From the NCBI GenBank assembly GCA_964016885.1, contig OZ024750.1:26288001-26352000 (forward strand): DNA of 64,000 nt, read 5' to 3'. Of this stretch, positions 1-64,000 are shown one piece after another. The notes beneath the pieces were generated by a model, which was not told where the DNA came from, did no database searches, and saw only the letters and a program-made list of their open reading frames with translations. Position 1 is the first letter of the stretch, and each line of letters opens with the position of its first letter. Made by a program: the position numbers and the translations under genes. Source of the stretch: Eledone cirrhosa. Taxonomy: Eukaryota.

Positions 1-74
<74 letters not shown>

Positions 75-97
75 CATAATATTTTACCTTTGAACAG

Positions 98-188
98 AAA
101 TACACGGACTACCTTCCGGTTATATAGCGATGCTTTTGTTGGTCCCATTTATATTACTTGTACTTGTGATTGCAGCGGTCATCTACTG
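98..188 (+). CDS. Transmembrane exon of a type I membrane protein (phase 1 to phase 2)
   Basis: Acceptor ttttacctttgaacAG at 96-97 and donor GTATGT at 189. Reads (E)IHGLPSGYIAMLLLVPFILLVLVIAAVIY(W), with a ~20-aa hydrophobic helix. Too short for the ORF track. Confidence 0.75.
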
Positions 189-771
189 GTATGTGATTTC
201 TTGTATCAATACAATTGTTAGAAGTAATTAGTGAATTTCAATCTGTCTGATGTTTAGATTTAGAATCAATAAAATTGTATTTTTCTTTTATAATTGTATA
301 TTGTGTAATTGACCTTCGTATGTTTCAGCGATGAGTTTTCAATATGATAACTTATTTTCCCAGTTGTTCGGTGAATATTAATGACCACGTATAATATTAA
401 ATGTACTAATTGCAGTCGTTTGACTAATTATTGCCTCATAATTTGAGCAGGACATTTAAAAAATTTCTTTTTCACACAAACATAGTAATTGTGTTTGATA
501 GGCTAAAACAAGCTTTGCCTTGATGTTATTTCAATAGAGATACATCAGGCATAAAGTTGGAAACTGTAAAGTATTACATCATGTTCTCAATATTGTGAAT
601 TTCCTATATATTTCATATTAGTATTTTATTGTTTTGACTAGAAATATTTTGATTAGCTAATTACATTTTCTATAGCCCAAGCAATATCAAGTTTATTTTT
701 TATACCGTTACAAGTACAAAATGTCACGAGTCATAGGCATACTTATTGAAACAGTTTATAATTGAGTCTAA

Positions 772-1361
772 TATGTTAGAATCTTTTAAAAATATCCTTT
801 AAAAAATACTCGTACGAATTAAATACAAAATTTTCAGTCGAAAACAAAAGCAAATTACTTCAAATTATATAATTTTGAAAAATAGATGTGAATGTTCTCA
901 AAGACTTGATCTCAGTCGAATAATCTTATTTTAATTTTTATTCTATATTTTACTGTTAGCTGTTGCCATATTTTAAGTGGATAGACAATTCTACAATTCA
1001 AACTGTAAAGTCAAAATATAAAAGATACAAAATGTGAAGGATTTCTTACCTTTCTCTGGAATCTCAAACTCAAGGGAAAAATAGTACCTTGCAAAATAGA
1101 GTGCTTCGATCACAAACTTAGTTGCAAAGAATAAATTGAGATGCTTGGTGACAGTGAGCAAGAAAAATATGTATCCCTTATATATATATACATAGATAGA
1201 TACACACGCACACACGCACACACACATACACTCACACACAAACTTGTGTGTGTGTGTGTGCCTTGTTTTTGGTACAGAAAGAATTTTTGTCTCCAGTTTA
1301 TATTTCCGTATTGCCGGGTCAAAGGCCACTGTTCTGTTCAACAACGTAAAATAACGCCATA
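772..1361. repeat. Local duplicated segment, copy A (copy B at 21646-22250)
   Basis: Colinear matches: tatgttagaatcttt, actcgtacgaatt, gatctcagtcga, ctgttagctgttgccatatttt, gtggatagacaattctacaattcaaactg, ttttggtacagaaagaatt. Confidence 0.85.
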
Positions 1362-1368
1362 CAGACAC

Positions 1369-1431
<63 letters not shown>

Positions 1432-1437
<6 letters not shown>

Positions 1438-1783
1438 AATAATGATGGCTGCGTGTTGCAAATGGTGGTGCATATGAAAAAGTAAGTCCTTCATCAGTGA
1501 CCCTCCAACCGTCCCAGGCATTTCATCGCTTTAAGGGCCATATGCCTCAGGTTGGTGCGAACAACGGCTAAAAAAAGTCGTTGGGACACGTAAACAAAGG
1601 GGACGCCAGGGTAACAAACAAAAAGGTTTAAGCAACGGAAAGTGAGAAGAAAGAGACAAGTCCCAGATCTCTATGAATATAAACTCGGTGAAATCGTGAA
1701 CAAGAGACAAAAGACCATCAAACCTGGTTGAAATGTGAGCAAGGAAAGAATTTCGCACAGGTATAACGGGGAGGGGGGGGGGA

Positions 1784-1818
<35 letters not shown>

Positions 1819-2786
1819 AGAAGAAGAAGAAGAAGAAGAAGAAGAAGAAGAAGAAGAAGAAGAAGAAGAAGAAGAAGATAAATGGGTCTGGTCTACGAAT
1901 TCGGTAAACATAAATTTTGTGAAGTCGCAGACGAAAGAGAGAGAGAGAAAAAAAAAAAATAGCCGTTGTTCGCACCAACCTGAGGCATATGGCCCTTAAA
2001 GCGATGAAATGCCTGGGACGGTTGGAGGGTCACTGATGAAGGACTTACTTTTTCATATGCACCACCATTTGCAACACGCAGCCATCATTATTATCATATT
2101 TACACATAATTTTTCTTCTGCTGCCACTCGTCTGTTTCGCTCTGTGTACCTTTTAACCTTTCTCGTTCTTTGTACCTTTTACCCTTTCTAGCAGTCTCTC
2201 TCTCTGTTAGCCTCCTCCTCAACTTTCACTCACTCATTCTCTGTCACTACCTCTCCTCCTCCTCTTTCCTCCTCCTCCTTCAAGTTTGACCTGTGTGTAA
2301 TTCTTTTCTCGCGCGGTCTTGACCAAGCTGGTATGGAATTTTTTTTTTTTTTTTTTTTCTCTCTCTCTTTCGTCTGCGACTTCACAAAACTTATGTTTAC
2401 CGAATTCGTAGACCAGACACCTTTATCTTCTTCTTCTTCTTCTTCTTCTTCTTCTTCTTCTTCTTCTACTTCCTCTTCTTCTTTTCTCCCCCCCCCCCGT
2501 TAGACCTGTGCGAAATTCTTTCCTTGCTCACATTTCAACCAGGTTTGATGGTCTTTTGTCTCTTGGTCACGATTTCACCGAGTTTATATTCATAGAGATC
2601 TGGGACTTGTCTATTTCTTCTCACTTTCCGTTGCTTAAACCTTTTTGTTTGTTACCCTGGCGTCCCCTTTGTTTACGTGTCCCAACGACTTTTTTTAGCC
2701 GTTGTTCGCACCAACCTGAGGCATATGGCCCTTAAAGCGATGAAATGCCTGGGACGGTTGGAGGGTCACTGATGAAGTACTTACTT

Positions 2787-2792
<6 letters not shown>
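1432..2792 (+). mobile_element. Non-coding PLE-like pseudo-LTR array: inverted unit followed by partial tandem units, inserted in (TA)n
   Basis: 1432-1570 is the reverse complement of 1960-2098, and ~1470-1960 is the reverse complement of ~2350-2792. Carries CTGATGAAGGAC. (TA)n on both sides. Related copies at 50029-51090 (-). Confidence 0.65.
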
Positions 2793-2831
<39 letters not shown>

Positions 2832-3150
2832 CACGTATATATATATATATATATATATGTAGTGATAGAACACTGGAAGGTAATATCCTTAGTGGTTGAG
2901 CACTCTGTCCATGGGACGAGTTAGGTAGAAGTCGTTACACAACACTTAGTTCACCATACCGAGAACAATTGTCACACCTTAGCGGATCCTCAGCTCGTAA
3001 TTAATATCGTTATACGTAAAAGGAAGGACAACCGTACGAACGCGCATGCGCAGAAACGATCACTTCACACAGGCAATACTAAATTGCGTGTGAGAGGTGT
3101 GAGGGAGATAACTGCGAAACACCCTAGCACCTTTCAAACTCAACTTAGAA

Positions 3151-4536
3151 ATGAGAGTAAGAAATTTAGGTCTTCTAATATCATTTTCATTCTTTCCGAC
3201 AAAACTAATAATATTTACGAAGTCCAAAACACCACTTTCCGCCACTTGGCCCATAACACTATTACTTCCAAAAGCTAACCCTATGGCCTACCACGACATT
3301 AATACAGAAACCAAAGAACTTGCCGCCGCCCTTAACGTAGATAAGAAGCTACAATCTCTAGCTAAGCGGGAAGCGTTCCTCATCCTGAAAGATCACAAGG
3401 TAGACTTTACTTCTAACCCCACAATAAACCTGGCACGCACAGATATGGGACTAGTCAGTAAGGCCATACTTAGAAAAATAGTTAAGACCATTTGGACCAA
3501 GTCCAACCTGTCCCAGGGGGAGAACAGCGACTCCGTAATTAAGTGGTTTAACTCCTTCAAATACAAAAAAGCGAAGTTCACACAGTTTGACATTGTTTAT
3601 TTTTACCCGTCGATCTCAGAGACCCTGCTAAACAAAGCGTTGGACTTTGCTACCACTTACACTACCGTCGATGTTTTCGACAGGGAAATCATCGCTCACT
3701 GCCGGAAAACCCTCCTCTTCAACAACGGATTAGCCTGGTCAAAGAAGTCAACAACTTCAGCCTCTAATAAGGCTATCCTTGACAGGGCGGCACGCTATTA
3801 TAACACGGCGTTATCTAAGAGCGGCTTCTCGCAACCTATCACTTACTCTCCCACTAACAACAACAGCAATAAGAAAAGAAAGCGTAACAATAGACAAACT
3901 ATCTGGTTCTCTCCTCCCTTCTCACTCAACGTTGAAACCAATGTAGGCAAAAAATGTCTAGCCCTCTTAGATAGACATTTTCCCATAGGTCATAAATACT
4001 GCTCCATCTTTAACCGACACAAAGTAAAACTAGGATACTCCTGCGCTAAGAACAACAAGGCCCACATCACCAACAGCCCTAAGAGAAACACCCTACCAGG
4101 GTGCTCTTGCCGTAAACCCGACGCTTGTCCCCTTCAACAGCAATCCAACACACCCGCTGTGGTCACTTCCAACCGACCAAATCAACCACAGGAGGTCAAA
4201 TCCTATGTGGGTATGGCGGAGGGCCGATTTAAGGACCGCTTCCTGAACCACAAGTCGACCTTCACGTACCCGGCTAGACGTTCATCCACGAAACTCGCGA
4301 TCCACGTATGGACCCTCAAGGACTCAAGTATAGACAACTCCATTCAATGGAAATCCATCACTAAGTCCAAGCCATACGCAAGGGGCAATCCGTCGTGTGG
4401 ATTATGTATTGATGGACGAATAAATATTCTAAAGAGATTACGCAATAGTGATTGCCTAAACACGAGAAATGAATTCTTCACACATTGTCCACACGTCTGG
4501 AAACACCTCTTCCATAACTACAAATCTCCGGATTGA
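3151..4536 (+). pseudogene. Truncated PLE RT/GIY-YIG endonuclease ORF (RT catalytic core missing)
   Basis: 461-aa ORF. AWSKKS runs straight into the thumb/linker region with no YxDD motif. Confidence 0.8.
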
Positions 4537-4702
4537 ATTCCAACAGCATCCTAATTTTCTTATCAACTACAAAATATCGTACTTTCGCAGTTATCTCCCT
4601 TACACCTCTCGCACGAAATTTAGTATTGCCTGTGAAGTGATCGTTTCTGTGTATGAGCGTTCGAACGGTTGTCCTTCCTGTTCCGTATAACTATGTCCAT
4701 TA

Positions 4703-4740
4703 CGAGCTGATGATCCGTTAAGGTGAAAAAGTTGTTCACA
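4703..4740 (+). ncRNA. Degenerate hammerhead motif in PLE pseudo-LTR (mirror copy 2960-2997, - strand)
   Basis: cgag-CTGATGA-tcc-gttaa-gg-t-GAAA-aagttg-tt. The mirror copy reads cgag-CTGAGGA-tcc-gctaa-gg-t-gtga-caattg-tt-ctcg. Confidence 0.6.
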
Positions 4741-4769
4741 GTATGGTGAACTAACTATTGTGTAACCAC

Positions 4770-4807
<38 letters not shown>

Positions 4808-4824
4808 GTATATATATATATATA

Positions 4825-4998
4825 ACGTAGGAGGTGTGGTACGGAACCAGATGGACCATAATGCACCAGATTACTCAATACTTGGGTAGTAGAGTGGGTA
4901 CTAAGAACATGTATAAGCCGTTTCGACGGCTGTTTCTGGACTCCAGAAATAGCCGTCGAAACGGCTTGAGCACTGCCGTCGGGGTTAAACATTTTCCT
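4825..4998. mobile_element. Mini fold-back derivative of the 45562-47130 PLE family
   Basis: Hairpin aagccgtttcgacggctgtttctgga/tccagaaatagccgtcgaaacggctt. The left part matches 45562-45640. Lies between (TA)n tracts. Confidence 0.65.
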
Positions 4999-5096
4999 AT
5001 ATATATAATTATATATATATATATATATATAAATGAAGAGAGAATGTGGGTAGGACAGAGAGAGAGTAAGAAATGTGTTTGTGTGTTTGGTACCCG

Positions 5097-5142
<46 letters not shown>

Positions 5143-5236
5143 CATCTATCTCTCAAACAGGGGGCTGAATCACACGGCCCCGCCATCTACTTGGTAGAAC
5201 CAATATTTCAGATTCCATTATAACTGGTGAAAATAA

Positions 5237-5450
5237 GGCGGTGAGCTGGTGGAATCGTTAGCACATCTGGCGAAATCCTTAGCGGTACTTCTTCCGTGTT
5301 TACGTTGTTAGTTCATATTCCGCCGATCTCAACTTTGCTTTTCATCCTTTTGGAGTCGATAATCTAAGTACCAGTTGTGAACTGGCATCGATGTAATCGA
5401 CTGGACCCTAAACCCCAAATTTCCTGCCTTGTGTCTATAGTAGAAATAAT
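5237..5450 (+). mobile_element. tRNA-derived SINE (octopus-type, Nin/Deu-like central domain) with target-site duplication
   Basis: ggcggtgagctggtggaatcgttagcac...tttgcttttcatccttttggagtcgataatctaagtaccagt. Flanking direct repeat taactggtgaaaat (5221) / taattggtgaaaat (5453). Confidence 0.85.
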
Positions 5451-5599
5451 TGTAATTGGTGAAAATCATCACCCACCACAACGTTTGGCCCACTGTGCCT
5501 CTCCTACATGACGTAATGGTCGTTTTATGACCTTGAGTTTGAGAGTCCTCTTCTACACTCACACACACTCATATATATGCATCCACTTTACTTTTTTTC

Positions 5600-5813
5600 T
5601 GTCTCTGGACTACGCCCATGCTGTTGAATCACCTTGGTAAGTTATGGGGACGTCAACAAACCAACAAGCATTCGTGGAAGGGCAAACACAAACGCAAAGA
5701 CAGACACAGACATATATATATATATACGACGAGCTTCTGTTAGTTTCGCTCTATCAAATCTCCCCACAGGGTTTGGTCGGCCCGGGCAGTGTGACTGAAC
5801 CCGGAAACATGTG
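5600..5813 (-). mobile_element. Degenerate octopus-type SINE fragment
   Basis: tacgacgagcttctgttagtttc...caaatc...ggtttggtcggcccg...gactgaacccggaaacatgtg resembles, from memory, the reverse strand of an abundant octopus SINE. Confidence 0.55.
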
Positions 5814-5819
5814 TATATC

Positions 5820-5918
5820 GTATTAAATTAACAATGAAAATAAAAACAACAAAGTCAAGTTACTTTATAACTTCGTTGTTTTTAATTTGTTGTTTTTATT
5901 TTCATTGTTAATTTAATA
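5820..5918. repeat. Short AT-rich hairpin
   Basis: tattaaattaacaatgaaaataaaaacaacaaa ... tttgttgtttttattttcattgttaatttaata. Confidence 0.75.
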
Positions 5919-6467
5919 AATAATATCTGACTCTTTATCTAAAGAATTAACTCAGCGAAACACAGAACTTCACTATGGATTTTACGGGATTAGATTGAGT
6001 TTTATCTACGGTAGGGACCCTACTACCAGAGGTAGACCACCCTGAAAAGGAAAAAAAAATTATATATATGTGTGTGTGTGTATTATATATATATATATAT
6101 ATATAAAACTACATACATATGTACATACATTTACCTATGTGTATAACTATACATTTATATATTTGTATGTATGCATGCATTTATGTTTAAGTGTGTGTAT
6201 ATGTGAGTTGATTTAAATAGTTTTGGGTAAGGAGAAAATTTTGCCTCCAGATTTTATTACCTAGGGAGATTAACACAACAGTTGTTCCTCCTCATCAAAC
6301 ACCAACGCCGGCCTGTATCTAGTATACATGTGTATGTATGTATGTATGTATGTATGTATGCATGTATGTATGTATGTATGTATGTATGTATGTATGTATG
6401 TATGTATGTATGTATGTATGTATGTATGTATGTATGCGTGTGTATGTTCGTATGTATGTATAAGTAT

Positions 6468-6866
6468 TTACCCAAACCTTTCATCACCATTGCTTCTTAT
6501 TCTTGCCATTTCTGTTGGTGTTGTTCTTGTAACTGTTGTCATAGTTGTGTAGCCCTTATTTTCATTTTGTTTGATTTCTTTCGTTTTCTTTTTCTTTTAT
6601 GTCGCTAAGGAATTCGTTGACAATCTTCTTTCATTTATTTTCTTCATTTTCTTCATTCAAATGCATCCACACTGGCTGTCTCAGAGACGTACAAATATGG
6701 CTTATAAATTTACCAAATTAAAGAGCCTTCCAGCGCTCCAAAAGCTTCAAACGCCCCCTAACGACCCTTGCTCCCTAACTACCCCTTGCTCCCAAACGCC
6801 CCTCTAAGAGCTCCGAATCGCCCCCGGGAGTTCATATGCCTCCCGTTAAGAATCTTTTGGTTTAGA
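6468..6866. repeat. Dispersed repeat with a hAT-MITE-like end; inverted copy at ~12085-12392
   Basis: acccaaacctttcatcaccattgcttctt...ctggctgtctcagagacgta is the reverse complement of ~12170-12390. The end gggagttcatatgcctcccgttaagaatc resembles 29320-29355. Confidence 0.6.
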
Positions 6867-8197
6867 CAGATAACATATTAGATTGTAAAATAAAAATCAT
6901 CGATTTGGCTGAATACCAAACAATTCCAATGGGGATGTAATTGTTTAAATCTAACGCAGGATAAACACATAATTTGAGCACAATTCAAGGACACATATTT
7001 TAGGGTGAGCTAGATGTAAATATATCAAGTCACTAATCATAGAAAGTTTGTCAGAGACGAAAGAATGGAAGTTAAGTTTCTACTGAATGAGATATAAACT
7101 GTGTATGTGAAAGGATATATGTCATTACAACATGTCATTAAGAAAAGCGCGCTACCGCCTCTTCTAACCAAAACCTTTCGGAAATTAAATAATATCCTAA
7201 TTAGGAAGAAACCAAATGTAATATTTTATTATAGCTTTTCACTACTACATTAGTCCATCTCAAACCCCTCTGGAGATAATTTCCTGTTTAATAACTGTAT
7301 AATTTACTGGAGTTGGGGTTTACTAATTGTATCCCTTTTCTGTTGTTGTTTAGGGTGAGGTCAGTCATAACTAAGGACACCTATCATCAAAAACATTTCA
7401 GTCATCACCATACTAACATTTAGATGCCTTACGAACAACATTATGTGTTTTTGACTGCTTTCTTTAGCAGTTCGAGCAGCTATAAAGAAAGTGTCCGTCC
7501 CCACTTTTAATAAATATGTTAACCATTCAAATAACTTTCTAACAAATAAATACGCAGAACCAATTAGATATACCCAAATCTCAGACATTTGTATCTGTCA
7601 GGTTTTGACTCATACAAGACACTCAAATACATTTACCTCATGCATTATCCTTATTCAATAGATCATGTTATAGACATTATCTCAATAACTATATATTTCC
7701 CAAACCCAGTTAAAATAAAATTTAAAATATGGGATAACACTCAATCTGATGAAGTCTCAGAGCCAAGTAACATCAAATATATTATCCAGAAATTAAATTA
7801 TAAAAGAATATTAACAATTTTTTAAACAGTTACCAATTTGCACCAGCACTGATGCAAAGGCATATTGCGTAAGGCATATTGCCTATAAGAAATATGACTT
7901 ACATGGCCACGATAATATAAACTGGCAAGACATATGTATTGAGAAACCGAACCGATTTGCAATACAAGACTGTTACTTATTCTATCGACTAATCAGTAGC
8001 GGTGAAAATCACATTCGTATCAGAACATAAATGAGTCAAAATAAATGACACAAGAACATATTTTATATTGGTTAAAATAATTATCTTACCTAGGTTAATT
8101 GTTTCAATTATATAAGAATGGACGAATTAGATTGTTCGATGAGAATATCTCTCTGGAAATTATTAATGATACCAGAAGTTGTCTTCTGTTAGAAATA

Positions 8198-8372
8198 AAT
8201 AATTGTTTCTACCTTTGGCACAAGGCCAGCAATTACCTAGTGCATTACTGGTACTTTATTTTATCGACCCCGTACGGATGAAAGGCAAAGTTAACTCCAG
8301 CGGGATTTGAACTCAGATCATAAAGGGCCGTAACTCTTTGCTGCAAAGCATGGGGTCCGACCCTCTACCGAT
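8198..8372 (-). mobile_element. tRNA-derived SINE, 5'-truncated
   Basis: ctggtactttattttatcgacccc...gatgaaaggcaaagtt...cgggatttgaactcaga (B-box on the - strand). Confidence 0.8.
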
Positions 8373-8630
8373 AATGTGCTATAAATATGACTGAATATGA
8401 GATTGTGATCAAGTCGTCATTCCCTCGTCAATTATTTTTATTTTGTTAAGTACAATGTTATTTAATAATTTTTAAATTTTTTTTTGCTGTAATAAAATTA
8501 ATAATTAATTTGTAATTTAAATGTAACATGTTTTTTTTTTTTGTCTTAATCTGAAAAACATAGTTCTCAACACTATATTCTAGTTCTCACTTTTACCACT
8601 CACTTGTTCAAAATATAGCTACTCTCGCAG

Positions 8631-8955
8631 GCATAAACAGGACAAAAAAGGCTTAGGTTACGACAGCGGAAAAGCCAGTGGAAAAGACAGCGGAAAAGAC
8701 AGTGGAAAAGTCGTCGGAAAAGACAGTGGAAAAGACAGTGGAAAAGTCAGCGGAAAAGACAGTGGAAAAGACAGTGGAAAAGACAGTGGAAAAGACAGCG
8801 GAAAAGACAGTGGAAAAGACAAAGGAAAAGACAAAGGAAAATAAAAAAGAAAAGACAAAGGAAAAGAAAAAAGAAAAGAGAGCGGAAATAACAGAGGAGA
8901 AAAATCTGGAGAGATAGGAAATTAGACCACATAAAAGATATTTCTAAAGATACAG
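8631..8955 (+). CDS. Candidate cytoplasmic-tail exon built from a 12-bp coding minisatellite
   Basis: Acceptor ctctcgcAG at 8629-8630 and consensus donor CAG/GTGAGT at 8956. In phase 2, matching the TM exon, it reads (W)HKQDKKGLGYDSGK-(DSGK)n-DKGKDKGK to TAA at 8842-8844. Confidence 0.35.
8662..8890. repeat. 12-bp minisatellite (GACAGYGGAAAA)n
   Basis: About 15 good units that degrade into purine-rich units. Confidence 0.9.
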
Positions 8956-9414
8956 GTGAGTTGGTTGTTTTATTAACTGTTGAATGTCTATACTTAGTTT
9001 AATAAAACTGTAATATTCTCGAAAACCAAAGAAATTTTATACATACATATATATAAAAAAGAGTCAGGACACCGACGGCTGAGCTCCGGACGTTTCGACA
9101 GCTAAATCCGAACTAAGCCACCAGTATTAGAACGTGTCTGTGTGTGTGTGTGTGTGTGTCTGCGTGTCTATGTGTGTGCGTGTATGTTTGTTTATACATT
9201 TATACAAACTAACACACTTTAAAATATTAATAAGAAAATATATGATCACGTGACAACCTGGTTGAGCTTGTTTTGTTTGGGAAGTCTGAATTTCATAATG
9301 GGTGCATTTCGATATATTGGGTCCTACATCTATCTCCCACACACTGTTGACATGAAATATCCATCTGCACAGTGTTATAGCTCAGCTATATTTATATGTA
9401 TCTATATCTCTTCA

Positions 9415-9607
9415 AATAATTGTTTCTACTTTTGGCACAAGGCCAGCAAATAACCAGTACATTACTGGTACTTTATTTTATCGACCTCGTAAGGATGAAA
9501 GGCAAAGTTAACCTCGGCGGGATTTGAACTCAGATCATAAAGAGCCGTAACTCTTTGCTGCAAAGCATGGTATCCCACCATCTACTGATACTGCCAATCC
9601 ACCGCCC
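9415..9607 (-). mobile_element. tRNA-derived SINE with ~19-bp target-site duplication
   Basis: Same family as 8198-8372, with its 5' end at ...tgccaatccaccgcc. Direct repeat ctatatctcttcaaataat at 9402 and 9607. Confidence 0.85.
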
Positions 9608-9694
9608 TATATCTCTTCAAATAATAAACGCAACATATATAACTCGGTTTATCTATTTAGCTGCAGTTGATTTATCCATTTTCTAACTATCTAT

Positions 9695-10225
9695 CTTTCC
9701 TTGAAAGGTCGAGCGGAGGTGGCGAAGACTTACATAGCGAATTTCTGTTTTCCGCTGTATAGTGGCTATGGTAAAAGAGGTTATAAGGTGGACAAGATGG
9801 AGAGGGCTGAGGACAGATGCCTTTCACTCCGGACAACTCATTCCCTTCTTTAGGTACCACTTTAGAAGGAAAATCAGAGTGGAGAGAAAGGCACTGCACC
9901 CCAGTAAATTTACTGGAATGTGGGTGAATGTAGCAAAAGTGGCCCGAGAGATTGGGCCTTCTCTGTATATAAATCTGTAGGTTGAAGAAGAGCGCAAAAG
10001 AAAGAATGGAGCACTTGCACAACACGCTCCTGGAGTTTAGGGTTGTTCAATCTACGGGGTATAAAACAATCCATTTGTAGCGCCTACCCCCTGTTGGGGA
10101 TTTTAATTATTGAATTTGTGAATCTGTTTGTTAAATTTTTTTTTACACTTTCGTATGTAAAATCCCCAGCATATATCCTTGTATTGTCCCCTTTTCTTGT
10201 GCACCATTGTGGCAAATAAAGAAAT
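9695..10225 (+). mobile_element. 3' end of an L1/Tx1-like LINE in an (ATCT)n tract
   Basis: ORF remnant AMVKEVIRWTRWRG...FFRYHFRRKIRVERK...W, a T-rich 3' UTR, then AATAAA directly before (ATCT)n. Confidence 0.45.
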
Positions 10226-12436
10226 CTATCTATCTATCTATCAATCTATCTATCTATCTATCTATCTATCTCTTTACCTATCTATCTACCTATCTACCTA
10301 TCTATCTATATGTCTGTCTTGTTAGTCCGTACGTCCTTCCCTCCATTCGTCCGTCCATCCTTCCCGGCTTTTTAGTGTATTGTTTATTGTCAATTACGTG
10401 CGTTGACGCTGTTAAATTAAATTTACGTAAATTCAAAAAAATTGCAAGGCACACAATGGACCGATTAATCTTATGTCCACTAATAAATGCCGAAATATCT
10501 TACATCTTTACTGTATTTTAAAAAGTAGGAAATATTGGTCGATAGACTACAATAGGCACGCCTAGCTAAAACAACATTATTTTATAATCTTCTCTACGTA
10601 CGCTCACTTCTCAATTTCATTTCCTTCTCTACATTTCTTTTGACTCTCACTTTTCCTCTTTCTTTTTTTGTGACCCATCACGCCTTTCTTAACATCACTC
10701 CCTCTCTTAGATTTTGAGTGACTACTTCATTGGTTGTCTTGCAAACGTGTAACTAACTACTTAGAATAAGCATGATATCTTCAGCTACAACTGTATATAT
10801 CTGTTACTAAATCACATAAGAGAGACGAAATGTGAACTGTTATTAGTGAGATAAAATCTCTTGTGGTACTACCATTTGAAATAGTATAACTGTTTATACA
10901 TTTTTGTGGGTTGCTCAGATGTCTAGCCACCCTATATAAAGACCCGAATGTTATTGAACATGATTGTACATTTTTGGACAAAGGTTTCAGTGTGAGAATA
11001 ACATGATAGCTTGCCGTGTTCCTTTCAGGATCATCTTCTAATTCCACTGACTTCATAGTTCCAATGACTTTCAAGGAGGGCAAAGATAAAATATCTCCCA
11101 TTGGAAACTTTTAGCTAGACAAAGCAGAACTATAGAATGTACGTCAACTTTTGGAAGACTACATTTTCTATTAGGGCTTACTTTTGACTCATGTTTTCTT
11201 TTAATCATTACAGGCTTTCGATAGAAGAATGTAGACGACTACAGTTTTCCGGCTGGATGAGCTACAGATATCAAAGGAAGAGTTACTTGCAACTCTAATG
11301 TGTCGCATTTCTCTTTCTATGTTTATAATATTAATAATTGAAACTATCAATATTTTAAATCCATTAAACAATAAAAAAAAGTTGAGGATCAGATTCTCAC
11401 ATTTTTTTTTTCCTTAAATGATTGTCAAAATCAAAGAGAAATTCCCACATGACACTCTCGTCTGAATTTCTTGTTTGATGCTCAAGTTGAACATCTGTAA
11501 ATCATTGTTAAAAACATGAGCCGGGATATAAAAACTAGGTGGGCATTGTTCTGGACAGGAGACATTATGGGGAAAGAACAATATTAATAAGAAAAAATAT
11601 GAGAGTTGGCTAGGATACGATGAATACGCATGAGGTGAAAAGGTTATGCAAATATCTAGAGCAGAACAACAGATCATTATACTAGTGATGTAAATAGAAA
11701 GAAGAATAACAGACGGCATGTCTATGAATGTCCTTTCTGATTTGTTTAATAATGATTGTGTGTATCAGCAGCAATGTTGTGGAGATTTGAGCTGTAGTAT
11801 AATGTGGGTTTAAGTTGAACCTAGTAGAGTGTTAGAAATTGAGTGGGATTGATGTATTTTCTGGCTCTATATATGGAATTTAATGTGTGTGAAACAATTT
11901 ATTCCTGTGTTATTTTTTAGGTTTCATCAAATGTTCCAATATTTGTATCAATGTTGAAAGTCTTAAGTGTATGTTAATCATAATTAGAGAGTACAAGGTA
12001 CGACATTATGTAACAGATGTATGTAGTGACAGAATTGTTTTTTTGGGGGGAGAACGTTATCCTCTTCATATTGACAGATGTTCCCAGCGTTTTGGAGCAA
12101 GGGGGCGTGGGGAGAGGTGTTTGAAGATTTGGGGGCGCTAGGTTATTTACTTAGGTAAATTTTATAAGCCATATTTCTACGTCTCTGAGACAGCCAGTCA
12201 GAATGCATTTGAATAAAGAAAACTAAGAAAATAAATAAAAGAAGCTTGTCAACCAATTCCCCAGGGAGATAAATGAAAAACGAAAGAAATCAAAGAAAAT
12301 GAAAATAAGGACAACGACAACTTTTACAACAGTTACAAGAACAACAGAATCGACAAGAAAAAGAAGCAATGGTGATGAAAGGTTTGGGTGTATACATATA
12401 CATACATAGAATCATACAAACACATGCATACATACA

Positions 12437-13030
12437 TCGTTTTCGAGTACGGCCACTACTTTATATCTATGTAGAAGAACCCCTACCGATGCGCTGAACA
12501 AGTGTGACTTTTTAGACCAGCTGGCGACTTGAAAACTCTGGTACAAACACTACACCTGTGACATTTATTGACACATAGTGCTGGGCCCATGGTGCCATGT
12601 GACGACAAGGGCAGAGAGATCTCCAGATATAAAGCAATGCCTGTGCCGTGAAGCCTTTATAGCGAGCAAAGGCACTGCACAAAGCCAGTCCCACTCTCTT
12701 AACCATGATGATATTTACCAAAAAGAAGAACAAGTCAACATCATTGGATACCATCAGGGTTGCAGGTGTTATATCAGAGTTTTCCTTCTCCTAGAATTCT
12801 GCCTTGACAAAGGCTAAGGGGTCATCTCTCCCAGTGATTTTGGATGGCCATTGACTCTTAAGAGCTCCGTTGCCCTTTGACAGGTTTTGTTTTTAGTCCT
12901 GCAGGATGTCCAAAGTCACCCTCCTCACCAAGAAACCTTGGTGGGGTTGCCAGTTTAGTCGCCAACGACCCGACCATGAGACAGGCTGTACTGGAATACA
13001 TGTTACCAGTAGCACCAACTGGTGACCTGA
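12437..13030 (+). mobile_element. ~600-bp non-autonomous retroposon with (TACA)n tail, copy 1
   Basis: Near-identical copies at 28108-28714 (-) and 34998-35600 (+). Internal gagttttccttctcctaga..gccttgacaaaggctaa resembles RTE 5' UTRs. Confidence 0.75.
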
Positions 13031-13072
13031 CATACATACATACATACATACATACATACATACATACATACA

Positions 13073-13106
<34 letters not shown>

Positions 13107-13711
13107 CATACATACATACGATGGCGACCGTTGTGGTCAGTGTCCGATAATCGGACGTGTGTAATTACGGCTTACATGAAGGCAACATACCATATATTAG
13201 AAAAAGTTGAGCTACATTACGCGATAAGATTGCATACAATAATTCTACATAAGTGTTTGAACTGTAAGTGTGTTGTAAAACACCTATTTATATGAACGAT
13301 ACATACACTTTAACATATAAATGCAACGTTGTTATATTACATTTATAAAGAAATATACAAGTAACGTTTTCGATTCAGAAACAAAACATAGGTGTTTGAA
13401 ATGTGAATATGTTGTGAATAAGTTGTAGAACACCTATTTATATGAATGATACATAAACTTTAACATATAAGTACAGCGTTGTTATATTATATTACATTCA
13501 TAAAGAAATATACTAAGTAACGGTTCTTTTTGTTCTCGATTCAACGTTTAAAACACAGTTGTAGAATTAAAAAGTAACTGAAAAGAAATATTACCCAAGC
13601 TGTGAAAAACTTTAAATTTGATTCTGACAGAACTTTGTCGAAACTTTTAAAGAAGATCATCGACTATTTTGAAAAATAAATACGAAATATTAGTGAATAG
13701 ACGAACTCATC

Positions 13712-15981
13712 ATGGCAAAATGTACAAGTCTCCTTCGACCAAATCGCAACTACAACCGTTGTATACAGTGAATGTACGAGCTTAACAAAGAATTATATGA
13801 AGCATACAAACAATCTGAACCCCAAAAGTTCGGTTTTATGCAAAGGCTAAAAACTTTATGGAACTCCAAACACCCAGAATTAGACTTTTCTCCAAAGCAT
13901 TTAAATGAACAGGCAAAACGTATCATTAGATGTAAATTGATACATCTAACGGAATTGAGTGATACTACAAATACAGCCCTTGCAGACAACCACCCCACCT
14001 CCACTGACAGACAAAGAGAATGGCCAGCTAAATCTAACAGTGAACAGCTCACCAACAATTTTGCTGAAATCCATCCCACTTCCACTGAAGAACAGCGAGA
14101 AAGGTCAGCTAACTCTAGTAGTAATTGTCACCACATCAACAACGAGGCTGAAATTCATGACTCTACTGTACAAACAGAAGACCAAAAACTAGTGGACACC
14201 TTACAAGTGAAATGGGACGATATGTTTCAAGAGATACACAGCGTTAATGTGAGTGACAGACCATACAAGACCAGAACCAGTAAAGAACACACTAAATTGG
14301 AATTGGAAGCGGTGAACGAAATAGCTGGCAATTATCTGAAGGTTATACGATCTAAATGTGTAGAAACGACATTTGAAACGCTTAATATTTTGTTATGTTT
14401 CAGCTGTCACATTGCTATCATATAACACACATCTAAAACTACGTAATCAAGATACAAACAAAAAGCCTGAACCAGCGTGCATGCGAAATTTAAAAAGCAA
14501 AATTTTGTCCCTAAGACGAAGTATCTCACACATCGCAGTCGTTATGAAATGCAACATAGAGAGCAACTTCACACGACACCAGGAAGACCTAAAAAAAAAG
14601 TTAGAGAGACGATTTGGAGATACAAAATTTAAAACTTTGAACTCCAAATTACACCAGTTGAAACAACAACTCACAGCTACAACAGAAAGACTAAAATATA
14701 AGTCAACAGCACATAAACGACAAGTACTAAATAGATTGTTTGCCAGAGATCCTAAATCAGTTTATCGCAGCTTCGGTGGTAAAAGCTCAATCCCTGTAAA
14801 TGACACCCCTTCAAAAGAACAGGTTGAGAGCTACAGGAGATCTGTATGGGAAACGGATGACGGATTCAACAGACAAACTAATTGGCTAAAAGAACTGGAA
14901 CAGGACTACTGCCAACATGTCCAGACAAAACAATATGACATAGATGGATCAATACTGGAAACAGCTCTACAGAAAATGTCGAATAGGAAATCACCAGGCC
15001 GAGACCTCATTATAGGATACTGGTTGAAGAATTTCACTTTCTATCGGCAAGATCTCATACGGCTGTTTACAGAAACCATTAAAGGCACACAAGAACTGCC
15101 CAGATGATTATCAACTGCCACTACTCTCCTCATTCCCCAAAATAGCCAAACCACCCTTGCTAAAAATTACCGCCCAATAGCCTGCCAAAACATCATGTAT
15201 AAATTATATACTGGGTGCCTTAACCTGTTCTTACAGGATCACTGTGATACCAACAACATCATAACACCTGAGCAAGCTGGTAGAAAGAGGGAGGTGTGGG
15301 GTTGCATAGATCACCTACTAACTAATAAAATGATTCAGGAAAAAACAACAAAGAATCGCAGAAACATGACTGTGGTGTGGCTGGACTATCAAAAAGCATT
15401 TGATAGTGTACCTCATGGGTGGATTATTAAGGCTTTACAGTTAGCCAAAGTCCCACAACCATTGGTAGCTGCTGTTGAACGCATGACCAAGAACTGGTAC
15501 ACCGATTTGATCCTTAGAGGTGAGAAGGAGCAAGTTAAGACTGATAAGATACATTACCAGAAGGACATCTTTCAGGGTGATAGCTTGTCAGTGCTACTCT
15601 TCGTTCTCTCACTAAATCCACTATCTTACCTACTCAGAAAACAAGGTGGACAAAGAAGTGGGTCCAGAAGTATCTCCCATCTTTTCTTTGTTGATTACCT
15701 GAAGTTGTATGGGCCAAATACCAATGACACCAAGAAACAATTGGACCTCATTACACAATTTTAAACACAGGAGTTTACAAATCCAGTATCCAAGATACAC
15801 CTTTAGCTTCATACCCATCATTATTGGAGCTACGGGTTATATACTAACCCGCTTGAACCAAAGTATGACTGAACTTGGATTTGCGGACAAAGAGCGCAGC
15901 TCCCTCATTCATAGTCTACAAATGGCTGCGATAGCTGCTACCTTCAACATTTTCAAAACATTCTTGCGATTCAAGGGATGA
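13712..15981 (+). pseudogene. Decayed RLE-type non-LTR retrotransposon (R4/NeSL-like)
   Basis: Fragments FGFMQRLKTLWNSKHPE, KSPGRDLIIGYWLK, NYRPIAC, WLDYQKAFDSVPH, IFQGDSLS, HLFFVDYLKLY, then a deletion to the terminal IPIIIGATG. Stops and frameshifts throughout. Confidence 0.85.
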
Positions 15982-16222
15982 CAATTTCTTTTCTTTTACA
16001 ACCTTGCCACCAGTCAACGCGATCAGTCGCATATTTTGGCGTGGGAGGCTATTTATTAAATTTAAGATGAATACTATCTCCGACAGTAATGCCACAACTA
16101 CAGTCATGTTGAATAATTGGTTATTCTTCTAACTATATCTTCTGAAGACACCTTTTATTCGAATTCGTATAGATATCCGGATAATTACATAATTCATTTT
16201 ACAAGGGTTTGCTACAAACAGT

Positions 16223-17200
16223 ATGGCTGAACACAACATCAACAACAAAATTAAGGAAGTACCGAAGACAAATAACAAGGAAGGTAAACAAACTTTATTC
16301 AGTTGTAGCTACAGAAGAAACCGAAATTATAAATCGCATTTCTCTTGGAGTTGCGAACTTAATAATGATTTATTTAATTGTTATAAAATGTCAAAAACCA
16401 ATCCCTCCATTGGCTATATGAACAGAATGAAGCTACACTGGGAGGAAATACACCCAGAGCTAAATTATTCCACAGCGAAACAATTACGCCAACAAGCGAC
16501 GTTTGTTGAACGTAAAAATAAGATAAATATTATTAATTGTAAGTCCCCCACAACAAACATATTATCAACAGCACGTGCTACAGGTCGCCATGCTACTAGA
16601 CTTCCTAGCAGCCAGGTCGAACAGCGCCTTGAAACAACTATGCCTGTAAGAAACTTGACACCACCTGTACCATCTAAGTCTACCTCGAATGGTGGGGAAA
16701 ACACCATCGATAATAATAATAATCGAAGAAATAATAATAATAATCGAAGAAATTTGACACCGCGTGTACCATCCGAGTCTACCTCGACTGTTGTGGAAAA
16801 TACTATCGATAATGATAATAATCAAAAGTATAAACAATTGAAATATTCCCTCAACGAAATCTTCCAGTGAGAAATTAATTCATGTATAAATATCTCTCTT
16901 GCTGAACGTATTTAAACGACAATGTTTCATAAAAAAACAAATAATGAAATATTACGTGTTGACGAAATAGGGGATGAATATTTACGACGGATAAAAACCC
17001 CAACATTTTGGCAAAACAACGCCTGTTTATATGCCTTAGCAATGACAGTGAAGCATTATCAAACACACAGCATTATCAAACACACAAAAAACCTCATTCC
17101 TCACCAACAAAGAGTGAAAAATAAAATAGAGACGATGTTTGGTAACAGTAGAACCAGAACTCTCCAATATAAGCTGATCACCATCAAACAAGAATTGAAG
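16223..17200 (+). pseudogene. N-terminal fragment of a second R4/NeSL-like LINE
   Basis: WSCELNNDLFNCYKMS..GYMNRMKLHWEEIHPE..KQLRQQA is homologous to the N-terminus at 13772. Confidence 0.6.
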
Positions 17201-19385
17201 TGAGGCCAGCATCAAGCGTTTTCGATATCGCGTAAATACTAAACTAATCATGGGTGATGTCTCGGCCGCAGTCAGAGTGGTTGCCTCAGAGGACACTGTC
17301 CTGCAATCCATCGAGGAGGTCATGGCTGCCCTGCGACTCAAGCTCCCTGAGCCACCTGTTGACCTACCTCCACTCGATCCCCAGCTGCTCCTTGTGGTTT
17401 CCGTGTCTCATCAAGTCCTTCCCAGCTAGCAGCAGCGGAGGTGCTGATGGTCTCCGACCTGGCCACCTCAAGGAGTTGCTATCCCCTCTCTAGGCGCCCT
17501 GGATGCTCACGCCCGAGGTTTCTTTTTTTCACTCTCAGGAAGAAAGAGGGTTGCATACGCCCCATCGCTGTGGGTAATTTCTTCCGGAGGTTGGCTGCTA
17601 AGGTGGTCTCCAGGTCCATAACACCTGAACTGGATGAGGAGTTCAGTCCGGTGCATCAGGGTGTCGGTGTGTCCGTGGATATGAGGGGGCGCACATGCAA
17701 CCAGGCAGTCTTCAACCGGAACCAGCATCCAGGGACTCCAGGCACCTCATTGTCAAGCTTGACATGAGGGACCATCTGCTTGATGCCTGTCTCAGCCGAA
17801 CCCTCTCCGGCTACCCGCTGGCCTACCTGTCATATGGATCCCCGAGCATGCTCCTTGCTGCTGATACGGTTATCTTCGGCCACTGGGGGCCTACAGGGTG
17901 ACCCTTTGATCCCCCTCCTGTTTGTGCTTGGTATAAACCACATTGCCCGTAGTATCACGGTCCCTCTCAACGTTTGGTACCTGGATAATTCTACCCTCGA
18001 AGAGCCCGCGGAGACTGTCTGCCACGACCTTCAATCGGCCTCCAGCTCAACTCGCCCAAGTCGGATGTGGTGACTTTCAGCCATGATGCTGAGAGCTTTG
18101 CAGCCTCCGTCGCGGACGTGCGGTCTATACTCTACCAGGTAGATGTGACCCCCAAAGAGGATGTCCTCATCCTCGGGTCACCGATCCACCCGCCTACCAT
18201 CCGCTCCACCATTAGATCCAGGCTCCAACAACTCATGACATTCACGAGCCGACTGTGCTTGATCGACGGCCATCCAGCTCTCTGTTGAGGAATTGCTTCG
18301 CCATGCCGAAGCTTCTCTACACCCTTCGCAGCGCTCGGTGCTACAGCCACGTATCTCTCCTCGCTGACCTCGATACTTGTATCCGAGCGGCAACCGAGGA
18401 GATATGCAACGTCAGGTTTGACGACTTTGGATGGCAACAGGCCACTTTACTTGTCAGATATGGTGGCCTTGGCTTCCGGTCCCCGATCTCGCTGGTTTTG
18501 CCGGCGTTTCTTTCATCGGTAACCTGAAGCTGCGCCCTCATCAGCAGGGTTCTCCAAAACACAATGAATCCCTATATGATCAAGGAACGTGACGCCGCCT
18601 GTGAGACGTGGGACCAGCTGGGACTTATCCCAGTAGACGTCCCTCCTCCTTCTCCCCCTTCTGTAGTAATGCTCCCCAAAAGCATTTGGGATGCCATCCA
18701 GTGCAGCCTGGCCTCAGGTAGGCTCATGCGCCAGCTCGACCAGTACAACCTTGCCTGTTTTCGCGCGGCCTCAAAAACCCACAGTGGTGCCTGGCTCCAT
18801 ACATGGCTCTCCTTTCACACAGGCACGCATTTGGAAAACGATAACCTGCGAATCTGCGTTTGCTTAAGCTTGGCCTCCGGGTCTGCGAGCCACAAAAATG
18901 TCGCTGTGGATCCATCATGGACTCTTTCGGCCTACACCCGCTTTCCTGTCACTACAGTGCCAGCCGCCTTCCATGCCATGCTGCCCTCAGCGAACTTATA
19001 AAGCCTGGTTTGTACGCTGCAGGCTTCCCCTCCCAACTCGAGCCGGTGGGGCTGGACCGAGGGGACGACAAAAGGCCAGATGGTATGACCATCTTCCCGT
19101 TCCGCGGAGGCAATACCTTTGTCTGGGCTGCTAGGTACTGCTGGCCGTCGCTCTGAGGAGCCCAGACTCACCAAGTATCAGTCGCCCTCCGACAAAGGCA
19201 ACTTCGGTGTCCTTGGCTCTAGTGCTACCTCTCTATTCACCACCATAGGCGGTGTGTGCCTCTCGAGTTGGGATGGCTCTTCCAGCACATCTCCGTTACC
19301 ATCCTCCAGGGAAACGCCTTCTCCATTCTGTCCGCCGGAGCTGTGGGGGACAGCACTTGGAACCACATTTGCTCACCATACGGAT
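17200..19385 (+). pseudogene. Decayed CRE-clade non-LTR retrotransposon (RT plus restriction-like endonuclease)
   Basis: GC-rich island with KKEGCIRPIAVGNFFRRLAAK, QGDPL, WYLDN, RYGGLG, SGAWLH, CRCG..GLHPLSC, EPVGLDRGDDKRPDG and QHISVTILQGNA in shifted frames. Confidence 0.85.
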
Positions 19386-19844
19386 TAAGACATATAACCT
19401 CTCTTTTTCTTTTATTTACTCTTTTACGATTAAAAGGTTTGTCTTACATAATACTGCAGTAAAAAAAAACGCAAGCAAATTATATAGTGAAATAGAACAT
19501 GAGTAATCTACCGATGTTTAGCACAATGAGTGCACACGTCGTCTCGAGACACTGAACGCTAACGATAATTCCGTTAGCATCGTCGAGAAGAACGCCACTA
19601 AGACAAAATTTTCGGAGTTTTCCTCATTTTCGATTTATAATTTAACCCGGCTTGCAATGTCCTCCCTTTCTATTGCTGGATTTATTATATTATTAACATG
19701 GCAGACCACTTTAGCAGATGGTAAGATAATAACTAATTTGTTATTCTATTCACTTATTGAATACTTTGATTTCTTGTCTGTCCTCAAATATTTTTCTAAT
19801 TTTCATTAATACTGTCATGTTGTCACCTGATCCTCCAACCTAAC

Positions 19845-20076
19845 AGTATTGTTATACTTTGGGAGGGTCATGTTGCCAATAAGAAACATACGCACCAGTT
19901 GCTTTCACTCCAATTTATTATAAATTAAATTTATAAATTTAAAAATTTATAAATTTCGGTTGGTTGGTTGGTTCTACAACCGGACGGTTGTTCATATACT
20001 GTCAAAGTTCTTTCGTCACACATTCTGTGACCTCTTCAGTGACTGGGGATTCTTTTCTTTGTTTTGTGCCTCTCCT
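19845..20076 (-). mobile_element. Short PLE pseudo-LTR containing a hammerhead (inverted partner at 24755-24984)
   Basis: ~230-bp reverse-complement match to 24755-24984. Next to TA/TG microsatellites. Confidence 0.75.
20001..20043 (-). ncRNA. Minimal type I hammerhead ribozyme
   Basis: GUCA-CUGAAGA-G-GUCACA-gaaug-UGUGAC-GAAAG-aa-CUU/-UGAC. Confidence 0.75.
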
Positions 20077-21645
20077 ATATATATATATATATCTTACTCC
20101 ACTATATATATATATCTTTGTGTTTGTGTGTGTGTGTGTGTGTGTGTGGGGGCGTGTGTGTGCGTGTATATACATGTGTATATGTCATCATCATCATCAT
20201 CATTTCACGTCCGCTTTCATCTGTAAGCAAGTTTTGCGTCTGTTACATAGAACAAATTAGTACTGAAGCGTGTCTTCTGACCAATCAGTCAGGCCAAGGT
20301 CACATCGAGTTGTTTTTGACACAAACTGAAGGGTCCTACTCACCCTTTGTTTAGTAAGCTTTCTACGGCCGTATCCCTTTCTTACTACCAACTGCGTTGC
20401 AGCCTGTACTGATTGCTTTTATTGTGTAGATCAGCAGGACTAAGGAGGTTGTGTTTTTAAACAACTAAAGGTTTATCTCAATTCTTTTATGTATGGGATC
20501 TACAGCGGGTGAACTTCCACTCACCAACCACTCTGGAGAGGTTGACCATAAATCAAACTGCAGAACCCTTCAAATGTGGAGAAGGGACAATAAGGGAGGG
20601 AGATAAGTATGAAGTTATAGGTATGTGTGGGGGTTTGTTTGGCAAGACAATGAGTAAGGGGTAGCAGTTACTGATTAGTGCATGGGGTGTATTGGTGTGA
20701 GGGATGTGGTCAACATGGTGGAGGTTGTGGCGTGATAGAGAGATAAGAAGCGGGTTTAGGGATGAGTAAGAGTTAGGGATAGCTGATTAGTGTACTGGGA
20801 GTGGGGCATGTAGTGAAGGATGTGGTCGATAGAGATAGGGGTCGTGTTAGCGAGATGGGTATGTGATAGTGAGAGATAAGGTTTGCTAATAGTGGTGGAG
20901 TGAACAATGGGGAGAGAAAGCAGCTACTATTGGTGAGGATATCTAAGATGTCTAGTGTTTGAGTGGTTCTCGAGTGTATATGTGTAGTGGATGCCGCATT
21001 GGGGAGAACAGATGGGGAAAGTAATCATAGGAGGGAGGGTGTACTTCATGGATGGGTCAGGTCATATTTTATGATTCTGGTCGGGTCTTCATTAACACAG
21101 CATAGCGCCAGCCACATCTGCCACATCTCTTGTGAGTCCATCGATTTCACTCTGTGCACCTTATAGAACTCCTGCCCAGCCTTTTCTGGCATATCGAACA
21201 CAGCCATCTCCCTGATTGTATCCCCTTCTTGTCCTCTTTCGTGCTTAGCCCTTTTGCCTCTGATGCGATTAGTTTTAGGCTTTTCAACTCTAAGTTCTTG
21301 CATGTTTGAAGTTTTGTCCTTTACCATCCTACGGATTCAGTTGAGGTACACAGTACAGTTGCGAAATACTCAGTGAAAAACAGTGAAGAACAGTGATAAA
21401 TAGGAGTGGACTAAGGAGCCTGGTGGACATCGAACTGCACTCCATCACTCTACTGGCATCCAGCTATTTTATATATGGCCCAAACTGCTTTCACAAGTCA
21501 TTCATCTACATGAAAGGTTCTCACCCCATTTCGGCCAAACGCCCCTTTTGCCACTCGAAATCACGAAACGCCTCCCTACCCTATTTTTCCATTTTTCAAT
21601 ATACTACTGACTTTGATATCAGTAGATTACTGGGCCAAATCAAGT

Positions 21646-22244
21646 TATGTTAGAATCTTTAAAATATACTCGTACGAATTAAGTACAAAAAGTTTCAGTC
21701 CAAAATAAAAGCAAACTATTTCAAATTATATATTTTAGAAAAACAGACGTGAATGTTCTCAAAGATTTGATCTCAGTCGAAAAAACTTTTTTTTTTTAAA
21801 TTCTATATTTCACTGTTAGCTGTTGCCATATTTTGAGTGGATAGACAATTCTACAATTCAAACTGCAAAGTCAAAATACAAAAGATGCAAATTATGAAGA
21901 ATTTCTTACCTTTCTCTGAAATCCCAAACTCAGGGGAAAAATAGACCTTGCAAAATAAAATACCTCGTCATGTAGCAAAGAATAAATTGAGAAGTTTGGT
22001 GACAGTGAGAAAGAAATATCTGTATTCCTTATATATATACACATAGATAGATACACACCCACCCATATAAATGCGCGCGCAGACACACACACACACAGAC
22101 ACACACACACACACACATATATATACATACACGTACACAAACTTCAGTGTGTGTGCTCTGGTTTTGGTACAGAAAGAATTTTGTCTCCAGTTTTTATTGC
22201 CAGGTCAAACGCCACTGCTCTTTTTAACGACGCCAAATAACAAG

Positions 22245-22250
<6 letters not shown>
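21646..22250. repeat. Local duplicated segment, copy B (of 772-1361)
   Basis: Colinear diverged match to copy A; also ends in a (TA)n tract that hosts a PLE. Confidence 0.85.
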
Positions 22251-22275
<25 letters not shown>

Positions 22276-22284
<9 letters not shown>

Positions 22285-24427
22285 AAAATTTTATTTAAAA
22301 TTGTTGGGTTACAACGAGTAAATATTTTATAACTGATATAAAAGCACTCAACAGATTTTGGAGTATTTTACGATATTAAACAAATGGAAACTACATTTAT
22401 AAAACCATATTTATTTCATTATATATATTTCAGGGATATCATATTAAAAATATGGTATGCCCTCTTCAGACAAAATACAATATATAAACAGTTTTATAAA
22501 TAAATTTGACATACCTTGAAAAATTTACAACTTCCATTTAAAAAGTTGTTATGGTAGTGAGAATAATAAGGACAGTTAGAAAGAAAGAAAGAAAAGAAAA
22601 ACGGAGAAAAAAGAAAAAAGAAAAAGAAGGAAAAAAAGAAACAGAAAGAGCGGAAGGTGAAGAAGATGAAGAAATGTATGTAAAGAGAAAAACACCAAAT
22701 GAGAGATTTATGAGGGAAGGGGGTACTGTAATTATTTATTAATTTATTTATTTAGTGTTAAGGATACGGGGAGAAATAAAACAAAAACAAAAATAAATAA
22801 GGAGAGGTAGATCGAGTAACATCTATTATACGAGGTGGGAGAGATAGGGAAGGGGTGAGATACAGGAGATAGAGTTAAAACAGCCGATACATAAGTCCCG
22901 TTAAATGTAGAGGGAGGAGGAGAGGAGATATACTTAGAAATAAAAATGATAGTTTTAAAATATTATGTTTCATCAGTCTATCAATTCCTATGAATTATAA
23001 TGTAAATATCAATATTCATGAATGAGACACATATCAATAATGTGTGAAAAAATAATGACTATATGTTTAGTTTAAAAATTCTTAGGTATACAATCAAAAT
23101 CTGAGATAAAACTTCAAAAAAATACTGAAATACATAAGTATATATGTATTTTCATGAAAAAAGAGAAAAAGAAAAAAGAGAAAGAAAAAGAGAAGGTTAT
23201 CTCAAATTGACATTATAGACATATGTGAGCTCACGTGAACAGCTCTGTAAATTTTTATTTCACATGAAAAGCTTCATTGCGTTAAAATAGATTCTACCGT
23301 ACATATATGTACATACATACATATACATAAAATATACATTATTAGTAATAATAATAATATTCTTGCCCTCTCATACATGATTATCGTTCAAGCATAGAAT
23401 AGAACAGATATCAATATATTAAAATATTAAAATATTAAAAATATTAAAAAAATATTAAAAAAATATTAAAAACGCCAAGAATATTTCATTCCCCAGAATA
23501 TCTAGGGCCGTAAAAAACACAGTGTGCCCCGCATATCAATCAATCCTTCCAATTTATTTGACAATATATTGCCAAGTTCATTAGAAGCAATCAGAATCAA
23601 AACAAACAAAACCAAAATTATTCACCAAACTTATTTAGCAGAAATCATAAAAAAAAAAAAAAAACTTTAGGATACCCGGTTGTTCTACAGATGCTCTTAT
23701 ATTTATTATAGAAGTTTATCTAGCTTAAAAATGTTATTCAATAGATTTGGGAGCATCACCATTTTAAGGTAGTTTAATTACATTATTAATTATATACTCA
23801 TGAAGAAGGTTTAAAGAATTGAAGGAATCGAAAGATTTATCGCCAAGTTTTCAAAAATAATTAAAAAATAATTAAAAAGTAATTAAAAATCTTAAGTAAA
23901 TATACTACATTTTAAATTTATATTTATATTTAAAAGTTGAGTTCAATCTATGTCTGCAACAACTGAATAAATTGGTCCGTAAATTAAGGGAATTTTTAGA
24001 TTTCAGTATAAAGAATATCTCCTCCGCACAGAGGTCACATGTCTCAGAGGAGGAGTTAAAAGGAATCCCTCTTGAGACTATATTCCAAACCATCGAATAT
24101 CCAACGTTATCATGTTTAAGTTGCCAGAGTAAACCTGATAGTGATGTTGAAGATTTTTTGTTTGGATCCGTGAAAGAATTCTTGTGATTATTATAGCGAA
24201 GTTTAAATTCTGTCGAGGTGGAACCAACATAATTAAAAGAATTTACGTCAGTTTTAACATTACAGTTGTATATTATATTTTTAACTAAGCAATTGTTATT
24301 TAACGGGCATTTAGATCTATCTCTACAGTTACAGTTGTTTACTTGAATATTGTTTATGCTATTATCGGTATTTTGGCTAGGTTTTAGATTCCTATTATTT
24401 ATTCTATTAATATTTTGTGCTAAATTT

Positions 24428-24431
<4 letters not shown>
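22276..24431 (-). mobile_element. 5'-truncated Penelope-like element (Naiad-like GIY-YIG end plus long 3' region)
   Basis: The - strand of 24430-23905 reads CNCRDRSKCPLNNNCLVKNIIY..NYVGSTSTEFKLRYNNHK..CDLCAEE..LNLRTNLFSCCRH. (TA)n on both sides. The 3' part matches 62515-63215. Confidence 0.9.
22412..22477 (-). ncRNA. Hammerhead ribozyme (family also at 48922-48987 +, 48846-48911 -, 63018-63083 +)
   Basis: UAUUUUGU-CUGAAGA-gggcauaccauauu-uuu-aauaugauauccc-u-GAAA-uauaua-UA/-AUGAAAUA. Confidence 0.7.
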
Positions 24432-24502
<71 letters not shown>

Positions 24503-24789
24503 GAGAGAAAGATTGAGGGACAGAGAGAGTAAGAAATGTGTGTGTGTCTGTGTTTCGTACACGTCTATCTATATATCTATCTAGAATTTACTGAAAGGTG
24601 GGTGGATGAAGTGAAAATGGCCCGAGCCACAAATGGGTTGTTTAATACCCGTCGATAGAACAACCCTCTACTCCAGGAGCGTATTGTGCAAGTACTACTT
24701 CCTTCCTTTTATTCTGTCCTACGCCATCTTGGAGATGGCATATGACAGAACAAAGGAGAGGCACAAAAAAACAAAGAAAAGAATCCCCA

Positions 24790-24832
24790 GTCACTGAAGA
24801 GGTCACAGAATGTGTGACGAAAGAACTTTGAC
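24790..24832 (+). ncRNA. Minimal type I hammerhead ribozyme
   Basis: gtca-CTGAAGA-g-gtcaca-gaatg-tgtgac-GAAAG-aa-CTT-tgac, identical to 20001-20043 (-). Confidence 0.75.
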
Positions 24833-25058
24833 AATATATAAACAACCATCTGGTTGTGGAACCAACCAACCAACGAGAAATTTATAAATTACTAAATTTA
24901 TAAATTTATTATAATAAATTGAAGTGAAACAACTGGTGCGTGTGTTTCTTATTGGCAACATGGCCCTCCCAAAGTATAACAATACATATATATATATGTG
25001 TATGTGCGTGTGTGCGTAAAATATATATATTATACACACACACACATACACACACACA

Positions 25059-28007
<2,949 letters not shown>

Positions 28008-28107
28008 TTACACACTTAAATATAAATGCATGTATATATACAAATGTATAAATGCATAGCTATATACATACGTAAGTGTATGTATATATGTATGTATGCA
28101 TGTATGT

Positions 28108-28714
28108 TAGGTCACCAGTTCGTGCTACTGGTAACATGTATCCCAGTACAACCTGTCTCATGGTCCGGTCGTTGGCGACTAAACTGGCAACCCCACCAAG
28201 GTTTCTTGGTGAGGAGGGTGACGTTGGACATCCTGCAGGACTAAAAACAAAACCTGTCAAAGGGCAATGGAGCTCTTAAAAGTCAATGGCCATCCAAAAT
28301 CACCGGGAGAGATGACCCCTTAGCATTTGTCAAGGCAGAATTCTAGGAGAAGGAAAACTCTGATATAACAGCTGCAACCCTGATGGTATCCAATGATGTT
28401 GACTTGTTCTTCTTTCTGGTAAATATCATCTTGGTTAAGAGAGTGGGACTGGCTTTGTGCAGTGCCTTTGCTCACTATAAAAGCTTCACGGCACAGGAAT
28501 TGCTTTATATCTGGAGATCTCTCTGCACTTGTCGTCACATGGTACCATGGGCCCAGCACTATGTGTCAATAATTGTCACAAGTGTAGTGTTTGTACCAAA
28601 GTTTTCAAGTCGCTGGCTGGACTAAAAAGTCACACTCGTTCAGCGCATCGGTAGGGGTTCTCCTACATGGATATAAAGTAGTGGCCGTACTCGAAAAAGA
28701 GTTTGCAGCTACCA
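28108..28714 (-). mobile_element. ~600-bp non-autonomous retroposon, copy 2
   Basis: Reverse-complement match to 12437-13030. Confidence 0.75.
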
Positions 28715-28774
28715 TGTATGTATGTAGATTTATATATATCTATATATGTAGATTTATATCTATATATCTATCTA

Positions 28775-28845
<71 letters not shown>

Positions 28846-28849
<4 letters not shown>

Positions 28850-29177
28850 TTGCGAGGTTTTTTATATGAAATCGTGTGTCGAAACAGATATTGTTATATT
28901 TGGGGAGGGTCATATTTGCGTAATATTGCCAGAATTAATAACAGAACACACTCACTGTTTGGTTGGTTTTCGCTTCTCGCTGTCTTTTATATATATATAT
29001 CTGCGATCTAACTTAGTTAGATCGCAGATATATATATATATATATCTGCGATCTAACTAAGTTAGATCGCAGATATATATATATAAAAGACAGCGAGAAG
29101 CGAAAACCAACCAAACAGTGAGTGTGTTCTGTTATTAATTCTGGCAATATTACGCAAATATGACCCTCCCCAAATAT

Positions 29178-29185
<8 letters not shown>
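28846..29185. repeat. Nested palindrome made from the 3' terminus of the 44275-45107 family
   Basis: Arms 28889-~29030 and ~29040-29184. Each arm itself contains atctgcgatctaact(t/a)agttagatcgcagat. Confidence 0.85.
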
Positions 29186-29208
<23 letters not shown>

Positions 29209-29594
29209 AATCTACATACATACATATATATCAATATATGTAGATTTATATATATATAAACGCCCACCCTCCCTAACGTTCCCTTGTCCAAAACGCTACC
29301 CTGCAGATCCGAAACACCCCAGGGGTGCATATGCCCACCTTTGAGAACCTTTGATCTACATCTAGCTTCCTAAGTGTCCACCAAACTACGGAGAATCTGA
29401 CCCTGTTAAAGGCTTCTCCCTCTCTACAAAATCTAGATGCAATGGCTTACACTTCGCTAAGTACCTCTCAAGCAGTTGTCGTACTATAAAGGGGGAATAA
29501 ATGGCACTCTTCTTCTTCTTCTTCTTCTTCTTCTTCTTCTTCTTCTTCTTCTTCTTCTTCTTCTGCTTCTTCTTCTTCTTCTTCTTGCTAAAAT

Positions 29595-31060
29595 GGCAGT
29601 GGGTTTGTCAGAAGCAACCGTCTTCAAATAATCCGGCTGGATCCCCAATCTAGACCAGATGTGCTCATGGATGTTATCCAATAATCTTGCGCGGTCTCTG
29701 TCTCTGGACTTCCTTCCGGTTGCGTTTACCCGTAAAATCTTTCTAGCGATTTTTTCCCCGAGACATTCTAAACGCATGGATATAGTATCGTATCTGTAAT
29801 CTCTCAATTCGGAGAAGTAGCGACTCACCCTGGTGGGAGACCTGATCTTCAAGCAACGCACCCTACTGAGTAACCTTACTCAAAATACCCTTTGGAGGAA
29901 CCCCAGGAACGATCAGGTTCGTTTCGTCATTACCCAAGATTCATAACCATAATGAGTGTTGACACGAATACCGTACTGAAGATAACCAGTTTGGATTCTT
30001 CACCTACATCCCTTCTTCTAAATAACAACAGCTGAAGCTGGCGCATTACAGCACCAGCTCCTGCAATTCTTGCACTTAATTCAGCCCCATGCGTTCCATC
30101 ACTTGTGAACATTGCCCCGAGATACATAAATTTCTCCACCTGTTTAATTGGAACCCCATTCATATATAGATTGCAAGGCACATTATTCCTTGAGACGAAG
30201 AGTATCTCAGTTTTCGCAGCATTGATTTACATTCCAGCCATGCAGAACTCGATATCAAACCTACAGAGTGCAATTCGGTGATTACCTTCTGCCGAATTAA
30301 GGAATACCGAGTCGTCTGAAAATTCTAGCCGACTGATTTTACACTTGCCAGTCGTGATACAACTTCTAGCCCGACTGCCTATGTCAATCATTTTCATGTA
30401 AATAATGAACACGATAGCTGAAAGACGCATCCTTGGCAGGATCCGACTCCCATATTGAATGGTTTCCATTTAGCACCATTTATCCAGTGGTAGTCCTGCC
30501 TAGCATAAATTCAAATGTCATCTTATCTACTTTGATTATCTCCCGAATTAATCATGCTATAACATTTTCAACAAATTTTAAGATATGGTCCATCAAGTTG
30601 ATACTTCTATATTTATTCTCTCTAGTGTATCTGCATTGCCCTTGTAGAAGTTGACAATAACTTTGCTGCACCAGTCATTGGGTATGACACATTTCTTGTA
30701 CTACTTGATTAACTATATGTCCGACTAGCACATATCCTACAATGCCGGGTGCTTTTAGCATCTCAACAAATATACCAGATGGTCCAGTGGTCTTCTCTAG
30801 TTTCATGTCCCTAATTGCTTTATCTATCTCATTGCTGGCAACTTCTTAGCTGATCCCTTAGTCAGATCTACATGTGGTAAGCCCTTACTGTCCTATTTAT
30901 TCTCTTCGTTCAGTAGTCTCTCGTAATAAGTACTTCTTTTCGGCATAAGACAGGGTAGGTGTTCTACTATCATTTCTACCATTTCACGATTTTTTCTAGC
31001 ACACTCTCTTGCAATTCGATATACACCCTTCAACTGTTTTACGCGACGAAGAACATGAGC
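29595..31060 (-). pseudogene. RTE-clade LINE remnants ending in (GAA)n
   Basis: ISRLEFSDDSVF, QVEKFMYLG, ELSARIAGAGAV, EMRCLKI. (AAG)n tail at 29507-29587. Confidence 0.7.
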
Positions 31061-31502
31061 AACTGTTTTTATCCCTCTGCCCTTGCTAGTTATACCTAGT
31101 TAAACCTAATTAAGGAGATAATGGATGTAAGGGTGGGTAGGAAGACTGGACAAAAGAAAGAGAGGAGTCAAGCTGTTCAGGCTAGAAAGAAGTGGGGCTG
31201 ATAGAATACTCTATGTAACGGCCGTATAACTCAGGGGTAGGTGCAGTATACTGGGAGAAAATTTGAGCTTCGTCGTAGCTGACGAACAAATCGGCGTATT
31301 TCGTGCACATTCAATTTACCATGGCTATCCCAGTAATTTGTTGGTAATATTTTCCTCAAATGGTTGAGGTTGAGAACAACTGAATCTTTTATCACCACTT
31401 TAATCTTATAATAATTCATATGGTATATAATTGATTCCTCATTTATAACTGTATTTAATTAATTGTTATCTTCAACATTGTCATGTATATTGATATTTAC
31501 AG

Positions 31503-31637
31503 AATGCCCAGCAGGAAAGTACGGTGAGCTTTGTGAATTGACATGCCATTGTTTCAATGACAGTAAGTGTGACAATCTAACCGGAAGGTGTCCAGCTGGA
31601 TGTGCTGCAGGTTATATCGGAAACAGCTGCAACACAG
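31503..31637 (+). CDS. EGF-like exon 1 of a MEGF10/Draper/SCARF-like receptor (135 nt, phase 1-1)
   Basis: tttacAG / GTATTT. (E)CPAGKYGELCELTCHCFNDSKCDNLTGRCPAGCAAGYIGNSCNT, 8 Cys. Confidence 0.9.
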
Positions 31638-31670
31638 GTATTTCTTAAAGATTCTAAGTATTTACAATAT

Positions 31671-31830
<160 letters not shown>

Positions 31831-31842
31831 AGAAAATGCGAA

Positions 31843-32400
31843 GTAGTTTCAGATGTTAAAGTCCTTTAATGATAATGTTGTGATACATATTTCAATGACG
31901 ACAGTGGCCACACGCTCTCGTGTACCCAGTGCCATGACATCATCAGACAGCTTCTTACATAATGAGGTTATGTTTCCGAGGCAATCCAAATTGAATCGAC
32001 AAGGGAACGGACAAAGCCAGTGTTCTTGAATCCTTCCCCCGATCCCTTGTGTGTCCCAATTTACCTCCACCGGTGTGCGCAGGCACAAGTCCGAAGGAAG
32101 TTGACCATCCACCACCCGAAAACTCTACGAAACTCACCTAGGCAGGTTCCCTCACACCCCAACCATGTCTGTAATATGACACGGTTTTAGTTTACTACTA
32201 GTCGCCCTGCCAGTGGCAGTTGACCAACACCTAGTGGTAGTGGTAGAGTATGAGTTTCAAATAGGCTCCGATACTACCCCTAAATTATGGTTGGACAATA
32301 GAATTGACCATCATCCACTAAGAGAATATAAACTTAACTTTAGATATGGTTTCACAGTGGAAATTATGATTGAAAATTAGAAATTAAAAATTCACAATTC
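31843..32400 (-). mobile_element. PLE-like pseudo-LTR with hammerhead at 31877-31951 (family copies 59560-60150 +, 54557-54656 +)
   Basis: Reverse-complement match to 59600-60148. GCUGU-CUGAUGA-...-GAAA-uaugua-UC/-ACAAC. Confidence 0.7.
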
Positions 32401-32454
32401 AAAATCTTGATTGAAGTAATATATATATATATACACACACACACGCATACACAT

Positions 32455-32536
<82 letters not shown>

Positions 32537-32749
32537 AATAGGGAGATTTTTAAATTATAGTAAGAAGTTTTGAAAGGGGATCAATATTACAGATATACTT
32601 TCCATTTATTGAACGTACAGTAGACCGGAGTGTAAATTACAGTATGAAACGTAGTAATTAGGCAAACAATTAGTTAATATCTTCTTCTATCATATGAATC
32701 AAAACAAAACAAAACGTTCTTCATCCTCAGTGTATACTGATTAATGTTC

Positions 32750-33200
32750 ACAGCGATACTTAGCATTCTCGTGTAGCCCCATCCACCGTCTGAGTAAGTT
32801 TCTTGGTCAGTGTCCCAGTCTCAGACCCATTCATTAGCACAGAAACCCCTACAGCAACGAAGAGACGCATGTTCAGGTCTCTACGAAGGTCTGACTTCCA
32901 CACCGAGCTAAAACAGTGGCACGCCGCCCAGGCTTTGCTCTTCCACTCTACCACATCATCTTCTGTATTCCCAATTTGCTCCCAGATACAAGAAGTCCTC
33001 AATCAAATCTAGCGGCTTCCCCCTACATTAGTAATCTTCTCTGGCTTCTTAATATTCTCTACCAGATACTTAATCTTAATCTCATTCATTCAAAGCCCCA
33101 TACTCATCGACACAGTCTCCACCGCCTGCATCAAATCCTATGCCTCCTTCACTGTGTTTGTCACCGGAACTATGTCATCGACAAATTAGTTATGTAGATT
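32750..33200 (-). pseudogene. RTE-clade RT remnant
   Basis: YADDI-like segment, KSKAWAAC...VWKSDL...LFVA..VSVLMNGSETGTLTK. Confidence 0.65.
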
Positions 33201-33722
33201 TCTAGCCAGTATAGAGAAGGTTAATGTGCTCAATGCATATAAGTTGTTAGACTAGCGAACCATGCGATTAAATGTAATGAGAGATAGCTTAACAATCGTA
33301 TAATAAGCAGAGGAAAAACCGTTTTTAAAATGCTGGAGAGAATAACAAAGATTTATGAATACATGTATATATTTAATGGCTGACAAGTATGGCAGTGAAA
33401 AAACTTTATAACAGCCATTTTGTGTGGCTGCTATAACGTCCTTTCACTTCCAACTTTTTAATATCAATATTCCACATTTCGGTGATATAATTTAATTTAT
33501 GAATTAATATGTTATGAAGAATTTTTTTTTGTAGGCTCTGATGATAATAGTAATTTTTAATGGAGTAATATCGATTTATATTAGATACCCCAACATGTAT
33601 GTCCATCCTTACTGTGCAATATTTGAAAAAACTTGTCAGCCATTAAATATATACATATATTTATAAATCTTTGTTATTCTCTCCAGCATTTTCAATACGA
33701 TATATATATGTATATGTATATA

Positions 33723-33852
<130 letters not shown>

Positions 33853-34000
33853 GTTACAGTATCGTGAGAGAGGATAGAGAGATGAGGTAAAAGAGAAACG
33901 ATACAGAGGATTATTTGCCAAAATGTGCTCGATGCTTATGTAAACAGGGTTAAACATTAGTGGCGTTAATATTTAGTGTACGAAGTTAAGCAGAGCAATT

Positions 34001-34977
34001 ATAATCGAAATAATTGATGAAAGAGAAGCAAGCCGTTAAAACACATTTATAAAAATCTCTTACATATGTTTCGCCTAATGGGGCTCGTCTGAGGCGGTTA
34101 AATAGGCTAAGAAATTAATAATGAAACCAGTAAGGTCACAAGCAAAATTTTAATATCGAAATCCATTACTTTGTGTTATAAAATGGAGTCAAGATCTTTG
34201 TTACTAAGGGAAGTATTTCCGGTGCATGCTAAAGTTATCTCTTTGATCAATGACAGCTATTAAAAAATTAATTTAATTATGTTAATTTAATTATGGTTTG
34301 TCAAGTCAATTTAATGAGACACTGTTAAGGTATGAGTCTTAGTATCAATTATGAGTAAGGTAATTAAAGACTTTAAACTAGTTTAGTTAGTACATAGCTG
34401 CAATATCAATGTAGGCTTAATAGTCTAGAAATGTAAAGACATATAAGATGGATTCAGTATAATTATATGATCATATGTCTACAGTGTTTAAAGGGTATAG
34501 TCAGCAGTTCTGTAATACTACCCAAAGTTTAGTCTATCAGTGTGGAAGAATACAAAAGGGTAATCTCCTCTGAAAATATGCAGTGAAACTCCCTGGAGGG
34601 ACGACGGGGGATGGATGATGGTATTGTTCAAAGATGTTTAATTTTAAGTCTACCATGTTAAGTCGAGCCAGGGCACAGTGTTGGAGGCCCCGGGTGTTAT
34701 GGTGTTTGAGTAATAGCCGGGATCCATCTATAGAAGGACTGTTGTAGTCTATGTCCGCAATTGATGACAGTTTCGGCTCGACTATTAATGAGGTGCTTCT
34801 AACACGAAGTAATGCATTTCGATGTTAAAATTTTGCTTGTACCCTTACAGGGCTCATTATTAATTTCTTTGCCTATTTACCCGCCTCAGACGAGCCCCAT
34901 TGGGCGAAACATATGTAAGAGATTTCTATAAATGTGTTTTAACGGGTTGCTACTCTTTCATCAATTTTTTCGATTAT
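34001..34977 (+). mobile_element. Non-coding PLE-like element with ~160-bp inverted termini, each carrying a hammerhead motif
   Basis: 34001-34162 is the reverse complement of 34816-34977. cct-CAGACGA-gccc-catt-gggc-GAAAC-atat-GTA-agag at 34884-34921. Confidence 0.7.
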
Positions 34978-34997
34978 ATAAATATATATGTATATAT

Positions 34998-35600
34998 ATG
35001 GTGGCTGCCAACTCGTTTTCGAGTACGGCCACTACTTTATATCCATGTAGGAGAACCCCTACCGATGCGCTAAACAAGTGTGACTTTTAGTCCAGCCAGC
35101 GACTTGAAAACTCTGGTACAAACACTACACCTGTGACAATTATTGACACATAGTGTTGGGCCTTTGGTACCATGTGACGACAAGTGTAGAGAGATCTCCA
35201 GATATAAAGCAATGCCTGTGCCGTGAAGCTTTTATAGTGAGCAAAGGCACTGCACAAAGCCAGTCCCACTCTCTTAACCAAGATGATATTTACCAAAAAG
35301 AAGAATAAGTCAACATCATTGGATACCATCAGGGTTGCAGGTGTTATATCAGAGTTTTCCTTCTCTTAGAATTCTGCCTTGACAAAGGCTAAGGGGTCAT
35401 CTCTCCCGGTGATTTTGGATGGCCATTGACTCTTAAGAGCTCCTTTGCCAGGTTTTGTTTTTAGTCCTGCAGGATGTCCAAAGTCACCCTCCTCACCAAG
35501 AAACCTTGGTGGGGTTGCCAGTTTAGTCGCCAACGACCCGACCATGGGACAGGTTGTACTGGGATACATGTTACCAGTAGCACCAACTGGTGACCTGACG
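34998..35600 (+). mobile_element. ~600-bp non-autonomous retroposon, copy 3
   Basis: Direct match to 12437-13030. Confidence 0.75.
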
Positions 35601-35625
35601 TATGTATATATATATACATATATAT

Positions 35626-35770
<145 letters not shown>

Positions 35771-36169
35771 TTTAAAAGAAGAGAGGTGTAACACACGAGT
35801 TGTGATATATTAGTAAAAGGAAAAGAAAATGCTGACAAATTTTTCTCAGTGAAAAATAGTTTAATTAGGAAGAAGAAAAAATTAGTAATAAGTATTGGTT
35901 AGTATTCAGTTTTAGTTTTAAATTTTTACCGGTTGCGCATTTCTAATGCTTTTCAAAAATATGTGTGTGTGTGCGTGTGTATATCACCAAAGTAAACATA
36001 TGAAACCAATAACGTATACAACATGGATAAAGTAGAACCACCGAAATGATAAACAGGGAGTTAAGTAAGATATATAAAAAGAGACTTTAAAGTGAAATAT
36101 GGATAGGGCAATGGAAGAGATGAATTAGATAGCAACCAGACGCAATCTAGAAATTTAATTGAACACTAT

Positions 36170-36585
36170 CAACCGATAGAAACGCAGATAATACTGAAGG
36201 ATCACAAACCGAATTACAACATTGACGTCACAGTCAGACATATTGTGTAATTCAGGACGGTCATTGAAGTAATAAGTAAAATACTAATTAGTGTCTTCTC
36301 CAATGAAAACACTAAGGACGGGAAAAAATTGTTTGTACAGTTTCTATATTACAATGGGATCCAGTGACTCAGAGCAGGTGACCGATCACGTGAGATATGT
36401 GAATAAGTGTTTTCTGGGTCTCAGCGGAGGATTATATCACGATGATGCCCTATGTATCCCACACAAACATAAAAAGACCGATTAGAGCGGATGAAGAAGT
36501 AAATATCTTAAGTTTTCAAGAATATAAGATTAGAAATCGCAATCTATAGTAAACATTAAAAAGATCTATCAATTCTTCGACATTC
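36170..36585 (+). pseudogene. Highly decayed PLE RT fragment
   Basis: LKDHKPN-like segment, ITMGSSDSEQV and GGLYHDDAL, which resemble MGSYDGAEV and GLYRDDGL. Confidence 0.55.
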
Positions 36586-36595
36586 ATCATATATA

Positions 36596-36642
<47 letters not shown>

Positions 36643-36659
36643 ATTGACAATATATATAT

Positions 36660-39600
36660 AATAATTGACAGTAACAAACTAGCCAATATACGAAGAAATA
36701 TTGTAAGAAAAAAGTTACTAACTGATAGAGAAATTGATAAGATCAAGCTATTAGCACAAAGTCAGCGAAGGGAAAATGAAACATGTGTCAGTGAAAACGA
36801 GGTAAACTGTAACACTTCGAACCCCAGGGTTGGGGCGGAATCACTGGCAACAGAACAAATTAAAGAAAGGATCGAAAAAGTGGAGGGAGTGCATGCTCAG
36901 GATGAAACTCCAAATGAAAATAATGAGATCGTAAATGATAAAGAAATGAATGAGAATGAACTTACCAACTTGAAGGATGAAATTATGATCGAATGGATGA
37001 AAATGAAAGAATCTGACATGGGGAAACGAGACACCCTCCCTAAGATCCAGAACTCCAAACAGAACCAAAAGATAATACACAAGACTAACATAATTCTCAA
37101 AAACATTATCATCACAAACAAACTAAACATTACTGATTTAAATCATCTCTATTATGCATCGGCTAAAGTCACCACTCACTTATGTGGAGTGAAGATGAAA
37201 AAACAAAGGAATTCCCACAAGAAATCTACTTGGCAAGAGAACATCAATCGCCAAATAAACCTTCTCCGATCTGACATAGAAATTTTAACAAATTATAAAG
37301 TAGGTGAACATGTTAAACAAACTAAACTTAGAAAATTGAAAAAAAAGTACAGTATAAAATCAACATGTGACATAGACATGCTGATAGAAATAATCAAGCA
37401 AAAAGTGTCGGCCAAAGCTGCTCGTATAAGGCGCTTTGAAAAACGATCTAGATTCTATAAGGACAATAATATGTTCAAAAACAACCAAAGAAACTTCTAC
37501 AGAAAAATTGGTAAGTCAACAATAACTGCTAAATCAATACCACCCAAGGAGGAAGTGCAAGAATTCTGGGAAAAGATCTGGGCCGAAGAAAAAGTTCATA
37601 ACATACATGCCCCATGGAGAGACAGACAAATGAAAGATACAGCTCACCTTGAGGAACAAACATGGGAAAATATAACAGTTGAACAGTTGCGCTTGGCTCT
37701 AAGAAAAACCAGCAAATGGAAATCCCCAGGAAAAGACAAAATACAAAACTTTTGGATAAATGCCTTCACAGAGTCTCATGAGCTGTTAGCCCAACTTTAC
37801 AATGAAATAGTTAAGGAGCCAGAAAAGATATCTTCATGGCTAGTTACCGGCATTACATTCCTGCTTCCGAAGAATGATGAGACAAACAATCCCAAAAATT
37901 ACAGACCGATAACTTGCTTGACCACAATGTATAAAATTTTAACATCAGTCCTAACTGAATACACATATGACCACCTGATAACAAATGACCTATTTCCCAT
38001 TGAGCAGAAAGGGTGTAAACGAGGCTCATATGGCTGTAAGGATCAGCTTCTGGTTAACAAAATGATACTGGAAGATTGTCATAATAGACACAAAAATCTA
38101 TCGATTGCTTGGATAGATTATAAAAAAGCATTTGATAGTTTGCCACACAGTTGGATTGAAAAATGTTTAGAGATTTTCAAAGTATCCCCCGTTGTCAGGA
38201 GGTTTTTGTCATTCAGTATGAAGACATGGAAAACGACACTCCTTTTGAATAGTGAAACAAAATCACTGGAAGCTGGAGAAGTTAATATTAATTGTGGAAT
38301 TTTTATCACCGCTTTTATTCTGCATCGCACTTATACCATTAAGTAAAATGCTCAATGAAACAAAACATGGATATAAAGTCTATGACAAAACCATTAATCA
38401 CCTGTTCTACATGGATGACCTGAAACTATTTGCAAAAAATGATGAACAATTGCAAGGGCTATTATCCACTGTGAAGCAGTTCAGTGATGACATTAAAATG
38501 GAGTTTGGACTAGATAAATGCGCCAAAGCAACGTTCACCAGAGGAAAGCTGCTGAAGAGTTCAGACATTAATCTTGATCGGGGGAATGTGATAAGAGAAC
38601 TTGATCAAGAAAAAACTTACAAATATCTAGGTGTTTGTGAAGGAGACGGAATCAAGCACTCGACAATGAGGGAAAGGATGAGGAAGGAATGTTACCGCAG
38701 AGTAAGAGCAATCTTAAGAACGGAATTGAATGCAAGGAATAGGATCGATACCATAAACACGCTTGCCATACCAGTAGTAACCTACAGTTACAATGTCATC
38801 AACTGGTCAAGCACAGAGATCCGTAGGCTCGATACAAATATTCGAAAATTCTTAACCATGCACAGAATGCATCACCCTAAGGCAGATATAGATAGAATAT
38901 ATCTCCCTGGGAAAGAAGGAGGACGTGGGTTAATCCAGTTAGACATTGCGTTGAAAACTGCAACAATTGGATTATCTACATATCTAAGGGAATCACATGA
39001 TTGGATAATCAAACTCGTTTTGAAACACGAAAGCATCAAAAGATCATATTCCATTACAAAAGATGCACAAAGATACAGTAATGGACTACAAATTTCAGAA
39101 GTCCCATTTACTGCTGAAATGGAAAACACAGAAAAAGCAAAGCAGGTAAAAGTAACTGCAAAGAAAGAACTGCTACAGAAACTGGCTAAGAAATGGCAAG
39201 AAAAGCCTCTGTATGGAAAATACCCAGAGCGAGCTAACAATCCTGATGTTGACAAAACTTTAACCCATCAGTGGTTGGCATCCTCTGGACTGAAATCGGA
39301 GACTGAAGGACTGATTATATCGGCACAAGATCAGTGTCTGCCAACAAAAAATTACCAAGCCAACATAATAAAAAATGGGTGCAGCCCATTATGCCGTGTA
39401 TGCAAAAAACAACCAGAGACCATTGACCATATAATTTCAATGTGCAGTCCTATAGCTCCAACCGAATACCTAAACAGGCATGACAGAGCTGCACAATACA
39501 TACATTGGATAATGTGTAAGCATTTTGACCTGCCCCATCAAAAGAATTGGTGGGAGCATCAACCACCTCCCATACATGAAAAAGATCACATCTCAATCTT

Positions 39601-40115
39601 GTGGAACTTTAGCATCCAAACAGACCGAAAAATAGATGCAAACAGACCTGATATAATATTGAAAGACTTTCAAAAGAGGGTATGCCTGCTAATTGATATG
39701 TCTGTTCCAATAGACAAGAATGTATCTATAAAAACATTTGAAAAATTGAGCAAGTATAAGGACCTGGAGATAGGTATTGGAAAAATGTGGAAATTGAGAA
39801 CTAAAACAATACCAGTGGTTGTAGGCGCTCTGGGAATGATACCTAAGGGGTCTAATGATTACATATCGCAAATCCCAGGAAACCCGCGTATAGGAGATAG
39901 TACTAATGGGAACTGCCCATATACTAAGGAAGATTCTGTCAATATAAGTACATCACAAGTCTAAACACTAAAGATGCATGTGTGAATATATATGTTCTTT
40001 CTTGAACATGGCGGACCTTGTTGTCTCTTGAGGTCACTGGTTGTGACTTGGTGATAACTCGTATGAACATAAAGCAAGATAAATGCAACTGTAATAATAA
40101 TAATAATAATAATAA
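36660..40115 (+). mobile_element. R4/Dong-like LINE, near full length, two frameshifts, (AAT)n tail
   Basis: WKSPGKD, NYRPITCL, WIDYKKAFDS, HLFYMDDLKL, CCHC (CRVC..ETIDHIISMC), RHD, NRPDI..LIDMSVP. QGDS is deleted at ~38302 and there is a second shift at ~39895. Confidence 0.92.
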
Positions 40116-43100
40116 CCCCAAGGGGAGGGGCTATAGCAGACGGATGCATAACATCTGGAACGAGATTGGTCTATTTAAATTAGATGAACAAAAATTGGCC
40201 GGGCAGGCTCGGGCAATAAGAACTAATGGGTGGATAAGCGAGCTGGAACTGGAGGAACTGAGCAGAGAGAATAGCTTAGAGATGGAGGGTGTAGTATGCC
40301 AGACAAACGAGCCAGTGGGAAATGAAGGTGAAGAGGTCGAGAGAACGGAGGAACCACCCGAAGCAGACAATGATCTGAATACTGAGATAAATAATACCTG
40401 GAATAGAGATACGGCCACTGAGGAGATGAATGCTGACGGGCTAGGACAAGATGGGTTGACATCCTAAATTTAGTGGTAGATGAATTGAACAATGATAGTG
40501 GGAGACCTATGAACCTAAGATTTGTAGACAGGAAAAAGTTAAAATAAACAACAGCTCAGGTAAACAAAGTCATCCCATACCTTGAGGCGAGGAGCCTTCA
40601 CCAGTGCAACAATATCCTCAAAGCAACAGCAAATACGGTGAGGAAACTACTTGGTATAAAAGCGTGAGGAAACAACAGACAAGAAAGAGCAGAGCCTTGG
40701 TGGAAGAAACGACTGAGTGGTCAAATCAAGGAAATGAGAAATGAAATGACATAGGAAAGCTTGAGTCACTACTGAATGGGACGCTAAAAAACATAGGCAC
40801 TAAAAATAGACTGGAAATAAAGTACAAAACTAGGAGGAAAAAGCTAAATATTATCATAGAGCAACTGAAGCAACGCATTGTAGCAAAGAGTGCAAAAATC
40901 AGGCGATACGAGAACAGAGTCAGTCAGTATAAACAGAACCGCATGTTCGACAACAACCAGAAGATGCTGTTTGGACAGCTTGAGGGGAAAGAAAGAGGCA
41001 ACGACTTGATCCCTGGGGCGGAACAAACTTAAACATTCTGGAGAGGAATATGGGAGCAGGATGTTAGACATAATGACCAGGCAGGGTTGATTGAGACAGT
41101 ACAGAGGGAGATCGGTGAGCAGGCACACCAACAAACTGATTTGAGTATCACAGTTGAAACTCTTAAGGGGCAGGCCAAAAAACTAACCAACTGGAAATCA
41201 CCAGGCCCAGATGGTGTGCAGGGGTATTGGATTAAAAATTTAACATCCCTCCACCCGAAGCTGACGACCATGTTCAATGACTGCTTGGTGTCGGGTGAGG
41301 TGCCAGAGTGGTTGACAAAAGGTACCACAGTTCTGATAATGAAAGACCGAATCAAGGGTAATGATGTTACCAACTATAGACCTATTACATGTCTGTCCGT
41401 AATGTGGAAACTGTTGACGAGCATTGTGTCTGAGGAAATCTACCATCACCTCCACACAAACAACTTGTTACCGGACGAACAGAAAGGATGCCGAAAGAAG
41501 TCACGTGGTACAAAGGACCAGTTACTTATTAATAAGATGGTAATGGGGAATTGCAGGAGGAGACACACTGATCTTGCCATGGGATGGATAGACTACAGAA
41601 AGGCATTTGACATGGTGCCTCATTCTTGGATCACCAAAAGCCTGGAGATCTTCAAGGTGGCAGATAACATCAGACAGTTGCTGGGCAGGAGTATGGGGTC
41701 CTGGGAGACAGAGTTGACATCAACTGGAGAATACTTGGGAAGCGTGAAGATCAAGAGAGGTATCTTCCAGGGAGATAGCCTGTCCCCTCTGTTGTTTGTC
41801 CTTGCTCTGATGCCCTTGACCATTATGCTGCGAAAAGTGAGAGCAGGATACAAGTTGGGAAAGGGAGAGCTTACCATCAATCACCTCCTCTTCATGGACG
41901 ATCTTAAGCTCTTCGGGAAGAGTGAGAAGGAGTTGGATGTGCTTGTTGACACTGTCCGTATTTTCAGCAGTGATATATGTATGCAGTTTGGTATTAGTAA
42001 ATGTGGAGTCATTGTGATGAGGAGGGGTAGGTTGAGCAGAAGTAACGGAATCCAGATATCAACAGGTGAGATGATAAAGGAAATTGACTCTGAGGAAGGA
42101 TACAAGTATTTGGGCGTTCTGGAGGCTGATGGCATAAAGAACAAAAAAATGAAGGAATTGTTAAGAACTGAATACATTCGGAGAATAAGGAGCGTATTGA
42201 AGTCACATCTGAACAGCAGAAATGCCATAATCGCAGTAAATACCCGAGCTGTGTCTATTATTAGGTACAGTGCGGGAATTCTGAGATGGAATGTTGCTGA
42301 ACAAAAAGAAATGGATAGGAAGACTAGGAAGCTATTGACTATCTACAACATGTTCCACAAGAGGAGTGATGTCGATAGACTCTACCTAAGGAGAACTGAG
42401 GGTGGAAGAGGTCTTATCAGCATAGAGGACTGTGTTCAGATGGAGAAAAACAACATATACAAATACGTGACTGAGAGTAAGGAGCCAATGCTCAGAACTG
42501 TACTGAAGGAGGGGACAGTAGGCCAGGGGATGTCCAAGGAGGAAATAACATCAAGGAGAAAGAGCAGCCTTCAGGGAAAATCCCTTCATAGTACCTTCTT
42601 TGAGAAAACTGAATTTAGAGATCCACAGACATGGAACTGGCTGAGAAGAGGAGGTCTCAAAAAGGCTACAGAAGGAATGCTAATGGCTGCGCAGGAGCAG
42701 GCCCTCAAAACGAAGTGGTTGAAGCACCATATTTACAAGGAGGAGGCTAGCCCACTGTGCAGGATCTGTGGAGAGAGAGAGGAGACTGTGGCTCACATTG
42801 TATCCGAGTGTAAACACCTAGCCCAGACCCGCTATAAGGGCTGGAGACATGATGTGATGGGCAGGGTGATCCACTGGCACCTGTGCAAAGTAAACAATTT
42901 ACCACATTCTGAGAAATGGTATGAGCATAAGCCAGAGGCGGTGATGGAGAACGATCAGGTGAAGGTGCTGAGGGATTTTAGGATACAGACGGACTAGAAA
43001 CTGGAACACAATAGACCTGACCTGGTGGTTGTGGACAAAGAAAAAAAGATCGTGTCTGATTGTGGATGTGTTCTGCCCATTCGACACGAGGGTGCAAGAG

Positions 43101-43414
43101 AAGGAGAGGGAGAAAATTAACCGATACCAGGACCTAAAGTGGGAAGTGAAAAGTATTTGGAACTGCCATGAAGTCAAAGTGATCCCGATTGTCATAGGCG
43201 CACTGGGGACTATCTCCCAAAGTTTCCAGGGATGGTTAAAGAAAATCGGCCCCTTCACGCTTTTTGGAACGCTTCAAAAGGCATGCTTGCTGGGAACAGC
43301 AAGAACCCTCCGATACGTCCTGAATATCTGAGGCTGCAGGTAGTGGCTTGATATTCATTCCAACGGACTTTCCAGTTAACCAACATCAATGACTGAGATT
43401 CAAGGAATAACAAC

Positions 43415-43504
<90 letters not shown>

Positions 43505-43533
43505 CATAATAATAATAATAGTAATAATAATAA
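40116..43533 (+). mobile_element. Second R4/Dong-like LINE, 5'-truncated, long (AAT)n tail
   Basis: ORF 41087-42997 with GIFQGDSLSP, FMDDLKL, CRIC..HIVSEC, RHD. Stop at 42995 and frameshift at ~43045. (AAT)n at 43413-43532. Confidence 0.92.
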
Positions 43534-43601
43534 ATTTGAAGACTAAAATCCAAAGACGATAAGGATAAATATATATCAAAATATAACAGCCGTAGAGCAA
43601 A

Positions 43602-44202
43602 TATTTATTAAAATAACAGATTAAAGTTTAAGCAAAGAATCGCTGCTTCACTCTTAACGGGATCTTCTGAAACTGACACATTCAATCTGTAAACGCAGAA
43701 GTGAATATTTCAATAAACGTTGCAACCGGAGGAAGACAGGAAGACGATACTTTGGTTCGTGGAAACGTTCCCTGGCAAAGAACGGGAAAAAACGAATATA
43801 ATATGTCATTATTTGGAGCGGTGAAAAACAATTACACGCAAAGACAGAACCACGTTTATGGTATAAAAGAAATCGTAGACTAATATTCTCTTACGTGGTT
43901 CGTAGAGACGTTCTCTGGCAATGAACGAAAAAAACGAAGATAATACGTCATATACCATAAACGTGGTTCTGTCTTTGCGTGTAATTGTTTTTCACCGCTC
44001 CAAATAATGACGTATTATATTCGTTTTTTCCCGTTCTTTGCCAGGGAACGTTTCCACAAACCAAAGTATCGTCTTCCTGTCTTCCTCCGGTTGCAACGTT
44101 TTTTTTAATATTCACTACTGAGTTTACAGATTGACTTTGTCAGTTTCAGAAGATCCCGTTAAGGGTGAAAGCAGCGATTCTTTGCTTAAACTTTAATCTG
44201 TT

Positions 44203-44212
<10 letters not shown>
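43602..44212. mobile_element. Fold-back element with ~260-bp arms (single-arm copy at 52015-52445)
   Basis: 43605-43865 is the reverse complement of 43951-44210. Hammerhead-like CAGAAGA-tccc-gttaa-ggg-t-GAAA at 44147-44170. Confidence 0.8.
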
Positions 44213-44274
<62 letters not shown>

Positions 44275-44276
<2 letters not shown>

Positions 44277-45101
44277 CGGCGATGAATTAGTTTAGCGAGG
44301 ATTTTTATATGAAATCGTGTGTCGAAACAGATATTGTTATACTTGGGGAGGGTCATATTTGCGTAATATTGCCAGAATTAATGACAGAACACACTCACTG
44401 TTTGGTTGGTTTTCGCTTCTCGCTGTCTTTTATATCTGCGATCTAACTTACTCGGTCCTCAATGTTGCCATTGACTGACCGACGGTCAAAAATAATACAG
44501 ACACAATATAGACACAAACACATATATATAGTTTACATAATTTACATAAATCTTTCGTTGCACATCTGCAACATCGTCAGTGGTGTTATATTTTTTCCTC
44601 CTGTTGTGTTGTATGTCTACGCCATTTTTTACATTTTTTTTTTTATTCAGTCTGTCTATTTATTTATTTATTTATTTGCTTGTTTGTTTATTTTATTTTG
44701 TCTTCTTTGCGCATGCGTTTGCGTGTGTATATAGTGTTATGTGTGCTGTGTGACTAGTGTGTATAGTGTTGTGTCTGCTGGGTGACTAGTGTGTGTTTAT
44801 GTGCTTGTTGTTATTGTGCTTGTGTATGTATTAATTTATCTTATTTTATTTTATTTTAACTGACGATTTTGCAGATGTGCAACGAAAGATTTATGTAAAT
44901 TATGTAAACTATATATATGTGTTTGTGTCTATATTGTGTCTGTATTATTTTTGACCGTCGGTCAGTCAATGGCAACATTGAGGACCGAGTAAGTTAGATC
45001 GCAGATATAAAAGACAGCGAGAAGCGAAAACCAACCAAACAGTGAGTGTGTTCTGTTATTAATTCTGGCAATATTACGCAAATATGACCCTCCCCAAGTA
45101 T

Positions 45102-45107
<6 letters not shown>
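44275..45107. mobile_element. Fold-back element with ~250-bp arms, each holding a hammerhead core
   Basis: 44331-44581 is the reverse complement of 44859-45107. CUGACGA-u-GUUGCA-gaug-UGCAAC-GAAA at 44547-44580 (-), with a one-mismatch copy at 44860-44893 (+). Confidence 0.8.
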
Positions 45108-45165
<58 letters not shown>

Positions 45166-45171
<6 letters not shown>

Positions 45172-45525
45172 AAAAAGAGATGAAATCGAAGATGCAACTG
45201 AAGTCTTATGTTTTTAAAAAATATATATATTTATTTGGTTCCTTTACCGGTTTCGCAGTTCTTCTGCTTTTCAAAAGGTGAGTTGAGATGGAGGGTCTGT
45301 GGTTTTTCTCACAGATGTGAGAAAAACCACAGACCCTCCATCTCCACTCACCTTTTGAAAAGCAGAAGAACTGCGAAACCGGTAAAGGAACCAAATAAAT
45401 ATATATATTTTTTAAAAGCATAAGACTTCAGTTGCATTTTCGATTTCATCTCTTTTTCTTTATACTTTCACTCGTGTAGGACACCTCGGTTATTTTTCAT
45501 TTTGTAAAAAAAACCCCACTTTCTA
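45166..45525. mobile_element. Near-perfect ~300-bp palindrome with 2-nt loop plus 3' extension
   Basis: Centre ctcaca-ga-tgtgag at 45314-45315. Arms 45166-45313 and 45316-45463. (TA)n flanks. Confidence 0.85.
45351..45388 (+). ncRNA. Minimal hammerhead, U3-A8 core variant (mirror copy 45241-45278, - strand)
   Basis: CCUU-UUGAAAA-GCAG-aagaa-CUGC-GAAAC-cg-GUA/-AAGG. Confidence 0.65.
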
Positions 45526-45528
45526 ATA

Positions 45529-45561
<33 letters not shown>

Positions 45562-45562
<1 letters not shown>

Positions 45563-47126
45563 ACGAAGGAAATGTGGCAAGGAACCAGGTGGACCATAAC
45601 GCACCAAAGTACTCAATACTTAGTGTAGTAGTGTGGGTAATAGGAACGAGTAGGACTCCGACGGCTGAGCTCAAGCCGTTTCGACGGCTAATTCTGGACT
45701 AAATGAAAATTTTTATCCTGGTATATGAATAGCCGAGCTTCTTTGGGGGTAATTCCATATATGGTAAAAGTGATTGTCACAAGGATTGGTCAAAAGTTTG
45801 TTGTTGAGACACATAATTCTATCATGGCAATTTGTGGAAGGAAGGGGTAGCTGAACCTGCCAGTAGAAGAAAGAGGGAGAGAGGGTGGAGGAAACCCAGT
45901 CGTGCGTTGATAGTGCCAACTACAGCAGGGCAGGAGGTCAAGGAAGTATACTAGGGAGGAGGAGGGGGAGGAGTCGAAACAATAAGTAAAACAGTATGGG
46001 GTAAATATATAGAAAAATACCGAGAATGTTAAAAAAACAATTAAATATAAAAAAAACAATTTCTGGTTACTATTTCCTAAGGACAGCTATCAAGTCTCTC
46101 ACTGGTACTGCTGGACTAAAGAAAAGTTTACTAGGTGGGTCGGAATTATAATGAGACCCTTTTAAGAGGTAGTAGTAATCAACCGACTATATCTTACGGT
46201 GACGGGTCAACAAGTGGGGGGCCAAAATACTAAAGAAACTACCACGAAATAATAATTCTGAGTCCCGAGACTAATACGAAATAATTGTTTCTACCCTAGG
46301 CACAAGGCCAGTAACCACCCAGTGCAAAAAATAAACTAATACGAAATAATAATTCAGAATCTCGAAAAAGAATACTAATACTATCTCTAAGGGTGCCGCT
46401 ACGATACAAAAATTCTAGTGCAAACTACATAACTGCTCGTACGAAGTATATGAACAATTTGATACGGAAAATTAATTCAGAGTCGCCCCCCCCCCCCCAA
46501 AAAAAAAACTGATATACGGGAAATTAAAGCAAAGATACCACTAAGAAATGTAGAAAGCACGGAAAAGGGGCAGCCATCGGATAAGAGGCCAAGTATCCGG
46601 GGTCTATCACATCTGCTATAAAAAGCGGAGTCGGCCAATTCTATCATAGAATAGGGGAAGGGGATGGGGGTACTGAGGCTACAAAGGACCGAGGGGCTGC
46701 CTCGAGTAGGCGAGAGAGGGAAAAGGACGACGACAAAGAAAGAGGACTGGGGTGGAAGGACTAAGGAAGGGATGGGGGGAAGGAAATATAGAGGAAACGA
46801 TAAAAAGATATAAAAGAAGATCTTATGTCTACCTTTGCAGGCAGGGGTTACCCATTACAAAGTCGGCAAGTGGGGTGTTACAGCCCTTGTCTACCCCTTC
46901 CCCCCCGGTCATTATGGGGTTTCAGGGCGAGGTAAGTCCTACGCCATGATAGAATTATGTGTCTCAACAACAAACTTTTGACCAATCCTTGTGACAATCA
47001 CTTTTACCATATATGGAATTAACCCCTGAGAAGCTCGGCTATTCATATACCAGGATAAAAATTTTCATTTAGTCCAGAATTAGCCGTCGAAACGGCTTGA
47101 GCTCAGCCGTCGGGGTCCTACTCGTT

Positions 47127-47130
<4 letters not shown>
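45562..47130. mobile_element. Non-coding PLE-like element with ~190-bp inverted termini
   Basis: 45640-45828 is the reverse complement of 46942-47130. Hammerhead-like fold at 47022-47116. (TA)n flanks. Confidence 0.75.
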
Positions 47131-47184
<54 letters not shown>

Positions 47185-47191
<7 letters not shown>

Positions 47192-48456
47192 TATGAAGAG
47201 AGAAGAAACGTTTAGATATAATTAGTAATAAGATGTATCATACCTAAACTGCTTCTAGGTTCCTCGACTACGTAGTTTCCTGGCATAATCAAAAACAATA
47301 CATCATAGAGATATAGAGCTTTTGTGAAGTCTGCCGACTTATCAAGAGGATACCTCATTTTACTAGCTTCAAAGAGCACGTCTATAAGATGTGAGATAGA
47401 ATCCCAAAAGGCGGAAGGGTAGTCAATCACGTGATACGACGGTCAAGAAACAGACCTAAGCCCTTTATAACCCTGAAAAAATACCACGGAGGCGGAGGGG
47501 GTATTCATATCGAGGCCGTAGAAGAGGTGGTTAAGGGGGCAAGAAGTATGAGTAATTAAAATTATAACATCAATATAATTAAGAGATAGAGTATAATGAA
47601 GAATCTGGCATGTTAAACAAACTGATATGATAAAGATGTATGGAATTGACATGTGAAAACTGCTATAGGGTACATTAGATATAGTGTTAAGGTGGCGACG
47701 AGATAACAGTAACCACAAAAATATACTTAGAGACAGGATTTATGAGGTATCTACTATGCTGTAGGTATTCTGGCAATAAACTGGAGATTTACTTATTATT
47801 TGACAGATACACATTTTCGTTTTATTAATTTAGTGAGGATGATAGTTTTTATGTGGTGTTAAATGGAGTTGTAGATTCGTTATTTAAGTAGTCTATACTA
47901 AAGGTAGGGATTGTTAGTTCGAATCATGGGGCTTTAGTTTTCACAGCATCAATAACAAATTGTGTATAAATAAGACAGTAATACCAACAATAATAGAAAC
48001 AATAAAGGTAATAAAATAGTAAAATATGCATGGTAGATATAAGGAACATGATGAATAATATTAGGGATACATTGAGGTGTTCATAATAATAATAAGAATA
48101 AAAAGAGGAAAGTAAGATTTCAAGGAGTGTAGGAGTAATAAGATAATGTACTTAGGATTAGGTTCATCTGTTAGAGATCATGAGTGCTAATGAGAGATAT
48201 AATTGTTTGGTCCGAAGGAGTGAGTAACAGGGAAGTTGGGATTGATTTATGGGCTGATAAGATAGTTGTAGACATTACTGATACATCCCACTGGTATAGA
48301 ATTAAGGAGGCTATAAAGTGTTTATAGAAGATTATGATTCTGTAGTGGGCTGTGTGAGAAGGCAGATTTCATATGTTAAAAGCTAAGTGATATTGGTTCG
48401 AATCACGGTGGTTTAAATCTCGCGAATTTTGTAGCAATCCTATGTCTGCAGACATA
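47185..48456 (-). mobile_element. 5'-truncated PLE starting at the endonuclease C-terminus
   Basis: The - strand begins [16 protein letters not shown], followed by a long 3' region with a hammerhead. (TA)n flanks. Confidence 0.65.
47261..47350 (-). ncRNA. Hammerhead, U3-A8 core variant, extended stem II
   Basis: UCCUC-UUGAUAA-gucGGCA..(~45 nt)..UGCCag-GAAAC-uacgua-GUC/-GAGGA. Confidence 0.65.
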
Positions 48457-48465
48457 TATATATGT

Positions 48466-48521
<56 letters not shown>

Positions 48522-48555
48522 TGCAGACATATATATATATATATATATGTCTGTA

Positions 48556-48667
<112 letters not shown>

Positions 48668-48708
48668 TATATACATATACACATATACATATACATATAT
48701 ATATATAC

Positions 48709-48761
<53 letters not shown>

Positions 48762-48767
48762 TATATA

Positions 48768-48801
<34 letters not shown>

Positions 48802-48807
<6 letters not shown>

Positions 48808-49100
48808 ATTAAATAAATGGAAAACTATATTTATAAAACCATATTTATTTCATTATATATATTTCGGGGATATCATATTAACAATATGCTATGCCTTCAT
48901 CAGACAAAATACAATATATTGTATTTTGTCTGATGAAGGCATAGCATATTGTTAATATGATATCCCCGAAATATATATAATGAAATAAATATGGTTTTAT
49001 AAATATAGTTTTCCATTTATTTAATATTGTAAATATACTCCAAATATTTGTCGAGTGCTTTTATATCAGTTATAAATATTTACTAGTTGTAACCCAACAA
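48802..49100. mobile_element. Spacer-less 230-bp palindrome of two back-to-back hammerheads plus 3' extension
   Basis: Centre acaata|tattgt at 48916/48917, arms 48802-49031. HHR at 48922-48987 (+) and 48846-48911 (-). Same family as the end of 22276-24431. Confidence 0.85.
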
Positions 49101-49116
49101 TTTTTAAATATAACTC

Positions 49117-49347
<231 letters not shown>

Positions 49348-49695
49348 TATATTATATTTTGAGAATAAACTCTCAGTCATTTACAATAATCCAGCTCCAA
49401 GAAAAGGGGCATTTCCGAGCAGTTAAATACATTAAAATATATGATAAACACAAAACGTGTTTGCATTGTAACAGACAAAGTTAGCTATTAATGAAATAAA
49501 CTAATTAAAGTGAATACAATGTGTCTGTCTCGATATAAGTCAATAAAGACAAGCTTATATTGGCAAAGGCCATGGTTCCTGGACAAATTTAAATTTCAAA
49601 ATCCAAACCTGCTCCGTAGATGAATTTGAACCTCGAAACCCAAATCCGTTTCGCAACGGTGGTACGTGAATTGAAAAATAAAGAGAATCGAAATG

Positions 49696-49736
<41 letters not shown>

Positions 49737-49737
<1 letters not shown>

Positions 49738-49940
49738 GGAAATCAGTAAAATCGAATTTCTGGCGGTTTGCAAGTAAATTTGGCCTACTTATATGAAATG
49801 ATGAGTTAGCAAAGCACTCGATAAGATAGGATCTCAGAGTAATAACATACGTTTAAATAGCTTGACAAATCGAACATTGTGGTAGGCGAAACTAACACAC
49901 AATACATACCAAAGTAACGATAGAACTAATCAGGTTGAGA
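49737..49940. repeat. ~200-bp dispersed repeat (second copy 57710-57910)
   Basis: ggaaatcagtaaaatcgaat...gatagaactaatcaggttgag. Both copies follow (TA)n. Confidence 0.8.
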
Positions 49941-50026
49941 ATAGTACTAATCAGGACGCCGCCGATCCGTCGTCCGTCTTCCAAGTTAGTTTTACTTGTA
50001 GACGGCGTGTATATATATATATATAT

Positions 50027-50788
50027 ATGAATAAATTTAGTCCTTCATCAGTGATCTTCCAGCCCTCATTGATATTTCATCGCTTTAAAGACCATATACC
50101 TCTGGTTGGTGCGAGCAACGGCTAAAGAAAGTCGTTGGGACACGTAAATAGGGGGAACGAGCGAGACAGTAAACAAACAAATAAGTAATGCAACGAAAAG
50201 TGTGGAAGAAGGAGTCAAGTCGCTGAAATCGATGAACATAAGTTCTGTGAAATCGTAGACGAGAGAGAATAAAGACCATCCGACCTGATCGAAAGGTGAG
50301 TGAGGAAAGAATTTCGCACAGGTCAAACGGGAGGAAGTAGGAGAGGGATTAGCAGAGAGTGAGTGAGTGAAAGTGTGTGGAAGAGGCTAACAGAGAGGGA
50401 GACTGGCAGAGGGGGTAAAAGGAAGTGAGAGATATAGAGAAAGTGGAAGCAGTAAGAAAGAAACAGACGGGTCACAGCGGAGGAAAATATATAAATATAT
50501 GAAAAATATGCAACATGGCGAGCTACGTGGTTGCAAACGGGATACATATGAATAAATTTAGTCCTTCATCTGTGATTTTCCAGCCTTCATTGGTATTTCA
50601 TCGCTTTAAAGACAATATACCTCTGGTTGGTGCGAGCAACGGCTAAAGAAAGTCGTTGGGACACGTAAATAGGGAGAACGAGCGAGACAGTAAACAAACA
50701 AAGATGGTAATGCAACGAAAAGTGAGGAAGAAGGAGTCAAGTCCCTGAAATCGATGAACATAAGTTCTGTGAAATGGTAGACGAGAGA

Positions 50789-50836
<48 letters not shown>

Positions 50837-51090
50837 TCGATTTTTTATATAGTTAATTATGCTAATTGGCAGAAGAAATAGTATATATTTTATCTTGTGA
50901 TTCTATAGACATGTTTTATGATATATAGCTCTGATTGTTTAATTTATTAATTTTTCATTGAGCCACGTAAATAGGGAGAACGAGCGAGACAGTAAACAAA
51001 CAAAGATGGTAATGCAACGAAAAGTGAGGAAGAAGGAGTCAAGTCCCTGAAATCGATGAACATAAGTTCTGTGAAATGGTAGACGAGAGA

Positions 51091-51162
<72 letters not shown>

Positions 51163-51290
51163 TCGATTTTTTATATAGTTAATTATGCTAATTGGGAGAG
51201 GAAATAGTATATATTTTATCTTGTGATTCTATAGACATGTTTTATGATATATAGCTCTGATTGTTTAATGTATTAATTTTTCATTGAGCC
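50027..51290 (-). mobile_element. Tandem units of the 1432-2792 family plus a local ~320-bp duplication
   Basis: gtccttcatcagtga...catcgctttaa...ggttggtgcga...gtcgttgggacacgtaaa at 50040 and 50561. 50662-50962 is repeated at 50963-51290. Confidence 0.7.
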
Positions 51291-51550
51291 AAAAAGTGAC
51301 CAGTTGCAAAACACGTATATGTATGTGTATGTATATATATATGTAAACTTTTATATGTAATAATCTCTCACTAGGTTGAGATACACATTTGGCTGTATTG
51401 GGCTGTGCTTTCTAGCAAAAATGCCACCAGTCGTAAGCAACTACCACACCTCTTCCAACTTGACTGCGACTACGTCACGATTTTTAGCCATTTTGAAATG
51501 AATTCTTGGCGCGATCGTTTTGGAAAATTTAATGTCTAGATATGAGCGAG

Positions 51551-51636
51551 CTTCCTGAAGAATCCGGCGCTCGAGTTTATCTAATTATTACATAATTATT
51601 GGATAACTCCAAACACGGACGAAACCATGGTAGAGG
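51551..51636 (+). ncRNA. Hammerhead ribozyme with extended stem II
   Basis: CUUC-CUGAAGA-a-UCCG..gaguuuaucu..ggauaacuc..CGGA-c-GAAAC-caug-GUA/-GAGG. Confidence 0.75.
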
Positions 51637-51902
51637 TTTTAAGTGTATTCTATTTTCTCCTAGTTTATTTTAAACCTAATTCTGCTTAGTTGACTGTATC
51701 TAGGCGATTACGCTGTCGAAATATTCAATAAATATTCCACTACGGCCGACGCGAAGCGCTAGTTTTGGTTATTTGTTGGAGATTCCTTCATAGAAGCCTC
51801 ATTCGTATAGCCTGGCCTATTCGATTTTTTATATAGTTAATTATGCTAATTGGGAGAGGAAATAGTATATATTTTATCTTGTGATTCTATAGACATGTTT
51901 TA

Positions 51903-52020
<118 letters not shown>

Positions 52021-53087
52021 TAAAATAACAGATTAAAGTTTAAGCAAAGAATCGCTGCTTTCACTCTTAACGGGATCTTCTGAAACTAACATAGTCAATT
52101 TGTGAACGCAGAAGTGAATATTTCAAAAAATGTTGCAACCGGAGAAAGACAGGAAGACGATACTTTGGTTCTTGGAAACGTTCCCTGGCAAAGAACGGGA
52201 AAAAACGAATATAATACGTCATTATTTGGCGCGGTGAAAAACAATTACACGCAAAGACAAAACCACGTTTATGGTATATAAGAAATCGTAGACTAATATT
52301 CTATTAGGTGGTTCATAGAGACGTTCTCTGGTAATGAACGAAAAAAAACGAAGATAATACGTCATATGTGGATCGTAGAGAACAATTGCACGCAAAAACA
52401 AAACCACGTAAATGGTATAACAGAAGTCGTAGACTAAAATTCTAACTAGGAAACCGAATGATTCTCGGCTTCAAAGTTAAGAATAAAGTAAATAAAAGAG
52501 AGGTAATTGAAATTAAACAAATACATACACGCATCCATATACGTACATACACAAGCATACGCGAAAACACTTGCCATAGGTATACAAATACACGCACATA
52601 TATATGTGTGTGTGTGTGTGTGTGTGCGTGTATATAAATAATTAAATAAACGTATATAAATAAATAAATACGTATATAACAAGCGCACACACAAACCTAC
52701 ATGTAAATACACATATGTTCGGGGACGAACGTCAAACAAAATACGAAGTACACATATACACACACCCTACATACGTACGAACCCGCACACTCACACAGAC
52801 GCAAAACTCACGTATACACATAATCAAACGCATATGTACCAGAATATAAAAAATATACGCCATAAAATATACAATCAAATATACGTACGAAAAGTATACG
52901 TACCTTCACAAAACATACAGGTAATATATACTTACCTATAAATATAAGTAATGGTATAAACATAAAATACTTAGCTACCACATCAGGACGTAAAATATCT
53001 GATATGCAAATTAGGCTGCTCAGCCGTTAATATGCATCAGGAAAGTATATACTTTCAAACGTTCAATCAACTGACAGGAAGGTATAT

Positions 53088-53126
53088 GGTGCTGATGACA
53101 GCTAATCAGCTAGAAACTAGTTCATC
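53088..53126 (+). ncRNA. Minimal hammerhead ribozyme
   Basis: GGUG-CUGAUGA-c-AGCU-aauc-AGCU-a-GAAAC-ua-GUU/-CAUC. Confidence 0.7.
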
Positions 53127-53455
53127 GTTCCTTTTGTCAGTGTTGAACAAAATGGCAACGATGGTTGCCGAACACTGTACGGCTAATAATTCTGGCTGTT
53201 TGTTTATAAATAAACCGAGCATTATAATAAATGTTCGGTAAACCCATACGTACATATATATATGTGTGCATGTATGTATATACATACTACTGTACGTCTG
53301 TATACATATATGTATGTACGTATACATACTTATATTTAAGTATCAGCCGTACTAAGAGTCTTTCAACGCCGTACGCTTCAAATATTCTTGATAAGAAGTT
53401 TTTACAACCTCTAATCGTATTATCTTTAACGATATCTTGTTATACTATATATATG

Positions 53456-53491
<36 letters not shown>

Positions 53492-53513
53492 TATAGATAT
53501 ATATATATTTATA

Positions 53514-53587
<74 letters not shown>

Positions 53588-54083
53588 CTAGGATAACAGT
53601 TTTTCGAATATTAATAACATTCGATTCGCTTGCAATTATGCAAACAAGCCTCAATTTTACAGCCATGTCACTAGAATGAACACTTCATTCTTGCTCCTGT
53701 GTTGGTAGACAGTAATGTTTCTGGCTATCACCCTTCATCAGTACAGCCCACTGTTCCCCTGCAAAACCGCCAGAGCCAGTGAAAAGATATGCTATTTTCA
53801 AAAATACACAGTGACTCATTAGCCTGATTTGCATATCAGCAGACTGGCTGATCAGTCAGTTTCCTGTATACGAGCGATAAATGGCCGGCTTTGCCAAATT
53901 TAAATAAAGAGACAATTTATATATACAAATATATACACAATAAAGCCTGCAGCTCCACACTTTTTCGCTGTCTCCTCTCACTCTCTCTATGTCCCTCTTC
54001 CAATCTACTCACTTACCACCACTGTCTCTCTCTCTCTATCTTTCACTCTCTCTCGTGTGTGCGGGTGTGTGGTGGGTGCAGGT

Positions 54084-54162
<79 letters not shown>

Positions 54163-54217
54163 CGCGTGTGTGTTTGTATATATGATGTTTAATATAGAAA
54201 TCTTATATATATTTCAG

Positions 54218-54352
54218 AATGCCGAATAGGAAAGTTTGGTGTTAATTGTACTGGGACATGCCATTGTATCAACAACACAAACTGTGACCATCGAAATGGA
54301 AGATGTTCAGATGGATGTACTGCAGGTTATGTTGGTGACAATTGCCAAGAAA
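54218..54352 (+). CDS. EGF-like exon 2 (135 nt, phase 1-1)
   Basis: tttcAG / GTATAT. (E)CRIGKFGVNCTGTCHCINNTNCDHRNGRCSDGCTAGYVGDNCQE. Confidence 0.88.
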
Positions 54353-54379
54353 GTATATCATAAACTTGTTACGTATATA

Positions 54380-54479
<100 letters not shown>

Positions 54480-54530
54480 GCACGCACACACACAGACATA
54501 CACACACATACACACACACACACACACACT

Positions 54531-54561
<31 letters not shown>

Positions 54562-54835
54562 TGCGGCACTGGCGCACGGAATAGTGTGCCCACTGTCGCC
54601 ATTGAAATATGTATCACAGCATTAATATTAAAGGACTTTAACATCTGAAACTACTTATTCGATATTTACTCCGTCACTCCTATGTGGAATAAGTACGTTT
54701 AATGCTTCAATTGAATTACATCAATATTTACCTTAAGTATGTATATATACTTGCTTGTTTTCATAATTCCAAGCGAATCGAATGCTATTAATATTCGAAA
54801 AAACTCAGATTCCATTTATACACACACACACACAG

Positions 54836-54909
<74 letters not shown>

Positions 54910-54910
<1 letters not shown>

Positions 54911-57683
54911 AATGGGCCTGAACTATGCCAACCTTTTTGTTGGCCATGTTGAGGCCCAAATCTTTGCCCAGTACACCGGCCCCACGCCCGAACTGTACGG
55001 TCGTTACATTGACGACTGTATCGGAGCCACGACCCTCACCCGAGAACAGCTCAACTCCTTTCTCTCCTTCTTTTGCTCCTTCCACCCCTCCCTCCACTTC
55101 ACCACCTCTATCTCCACCACCCACGTCCACTTCTTAGACATCTCCGTCGCCTTCGACCCCTCCCACCACTCCCTCGTCACCTCCGCCTTCTTCAAACCCA
55201 CCGACTCCCACTCTTACCTCGACTTCACCTCTTCCCACCACACCCACACTAAACACTCCATTCCCTACTCCCAACTTCTCAGGATCCGCCGCCTCTGTAG
55301 CCGTGATGCTGACTTTGAGTCCCAGGCCCTTTCCCTAGTCAGCGATTTCATCCGCAGAGGTTACCCCCCTCTCTCGTCCACACCGCTCTCACCCGCGCCC
55401 GTGCTGTCCCCCGCTCCACCACCCTCACCCCACGCCACCGCACACCCACCCACCGTCTCCCCTTCCCCATCACCGACCACCCCTCCACCTTACCCCTCCA
55501 CCGCACCATCCGCCGCCTCTTCCGACGCCTCCAGTCCGACCCCTCCACCTCCCACATCTTCCCAACCCCACCACTCCCCTCCTTCAAACGCGCACGCAAT
55601 CTCCGCACCCTCCTCGACCACAGCTCCCTACCCCCAAACCCACGCTCTGTTTCCCCCCCGGTTCCTTTCCCTGTTCTAGGCCCCGCTGCAACACCTGTCC
55701 CCACATCACCAACACCACCACCTTCCAGGGTCCCAACGGCCACTCTCTCTCGGTCCGGCATGCCTTCCGCTGCACCTCCTCCAACCTAGTCTACGGACTT
55801 ATGTCGGACAGACGGGACGTCGCCTGGCGGACCGAGTCACGGAGCAACTCCGGGATATTCGTCTCGGGGGCAGTTCCCCCATCGCCCGCCACTTTGGTGG
55901 CCCTGGACATTCCGCACGCCATCTCACAGTCTGTGGCCTACTCCAGTGCCACGGAACCCCCGCCAATCGCCTTACGGTCGAACAACGAACTATCTTCATC
56001 TTACAGACCCACACTCCCCCCGGCCTGAACTCCCCACCCTTATTCCTTTAGCCTTCGACCGCCCCCCTCCCCCCACACTTATCCCCCACTAACACCACTA
56101 ACACACGCCTCCTTTTCACCGCCCACCCCACAACGAACAATACTAACACCTCCACTCCACCCCTCATCTGACCACCCTTCCACAACTAACATACTAACAT
56201 CCCTTCCCTCCCCTCTTCTCCTCCTCCCTCCTCCTTATCACACGCACACACCCACCGGCACATATATACACGCGCTCACACTAAACACACACCCTACTAC
56301 CACCACTAACCCTCACCCCCACACCTCTCACCCCCACACCTCCATCCCACCACCCCGCAACTAACCTCACTAACACCCCCTGACCCCAAACACACGAACA
56401 CACGCACCCACTTACACCACCCACCCTACACGCAACTAACATCACTAACACCCCCCAACCCCACGCACACGTACCCACACACCCTCGTACACCACCAACT
56501 CTACACAACCTACCACCACTAACCCCCACTCACACCTGCATTCACCCCCTCCCCACCTCCCGTACACTAACACCCACTAACACCTCTTCATCAAACTACA
56601 CACACACCAGTACACCACACTCCCTCCATAGAACCACACACACCCTTCTCTCCCCGCTCCACCCACACCCTCGCTCCACACTCACTCATCCCACTAACAC
56701 CCCTACTAATGCACACACACACACCCTCCTCATTCCAACTTTCACACCTACCCATCCTCGCCCCTTTACCATTCCACCGACTGCTGCTATGCCCTCTGGC
56801 CACCTCCCAGCACAAACAGACCACAGCACTCCCACTGCTGACCACTTCCTGTTGCGCGCGCACCCCACATCTCTCCTTTTCCGACCATCGCTTCATGGAA
56901 TACCCACACGCAGAAATTGACCAACCACCAATCCACTAAACATCTTCGGAATTTACCAACTTTTCAACCATCCTCTTACGTAATCACCTATATAACTCAC
57001 CCACACACACACCCCCAAACATTTTTTTCCTCCACACGCCACCTACACCCACAACACGCTTAAACCCCACACACACGTGCTTTCCACCACATATCTACAC
57101 CCTCTGCCTCCTGATTCCTCTCCCCCCCACCCCTCTATCCACACACGCACAGACACTCCGACCCCCCCCCCCCCACACACACCTCTTCCTGAACATGCAA
57201 CCCCGTTCTTCCCCCAACCCTTACTTTCACATACACACACACACACACACACGCACACCTACACACACACACCACCTTCAGCCCTCCCCGCTCGGACACC
57301 CCGTCTCCCTCTCACCACTCCACCCGCCACCACCCCTACACACCCCACACCCTTCCACCACCTGTTTAACCCCCTTTTATTTTCAGTTTATTTTGATCAT
57401 GCCTTTATTTTTAAATTTTCTCATTCCTTGTATTTTGATCATGCTTTATTTTTATTTTTTATCTTTATTTGTTTTTTATCATTCGCACCGTTTCCTTTCG
57501 CTATATGTCTCTCCACCACTCCCCTACACACCCTTTGAACTCTGTTCCCACACACTTCCCACCTGAGGAAGGGCTTATGCCCGAAACGTCGTCCCCCACC
57601 AACACCCCACTCTCCAGAGCGTGAAATTAATAAACATTTGTTGTACTGCCTCTCTGTTTTGTCCCTGTTCAAATTTTTCCATT
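54910..57683 (+). mobile_element. 5'-truncated Penelope-like element (Neptune-like) in (TA)n
   Basis: MGLNYANLFVG, YGRYIDD, HFLDI, KPTDSHSYLDFTSSH, IPYSQLLRIRR, then frameshifted RCNTCPHI, CTSSNLVY, YVGQTGR. Long C/A-rich 3' region, HHR core CTGAGGA-a-gggc-ttat-gccc-GAAAC at 57563-57587, then AATAAA. Confidence 0.9.
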
Positions 57684-58126
57684 ATATATATATATATATA
57701 TATAAAATAGGAAATCAGTAAAATCGAATCTCTGGCGGTTTGCAAGTGAATTCGGCCTACTTATATGAAGTGATGAGTTAGCAAAGCACTCGATAAGGTA
57801 GGTCCTTAGAGTAATAACATACGTTTAAATAGCTTGACAAATCGAACATTGTGGTAGGCTAAACTAACACACAATATATACCAGAGCAACGATAGAACTA
57901 ATCAGGTTGAGTAAAGTACACCTGGACAAATTTAACGAACAGTCGTTCAAAGTGTTTCTTTGAATCCGAAATCAAATATCAGACTTACGTGAAAGGCAAG
58001 TTCCTGGTTTTGGTGATCGAACGTGGGATTCAGTTTATCAACAGGTTTATCGCTCTTCCTGGGATCGGAGTGATAAATTAAATGTTGCTGCTATGAGCTG
58101 CTAATCGTATCTATAATTATCACATG

Positions 58127-58171
<45 letters not shown>

Positions 58172-58728
58172 AATGTAATCTGAGTATTTTCGAAAATTAA
58201 TAGCATTCGATTCGCTTGCAATTATGCAAACAAGCCTGAATTTTATAGCCATGTCAGTAGAATGAACACTTCATTCTTGCTCCTGTGTTGGTATGCGAAC
58301 AGAACTGCAGACACTGATGTTTCTGGGTATCACCCTTCATCAGTGCAGCCCAATGTTCTCCTGCAAAATCGTCAGAGTCAGTGAAAAGATATGCTATTTT
58401 CAAAATACACAGTGACTCATCGGCCTTATTTGCATATTAGCAGACTGGCTGATCAGTCAGATCTGCATATTAGCCAGATTTGCATATTAGCAGACTGGCC
58501 AGTCAGTTTCCTGTATACGGCCGACGTTGCCAAATTTAAATAAAAGAGACAATTTATATATACAAATTTATACACAACAAAGCCTGCAGCTCCATTTTCC
58601 TTCGCTGTCTCCTCTCCCTCTCTCTATGTCCCTCTTTCAATCTACTCTCTTACCACCAAAATCTCTTTCTGTCTATCTTTCACTCTCTCTTGTGTGTGTG
58701 GGTGAGTGGGGTTGCGGGTTTGTATGTG

Positions 58729-58845
<117 letters not shown>

Positions 58846-58881
58846 ATGATGTTTAATATAGAAATCTTATATATATTTCAG

Positions 58882-59016
58882 AATGCCAAATAGGAAAGTT
58901 TGGTGTTGATTGTAAAGAGACATGCCATTGTATTAACAACATAAACTGTGACCAGCGAAATGGAAGATGTTCAGATGGATGTTCTGCAGGTCATACTGGT
59001 GACAATTGCCAAGAAG
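58882..59016 (+). CDS. EGF-like exon 3 (135 nt, phase 1-1)
   Basis: tttcAG / GTATAT. CQIGKFGVDCKETCHCINNINCDQRNGRCSDGCSAGHTGDNCQE. Confidence 0.88.
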
Positions 59017-59195
59017 GTATATCATAAACTTGTTACATAATTACTATAATTACTATATACACACACACACACATATATATATGTGTGTATGTCTGTGTGT
59101 GTGGGGGGGGGGGGGGGTGAGATACAGGTGTGTATGTGCATGTGTTTTTGTGTGTAAATATGATGTATAATATAGAAATCTTATATATATTTCAG

Positions 59196-59330
59196 ATTGC
59201 CCAGTAGGATGGTTTGGTGTTAATTGTAAAGGGGTATGCCATTGTATCAACAACATTAACTGTGACATGATTTATGGAAGATGTTCAGATGGATGTACTG
59301 AGGGTTATGTTGGTGACAATTGCCAAGAAG
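59196..59330 (+). CDS. EGF-like exon 4 (135 nt, phase 1-1)
   Basis: tttcAG / GTATAT. (D)CPVGWFGVNCKGVCHCINNINCDMIYGRCSDGCTEGYVGDNCQE. Confidence 0.88.
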
Positions 59331-59370
59331 GTATATTATAAAGTTGTTACGTATTTGCTACACCCACCCA

Positions 59371-59486
<116 letters not shown>

Positions 59487-60040
59487 ACACACCGACATAC
59501 ACACACAGACCCACACACTTACTTCAATCTAGATTCTCACTTGTAAATTTTTTAATTTTTAATTTTTGATTCCTGATTTTTAATTTTTAATTTTTAGTTT
59601 TAATTTCCAACTCTCATTCATAATTTCCACTGTGAAACCATAATACCTAGAATTAAGTATGTTTTCTCTTAGAAGTTGATGGTCAATTCTACTGTCCATC
59701 CTTAATGTAGGGTAGTATTGAGATCTATTGATACGCACACTCTCCCAACCCCACTAGCTTTTGGTGGACTGCCACTGACAGGGTGGATAGCAGTAAACTA
59801 TATATTACAGGCCTGAATAGGTCATTGTTTGGTTGAGAGGGGGAACGGCCTGGGCGAATTTCGTTGAAATTTGAGGTAGCAGATGGTCAACTTCCTTCGG
59901 ATCTGCGCCTGCGCAGACCGGTGGGGCTAAATTGGTACTCACAAGGGAAACGGACGAAGAACCCAAAAACACACACATCGTCCGTCCCCATGTCGATTCA
60001 ATTTGAATTGCCTCGGAAACATAACCTTATTATTTAACAA

Positions 60041-60114
60041 GCTGTCTGACGATGTCGCGGTACTGGCGCACGGAATAGTCTGTCCTCTGTCGCCATTGAA
60101 ATATGTATCACAGC
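60041..60114 (+). ncRNA. Hammerhead ribozyme, intronic, sense to the EGF gene
   Basis: GCUGU-CUGACGA-ugucg..(~35 nt)..cgccauu-GAAA-uaugua-UC/-ACAGC. Confidence 0.7.
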
Positions 60115-60708
60115 ATTATTATTAAAGGACTTTAACATCTGAATCTACTTATTAGATATTTACTCCGTCACTCCTATGTGGAATAAGAACGTTGAATGCT
60201 TCAATTGAATTACATCAATATTTACCTTGCAGACACTGATATTTCTGGGTATCACCCTTCATCAGCACAGTCCAATGTTCTCCTGCAAAACCGTCAGAGC
60301 CAGTGAAAAGATATGCTATATTTATATATACACAGTGACGCAACGGCCTGATTTGCATATTAGCGGACTGGCTGATCAGTCAGATCTACATATTAGCCAG
60401 ATTTGCATATCAGCAGACTGGCCAGTCAGTTTCCTGTATACGAGCGATAAATGGCCGACTTTGCCAAATTTAAATAAAAGAGACAATTTATATATACAAA
60501 TATATACACAACAAAGCCTGCAGCTCCATTTTGCTTCGCTGTCTTCTCTCCCTCTCTCTCTGTCCCTCTTTCAATCTACTCTCTTACCACCACAATCTCT
60601 TTCTCTCTATCATTCACTCTCTCTTGTGTGTGTGGATGTGTGGTGGGTGCAGGTGTGCGTGTGTGTGTAAATATGATGTTTAATATAGAAATCTTATATA
60701 TATTTCAG

Positions 60709-60843
60709 AATGTCGAATAGGAAAGTTTGGTGTTAATTGTAAAGGGACATGCCATTGTATCAACAACACAAACTGTGACAAGCGAAATGGAAGATGTTCA
60801 GATGGATGTGCTGTAGGTCATACTGGTGACAATTGCCAAGAAG
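60709..60843 (+). CDS. EGF-like exon 5 (135 nt, phase 1-1)
   Basis: tttcAG / GTATAT. (E)CRIGKFGVNCKGTCHCINNTNCDKRNGRCSDGCAVGHTGDNCQE. Confidence 0.88.
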
Positions 60844-60886
60844 GTATATCATAAACTTGTTACATAATTACTATAATTAATATATA

Positions 60887-60917
<31 letters not shown>

Positions 60918-61026
60918 GTGTGTTTGTGTATGTGTATGTGTGTGTGTGTGTGGGGGGGGGGTGTATGTGCATGAGTTTGTGTGAGTAAATATGATGTTTA
61001 ATATAAAAATCTTATATATATTTCAG

Positions 61027-61158
61027 ATTGCCCAGTAGGATGGTTTGGTGTTAATTGTAAAGGGACATGCCATTGTAACGACAACATTAACTGTGACATC
61101 CTTAATGGAAGATGTTCAGATGGATGTACTTCAGGTTATATTGGTGACAATTGCCAAG
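61027..61158 (+). CDS. EGF-like exon 6 (132 nt, phase 1-1)
   Basis: tttcAG / GTACAT. (D)CPVGWFGVNCKGTCHCNDNINCDILNGRCSDGCTSGYIGDNCQ. Confidence 0.85.
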
Positions 61159-61480
61159 GTACATCATAAACTTGTTACATAATTACTATAATTACTATAT
61201 ACACACACAGATATATGTGTATGCGTGGGCGTTTGTGTGTGTTGGTATGTGGTGGGTGAAGGTTTGTGCATGCATGTGTTTGTGTGTGTGTGTAAATATG
61301 ATGTTTTTACTATACACACGTATTTACTATACACACACACACACACACACACACAACACACACACTTACACACATACACTCACACATACGCACACATGCA
61401 CACACTCACACACACACACACACAATCACACATATATATGTATATGTTTGCATATGTATGTGTGTGTTTGTGCATGTGTA

Positions 61481-61704
61481 TGTGTGTGTGTGTGTGGAAA
61501 TATGATGTTTAATATAGAAATAGCTTCTACAGGGCTAGAATAGATCCATCCAAAGAAATCATCAGGAAACGGCTTTCCTGGTGATTACTTTTGAATGAAA
61601 TAGTTCTAATAGTCGTTTCCTGATGATTTCTTTGGATGGATCTATTCTAGCCCTGTAGAAGCGATTTCTATATTAAACATCATATTTCCACACACACACA
61701 CACA
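61481..61704. repeat. Fold-back that includes the host pre-acceptor sequence
   Basis: (TG)n-gaaatatgatgtttaatatagaaat-agcttctacagggc...tcaggaaacg is the reverse complement of 61614-61704, with a ~42-nt spacer. Confidence 0.85.
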
Positions 61705-61714
61705 CACACACACC

Positions 61715-61749
<35 letters not shown>

Positions 61750-61806
61750 GACGTAGAATAAGAAAATTTTAAAAATCAAAAATCAACTTACTTACTAAAA
61801 TTTTCA

Positions 61807-61886
61807 CTCCAACTAATTAGTTTCTGTATGGGGATAAATATAGTTACATAATATAACTATAGAGAATTCCATACGTCATCAGGGAG
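61807..61886 (-). ncRNA. Hammerhead ribozyme with extended stem II
   Basis: CUCC-CUGAUGA-c-GUAUGG..(~38 nt)..CCAUAC-a-GAAAC-uaauua-GUU/-GGAG. Confidence 0.78.
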
Positions 61887-62514
61887 TCTATTCTCAGCTA
61901 AGTTCCCAGGCGATGCGCGGACACTAGGAACCCATATAAAAATAATAATAATTCAGTGGATGGAACAAAGCTAGCGAGTACTAAATTCACTGCCTCTGGT
62001 CAGTGGCAGGTTCTAAAGAATCAATCACGTGACACTGAGGTTAATCAGTTAGGAGCGGAGTGGTATTGTGACAAGAGCCTACTACTACCATGAATCAGCA
62101 GTAAATTTTGGCAAGTTTTGCTCAACAAATAATTTGGAGATAAATATAGAGAATTAGTATATTTACCAACATATGTGTACAGATGTTCACCTATGCTAGC
62201 AAATATATGTTATGTCTTAGTACCTTTGTTGTTCTATGCAGTAAATATGGTTTTATAAATATAGTTTCCATTTATCATTATCTTGGAATATTTACTCCAT
62301 TAATTTTTGAGTGTTCTATATCAGTTATAAACAGTAAGTAAGTTGATTTTTGATTTTTAAAATTTTCCTATTCTACGTATTTCATATAATTGTTCTGCAT
62401 CCCCCTGCATAGAACCATAAAGGTACTAAGACATAACATATATATTTGCTAGCATAGGTGAACATCTGTGCACATATGTTGGTTAATATACTAATTCTAT
62501 ATATATATATCATT

Positions 62515-63211
62515 ATGGATATGTGTCTCATTCATGAATATTGATATTTACATTATAATACCTAATTCATAAAAATTGATAATTCAAATGGATGAGACAT
62601 AATATATTTTAAATATATCATCTTTCTTTCTTTTTCTCCTCTACACTGGACGTGATTTATCTGTCGGCTATTTTAACTGTATCCCTTCCTTCCTTAACCT
62701 CTCACTTGTACGAGGATCATCTGTCCCAAAGCTGCCTACTATATTTTTTTCACTTCCACAATATATTTCTCTCTCCCATATCTCCTTCTCTCTCTATCTC
62801 GCTCTGTTGTTTTTCTTTACATACATCTCTTCATCTTCTTCTTTTTATCTTCGTTTTTCTTTTTCTTTCTTTTTCTTTTTCTTTTTCTTTTTCTTTTTCT
62901 TCGTCTTTCTTTCTCTATAACTGTCCTCAACAGTTTCACTACAAAATCAACTTTTTAAATGGAAGTTTCATTATTCTAAGGTATGTCAAAATTATTTATA
63001 AAACAGCTTATATATTGTATTTTGTCTGAGGAAGGCATACCATATTTTCAATATGATATCCCAGAAATATATATAACGAAATAAATATGGTTTTATAAAT
63101 ATAGTTTCCATTTGTTTAATATCGTAAACCTACTCCAAAAACTGTTGAGTGCTTTTATATCAGTTATAAAATATTTACTCGTTGTAACCCAACTATTTTA
63201 AATAAATCTTT

Positions 63212-63216
<5 letters not shown>
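62515..63216 (+). mobile_element. PLE 3' region (same family as 22276-23035) with hammerhead at 63018-63083
   Basis: Reverse-complement match to 22280-23035. tattttgt-CTGAGGA-...-GAAA-tatata-TA-acgaaata. Confidence 0.8.
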
Positions 63217-63264
<48 letters not shown>

Positions 63265-64000
63265 ATACAACTGGTTTTTCCACATTATACATATTGTTAG
63301 CACCCCAAACACTTAAATTGGGTTTATATTTTAATATAACCTAATGTTTGTTGAGTGAGATGGTTACCAGTCAGAGTTTAGCTTTAAACTATCTCTGTTA
63401 TTGTATTAAATATTTACTCCTGAATGGCCAGAGGTGTTTATTTCCAGGTACCTTATGAATTTGACTTTCCGTATTTATTACTGTTGTGATATATTGTGGC
63501 TTTTTGGGGTTGTAACTTCTCTGTTTTTTAGCCTAGGAAAATATATATATATATGCCTACGTATATAATTACATGCATATATGTATTTATTTTCTTTTAT
63601 TAATTGAGTTCTTTACACGAGGAATTAATATTGGTTTTTAAATAACTAATTAACCCGCGTGTGTTTTATATTTTACTCTTAATAATTCGGCCGGAGAATT
63701 ATATTCCCATTTGCCCTTTATAGCATAACTTTCTGCATTTACTGCGGTTCTTATTCGGGTACAACTTCTGATTTAGCCTAAGAAAATATCTATATGCCTG
63801 TGTAATTTATACAAGCATATATTTATTTTTTTATTTTCAATTGAGTTCTTAAACACGTTGGATTGATAATGTTTTCAAAAAACTAATTAACCCGCGTGTA
63901 TATTATTATTTTTTTCTTTATTTCGTGGGTTGTCTCCCCTTCCCGCTTCGTGTCGCTATGATAATTCCTCAGTCAAAAACTGCTGGAAATTCAAATTTAG

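What the first reader, a model, noticed from the sequence alone, without database searches (positions are those of the whole stretch)
47261..47350. Second, independent U3-A8 hammerhead at a PLE 3' end
Seen on the - strand: UCCUC-UUGAUAA-gucggca...ugccag-GAAAC-UACGUA-GUC-GAGGA, downstream of a CRHR..KF..KPP* endonuclease terminus. Its stems are unrelated to the 45351 ribozyme, but it has the same paired C3U plus G8A change. Recurrence in two families argues for selection on the 3-8 pair (inference).
Basis: partly seen in the sequence, partly recalled or inferred. Interest (0 to 1): 0.75.

Follow-up and report, generated by a model that had tools for sequence, protein, structure and literature searches.

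The report
Variant hammerhead ribozyme in retrozyme-like repeat
The motif is a damaged, truncated copy of a hammerhead-type ribozyme, with a paired U-A swap in its core, carried by a 592-base non-coding repeat present thousands of times in this animal-type genome; it likely cuts the repeat's own RNA, and this core variant was already described in such mobile elements in 2014.

Summary
The sequence is at the stated coordinates on the minus strand. There is no endonuclease terminus: "CRHR..KF..KPP*" is a translated (TA)n microsatellite 1 kb away.

The motif lies in a 5'-truncated solo copy (47188-47556) of a 592-bp ORF-less repeat. That repeat has about 5,900 exact core matches in the genome. 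It forms 591-597-bp tandem arrays and head-to-head inverted pairs, and it ends in (TA)n. These are Penelope-like element (PLE) or retrozyme hallmarks.

Other copies have C at 11.1. The window copy has G (47280), which breaks the G10.1-C11.1 pair.

The fold looks selected. A 75%-identical sister family keeps U3-A8 and shows compensatory changes in helices I, II and III.

In 864 kb, a descriptor allowing all 16 combinations at positions 3 and 8 found 24 C-G, 10 U-A and none of the other 14.

The "45351" motif is real. It sits in both pseudo-LTRs of an intact PLE (938-aa RT + GIY-YIG).

U3-A8 PLE hammerheads were published in 2014, so this is a new member of a known kind. Cleavage is untested, independent origin is unproven, and Rfam models do not score it.

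The parts
47261..47350 (-). Hammerhead-like type I motif of the window copy. Helix I is UCCUC/GAGGA. The core is U3-UGAU-A8-A9. Helix II is GU(C)GGCA/UGCCA with G at 11.1 (47280), where other copies have C, and carries a ~46-nt insert. Then come G12-A13-A14 and the 10-nt palindrome ACUACGUAGU (helix III, dimer-type). C17 is at 47266.
47188..47556 (-). 5'-truncated solo copy of the 592-bp ORF-less repeat ('family 1'). It covers unit positions 56-425 at 96% identity to L016:1334-1925 and ends at the family's 'short' 3' end.
47129..47186 (.). (TA)n microsatellite abutting the 3' end of the copy. The same junction is seen in many other copies and in the other hammerhead-bearing families.
45165..45464 (.). 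Near-perfect palindrome (149-nt arms, 98%) made of two head-to-head 5'-truncated 3' ends of an autonomous PLE ('family 2'). Each arm carries the U3-A8 hammerhead, at 45241-45278 (-) and 45351-45388 (+).

Best explanation
The motif is a decayed copy of a type I hammerhead ribozyme with a U3-A8 core pair, carried by a 592-bp non-coding repeat that has the insertion habits of Penelope-like elements; in intact tandem copies it is predicted to self-cleave after GUC.

Shown directly:
- The repeat has no ORF.
- It occurs thousands of times, in 591-597-bp head-to-tail arrays, in head-to-head inverted pairs and as 5'-truncated copies.
- Copies end in (TA)n.
- Each unit carries one hammerhead-like motif. 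Its helices are kept by compensatory changes in a 75%-identical sister family.
- Helix III is a 10-nt palindrome.

Inferred:
- Multimeric transcripts fold two neighbouring motifs into a dimeric hammerhead through the palindromic helix III.
- The dimer cuts after C17 and releases ~592-nt monomers.
- These monomers, perhaps after circularisation, are copied into (TA)n sites by the RT/GIY-YIG protein of an autonomous PLE. This is the non-LTR retrozyme model.
- U3-A8 replaces the usual C3-G8 Watson-Crick pair of the core.
- The window copy itself is most likely dead. It is solitary, it lacks the first 55 nt of the unit, and it has G instead of C at 11.1.
For: Family and architecture:
- The pattern GGTATCCTCNTGATNAGTCGGCAG has 5,922 genome hits and 0 in the reversed control.
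- By my count of the listing, 56 of the first 100 listed hits lie in same-strand tandems spaced 590-607 bp. Ten close inverted junctions are all head-to-head.
- Many copies are 5'-truncated, and some are longer than one unit.
- The unit has no ORF.

Motif quality:
- In copies such as L018:2163-2258, all core letters other than positions 3 and 8 fit the hammerhead.
- Helix II there is G-C, U-A, a bulged C, then GGCA/UGCC.
- The two-strand minimum-energy fold of that copy is the dimeric hammerhead, with a 10-bp intermolecular helix III. The monomer hammerhead fold lies 1.1 kcal/mol above the minimum free energy.

Selection:
- Alignment A1 holds 18 copies that I picked from family 1 and sister family 1b.
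- 94.8% of cells are paired, against 29-60% when the partners are slid.
- Four pairs changed on both sides (helix I U-A/C-G; helix II 10.2-11.2 U-A/C-G; two pairs of helix III), against 0-1 in the slid controls.
- U3-A8 is present in 18 of 18.
- Variant columns shared between subfamilies number 0 of 25 in the 3' half of the hammerhead. They number 11 of 46 in the helix II insert, 13 of 62 upstream and 5 of 68 downstream.

Positions 3 and 8 genome-wide: 24 C-G, 10 U-A and 0 of the 14 other combinations in 864 kb. Shuffles gave 36 and 49 hits per 30 shuffles, scattered over the combinations.

PLE link:
- The other U3-A8 motif sits in both 350-bp pseudo-LTRs (99.7% identical, 4,979 bp apart) of an element with a 938-aa ORF. 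That ORF matches GIY-YIG above the Pfam cut-off (28.3 vs 22.6 bits) and RVT_1 just below it (28.0 vs 29.6 bits).
- The first look found more than 10,000 GIY-YIG candidates in the genome.

Literature (passages read):
- U3-A8 covariation in PLE hammerheads, dimer architecture and palindromic helix III (PMC4209133).
- Pseudo-LTRs, inverted 5'-truncated copies, (TA)n targets and non-autonomous derivatives (PMC8557442).
- Tandem type I hammerhead retrozymes and the circRNA model (PMC7229834).
Against: - No Rfam hammerhead model scores the motif. This holds at gathering score, at E<=10 on 4 kb, and on a 151-nt stretch of an intact copy.
- The minimum-energy fold of the window copy alone is not the hammerhead.
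- Its 10.1-11.1 pair is G-G.
- Helix II carries a bulge and a ~46-nt insert.
- Cleavage has not been observed. No RNA run was available.
- Published minimal PLE hammerheads cleave poorly in vitro (PMC4209133).
- No autonomous element sharing sequence with family 1 was found among the 27 loci I compared it with: 12 GIY-YIG loci and 15 further loci, 14 of them taken around GIY-YIG matches with long open frames.
- The 18 sequences of A1 were chosen by me from about 95 copies in hand and are related. The four compensatory events rest on three lineages only.
Confidence: 0.75

Rival explanations
1. One reading: the motif is the 3'-terminal hammerhead of an autonomous PLE, and the 592-bp unit is the pseudo-LTR of a coding element that exists elsewhere in the genome.
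For: - The family 2 motif is exactly that.
- Pseudo-LTRs and retrozymes are reported to be related (bioRxiv 10.64898/2026.07.22.740005, abstract only).
- The genome holds more than 10,000 GIY-YIG candidates, of which I examined only 27 loci.
Against: - There is no RT or EN remnant beside the window copy. The only tblastn hit of the PLE protein in the window is at 54924-55800 on the other strand.
- The cited endonuclease terminus is microsatellite translation.
- By my reading of the first 100 listed hits, same-strand neighbours at close range are spaced 590-607 bp. None is 3-6 kb apart as around a coding body.
- The unit has no similarity to the 27 PLE loci beyond low-complexity matches.
Confidence: 0.12
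2. The conserved fold is real, but its role is not self-cleavage. It might be a recognition or priming structure for the PLE reverse transcriptase, or a dimerisation signal. On this reading the hammerhead-like core is a relic with little catalytic activity.
For: - Compensatory changes prove selection on pairing, not on catalysis.
- Minimal PLE hammerheads have low activity in vitro (PMC4209133).
- PLE clades without hammerheads proliferate well, and the ribozyme's role is called unclear (PMC8557442).
- In all families seen here the motif sits at a fixed distance, about 75-85 nt, from the 3' end.
Against: - The unpaired core letters (U4 G5 A6, A9, G12 A13 A14, C17) have no pairing role, yet they are invariant in the 18 sequences of A1 across 25% overall divergence.
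- Only Watson-Crick combinations occur at positions 3 and 8.
Confidence: 0.1
3. Chance resemblance: the motif is an accidental match in an AT-rich repeat and has no structural role.
For: - There is no Rfam hit.
- The window copy's own helix II is defective.
Against: - There were 0 hits in 100 shuffled windows with a comparable descriptor.
- A 10-nt palindrome sits exactly at helix III.
- Compensatory changes occur in three helices.
- The hammerhead part has no subfamily-shared substitutions, although it contains three CpGs.
Confidence: 0.03

Closest known systems
Minimal or atypical type I hammerheads of Penelope-like elements, including the U3-A8 core variant (Cervera & De la Pena 2014, PMC4209133)
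   Same: - Type I topology.
- Short helix I (5 bp).
- G10.1-C11.1 closing pair in intact copies.
- An irregular nucleotide in helix II.
- Palindromic helix III that implies a dimeric active form.
- Association with tandem and inverted PLE-type insertions.
- U3-A8 in place of C3-G8.
   Different: - Here helix III is a full 10-nt palindrome rather than 1-2 bp.
- Helix II carries a ~46-nt insert.
- The host element of the finding has no ORF.
- The published U3-A8 set is from Schistosoma mansoni. Here the variant is in three lineages of another genome, one of them with thousands of copies.
Metazoan non-LTR retrozymes (Cervera & De la Pena 2020, PMC7229834; Li et al. 2026 preprint, abstract only)
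   Same: - ORF-less tandem repeats, each with one type I hammerhead.
- Thousands of copies.
- Co-existence with autonomous hammerhead-bearing PLEs.
- Predicted unit-length RNA after double cleavage.
   Different: - The unit is 592 bp, against the reported 150-450 bp repeats (~170-400-nt circles).
- The core is U3-A8, whereas the described retrozyme hammerheads are called canonical.
- Many copies are solo or 5'-truncated and abut (TA)n.
- Expression and circularity were not testable here.
Rfam Hammerhead_1 (RF00163)
   Same: - Same topology and the same core apart from positions 3 and 8.
- The genome has bona fide RF00163 matches: 18 of 74 scored candidates are over the gathering score.
   Different: Neither U3-A8 motif obtains any reportable score from this or any other Rfam model.

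Membership tests
Hammerhead ribozyme, type I | Three helices around the core, with the open end at helix I | tested here: met
   Met in intact family copies. Helix I has 5 bp, helix II 6 bp with one bulge, and helix III is a 10-nt palindrome. 94.8% of cells are paired in A1, with compensatory changes in all three helices. In the window copy the closing pair of helix II is G-G.
Hammerhead ribozyme, type I | Conserved core letters C3 U4 G5 A6 N7 G8 A9 / G12 A13 A14 / A15.1-U16.1 / H17 | tested here: inconclusive
   All letters are present except C3 and G8, which read U and A (18 of 18 in A1). The two changes together keep a Watson-Crick pair. This natural variant is in print (PMC4209133). Mismatched combinations are absent from 864 kb.
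Hammerhead ribozyme, type I | Score at or above the gathering threshold of an Rfam hammerhead model | tested here: not met
   There is no hit at gathering score on the window. There is none at E<=10 on 44500-48500, on L018:2140-2290 or on 45215-45300.
Hammerhead ribozyme, type I | Site-specific self-cleavage 3' of position 17 | not testable with these tools
   No RNA run was listed. The three runs that were laid are short contigs that show no RNA ends.
Penelope-like element (autonomous) | Single ORF with RT and GIY-YIG endonuclease | tested here: not met
   For the finding's element there is no ORF in the unit and no RT or EN beside the window copy. The feature is met for family 2 (the 45351 motif): a 938-aa ORF matching GIY-YIG above the Pfam cut-off and RVT_1 just below it.
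Penelope-like element (insertion style) | Partial tandems (pseudo-LTRs), an adjacent inverted 5'-truncated copy, 5' truncation, and microsatellite (TA)n targets | tested here: met
   The features are as described in PMC8557442.
Metazoan non-LTR retrozyme | ORF-less head-to-tail repeats, each with a type I hammerhead | tested here: met
   Spacing is 591-597 bp, with arrays of up to 5 units. There is no ORF.
Metazoan non-LTR retrozyme | Unit size of about 150-450 bp | tested here: not met
   The unit is 592 bp. The paper also mentions circles from 150 to more than 1000 nt in general terms.
Metazoan non-LTR retrozyme | Expressed as linear and circular unit-length RNA | not testable with these tools
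   No RNA data were available.

The most novel reading that the evidence does not exclude
In this genome U3-A8 is not a rare oddity. It is the working core of about a third of hammerhead copies. It is fixed in at least three lineages: an intact Neptune-like PLE, a 592-bp retrozyme clade with many thousands of copies, and a 322-bp tandem family. The swap changes cleavage or ligation behaviour in a way that favours these elements, for example slower cleavage that protects unit-length or circular RNA. It would then be a functionally distinct hammerhead subclass, not a neutral covariation.
Probability: 0.2. Interest if true: 0.55.

Novelty: new member of a known kind. Interest (0 to 1): 0.3.

Why it matters
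It gives a clean natural case in which the C3-G8 tertiary pair of the hammerhead is replaced by U3-A8 in several abundant mobile-element families, with covariation support for the surrounding fold.

It also shows that Rfam-based annotation misses these ribozymes entirely. At least one intact PLE and two ORF-less tandem families are affected.

It links a U3-A8 hammerhead to a retrozyme-like repeat larger than those described. For annotating this genome, it explains a repeat with about 5,900 exact core matches (and at least 1,900 first-look candidates for the sister family) and its (TA)n-associated palindromic insertions.

It does not open a new kind of system. The variant, the dimer mechanism and the element types are all published.

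Tried and rejected
- Rfam scans found no hammerhead: whole window at gathering score, 4 kb at E<=10, and two short stretches. The strong miRNA-like hits at 45259-45370 are only the family 2 palindrome.
- Earlier findings of this scan: none exist for this genome.
- Search for an autonomous partner of family 1: BLAST of the unit against 12 GIY-YIG loci and 15 further loci gave only low-complexity matches. The partner stays unknown.
- Homology of family 1 with the canonical-core element at 61806-61887: only a 27-nt box aligned (22 of 27 identical). The local score was 17, against a shuffle mean of 12.6 and a maximum of 18, so it is not significant.
- RNA evidence: no RNA holder was listed. The three runs of unknown kind are short contigs of one sample. 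They show both 3'-end types joined to (TA)n and the tandem junction, but nothing about RNA ends.
- My first, stricter descriptors missed the window copy because of its two helix II irregularities. The looser one missed two canonical motifs that one search had found. The descriptor counts are therefore lower bounds.
- My first count of position 11.1 used a 30-mer specific to the window's minor subfamily (192 hits). I corrected this by sampling 34 copies from the general listing.

Full report
**Observation**

On the minus strand, 47350->47261 reads UCCUC-UUGAUAA-GUCGGCAG...UAUGCCAG-GAAAC-UACGUA-GUC-GAGGA. In hammerhead numbering:
- U3 = 47345 and A8 = 47340.
- G10.1 = 47338, and position 11.1 = 47280.
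- G12 A13 A14 = 47279-47277.
- A15.1 = 47276, U16.1 = 47267 and C17 = 47266.

Helix I is a perfect 5 bp. A15.1 to U16.1 (ACUACGUAGU) is a perfect 10-nt palindrome.

Rfam gives no hammerhead hit on the window at gathering score or at E<=10 on 44500-48500.

**Context**

The "CRHR..KF..KPP*" terminus is the end of ORF 48403..48849(-). Its product is almost entirely IYIYIY from a (TA)n microsatellite, and it has no Pfam match.

A tblastn search of an intact PLE protein from this genome against the window hits only 54924-55800, on the plus strand, at 32% identity. So no PLE coding sequence adjoins the motif.

**The repeat that carries the motif**

The 220 bases around the motif match many places in the 3.0-Gb genome at 95-98% identity. 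The first look gave 1,867 candidates, of which 40 were scored.

Comparing loci shows the following:
- The window holds unit positions 56-425 of a 592-bp unit (L016:1334-1925).
- The copy spans 47556->47188 and is followed by (TA)n at 47186-47129.
- The unit has no ORF.

A 24-nt pattern across helix I, the core and helix II, with N at positions 3 and 8, has 5,922 hits and none in the reversed control.

By my count of that listing:
- 56 of the first 100 hits lie in same-strand arrays spaced 590-607 bp, with up to five units.
- Ten close inverted junctions are all head-to-head.

Copies are often 5'-truncated or slightly longer than one unit. Two alternative 3' ends both join (TA)n.

These are the structural habits described for PLEs and their non-autonomous derivatives: pseudo-LTRs, an inverted 5'-truncated copy, and (TA)n targets (PMC8557442, passages read). 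They also fit metazoan non-LTR retrozymes (PMC7229834, passages read).

**The motif in intact copies**

In 34 copies taken from the general listing without regard to the 3' half, 11.1 is C in 34 of 34. By my reading, 27 of 34 have the whole 3' half unchanged.

In the window's own minor subfamily (192 exact hits of a 30-mer), 97 of the first 100 listed have C.

With C11.1, helix II is G-C, U-A, a bulged C, then GGCA/UGCC, closing a ~46-nt insert. For such a copy (L018:2163-2258):
- The hammerhead-constrained monomer fold is 1.1 kcal/mol above the minimum.
- The minimum-energy fold of two strands is exactly a dimeric hammerhead with a 10-bp intermolecular helix III.

Rfam still gives no hammerhead hit on this copy.

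**Is the fold selected?**

- 5,898 of 5,922 hits with U and A.
- 11 with another base at position 3 only.
- 13 with another base at position 8 only.
- No C-G double.

This only shows that the copies are young descendants of U3-A8 masters.

Three other results are informative.

(i) Subfamily-shared variants. Among 72 copies, columns whose second allele is shared by three or more copies number:
- 0 of 25 in the 3' half of the hammerhead.
- 11 of 46 in the helix II insert.
- 13 of 62 upstream.
- 5 of 68 downstream.

Caveats: the sample includes overlapping loci and tandem neighbours. The 5' half was part of the selection pattern for 34 of the copies, so I do not count it.

(ii) A sister family. 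Family 1b was found by chance in a random 100-kb sample.
- It aligns to the whole unit at ~75% identity (557 nt, E = 2.6e-95).
- It has at least 1,941 first-look candidates at 86-95% identity to the query.
- Its hammerhead keeps U3-A8 and every unpaired core letter.
- It differs by paired changes. Helix I has C-G to U-A. In a subfamily, helix II 10.2-11.2 has U-A to C-G.
- Helix III reads ACUACGUAGU, ACUGCGCAGU or ACUGUACAGU, all perfect palindromes.

On alignment A1 (18 copies that I chose):
- 94.8% of cells pair, against 29-60% with slid partners.
- Four pairs changed on both sides, against 0-1 in the slid controls.
- The covariation score was 0.218. None of 500 shuffles reached it. That figure is inflated by relatedness.

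(iii) Position 3/8 combinations. A descriptor that accepts any base at positions 3 and 8 was run on 864 kb. The sample was the window plus 200 kb beside it, and 100 kb from each of six other places.
- It found 24 C-G, 10 U-A and none of the other 14 combinations.
- Shuffles gave 36 and 49 hits per 30 shuffles, scattered over the combinations.
- By my grouping, the ten U-A hits fall into three lineages: family 1/1b, family 2, and a 322-bp tandem family with a sister that again shows paired changes in helices I and II. One further hit is doubtful.

**The "45351 ribozyme"**

Window 45165-45464 is a palindrome with 149-nt arms. It is made of two head-to-head 3' ends, each carrying CCUU-UUGAAAA-GCAG-AAGAA-CUGC-GAA-ACCGGU-A-AAGG.

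The identical motif lies in both 350-bp direct repeats (99.7% identical, 4,979 bp apart) that flank a 938-aa ORF. That ORF matches GIY-YIG above the Pfam cut-off and RVT_1 just below it, and it has a CX4CXXC linker (L072). The motif also lies downstream of GIY-YIG matches in L073 and L081 and occurs in L071 and L083.

So that family is a genuine autonomous PLE with a U3-A8 hammerhead in its pseudo-LTR. Rfam does not score it either.

**Other hammerheads in the genome**

The genome also has canonical hammerheads:
- RF00163 matches over the gathering score: 18 of 74 scored candidates.
- Several other C3-G8 families.

**Mechanism**

Shown: the architecture, the copy number, the pairing and its conservation.

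Inferred from the published models:
- Arrays are transcribed.
- Adjacent motifs pair through the palindromic helix III and cleave after C17.
- Unit-length RNA, possibly circularised, is reverse-transcribed by a PLE RT/EN into (TA)n.

All hammerhead families seen here share one layout: ribozyme, then about 75-85 nt, then a pyrimidine-rich end, then (TA)n. This suggests that they use related enzymes. It is an inference, and it also weakens the claim that the U3-A8 cases are independent.

**Comparison and novelty**

The U3-A8 covariation in PLE hammerheads was reported in 2014, with about 1,300 hits in Schistosoma (PMC4209133). A full-text search for "U3-A8" found only that paper.

I also recall, without having seen them here, biochemical work showing that 3-8 double mutants retain activity, and a 2017 paper on dimeric PLE hammerheads. 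No call supports either recollection.

What is new here is membership: another genome, three lineages, and one that is a 592-bp retrozyme-like repeat with a long helix II insert. The window copy itself is a dead, truncated, mutated copy.

**Verdict**

Interest: 0.3.

Noticed in passing
window 61806-61887 (-), element about 61735-62330, inverted fragment 62330-62400: A canonical-core hammerhead (ACUCC-CUGAUGA-...-GAAAC-UAAUUA-GUU-GGAGU) with the same architecture as the finding: a 5-bp helix I, a ~50-nt helix II insert and a 10-nt palindromic helix III. About 75 nt follow, then (TA)n. An inverted fragment of its own 3' end lies upstream. Overall homology to family 1 is not significant.
   Followed up: partly
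window 58305-58348 (-); 24790-24832 (+); 20001-20043 (-): Further canonical C3-G8 hammerhead-like motifs. One is CUGCA-CUGAUGA-...-GUC-UGCAG. Two are copies of GUCA-CUGAAGA-GGUCACA...GUGAC-GAA-AGAACU-U-UGAC, a family that recurs in the flanking 200 kb and beside one GIY-YIG locus (L040).
   Followed up: partly
window about 47418-47432 (-) and about 62018-62032 (-): A shared box, TCACGTGATTGA (it contains the CACGTG palindrome), lies 70-130 nt upstream of the hammerhead in family 1, in family 1b and in the 61.8-kb element. It may be a common promoter or recognition element. It was not found in the family 2 PLE.
   Followed up: partly
window 54924-55800 (+): Remnant of a different PLE reverse transcriptase, 32-33% identical to the L072 protein over two pieces.
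   Followed up: no
window 45640-45828 and 46943-47131: A 189-nt inverted repeat (98%) whose right arm abuts the (TA)n tract at the finding's 3' end. The same sequence appears next to (TA)n beside family 1 copies at other loci (for example L020). It is probably another microsatellite-associated repeat.
   Followed up: no
L120:6500-7800 (G000:C6:50046500-50047800): A third U3-A8 hammerhead lineage (AGCC-UUGAUAA-GCAU-CAACAA-AUGC-GAA-ACAGGGCUCUGU-C-GGCU). It lies in ~322-bp tandem units with a head-to-head partner, flanked by (TA)n. A sister motif at C1:300011152 has paired changes in helices I and II.
   Followed up: partly
L004 (G000:C10:26267194-26270413): The window copy and about 280 nt of its flanks recur 66 kb away at 96.6% identity. 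The locus is therefore part of a local segmental duplication.
   Followed up: no
L043-L054 and the flank of L009: An abundant canonical hammerhead family (GCC-CUGAUGA-GUCC-UAAAUA-GGAC-GAAAC-AUU-GUC-GGC) scores above the RF00163 gathering threshold. It lies directly beside a family 1 copy in L009.
   Followed up: no

Follow-up and report, generated by a model that had tools for sequence, protein, structure and literature searches.

Sequence comparison across the genome indicates that a stub derived from a Penelope-like retroelement is fixed in the acceptor region of about 100 EGF exons, which lie in two clusters. One of these clusters includes the 64,000 nucleotides of Eledone cirrhosa DNA analysed here (the window, C10:26288001–26352000), in which a hairpin at 61481–61704 had been read in an initial annotation as a fold-back copy of host splice-acceptor sequence. 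We consider it very probable that the 3′ end of the element entered the DNA behind an EGF exon as a short fold-back and became joined to that exon's acceptor by tandem duplication, the hairpin likely being a later inversion-duplication shortened by deletion. The hairpin itself is an ordinary, recent by-product with a broken hammerhead core and is the least important part of the arrangement.

The states along this route are observed and their order is deduced. At the outset, a 5′-inverted, truncated copy of a dispersed repeat, family Y, would have entered a microsatellite 150–350 nt behind an EGF exon, creating what we refer to as the module. A tandem duplication with breaks about 27 nt inside the left arm of the element (after ...AGAAATC) and about 15–22 nt before the exon (in the TA-rich run before AG) would then have generated the series exon, intron, (TG)n, element stub, host tail, exon and module. 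Tandem and segmental duplication would account for the observed copy numbers of this hybrid unit. Judging from paralogs, one sub-lineage would subsequently have copied the module in inverted orientation, with its apex in (TA)n; two deletions would have taken the centre of the inversion and one EGF exon, after which the segment would have been duplicated to two places 74 kb apart. All stages coexist in one genome, namely the exon without the element, the element behind the exon, the hybrid acceptor, the amplified array, the inversion and the deletions.

Element origin of the supposed host motif

The hairpin arms, 61481–61571 and 61614–61704, pair at 90 of 91 positions (the sole mismatch being 61522/61663) around a 42-nt spacer at 61572–61613, and the RNA fold of −166.2 kcal/mol (z −26.9) was equalled by none of 200 shuffles. 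This inverted repeat was described correctly in the initial annotation, as were the motif variants preceding five duplicated EGF exons and the renewed start of the motif at 61500: the 22-mer occurs seven times in the window against 0.01 expected, in the five acceptors, at 61500 and, on the minus strand, at 61664. The CTGATGA noted on the opposite strand is present as TCATCAG in the left arm, and the assignment to a Penelope-type sequence holds, the sequence being Penelope-like with a CTGATGA hammerhead core. The proposed division into host and foreign DNA, by contrast, has to be abandoned. The motif AAATATGATGTTTAATATAGAAAT and the 50 nt regarded as foreign to it form one continuous piece, the hammerhead-like 3′ end of the element, and the direction suggested by the annotation, with synthesis running into host DNA, is reversed, the motif being the own 3′ end of family Y.

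Read from the left, the hairpin begins with a (TG)n microsatellite (61481–61496, plus strand) abutting the short end of the element, just as dispersed copies border on (TA)n or (TG)n at their short ends. Next, on the minus strand (61498–61571; 65 of 77 positions identical to the dispersed copy L130), is the family Y 3′ end of an old Penelope-like copy, its short inverted arm, consisting of the "acceptor motif" (61498–61521) and the hammerhead-like 50 nt. The spacer is not neutral sequence: on the plus strand, 61572–61613 holds the old apex CGGC (61571–61574) and the truncated second, sense arm of the same older fold-back (CTGGTGA...GAAA, cut before the GTA triplet), whose complete form is found in the C2 paralogs L013, L017 and L021. 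Lastly, at 61614–61704 (plus strand), the left arm is repeated in inverted form together with its (TG)n; this copy is young and has retained the ancestral C at the position where the left arm has A.

A search with 61519–61666, in which the best 40 of 884 candidates were scored, returned 41 places including the window, all within C10:25.9–27.3 Mb or C2:310–315 Mb. At these 41 places, the 50-mer is a regular neighbour of EGF exons rather than foreign DNA, and it is directly preceded by a motif variant in 28 of 28 fetched loci (two of them overlapping views of one place). Since the same module trails EGF exons at all 41 of these places, in both clusters, no host sequence was captured at 61521. 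Motif and 50 nt are likewise contiguous in dispersed repeat copies distant from EGF exons, and capture of a host acceptor at 61521 is ruled out by the occurrence of the motif in such family-Y copies. The exact 24-mer has 193 genome copies, and three of the 100 listed fall outside the EGF clusters; these three lie in a repeat-end context, with the "foreign" sequence after the motif in all three and the tail before it in two. A search seeded by one of them defined family Y (best 40 of 1180 candidates scored, on 18 contigs), and neither the 30 family-Y loci fetched nor the three outside 24-mer loci contain an EGF exon. The 28 bases before the acceptor tail show 1–5 differences from family Y in 29 of 30 loci, and against the original acceptor there are 12, in each of three comparisons; the family-Y query included the motif, and its matches nonetheless reach about 50 bases to either side.

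Fold-backs are routine in this family, with an inverted arm close by in 22 of 30 loci, and one dispersed fold-back (L123) is identical to a whole C2 module at 131 of 160 positions. In C2 loci including L013, L017 and L021, the arms of the old complete fold-back are about 76% alike, and the right arm continues past the complement of the motif by about 70 further bases. Most short arms of family Y reach no farther than about 12 nt beyond TATATTAAA, as in the window, and there meet (TA)n or (TG)n (the simple rule used mislabelled a few of the 34 long and 19 short ends that it scored). The "host" piece therefore begins where it does because that point is the natural short end of the element. By this comparison the shared motif belongs to the element, as its short 3′ end, and the acceptors appear to have taken it from the element, a polarity that we read mainly from the motif being a fragment cut from a longer dispersed sequence. 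The suggestion that the "host" part might be a dispersed repeat unrelated to the acceptors was accordingly right about the repeat and wrong about the relation, since the acceptors took the motif from the element. A motif common to host splice sites need not be host-derived.

Public sequencing runs gave a compatible picture, with the repeat swamping the signal. Contigs from four runs were compared with 61507–61678, and 23 public runs were matched by sequence words, none sharing half of the words; the RNA runs shared a fraction of 0.05–0.08, which carries no weight as evidence. In run X1, summed contig depth was about 71,000 over 61513–61536, the supposed host/foreign junction, mostly from family-Y alleles, and tens to a few thousand farther in; loose contig ends in run X21 run on into the family-Y tail, and run X5 yielded nothing.

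The coding part of the element was approached through family X, a younger relative whose end is identical to that of family Y at 64 of 78 positions; family Y was compared by its 3′ ends only, and its tie to a reading frame runs through this likeness. The family X end is joined to a frame with RT and GIY-YIG via a microsatellite-rich stretch, and in six of six copies, picked for having a 758-aa frame, it lies both upstream and downstream of the ORF (pLTR). These ORFs carry YRDD (6/6), YIG (5/6) and DKT, the CxCX5C linker, CxxC and CxH (6/6 each). GxKF/Y is absent from all six, as is RWK, and the two ORFs inspected there have RWR. Protein-atlas neighbours of the ORF (0.94–0.97) bear HTH_animal, GIY-YIG and RVT_1 on some members, and a Pfam scan of a 388-aa part of the ORF gave no match. 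By these sequence features the element is Penelope-like, EN+ and "Hydra-like", a label preferred over membership of Hydra, which we do not assign, because RWR replaces RWK. A very abundant young Hydra-like family (L156–L161) yielded 49,129 first-look candidates, with many 758-aa open frames among the best 150 scored; its 3′ region is microsatellite-rich and 2–3 kb long.

The sense strand of families X and Y would fold as a type I hammerhead-like motif, a putative ribozyme. The dispersed-family motif has the CUGANGA and GAAA boxes, three helices and an NUH site, and in an alignment of 18 hand-picked rows with a structure specified by the analyst, 89.3% of cells paired under the type I model (84.8% when shuffled, at most 50% when slid), with covariation of 0.198 against 0.115 and helix I covarying between subfamilies. 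PMC4209133 reports a conserved G10.1–C11.1 pair, whereas U-U occupies 10.1/11.1 in 17 of the 18 rows (alignment A1, columns 18 and 29). Rfam gave 190 matches, and no hammerhead family appeared among the 150 that were listed; matches of miRNA-type hairpin or microsatellite kind were set aside, none of the 150 listed reaching the gathering score. The core is not intact in the hairpin of the window, where GAAA has become GGAT in both arms, nor in the spacer copy, which reads CTGGTGA and ends before GTA. A CUAG palindrome is present in loop 3 of the X/Y motif.

The young inversion and its two deletions

The near-perfect hairpin is younger than the old fold-back module. Its junction at 61613/61614, which would mark the removal of about 193 nt from the middle of a longer inverted duplication, occurs at two places in the genome, the window and a unit 74 kb upstream, whose flanks are 96–99% alike and differ by substitutions. 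A unit 46 kb downstream (L063) carries the full inverted duplication, with both arms ending in a (TA)n apex. In the window, the upstream unit and L063, the left arm has A, the right arm the ancestral C, and both arms GGG, a pattern common to the window, L002 and L003/4; the sharing of A, C and GGG by three units argues that one inversion underlies all.

Set against L063, two stretches are missing from the window: about 193 nt in the middle of the hairpin, and about 180 nt at 61307, where 13 nt copied from nearby intron stand in for an entire EGF exon. The resulting scar (61294–61319, plus strand) consists of 13 nt of motif and the 13-nt copy of the nearby downstream intron. The same exon scar is present in the unit at C10:26.275 Mb, and the upstream unit carries both deletions. 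L063 has the inversion and yet retains the EGF exon that is missing from the window. By this comparison, one EGF exon was lost from the window through a separate deletion near 61307, about 190 nt upstream of 61521.

It is conceivable, if rather unlikely, that insertion, tandem duplication and amplification took place as set out above and that Penelope enzymes made the young inversion, by an endonuclease nick in (TA)n and reverse-transcriptase copying of the neighbouring hammerhead-bearing module. Both ends of the inverted copy sit in microsatellites, the target stated for Hydra in PMC8557442, a young family with many open frames is at hand, and PMC3846280 describes action in trans on DNA framed by pLTRs. 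However, the module differs from the active family by about 20% and has a broken GAAA core, a target duplication is not readable in microsatellites, and (TA)n is self-complementary, so that a replication template switch would need no element. An assembly or long-read fold-back artefact is far less probable still. Although no contig piece among the 11 listed (546 more pieces) spans 61613/61614, the repeat swamping the read signal, the hairpin stands at two places whose flanks differ by substitutions, its arms differ where the right arm has the ancestral base, and a third place carries the longer form. We retain an inversion-duplication, shortened by deletion, as the likely origin of the hairpin.

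Inverted duplications are numerous and fold-backs usual in the region around the hairpin; others bounded by microsatellites lie at 25122–27731, 28785–29258, 43601–44216, 45165–45464, 48466–49357 and 62137–62511 of the window. In addition, a C-rich element of Penelope-like appearance at 54900–57660 interrupts the array and, read by eye, contains CTGAGGA...GAAAC near 57565.

Hybrid acceptors and growth of the EGF exon array

EGF exons occur in three states: with an original acceptor and no module, with an original acceptor and a module behind, and with a hybrid acceptor made of about 27 nt of the element arm and a host tail ending in TTTCAG. In the window, hybrid acceptors lie on the plus strand at 54176–54217 (exon 54218–54352), 58840–58881 (exon 58882–59016), 59154–59195 (exon 59196–59330), 60667–60708 (exon 60709–60843) and 60985–61026 (exon 61027–61158). 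A divergent EGF exon at 31503–31637 is preceded by a variant of the original, element-free acceptor (31451–31637 together, plus strand), with no module within 700 nt behind. Exact copies of a 30-mer of the hybrid form number 97 (C10, 86; C2, 11), and the original acceptor, which ends in TTCAACATTATCATATATATTGATATTTTCAG, has 78 matches with no more than a single mismatch, almost all of them lying in the C2 cluster.

We compared 112 distinct exon contexts, gathered by similarity to the window and so not an even sample; exons without AG at the expected place, or matched in part, had been dropped before the count. Original acceptors (n = 36) had no module in 25 cases, a module behind in 7, a hybrid exon next in 3 and an unclear continuation in 1, while hybrid acceptors (n = 75) were followed by a hybrid exon in 38, a module in 30 and neither in 7; one context of the 112 was rearranged or otherwise different. 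The order original exon, hybrid exon, module is present in L008, L020/L104 and L025, as a tandem duplication would give. Moreover, (TG)n precedes the hybrid acceptors, as it does the module, and unique intron precedes the originals. That the hybrid acceptor is an original one changed by point mutation, with the likeness to the element arising by chance or later conversion, is highly improbable: both forms are AT-rich and a gapped alignment matches them at 29 of 43 positions, but the stretch is much closer to family Y than to the original acceptor (1–5 as against 12 mismatches over 28 nt), what precedes the two forms differs, and the 112 contexts contain no intermediate between them. We keep to tandem duplication, whose breakpoint is placed only within a few bases because the two acceptors align loosely; as a conjecture, their likeness may have guided the duplication.

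In a mapping of 264 kb around the window, the unit repeats as EGF exons followed by the module, and two more exons with the same acceptor follow at window-equivalent 75260 and 75557, in the same orientation. The array thus does not clearly end at the hairpin, as the initial annotation had it. Its view that a seventh exon was displaced or destroyed is borne out as to the loss of an exon and not as to the place, which is the separate deletion near 61307 and not 61521; nor did the module displace an exon there, being the usual neighbour behind 30 of 75 hybrid-acceptor exons. The orphan acceptor and EGF exon expected beyond 64000 did not appear on the plus strand: eight acceptor-tail matches lie in the 60 kb downstream, six with motif and EGF exon and two on the minus strand in an unrelated repeat (a count leaving out one minus-strand match inside the window). 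The broader link drawn between Penelope-type DNA and remodelling of the exon array is upheld. Fold-back synthesis during a Penelope insertion at 61521, copying a host acceptor and displacing a seventh exon, is scarcely tenable. The hairpin and the Penelope affinity are real, the flanking (TG)n is included in the inverted arm and an exon is absent from the vicinity; yet the motif passes into the 50-mer without a break in dispersed copies and in 28 fetched paralogous modules, no plus-strand orphan tail lies in 60 kb downstream, and the exon was lost at 61307, with a paralog bearing the inversion keeping that exon.

An unrooted exon tree (109 rows and a short alignment of 135 columns) placed the hybrid label with 3 changes, as compared to 30.6 when shuffled, and put 34 of 35 original-acceptor rows behind one 93/98 branch. 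The module-bearing originals lie outside a group of 23 module-free originals, and hybrid exons formed one clade in 0% of bootstraps; gene conversion among the exons is likely. Pfam matched the exons only with EGF_STAB1-2, below cut-off and on two exons. A lectin-domain search (PF22633), which could have located other exons of the gene, gave five matches, none of them in either EGF cluster. A segmental duplication with a period of about 70–78 kb (94–99% identical where aligned) spans C10:26.25–26.36 Mb and includes the window and its upstream neighbour. Small true fold-backs of the hybrid acceptor before an EGF exon are seen at the paralogous places L113:6500–6555 and L012:420–475 (C10, about 26.90 Mb).

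Among the 75 hybrid exons, stops occur in 2, all eight cysteines are in register in 66, and a GT donor is in place in 65; some EGF exon copies in C10:25.8–27.3 Mb and C2:310–315 Mb carry stops or lose the last cysteines. Simple pairwise dN/dS was 1.27 over 61 distinct intact hybrid exons and 1.0 over 32 original-type exons. The element stub contains TTAAT, with the second A at −26. This is a usual distance for a branch point, the consensus of which is YUNAY. Of the cells of TTTAAT, 2 of 432 vary in 72 acceptors and 7 of 246 in 41 module arms (rows not independent), and the motif columns as a whole vary by 1.75% and 2.95%, respectively, a contrast that is weak because the rows are related and of different age. 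We tentatively propose, at somewhat less than even odds, that the 27-nt Penelope stub replaced the branch-point zone and now provides the branch point of at least 100 fast-evolving receptor exons, the duplication junction having seeded the array. On the antisense module arm, an acceptor-like CTTCTACAG is found at 61522–61541 of the window, which in EGF-exon phase would read G-L-E-stop; a product spliced at CTTCTACAG is a possible terminal or poison exon, as a candidate only.

Relation to known systems

The definition of the Hydra clade (Craig et al. 2021, PMC8557442) includes DKT, CxCX5C, CxxC, CxH, the lack of GxKF/Y, and RWK. Family X resembles it in having RT followed by GIY-YIG, the first four of these motifs, no GxKF/Y, a pLTR on both sides, (TA)n neighbours and a hammerhead-like motif, and differs from it in having RWR in place of RWK and in its ~5-kb units with a long microsatellite-rich 3′ region, where Hydra elements are given as "generally <3 kb". 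This comparison covers the motifs of family X; family Y, the true source, was compared by its 3′ ends. The supplements of PMC8557442, which list Hydra families and hammerheads, may already include this Hydra-like family.

For Penelope-like elements, pLTRs that are inverted and 5′-truncated and carry a tail on one side are described as standard, as are (TA)n targets (PMC8557442, PMC3846280, PMC11167929), and two RT start sites are reported for Poseidon PAc (PMC11167929). Akin to the inverted truncated pLTR with a tail (PMC8557442, PMC3846280), the old module has a long tailed arm and a short inverted tailless arm, and its short end is the start of the "host" piece. The tail is 30–40 nt in those accounts (PMC8557442, PMC3846280) and about 70 nt here, and the perfect hairpin of the window differs from inverted pLTRs in being a second, later event.

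In our searches of titles and abstract beginnings in the open-access literature, which were thin, we found no report of a retroelement-derived branch point multiplied by exon duplication. The present locus is a clear case of a retroelement fragment made a fixed part of a splice region in an expanding, fast-diverging exon family (dN/dS ~1.3), and if the stub indeed supplies the branch point, it would represent an exaptation of Penelope DNA for splicing. In the rotifer Adineta vaga, Penelope-assisted expansion of host genes is described, with whole genes moved in trans between pLTRs and target duplications (PMC3846280). As there, Penelope terminal sequences are tied to the growth of a host multigene family; unlike there, the copies are in tandem and the element serves as breakpoint and passenger. 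The exonization of Alu elements (PMC2330237), an example of antisense retroelements providing splice signals, likewise places antisense element DNA at the 3′ splice region. In contrast to Alu exonization, the exon and its AG are host DNA here and the element gives only the upstream part, likely the branch-point zone, which has been multiplied together with the exon.
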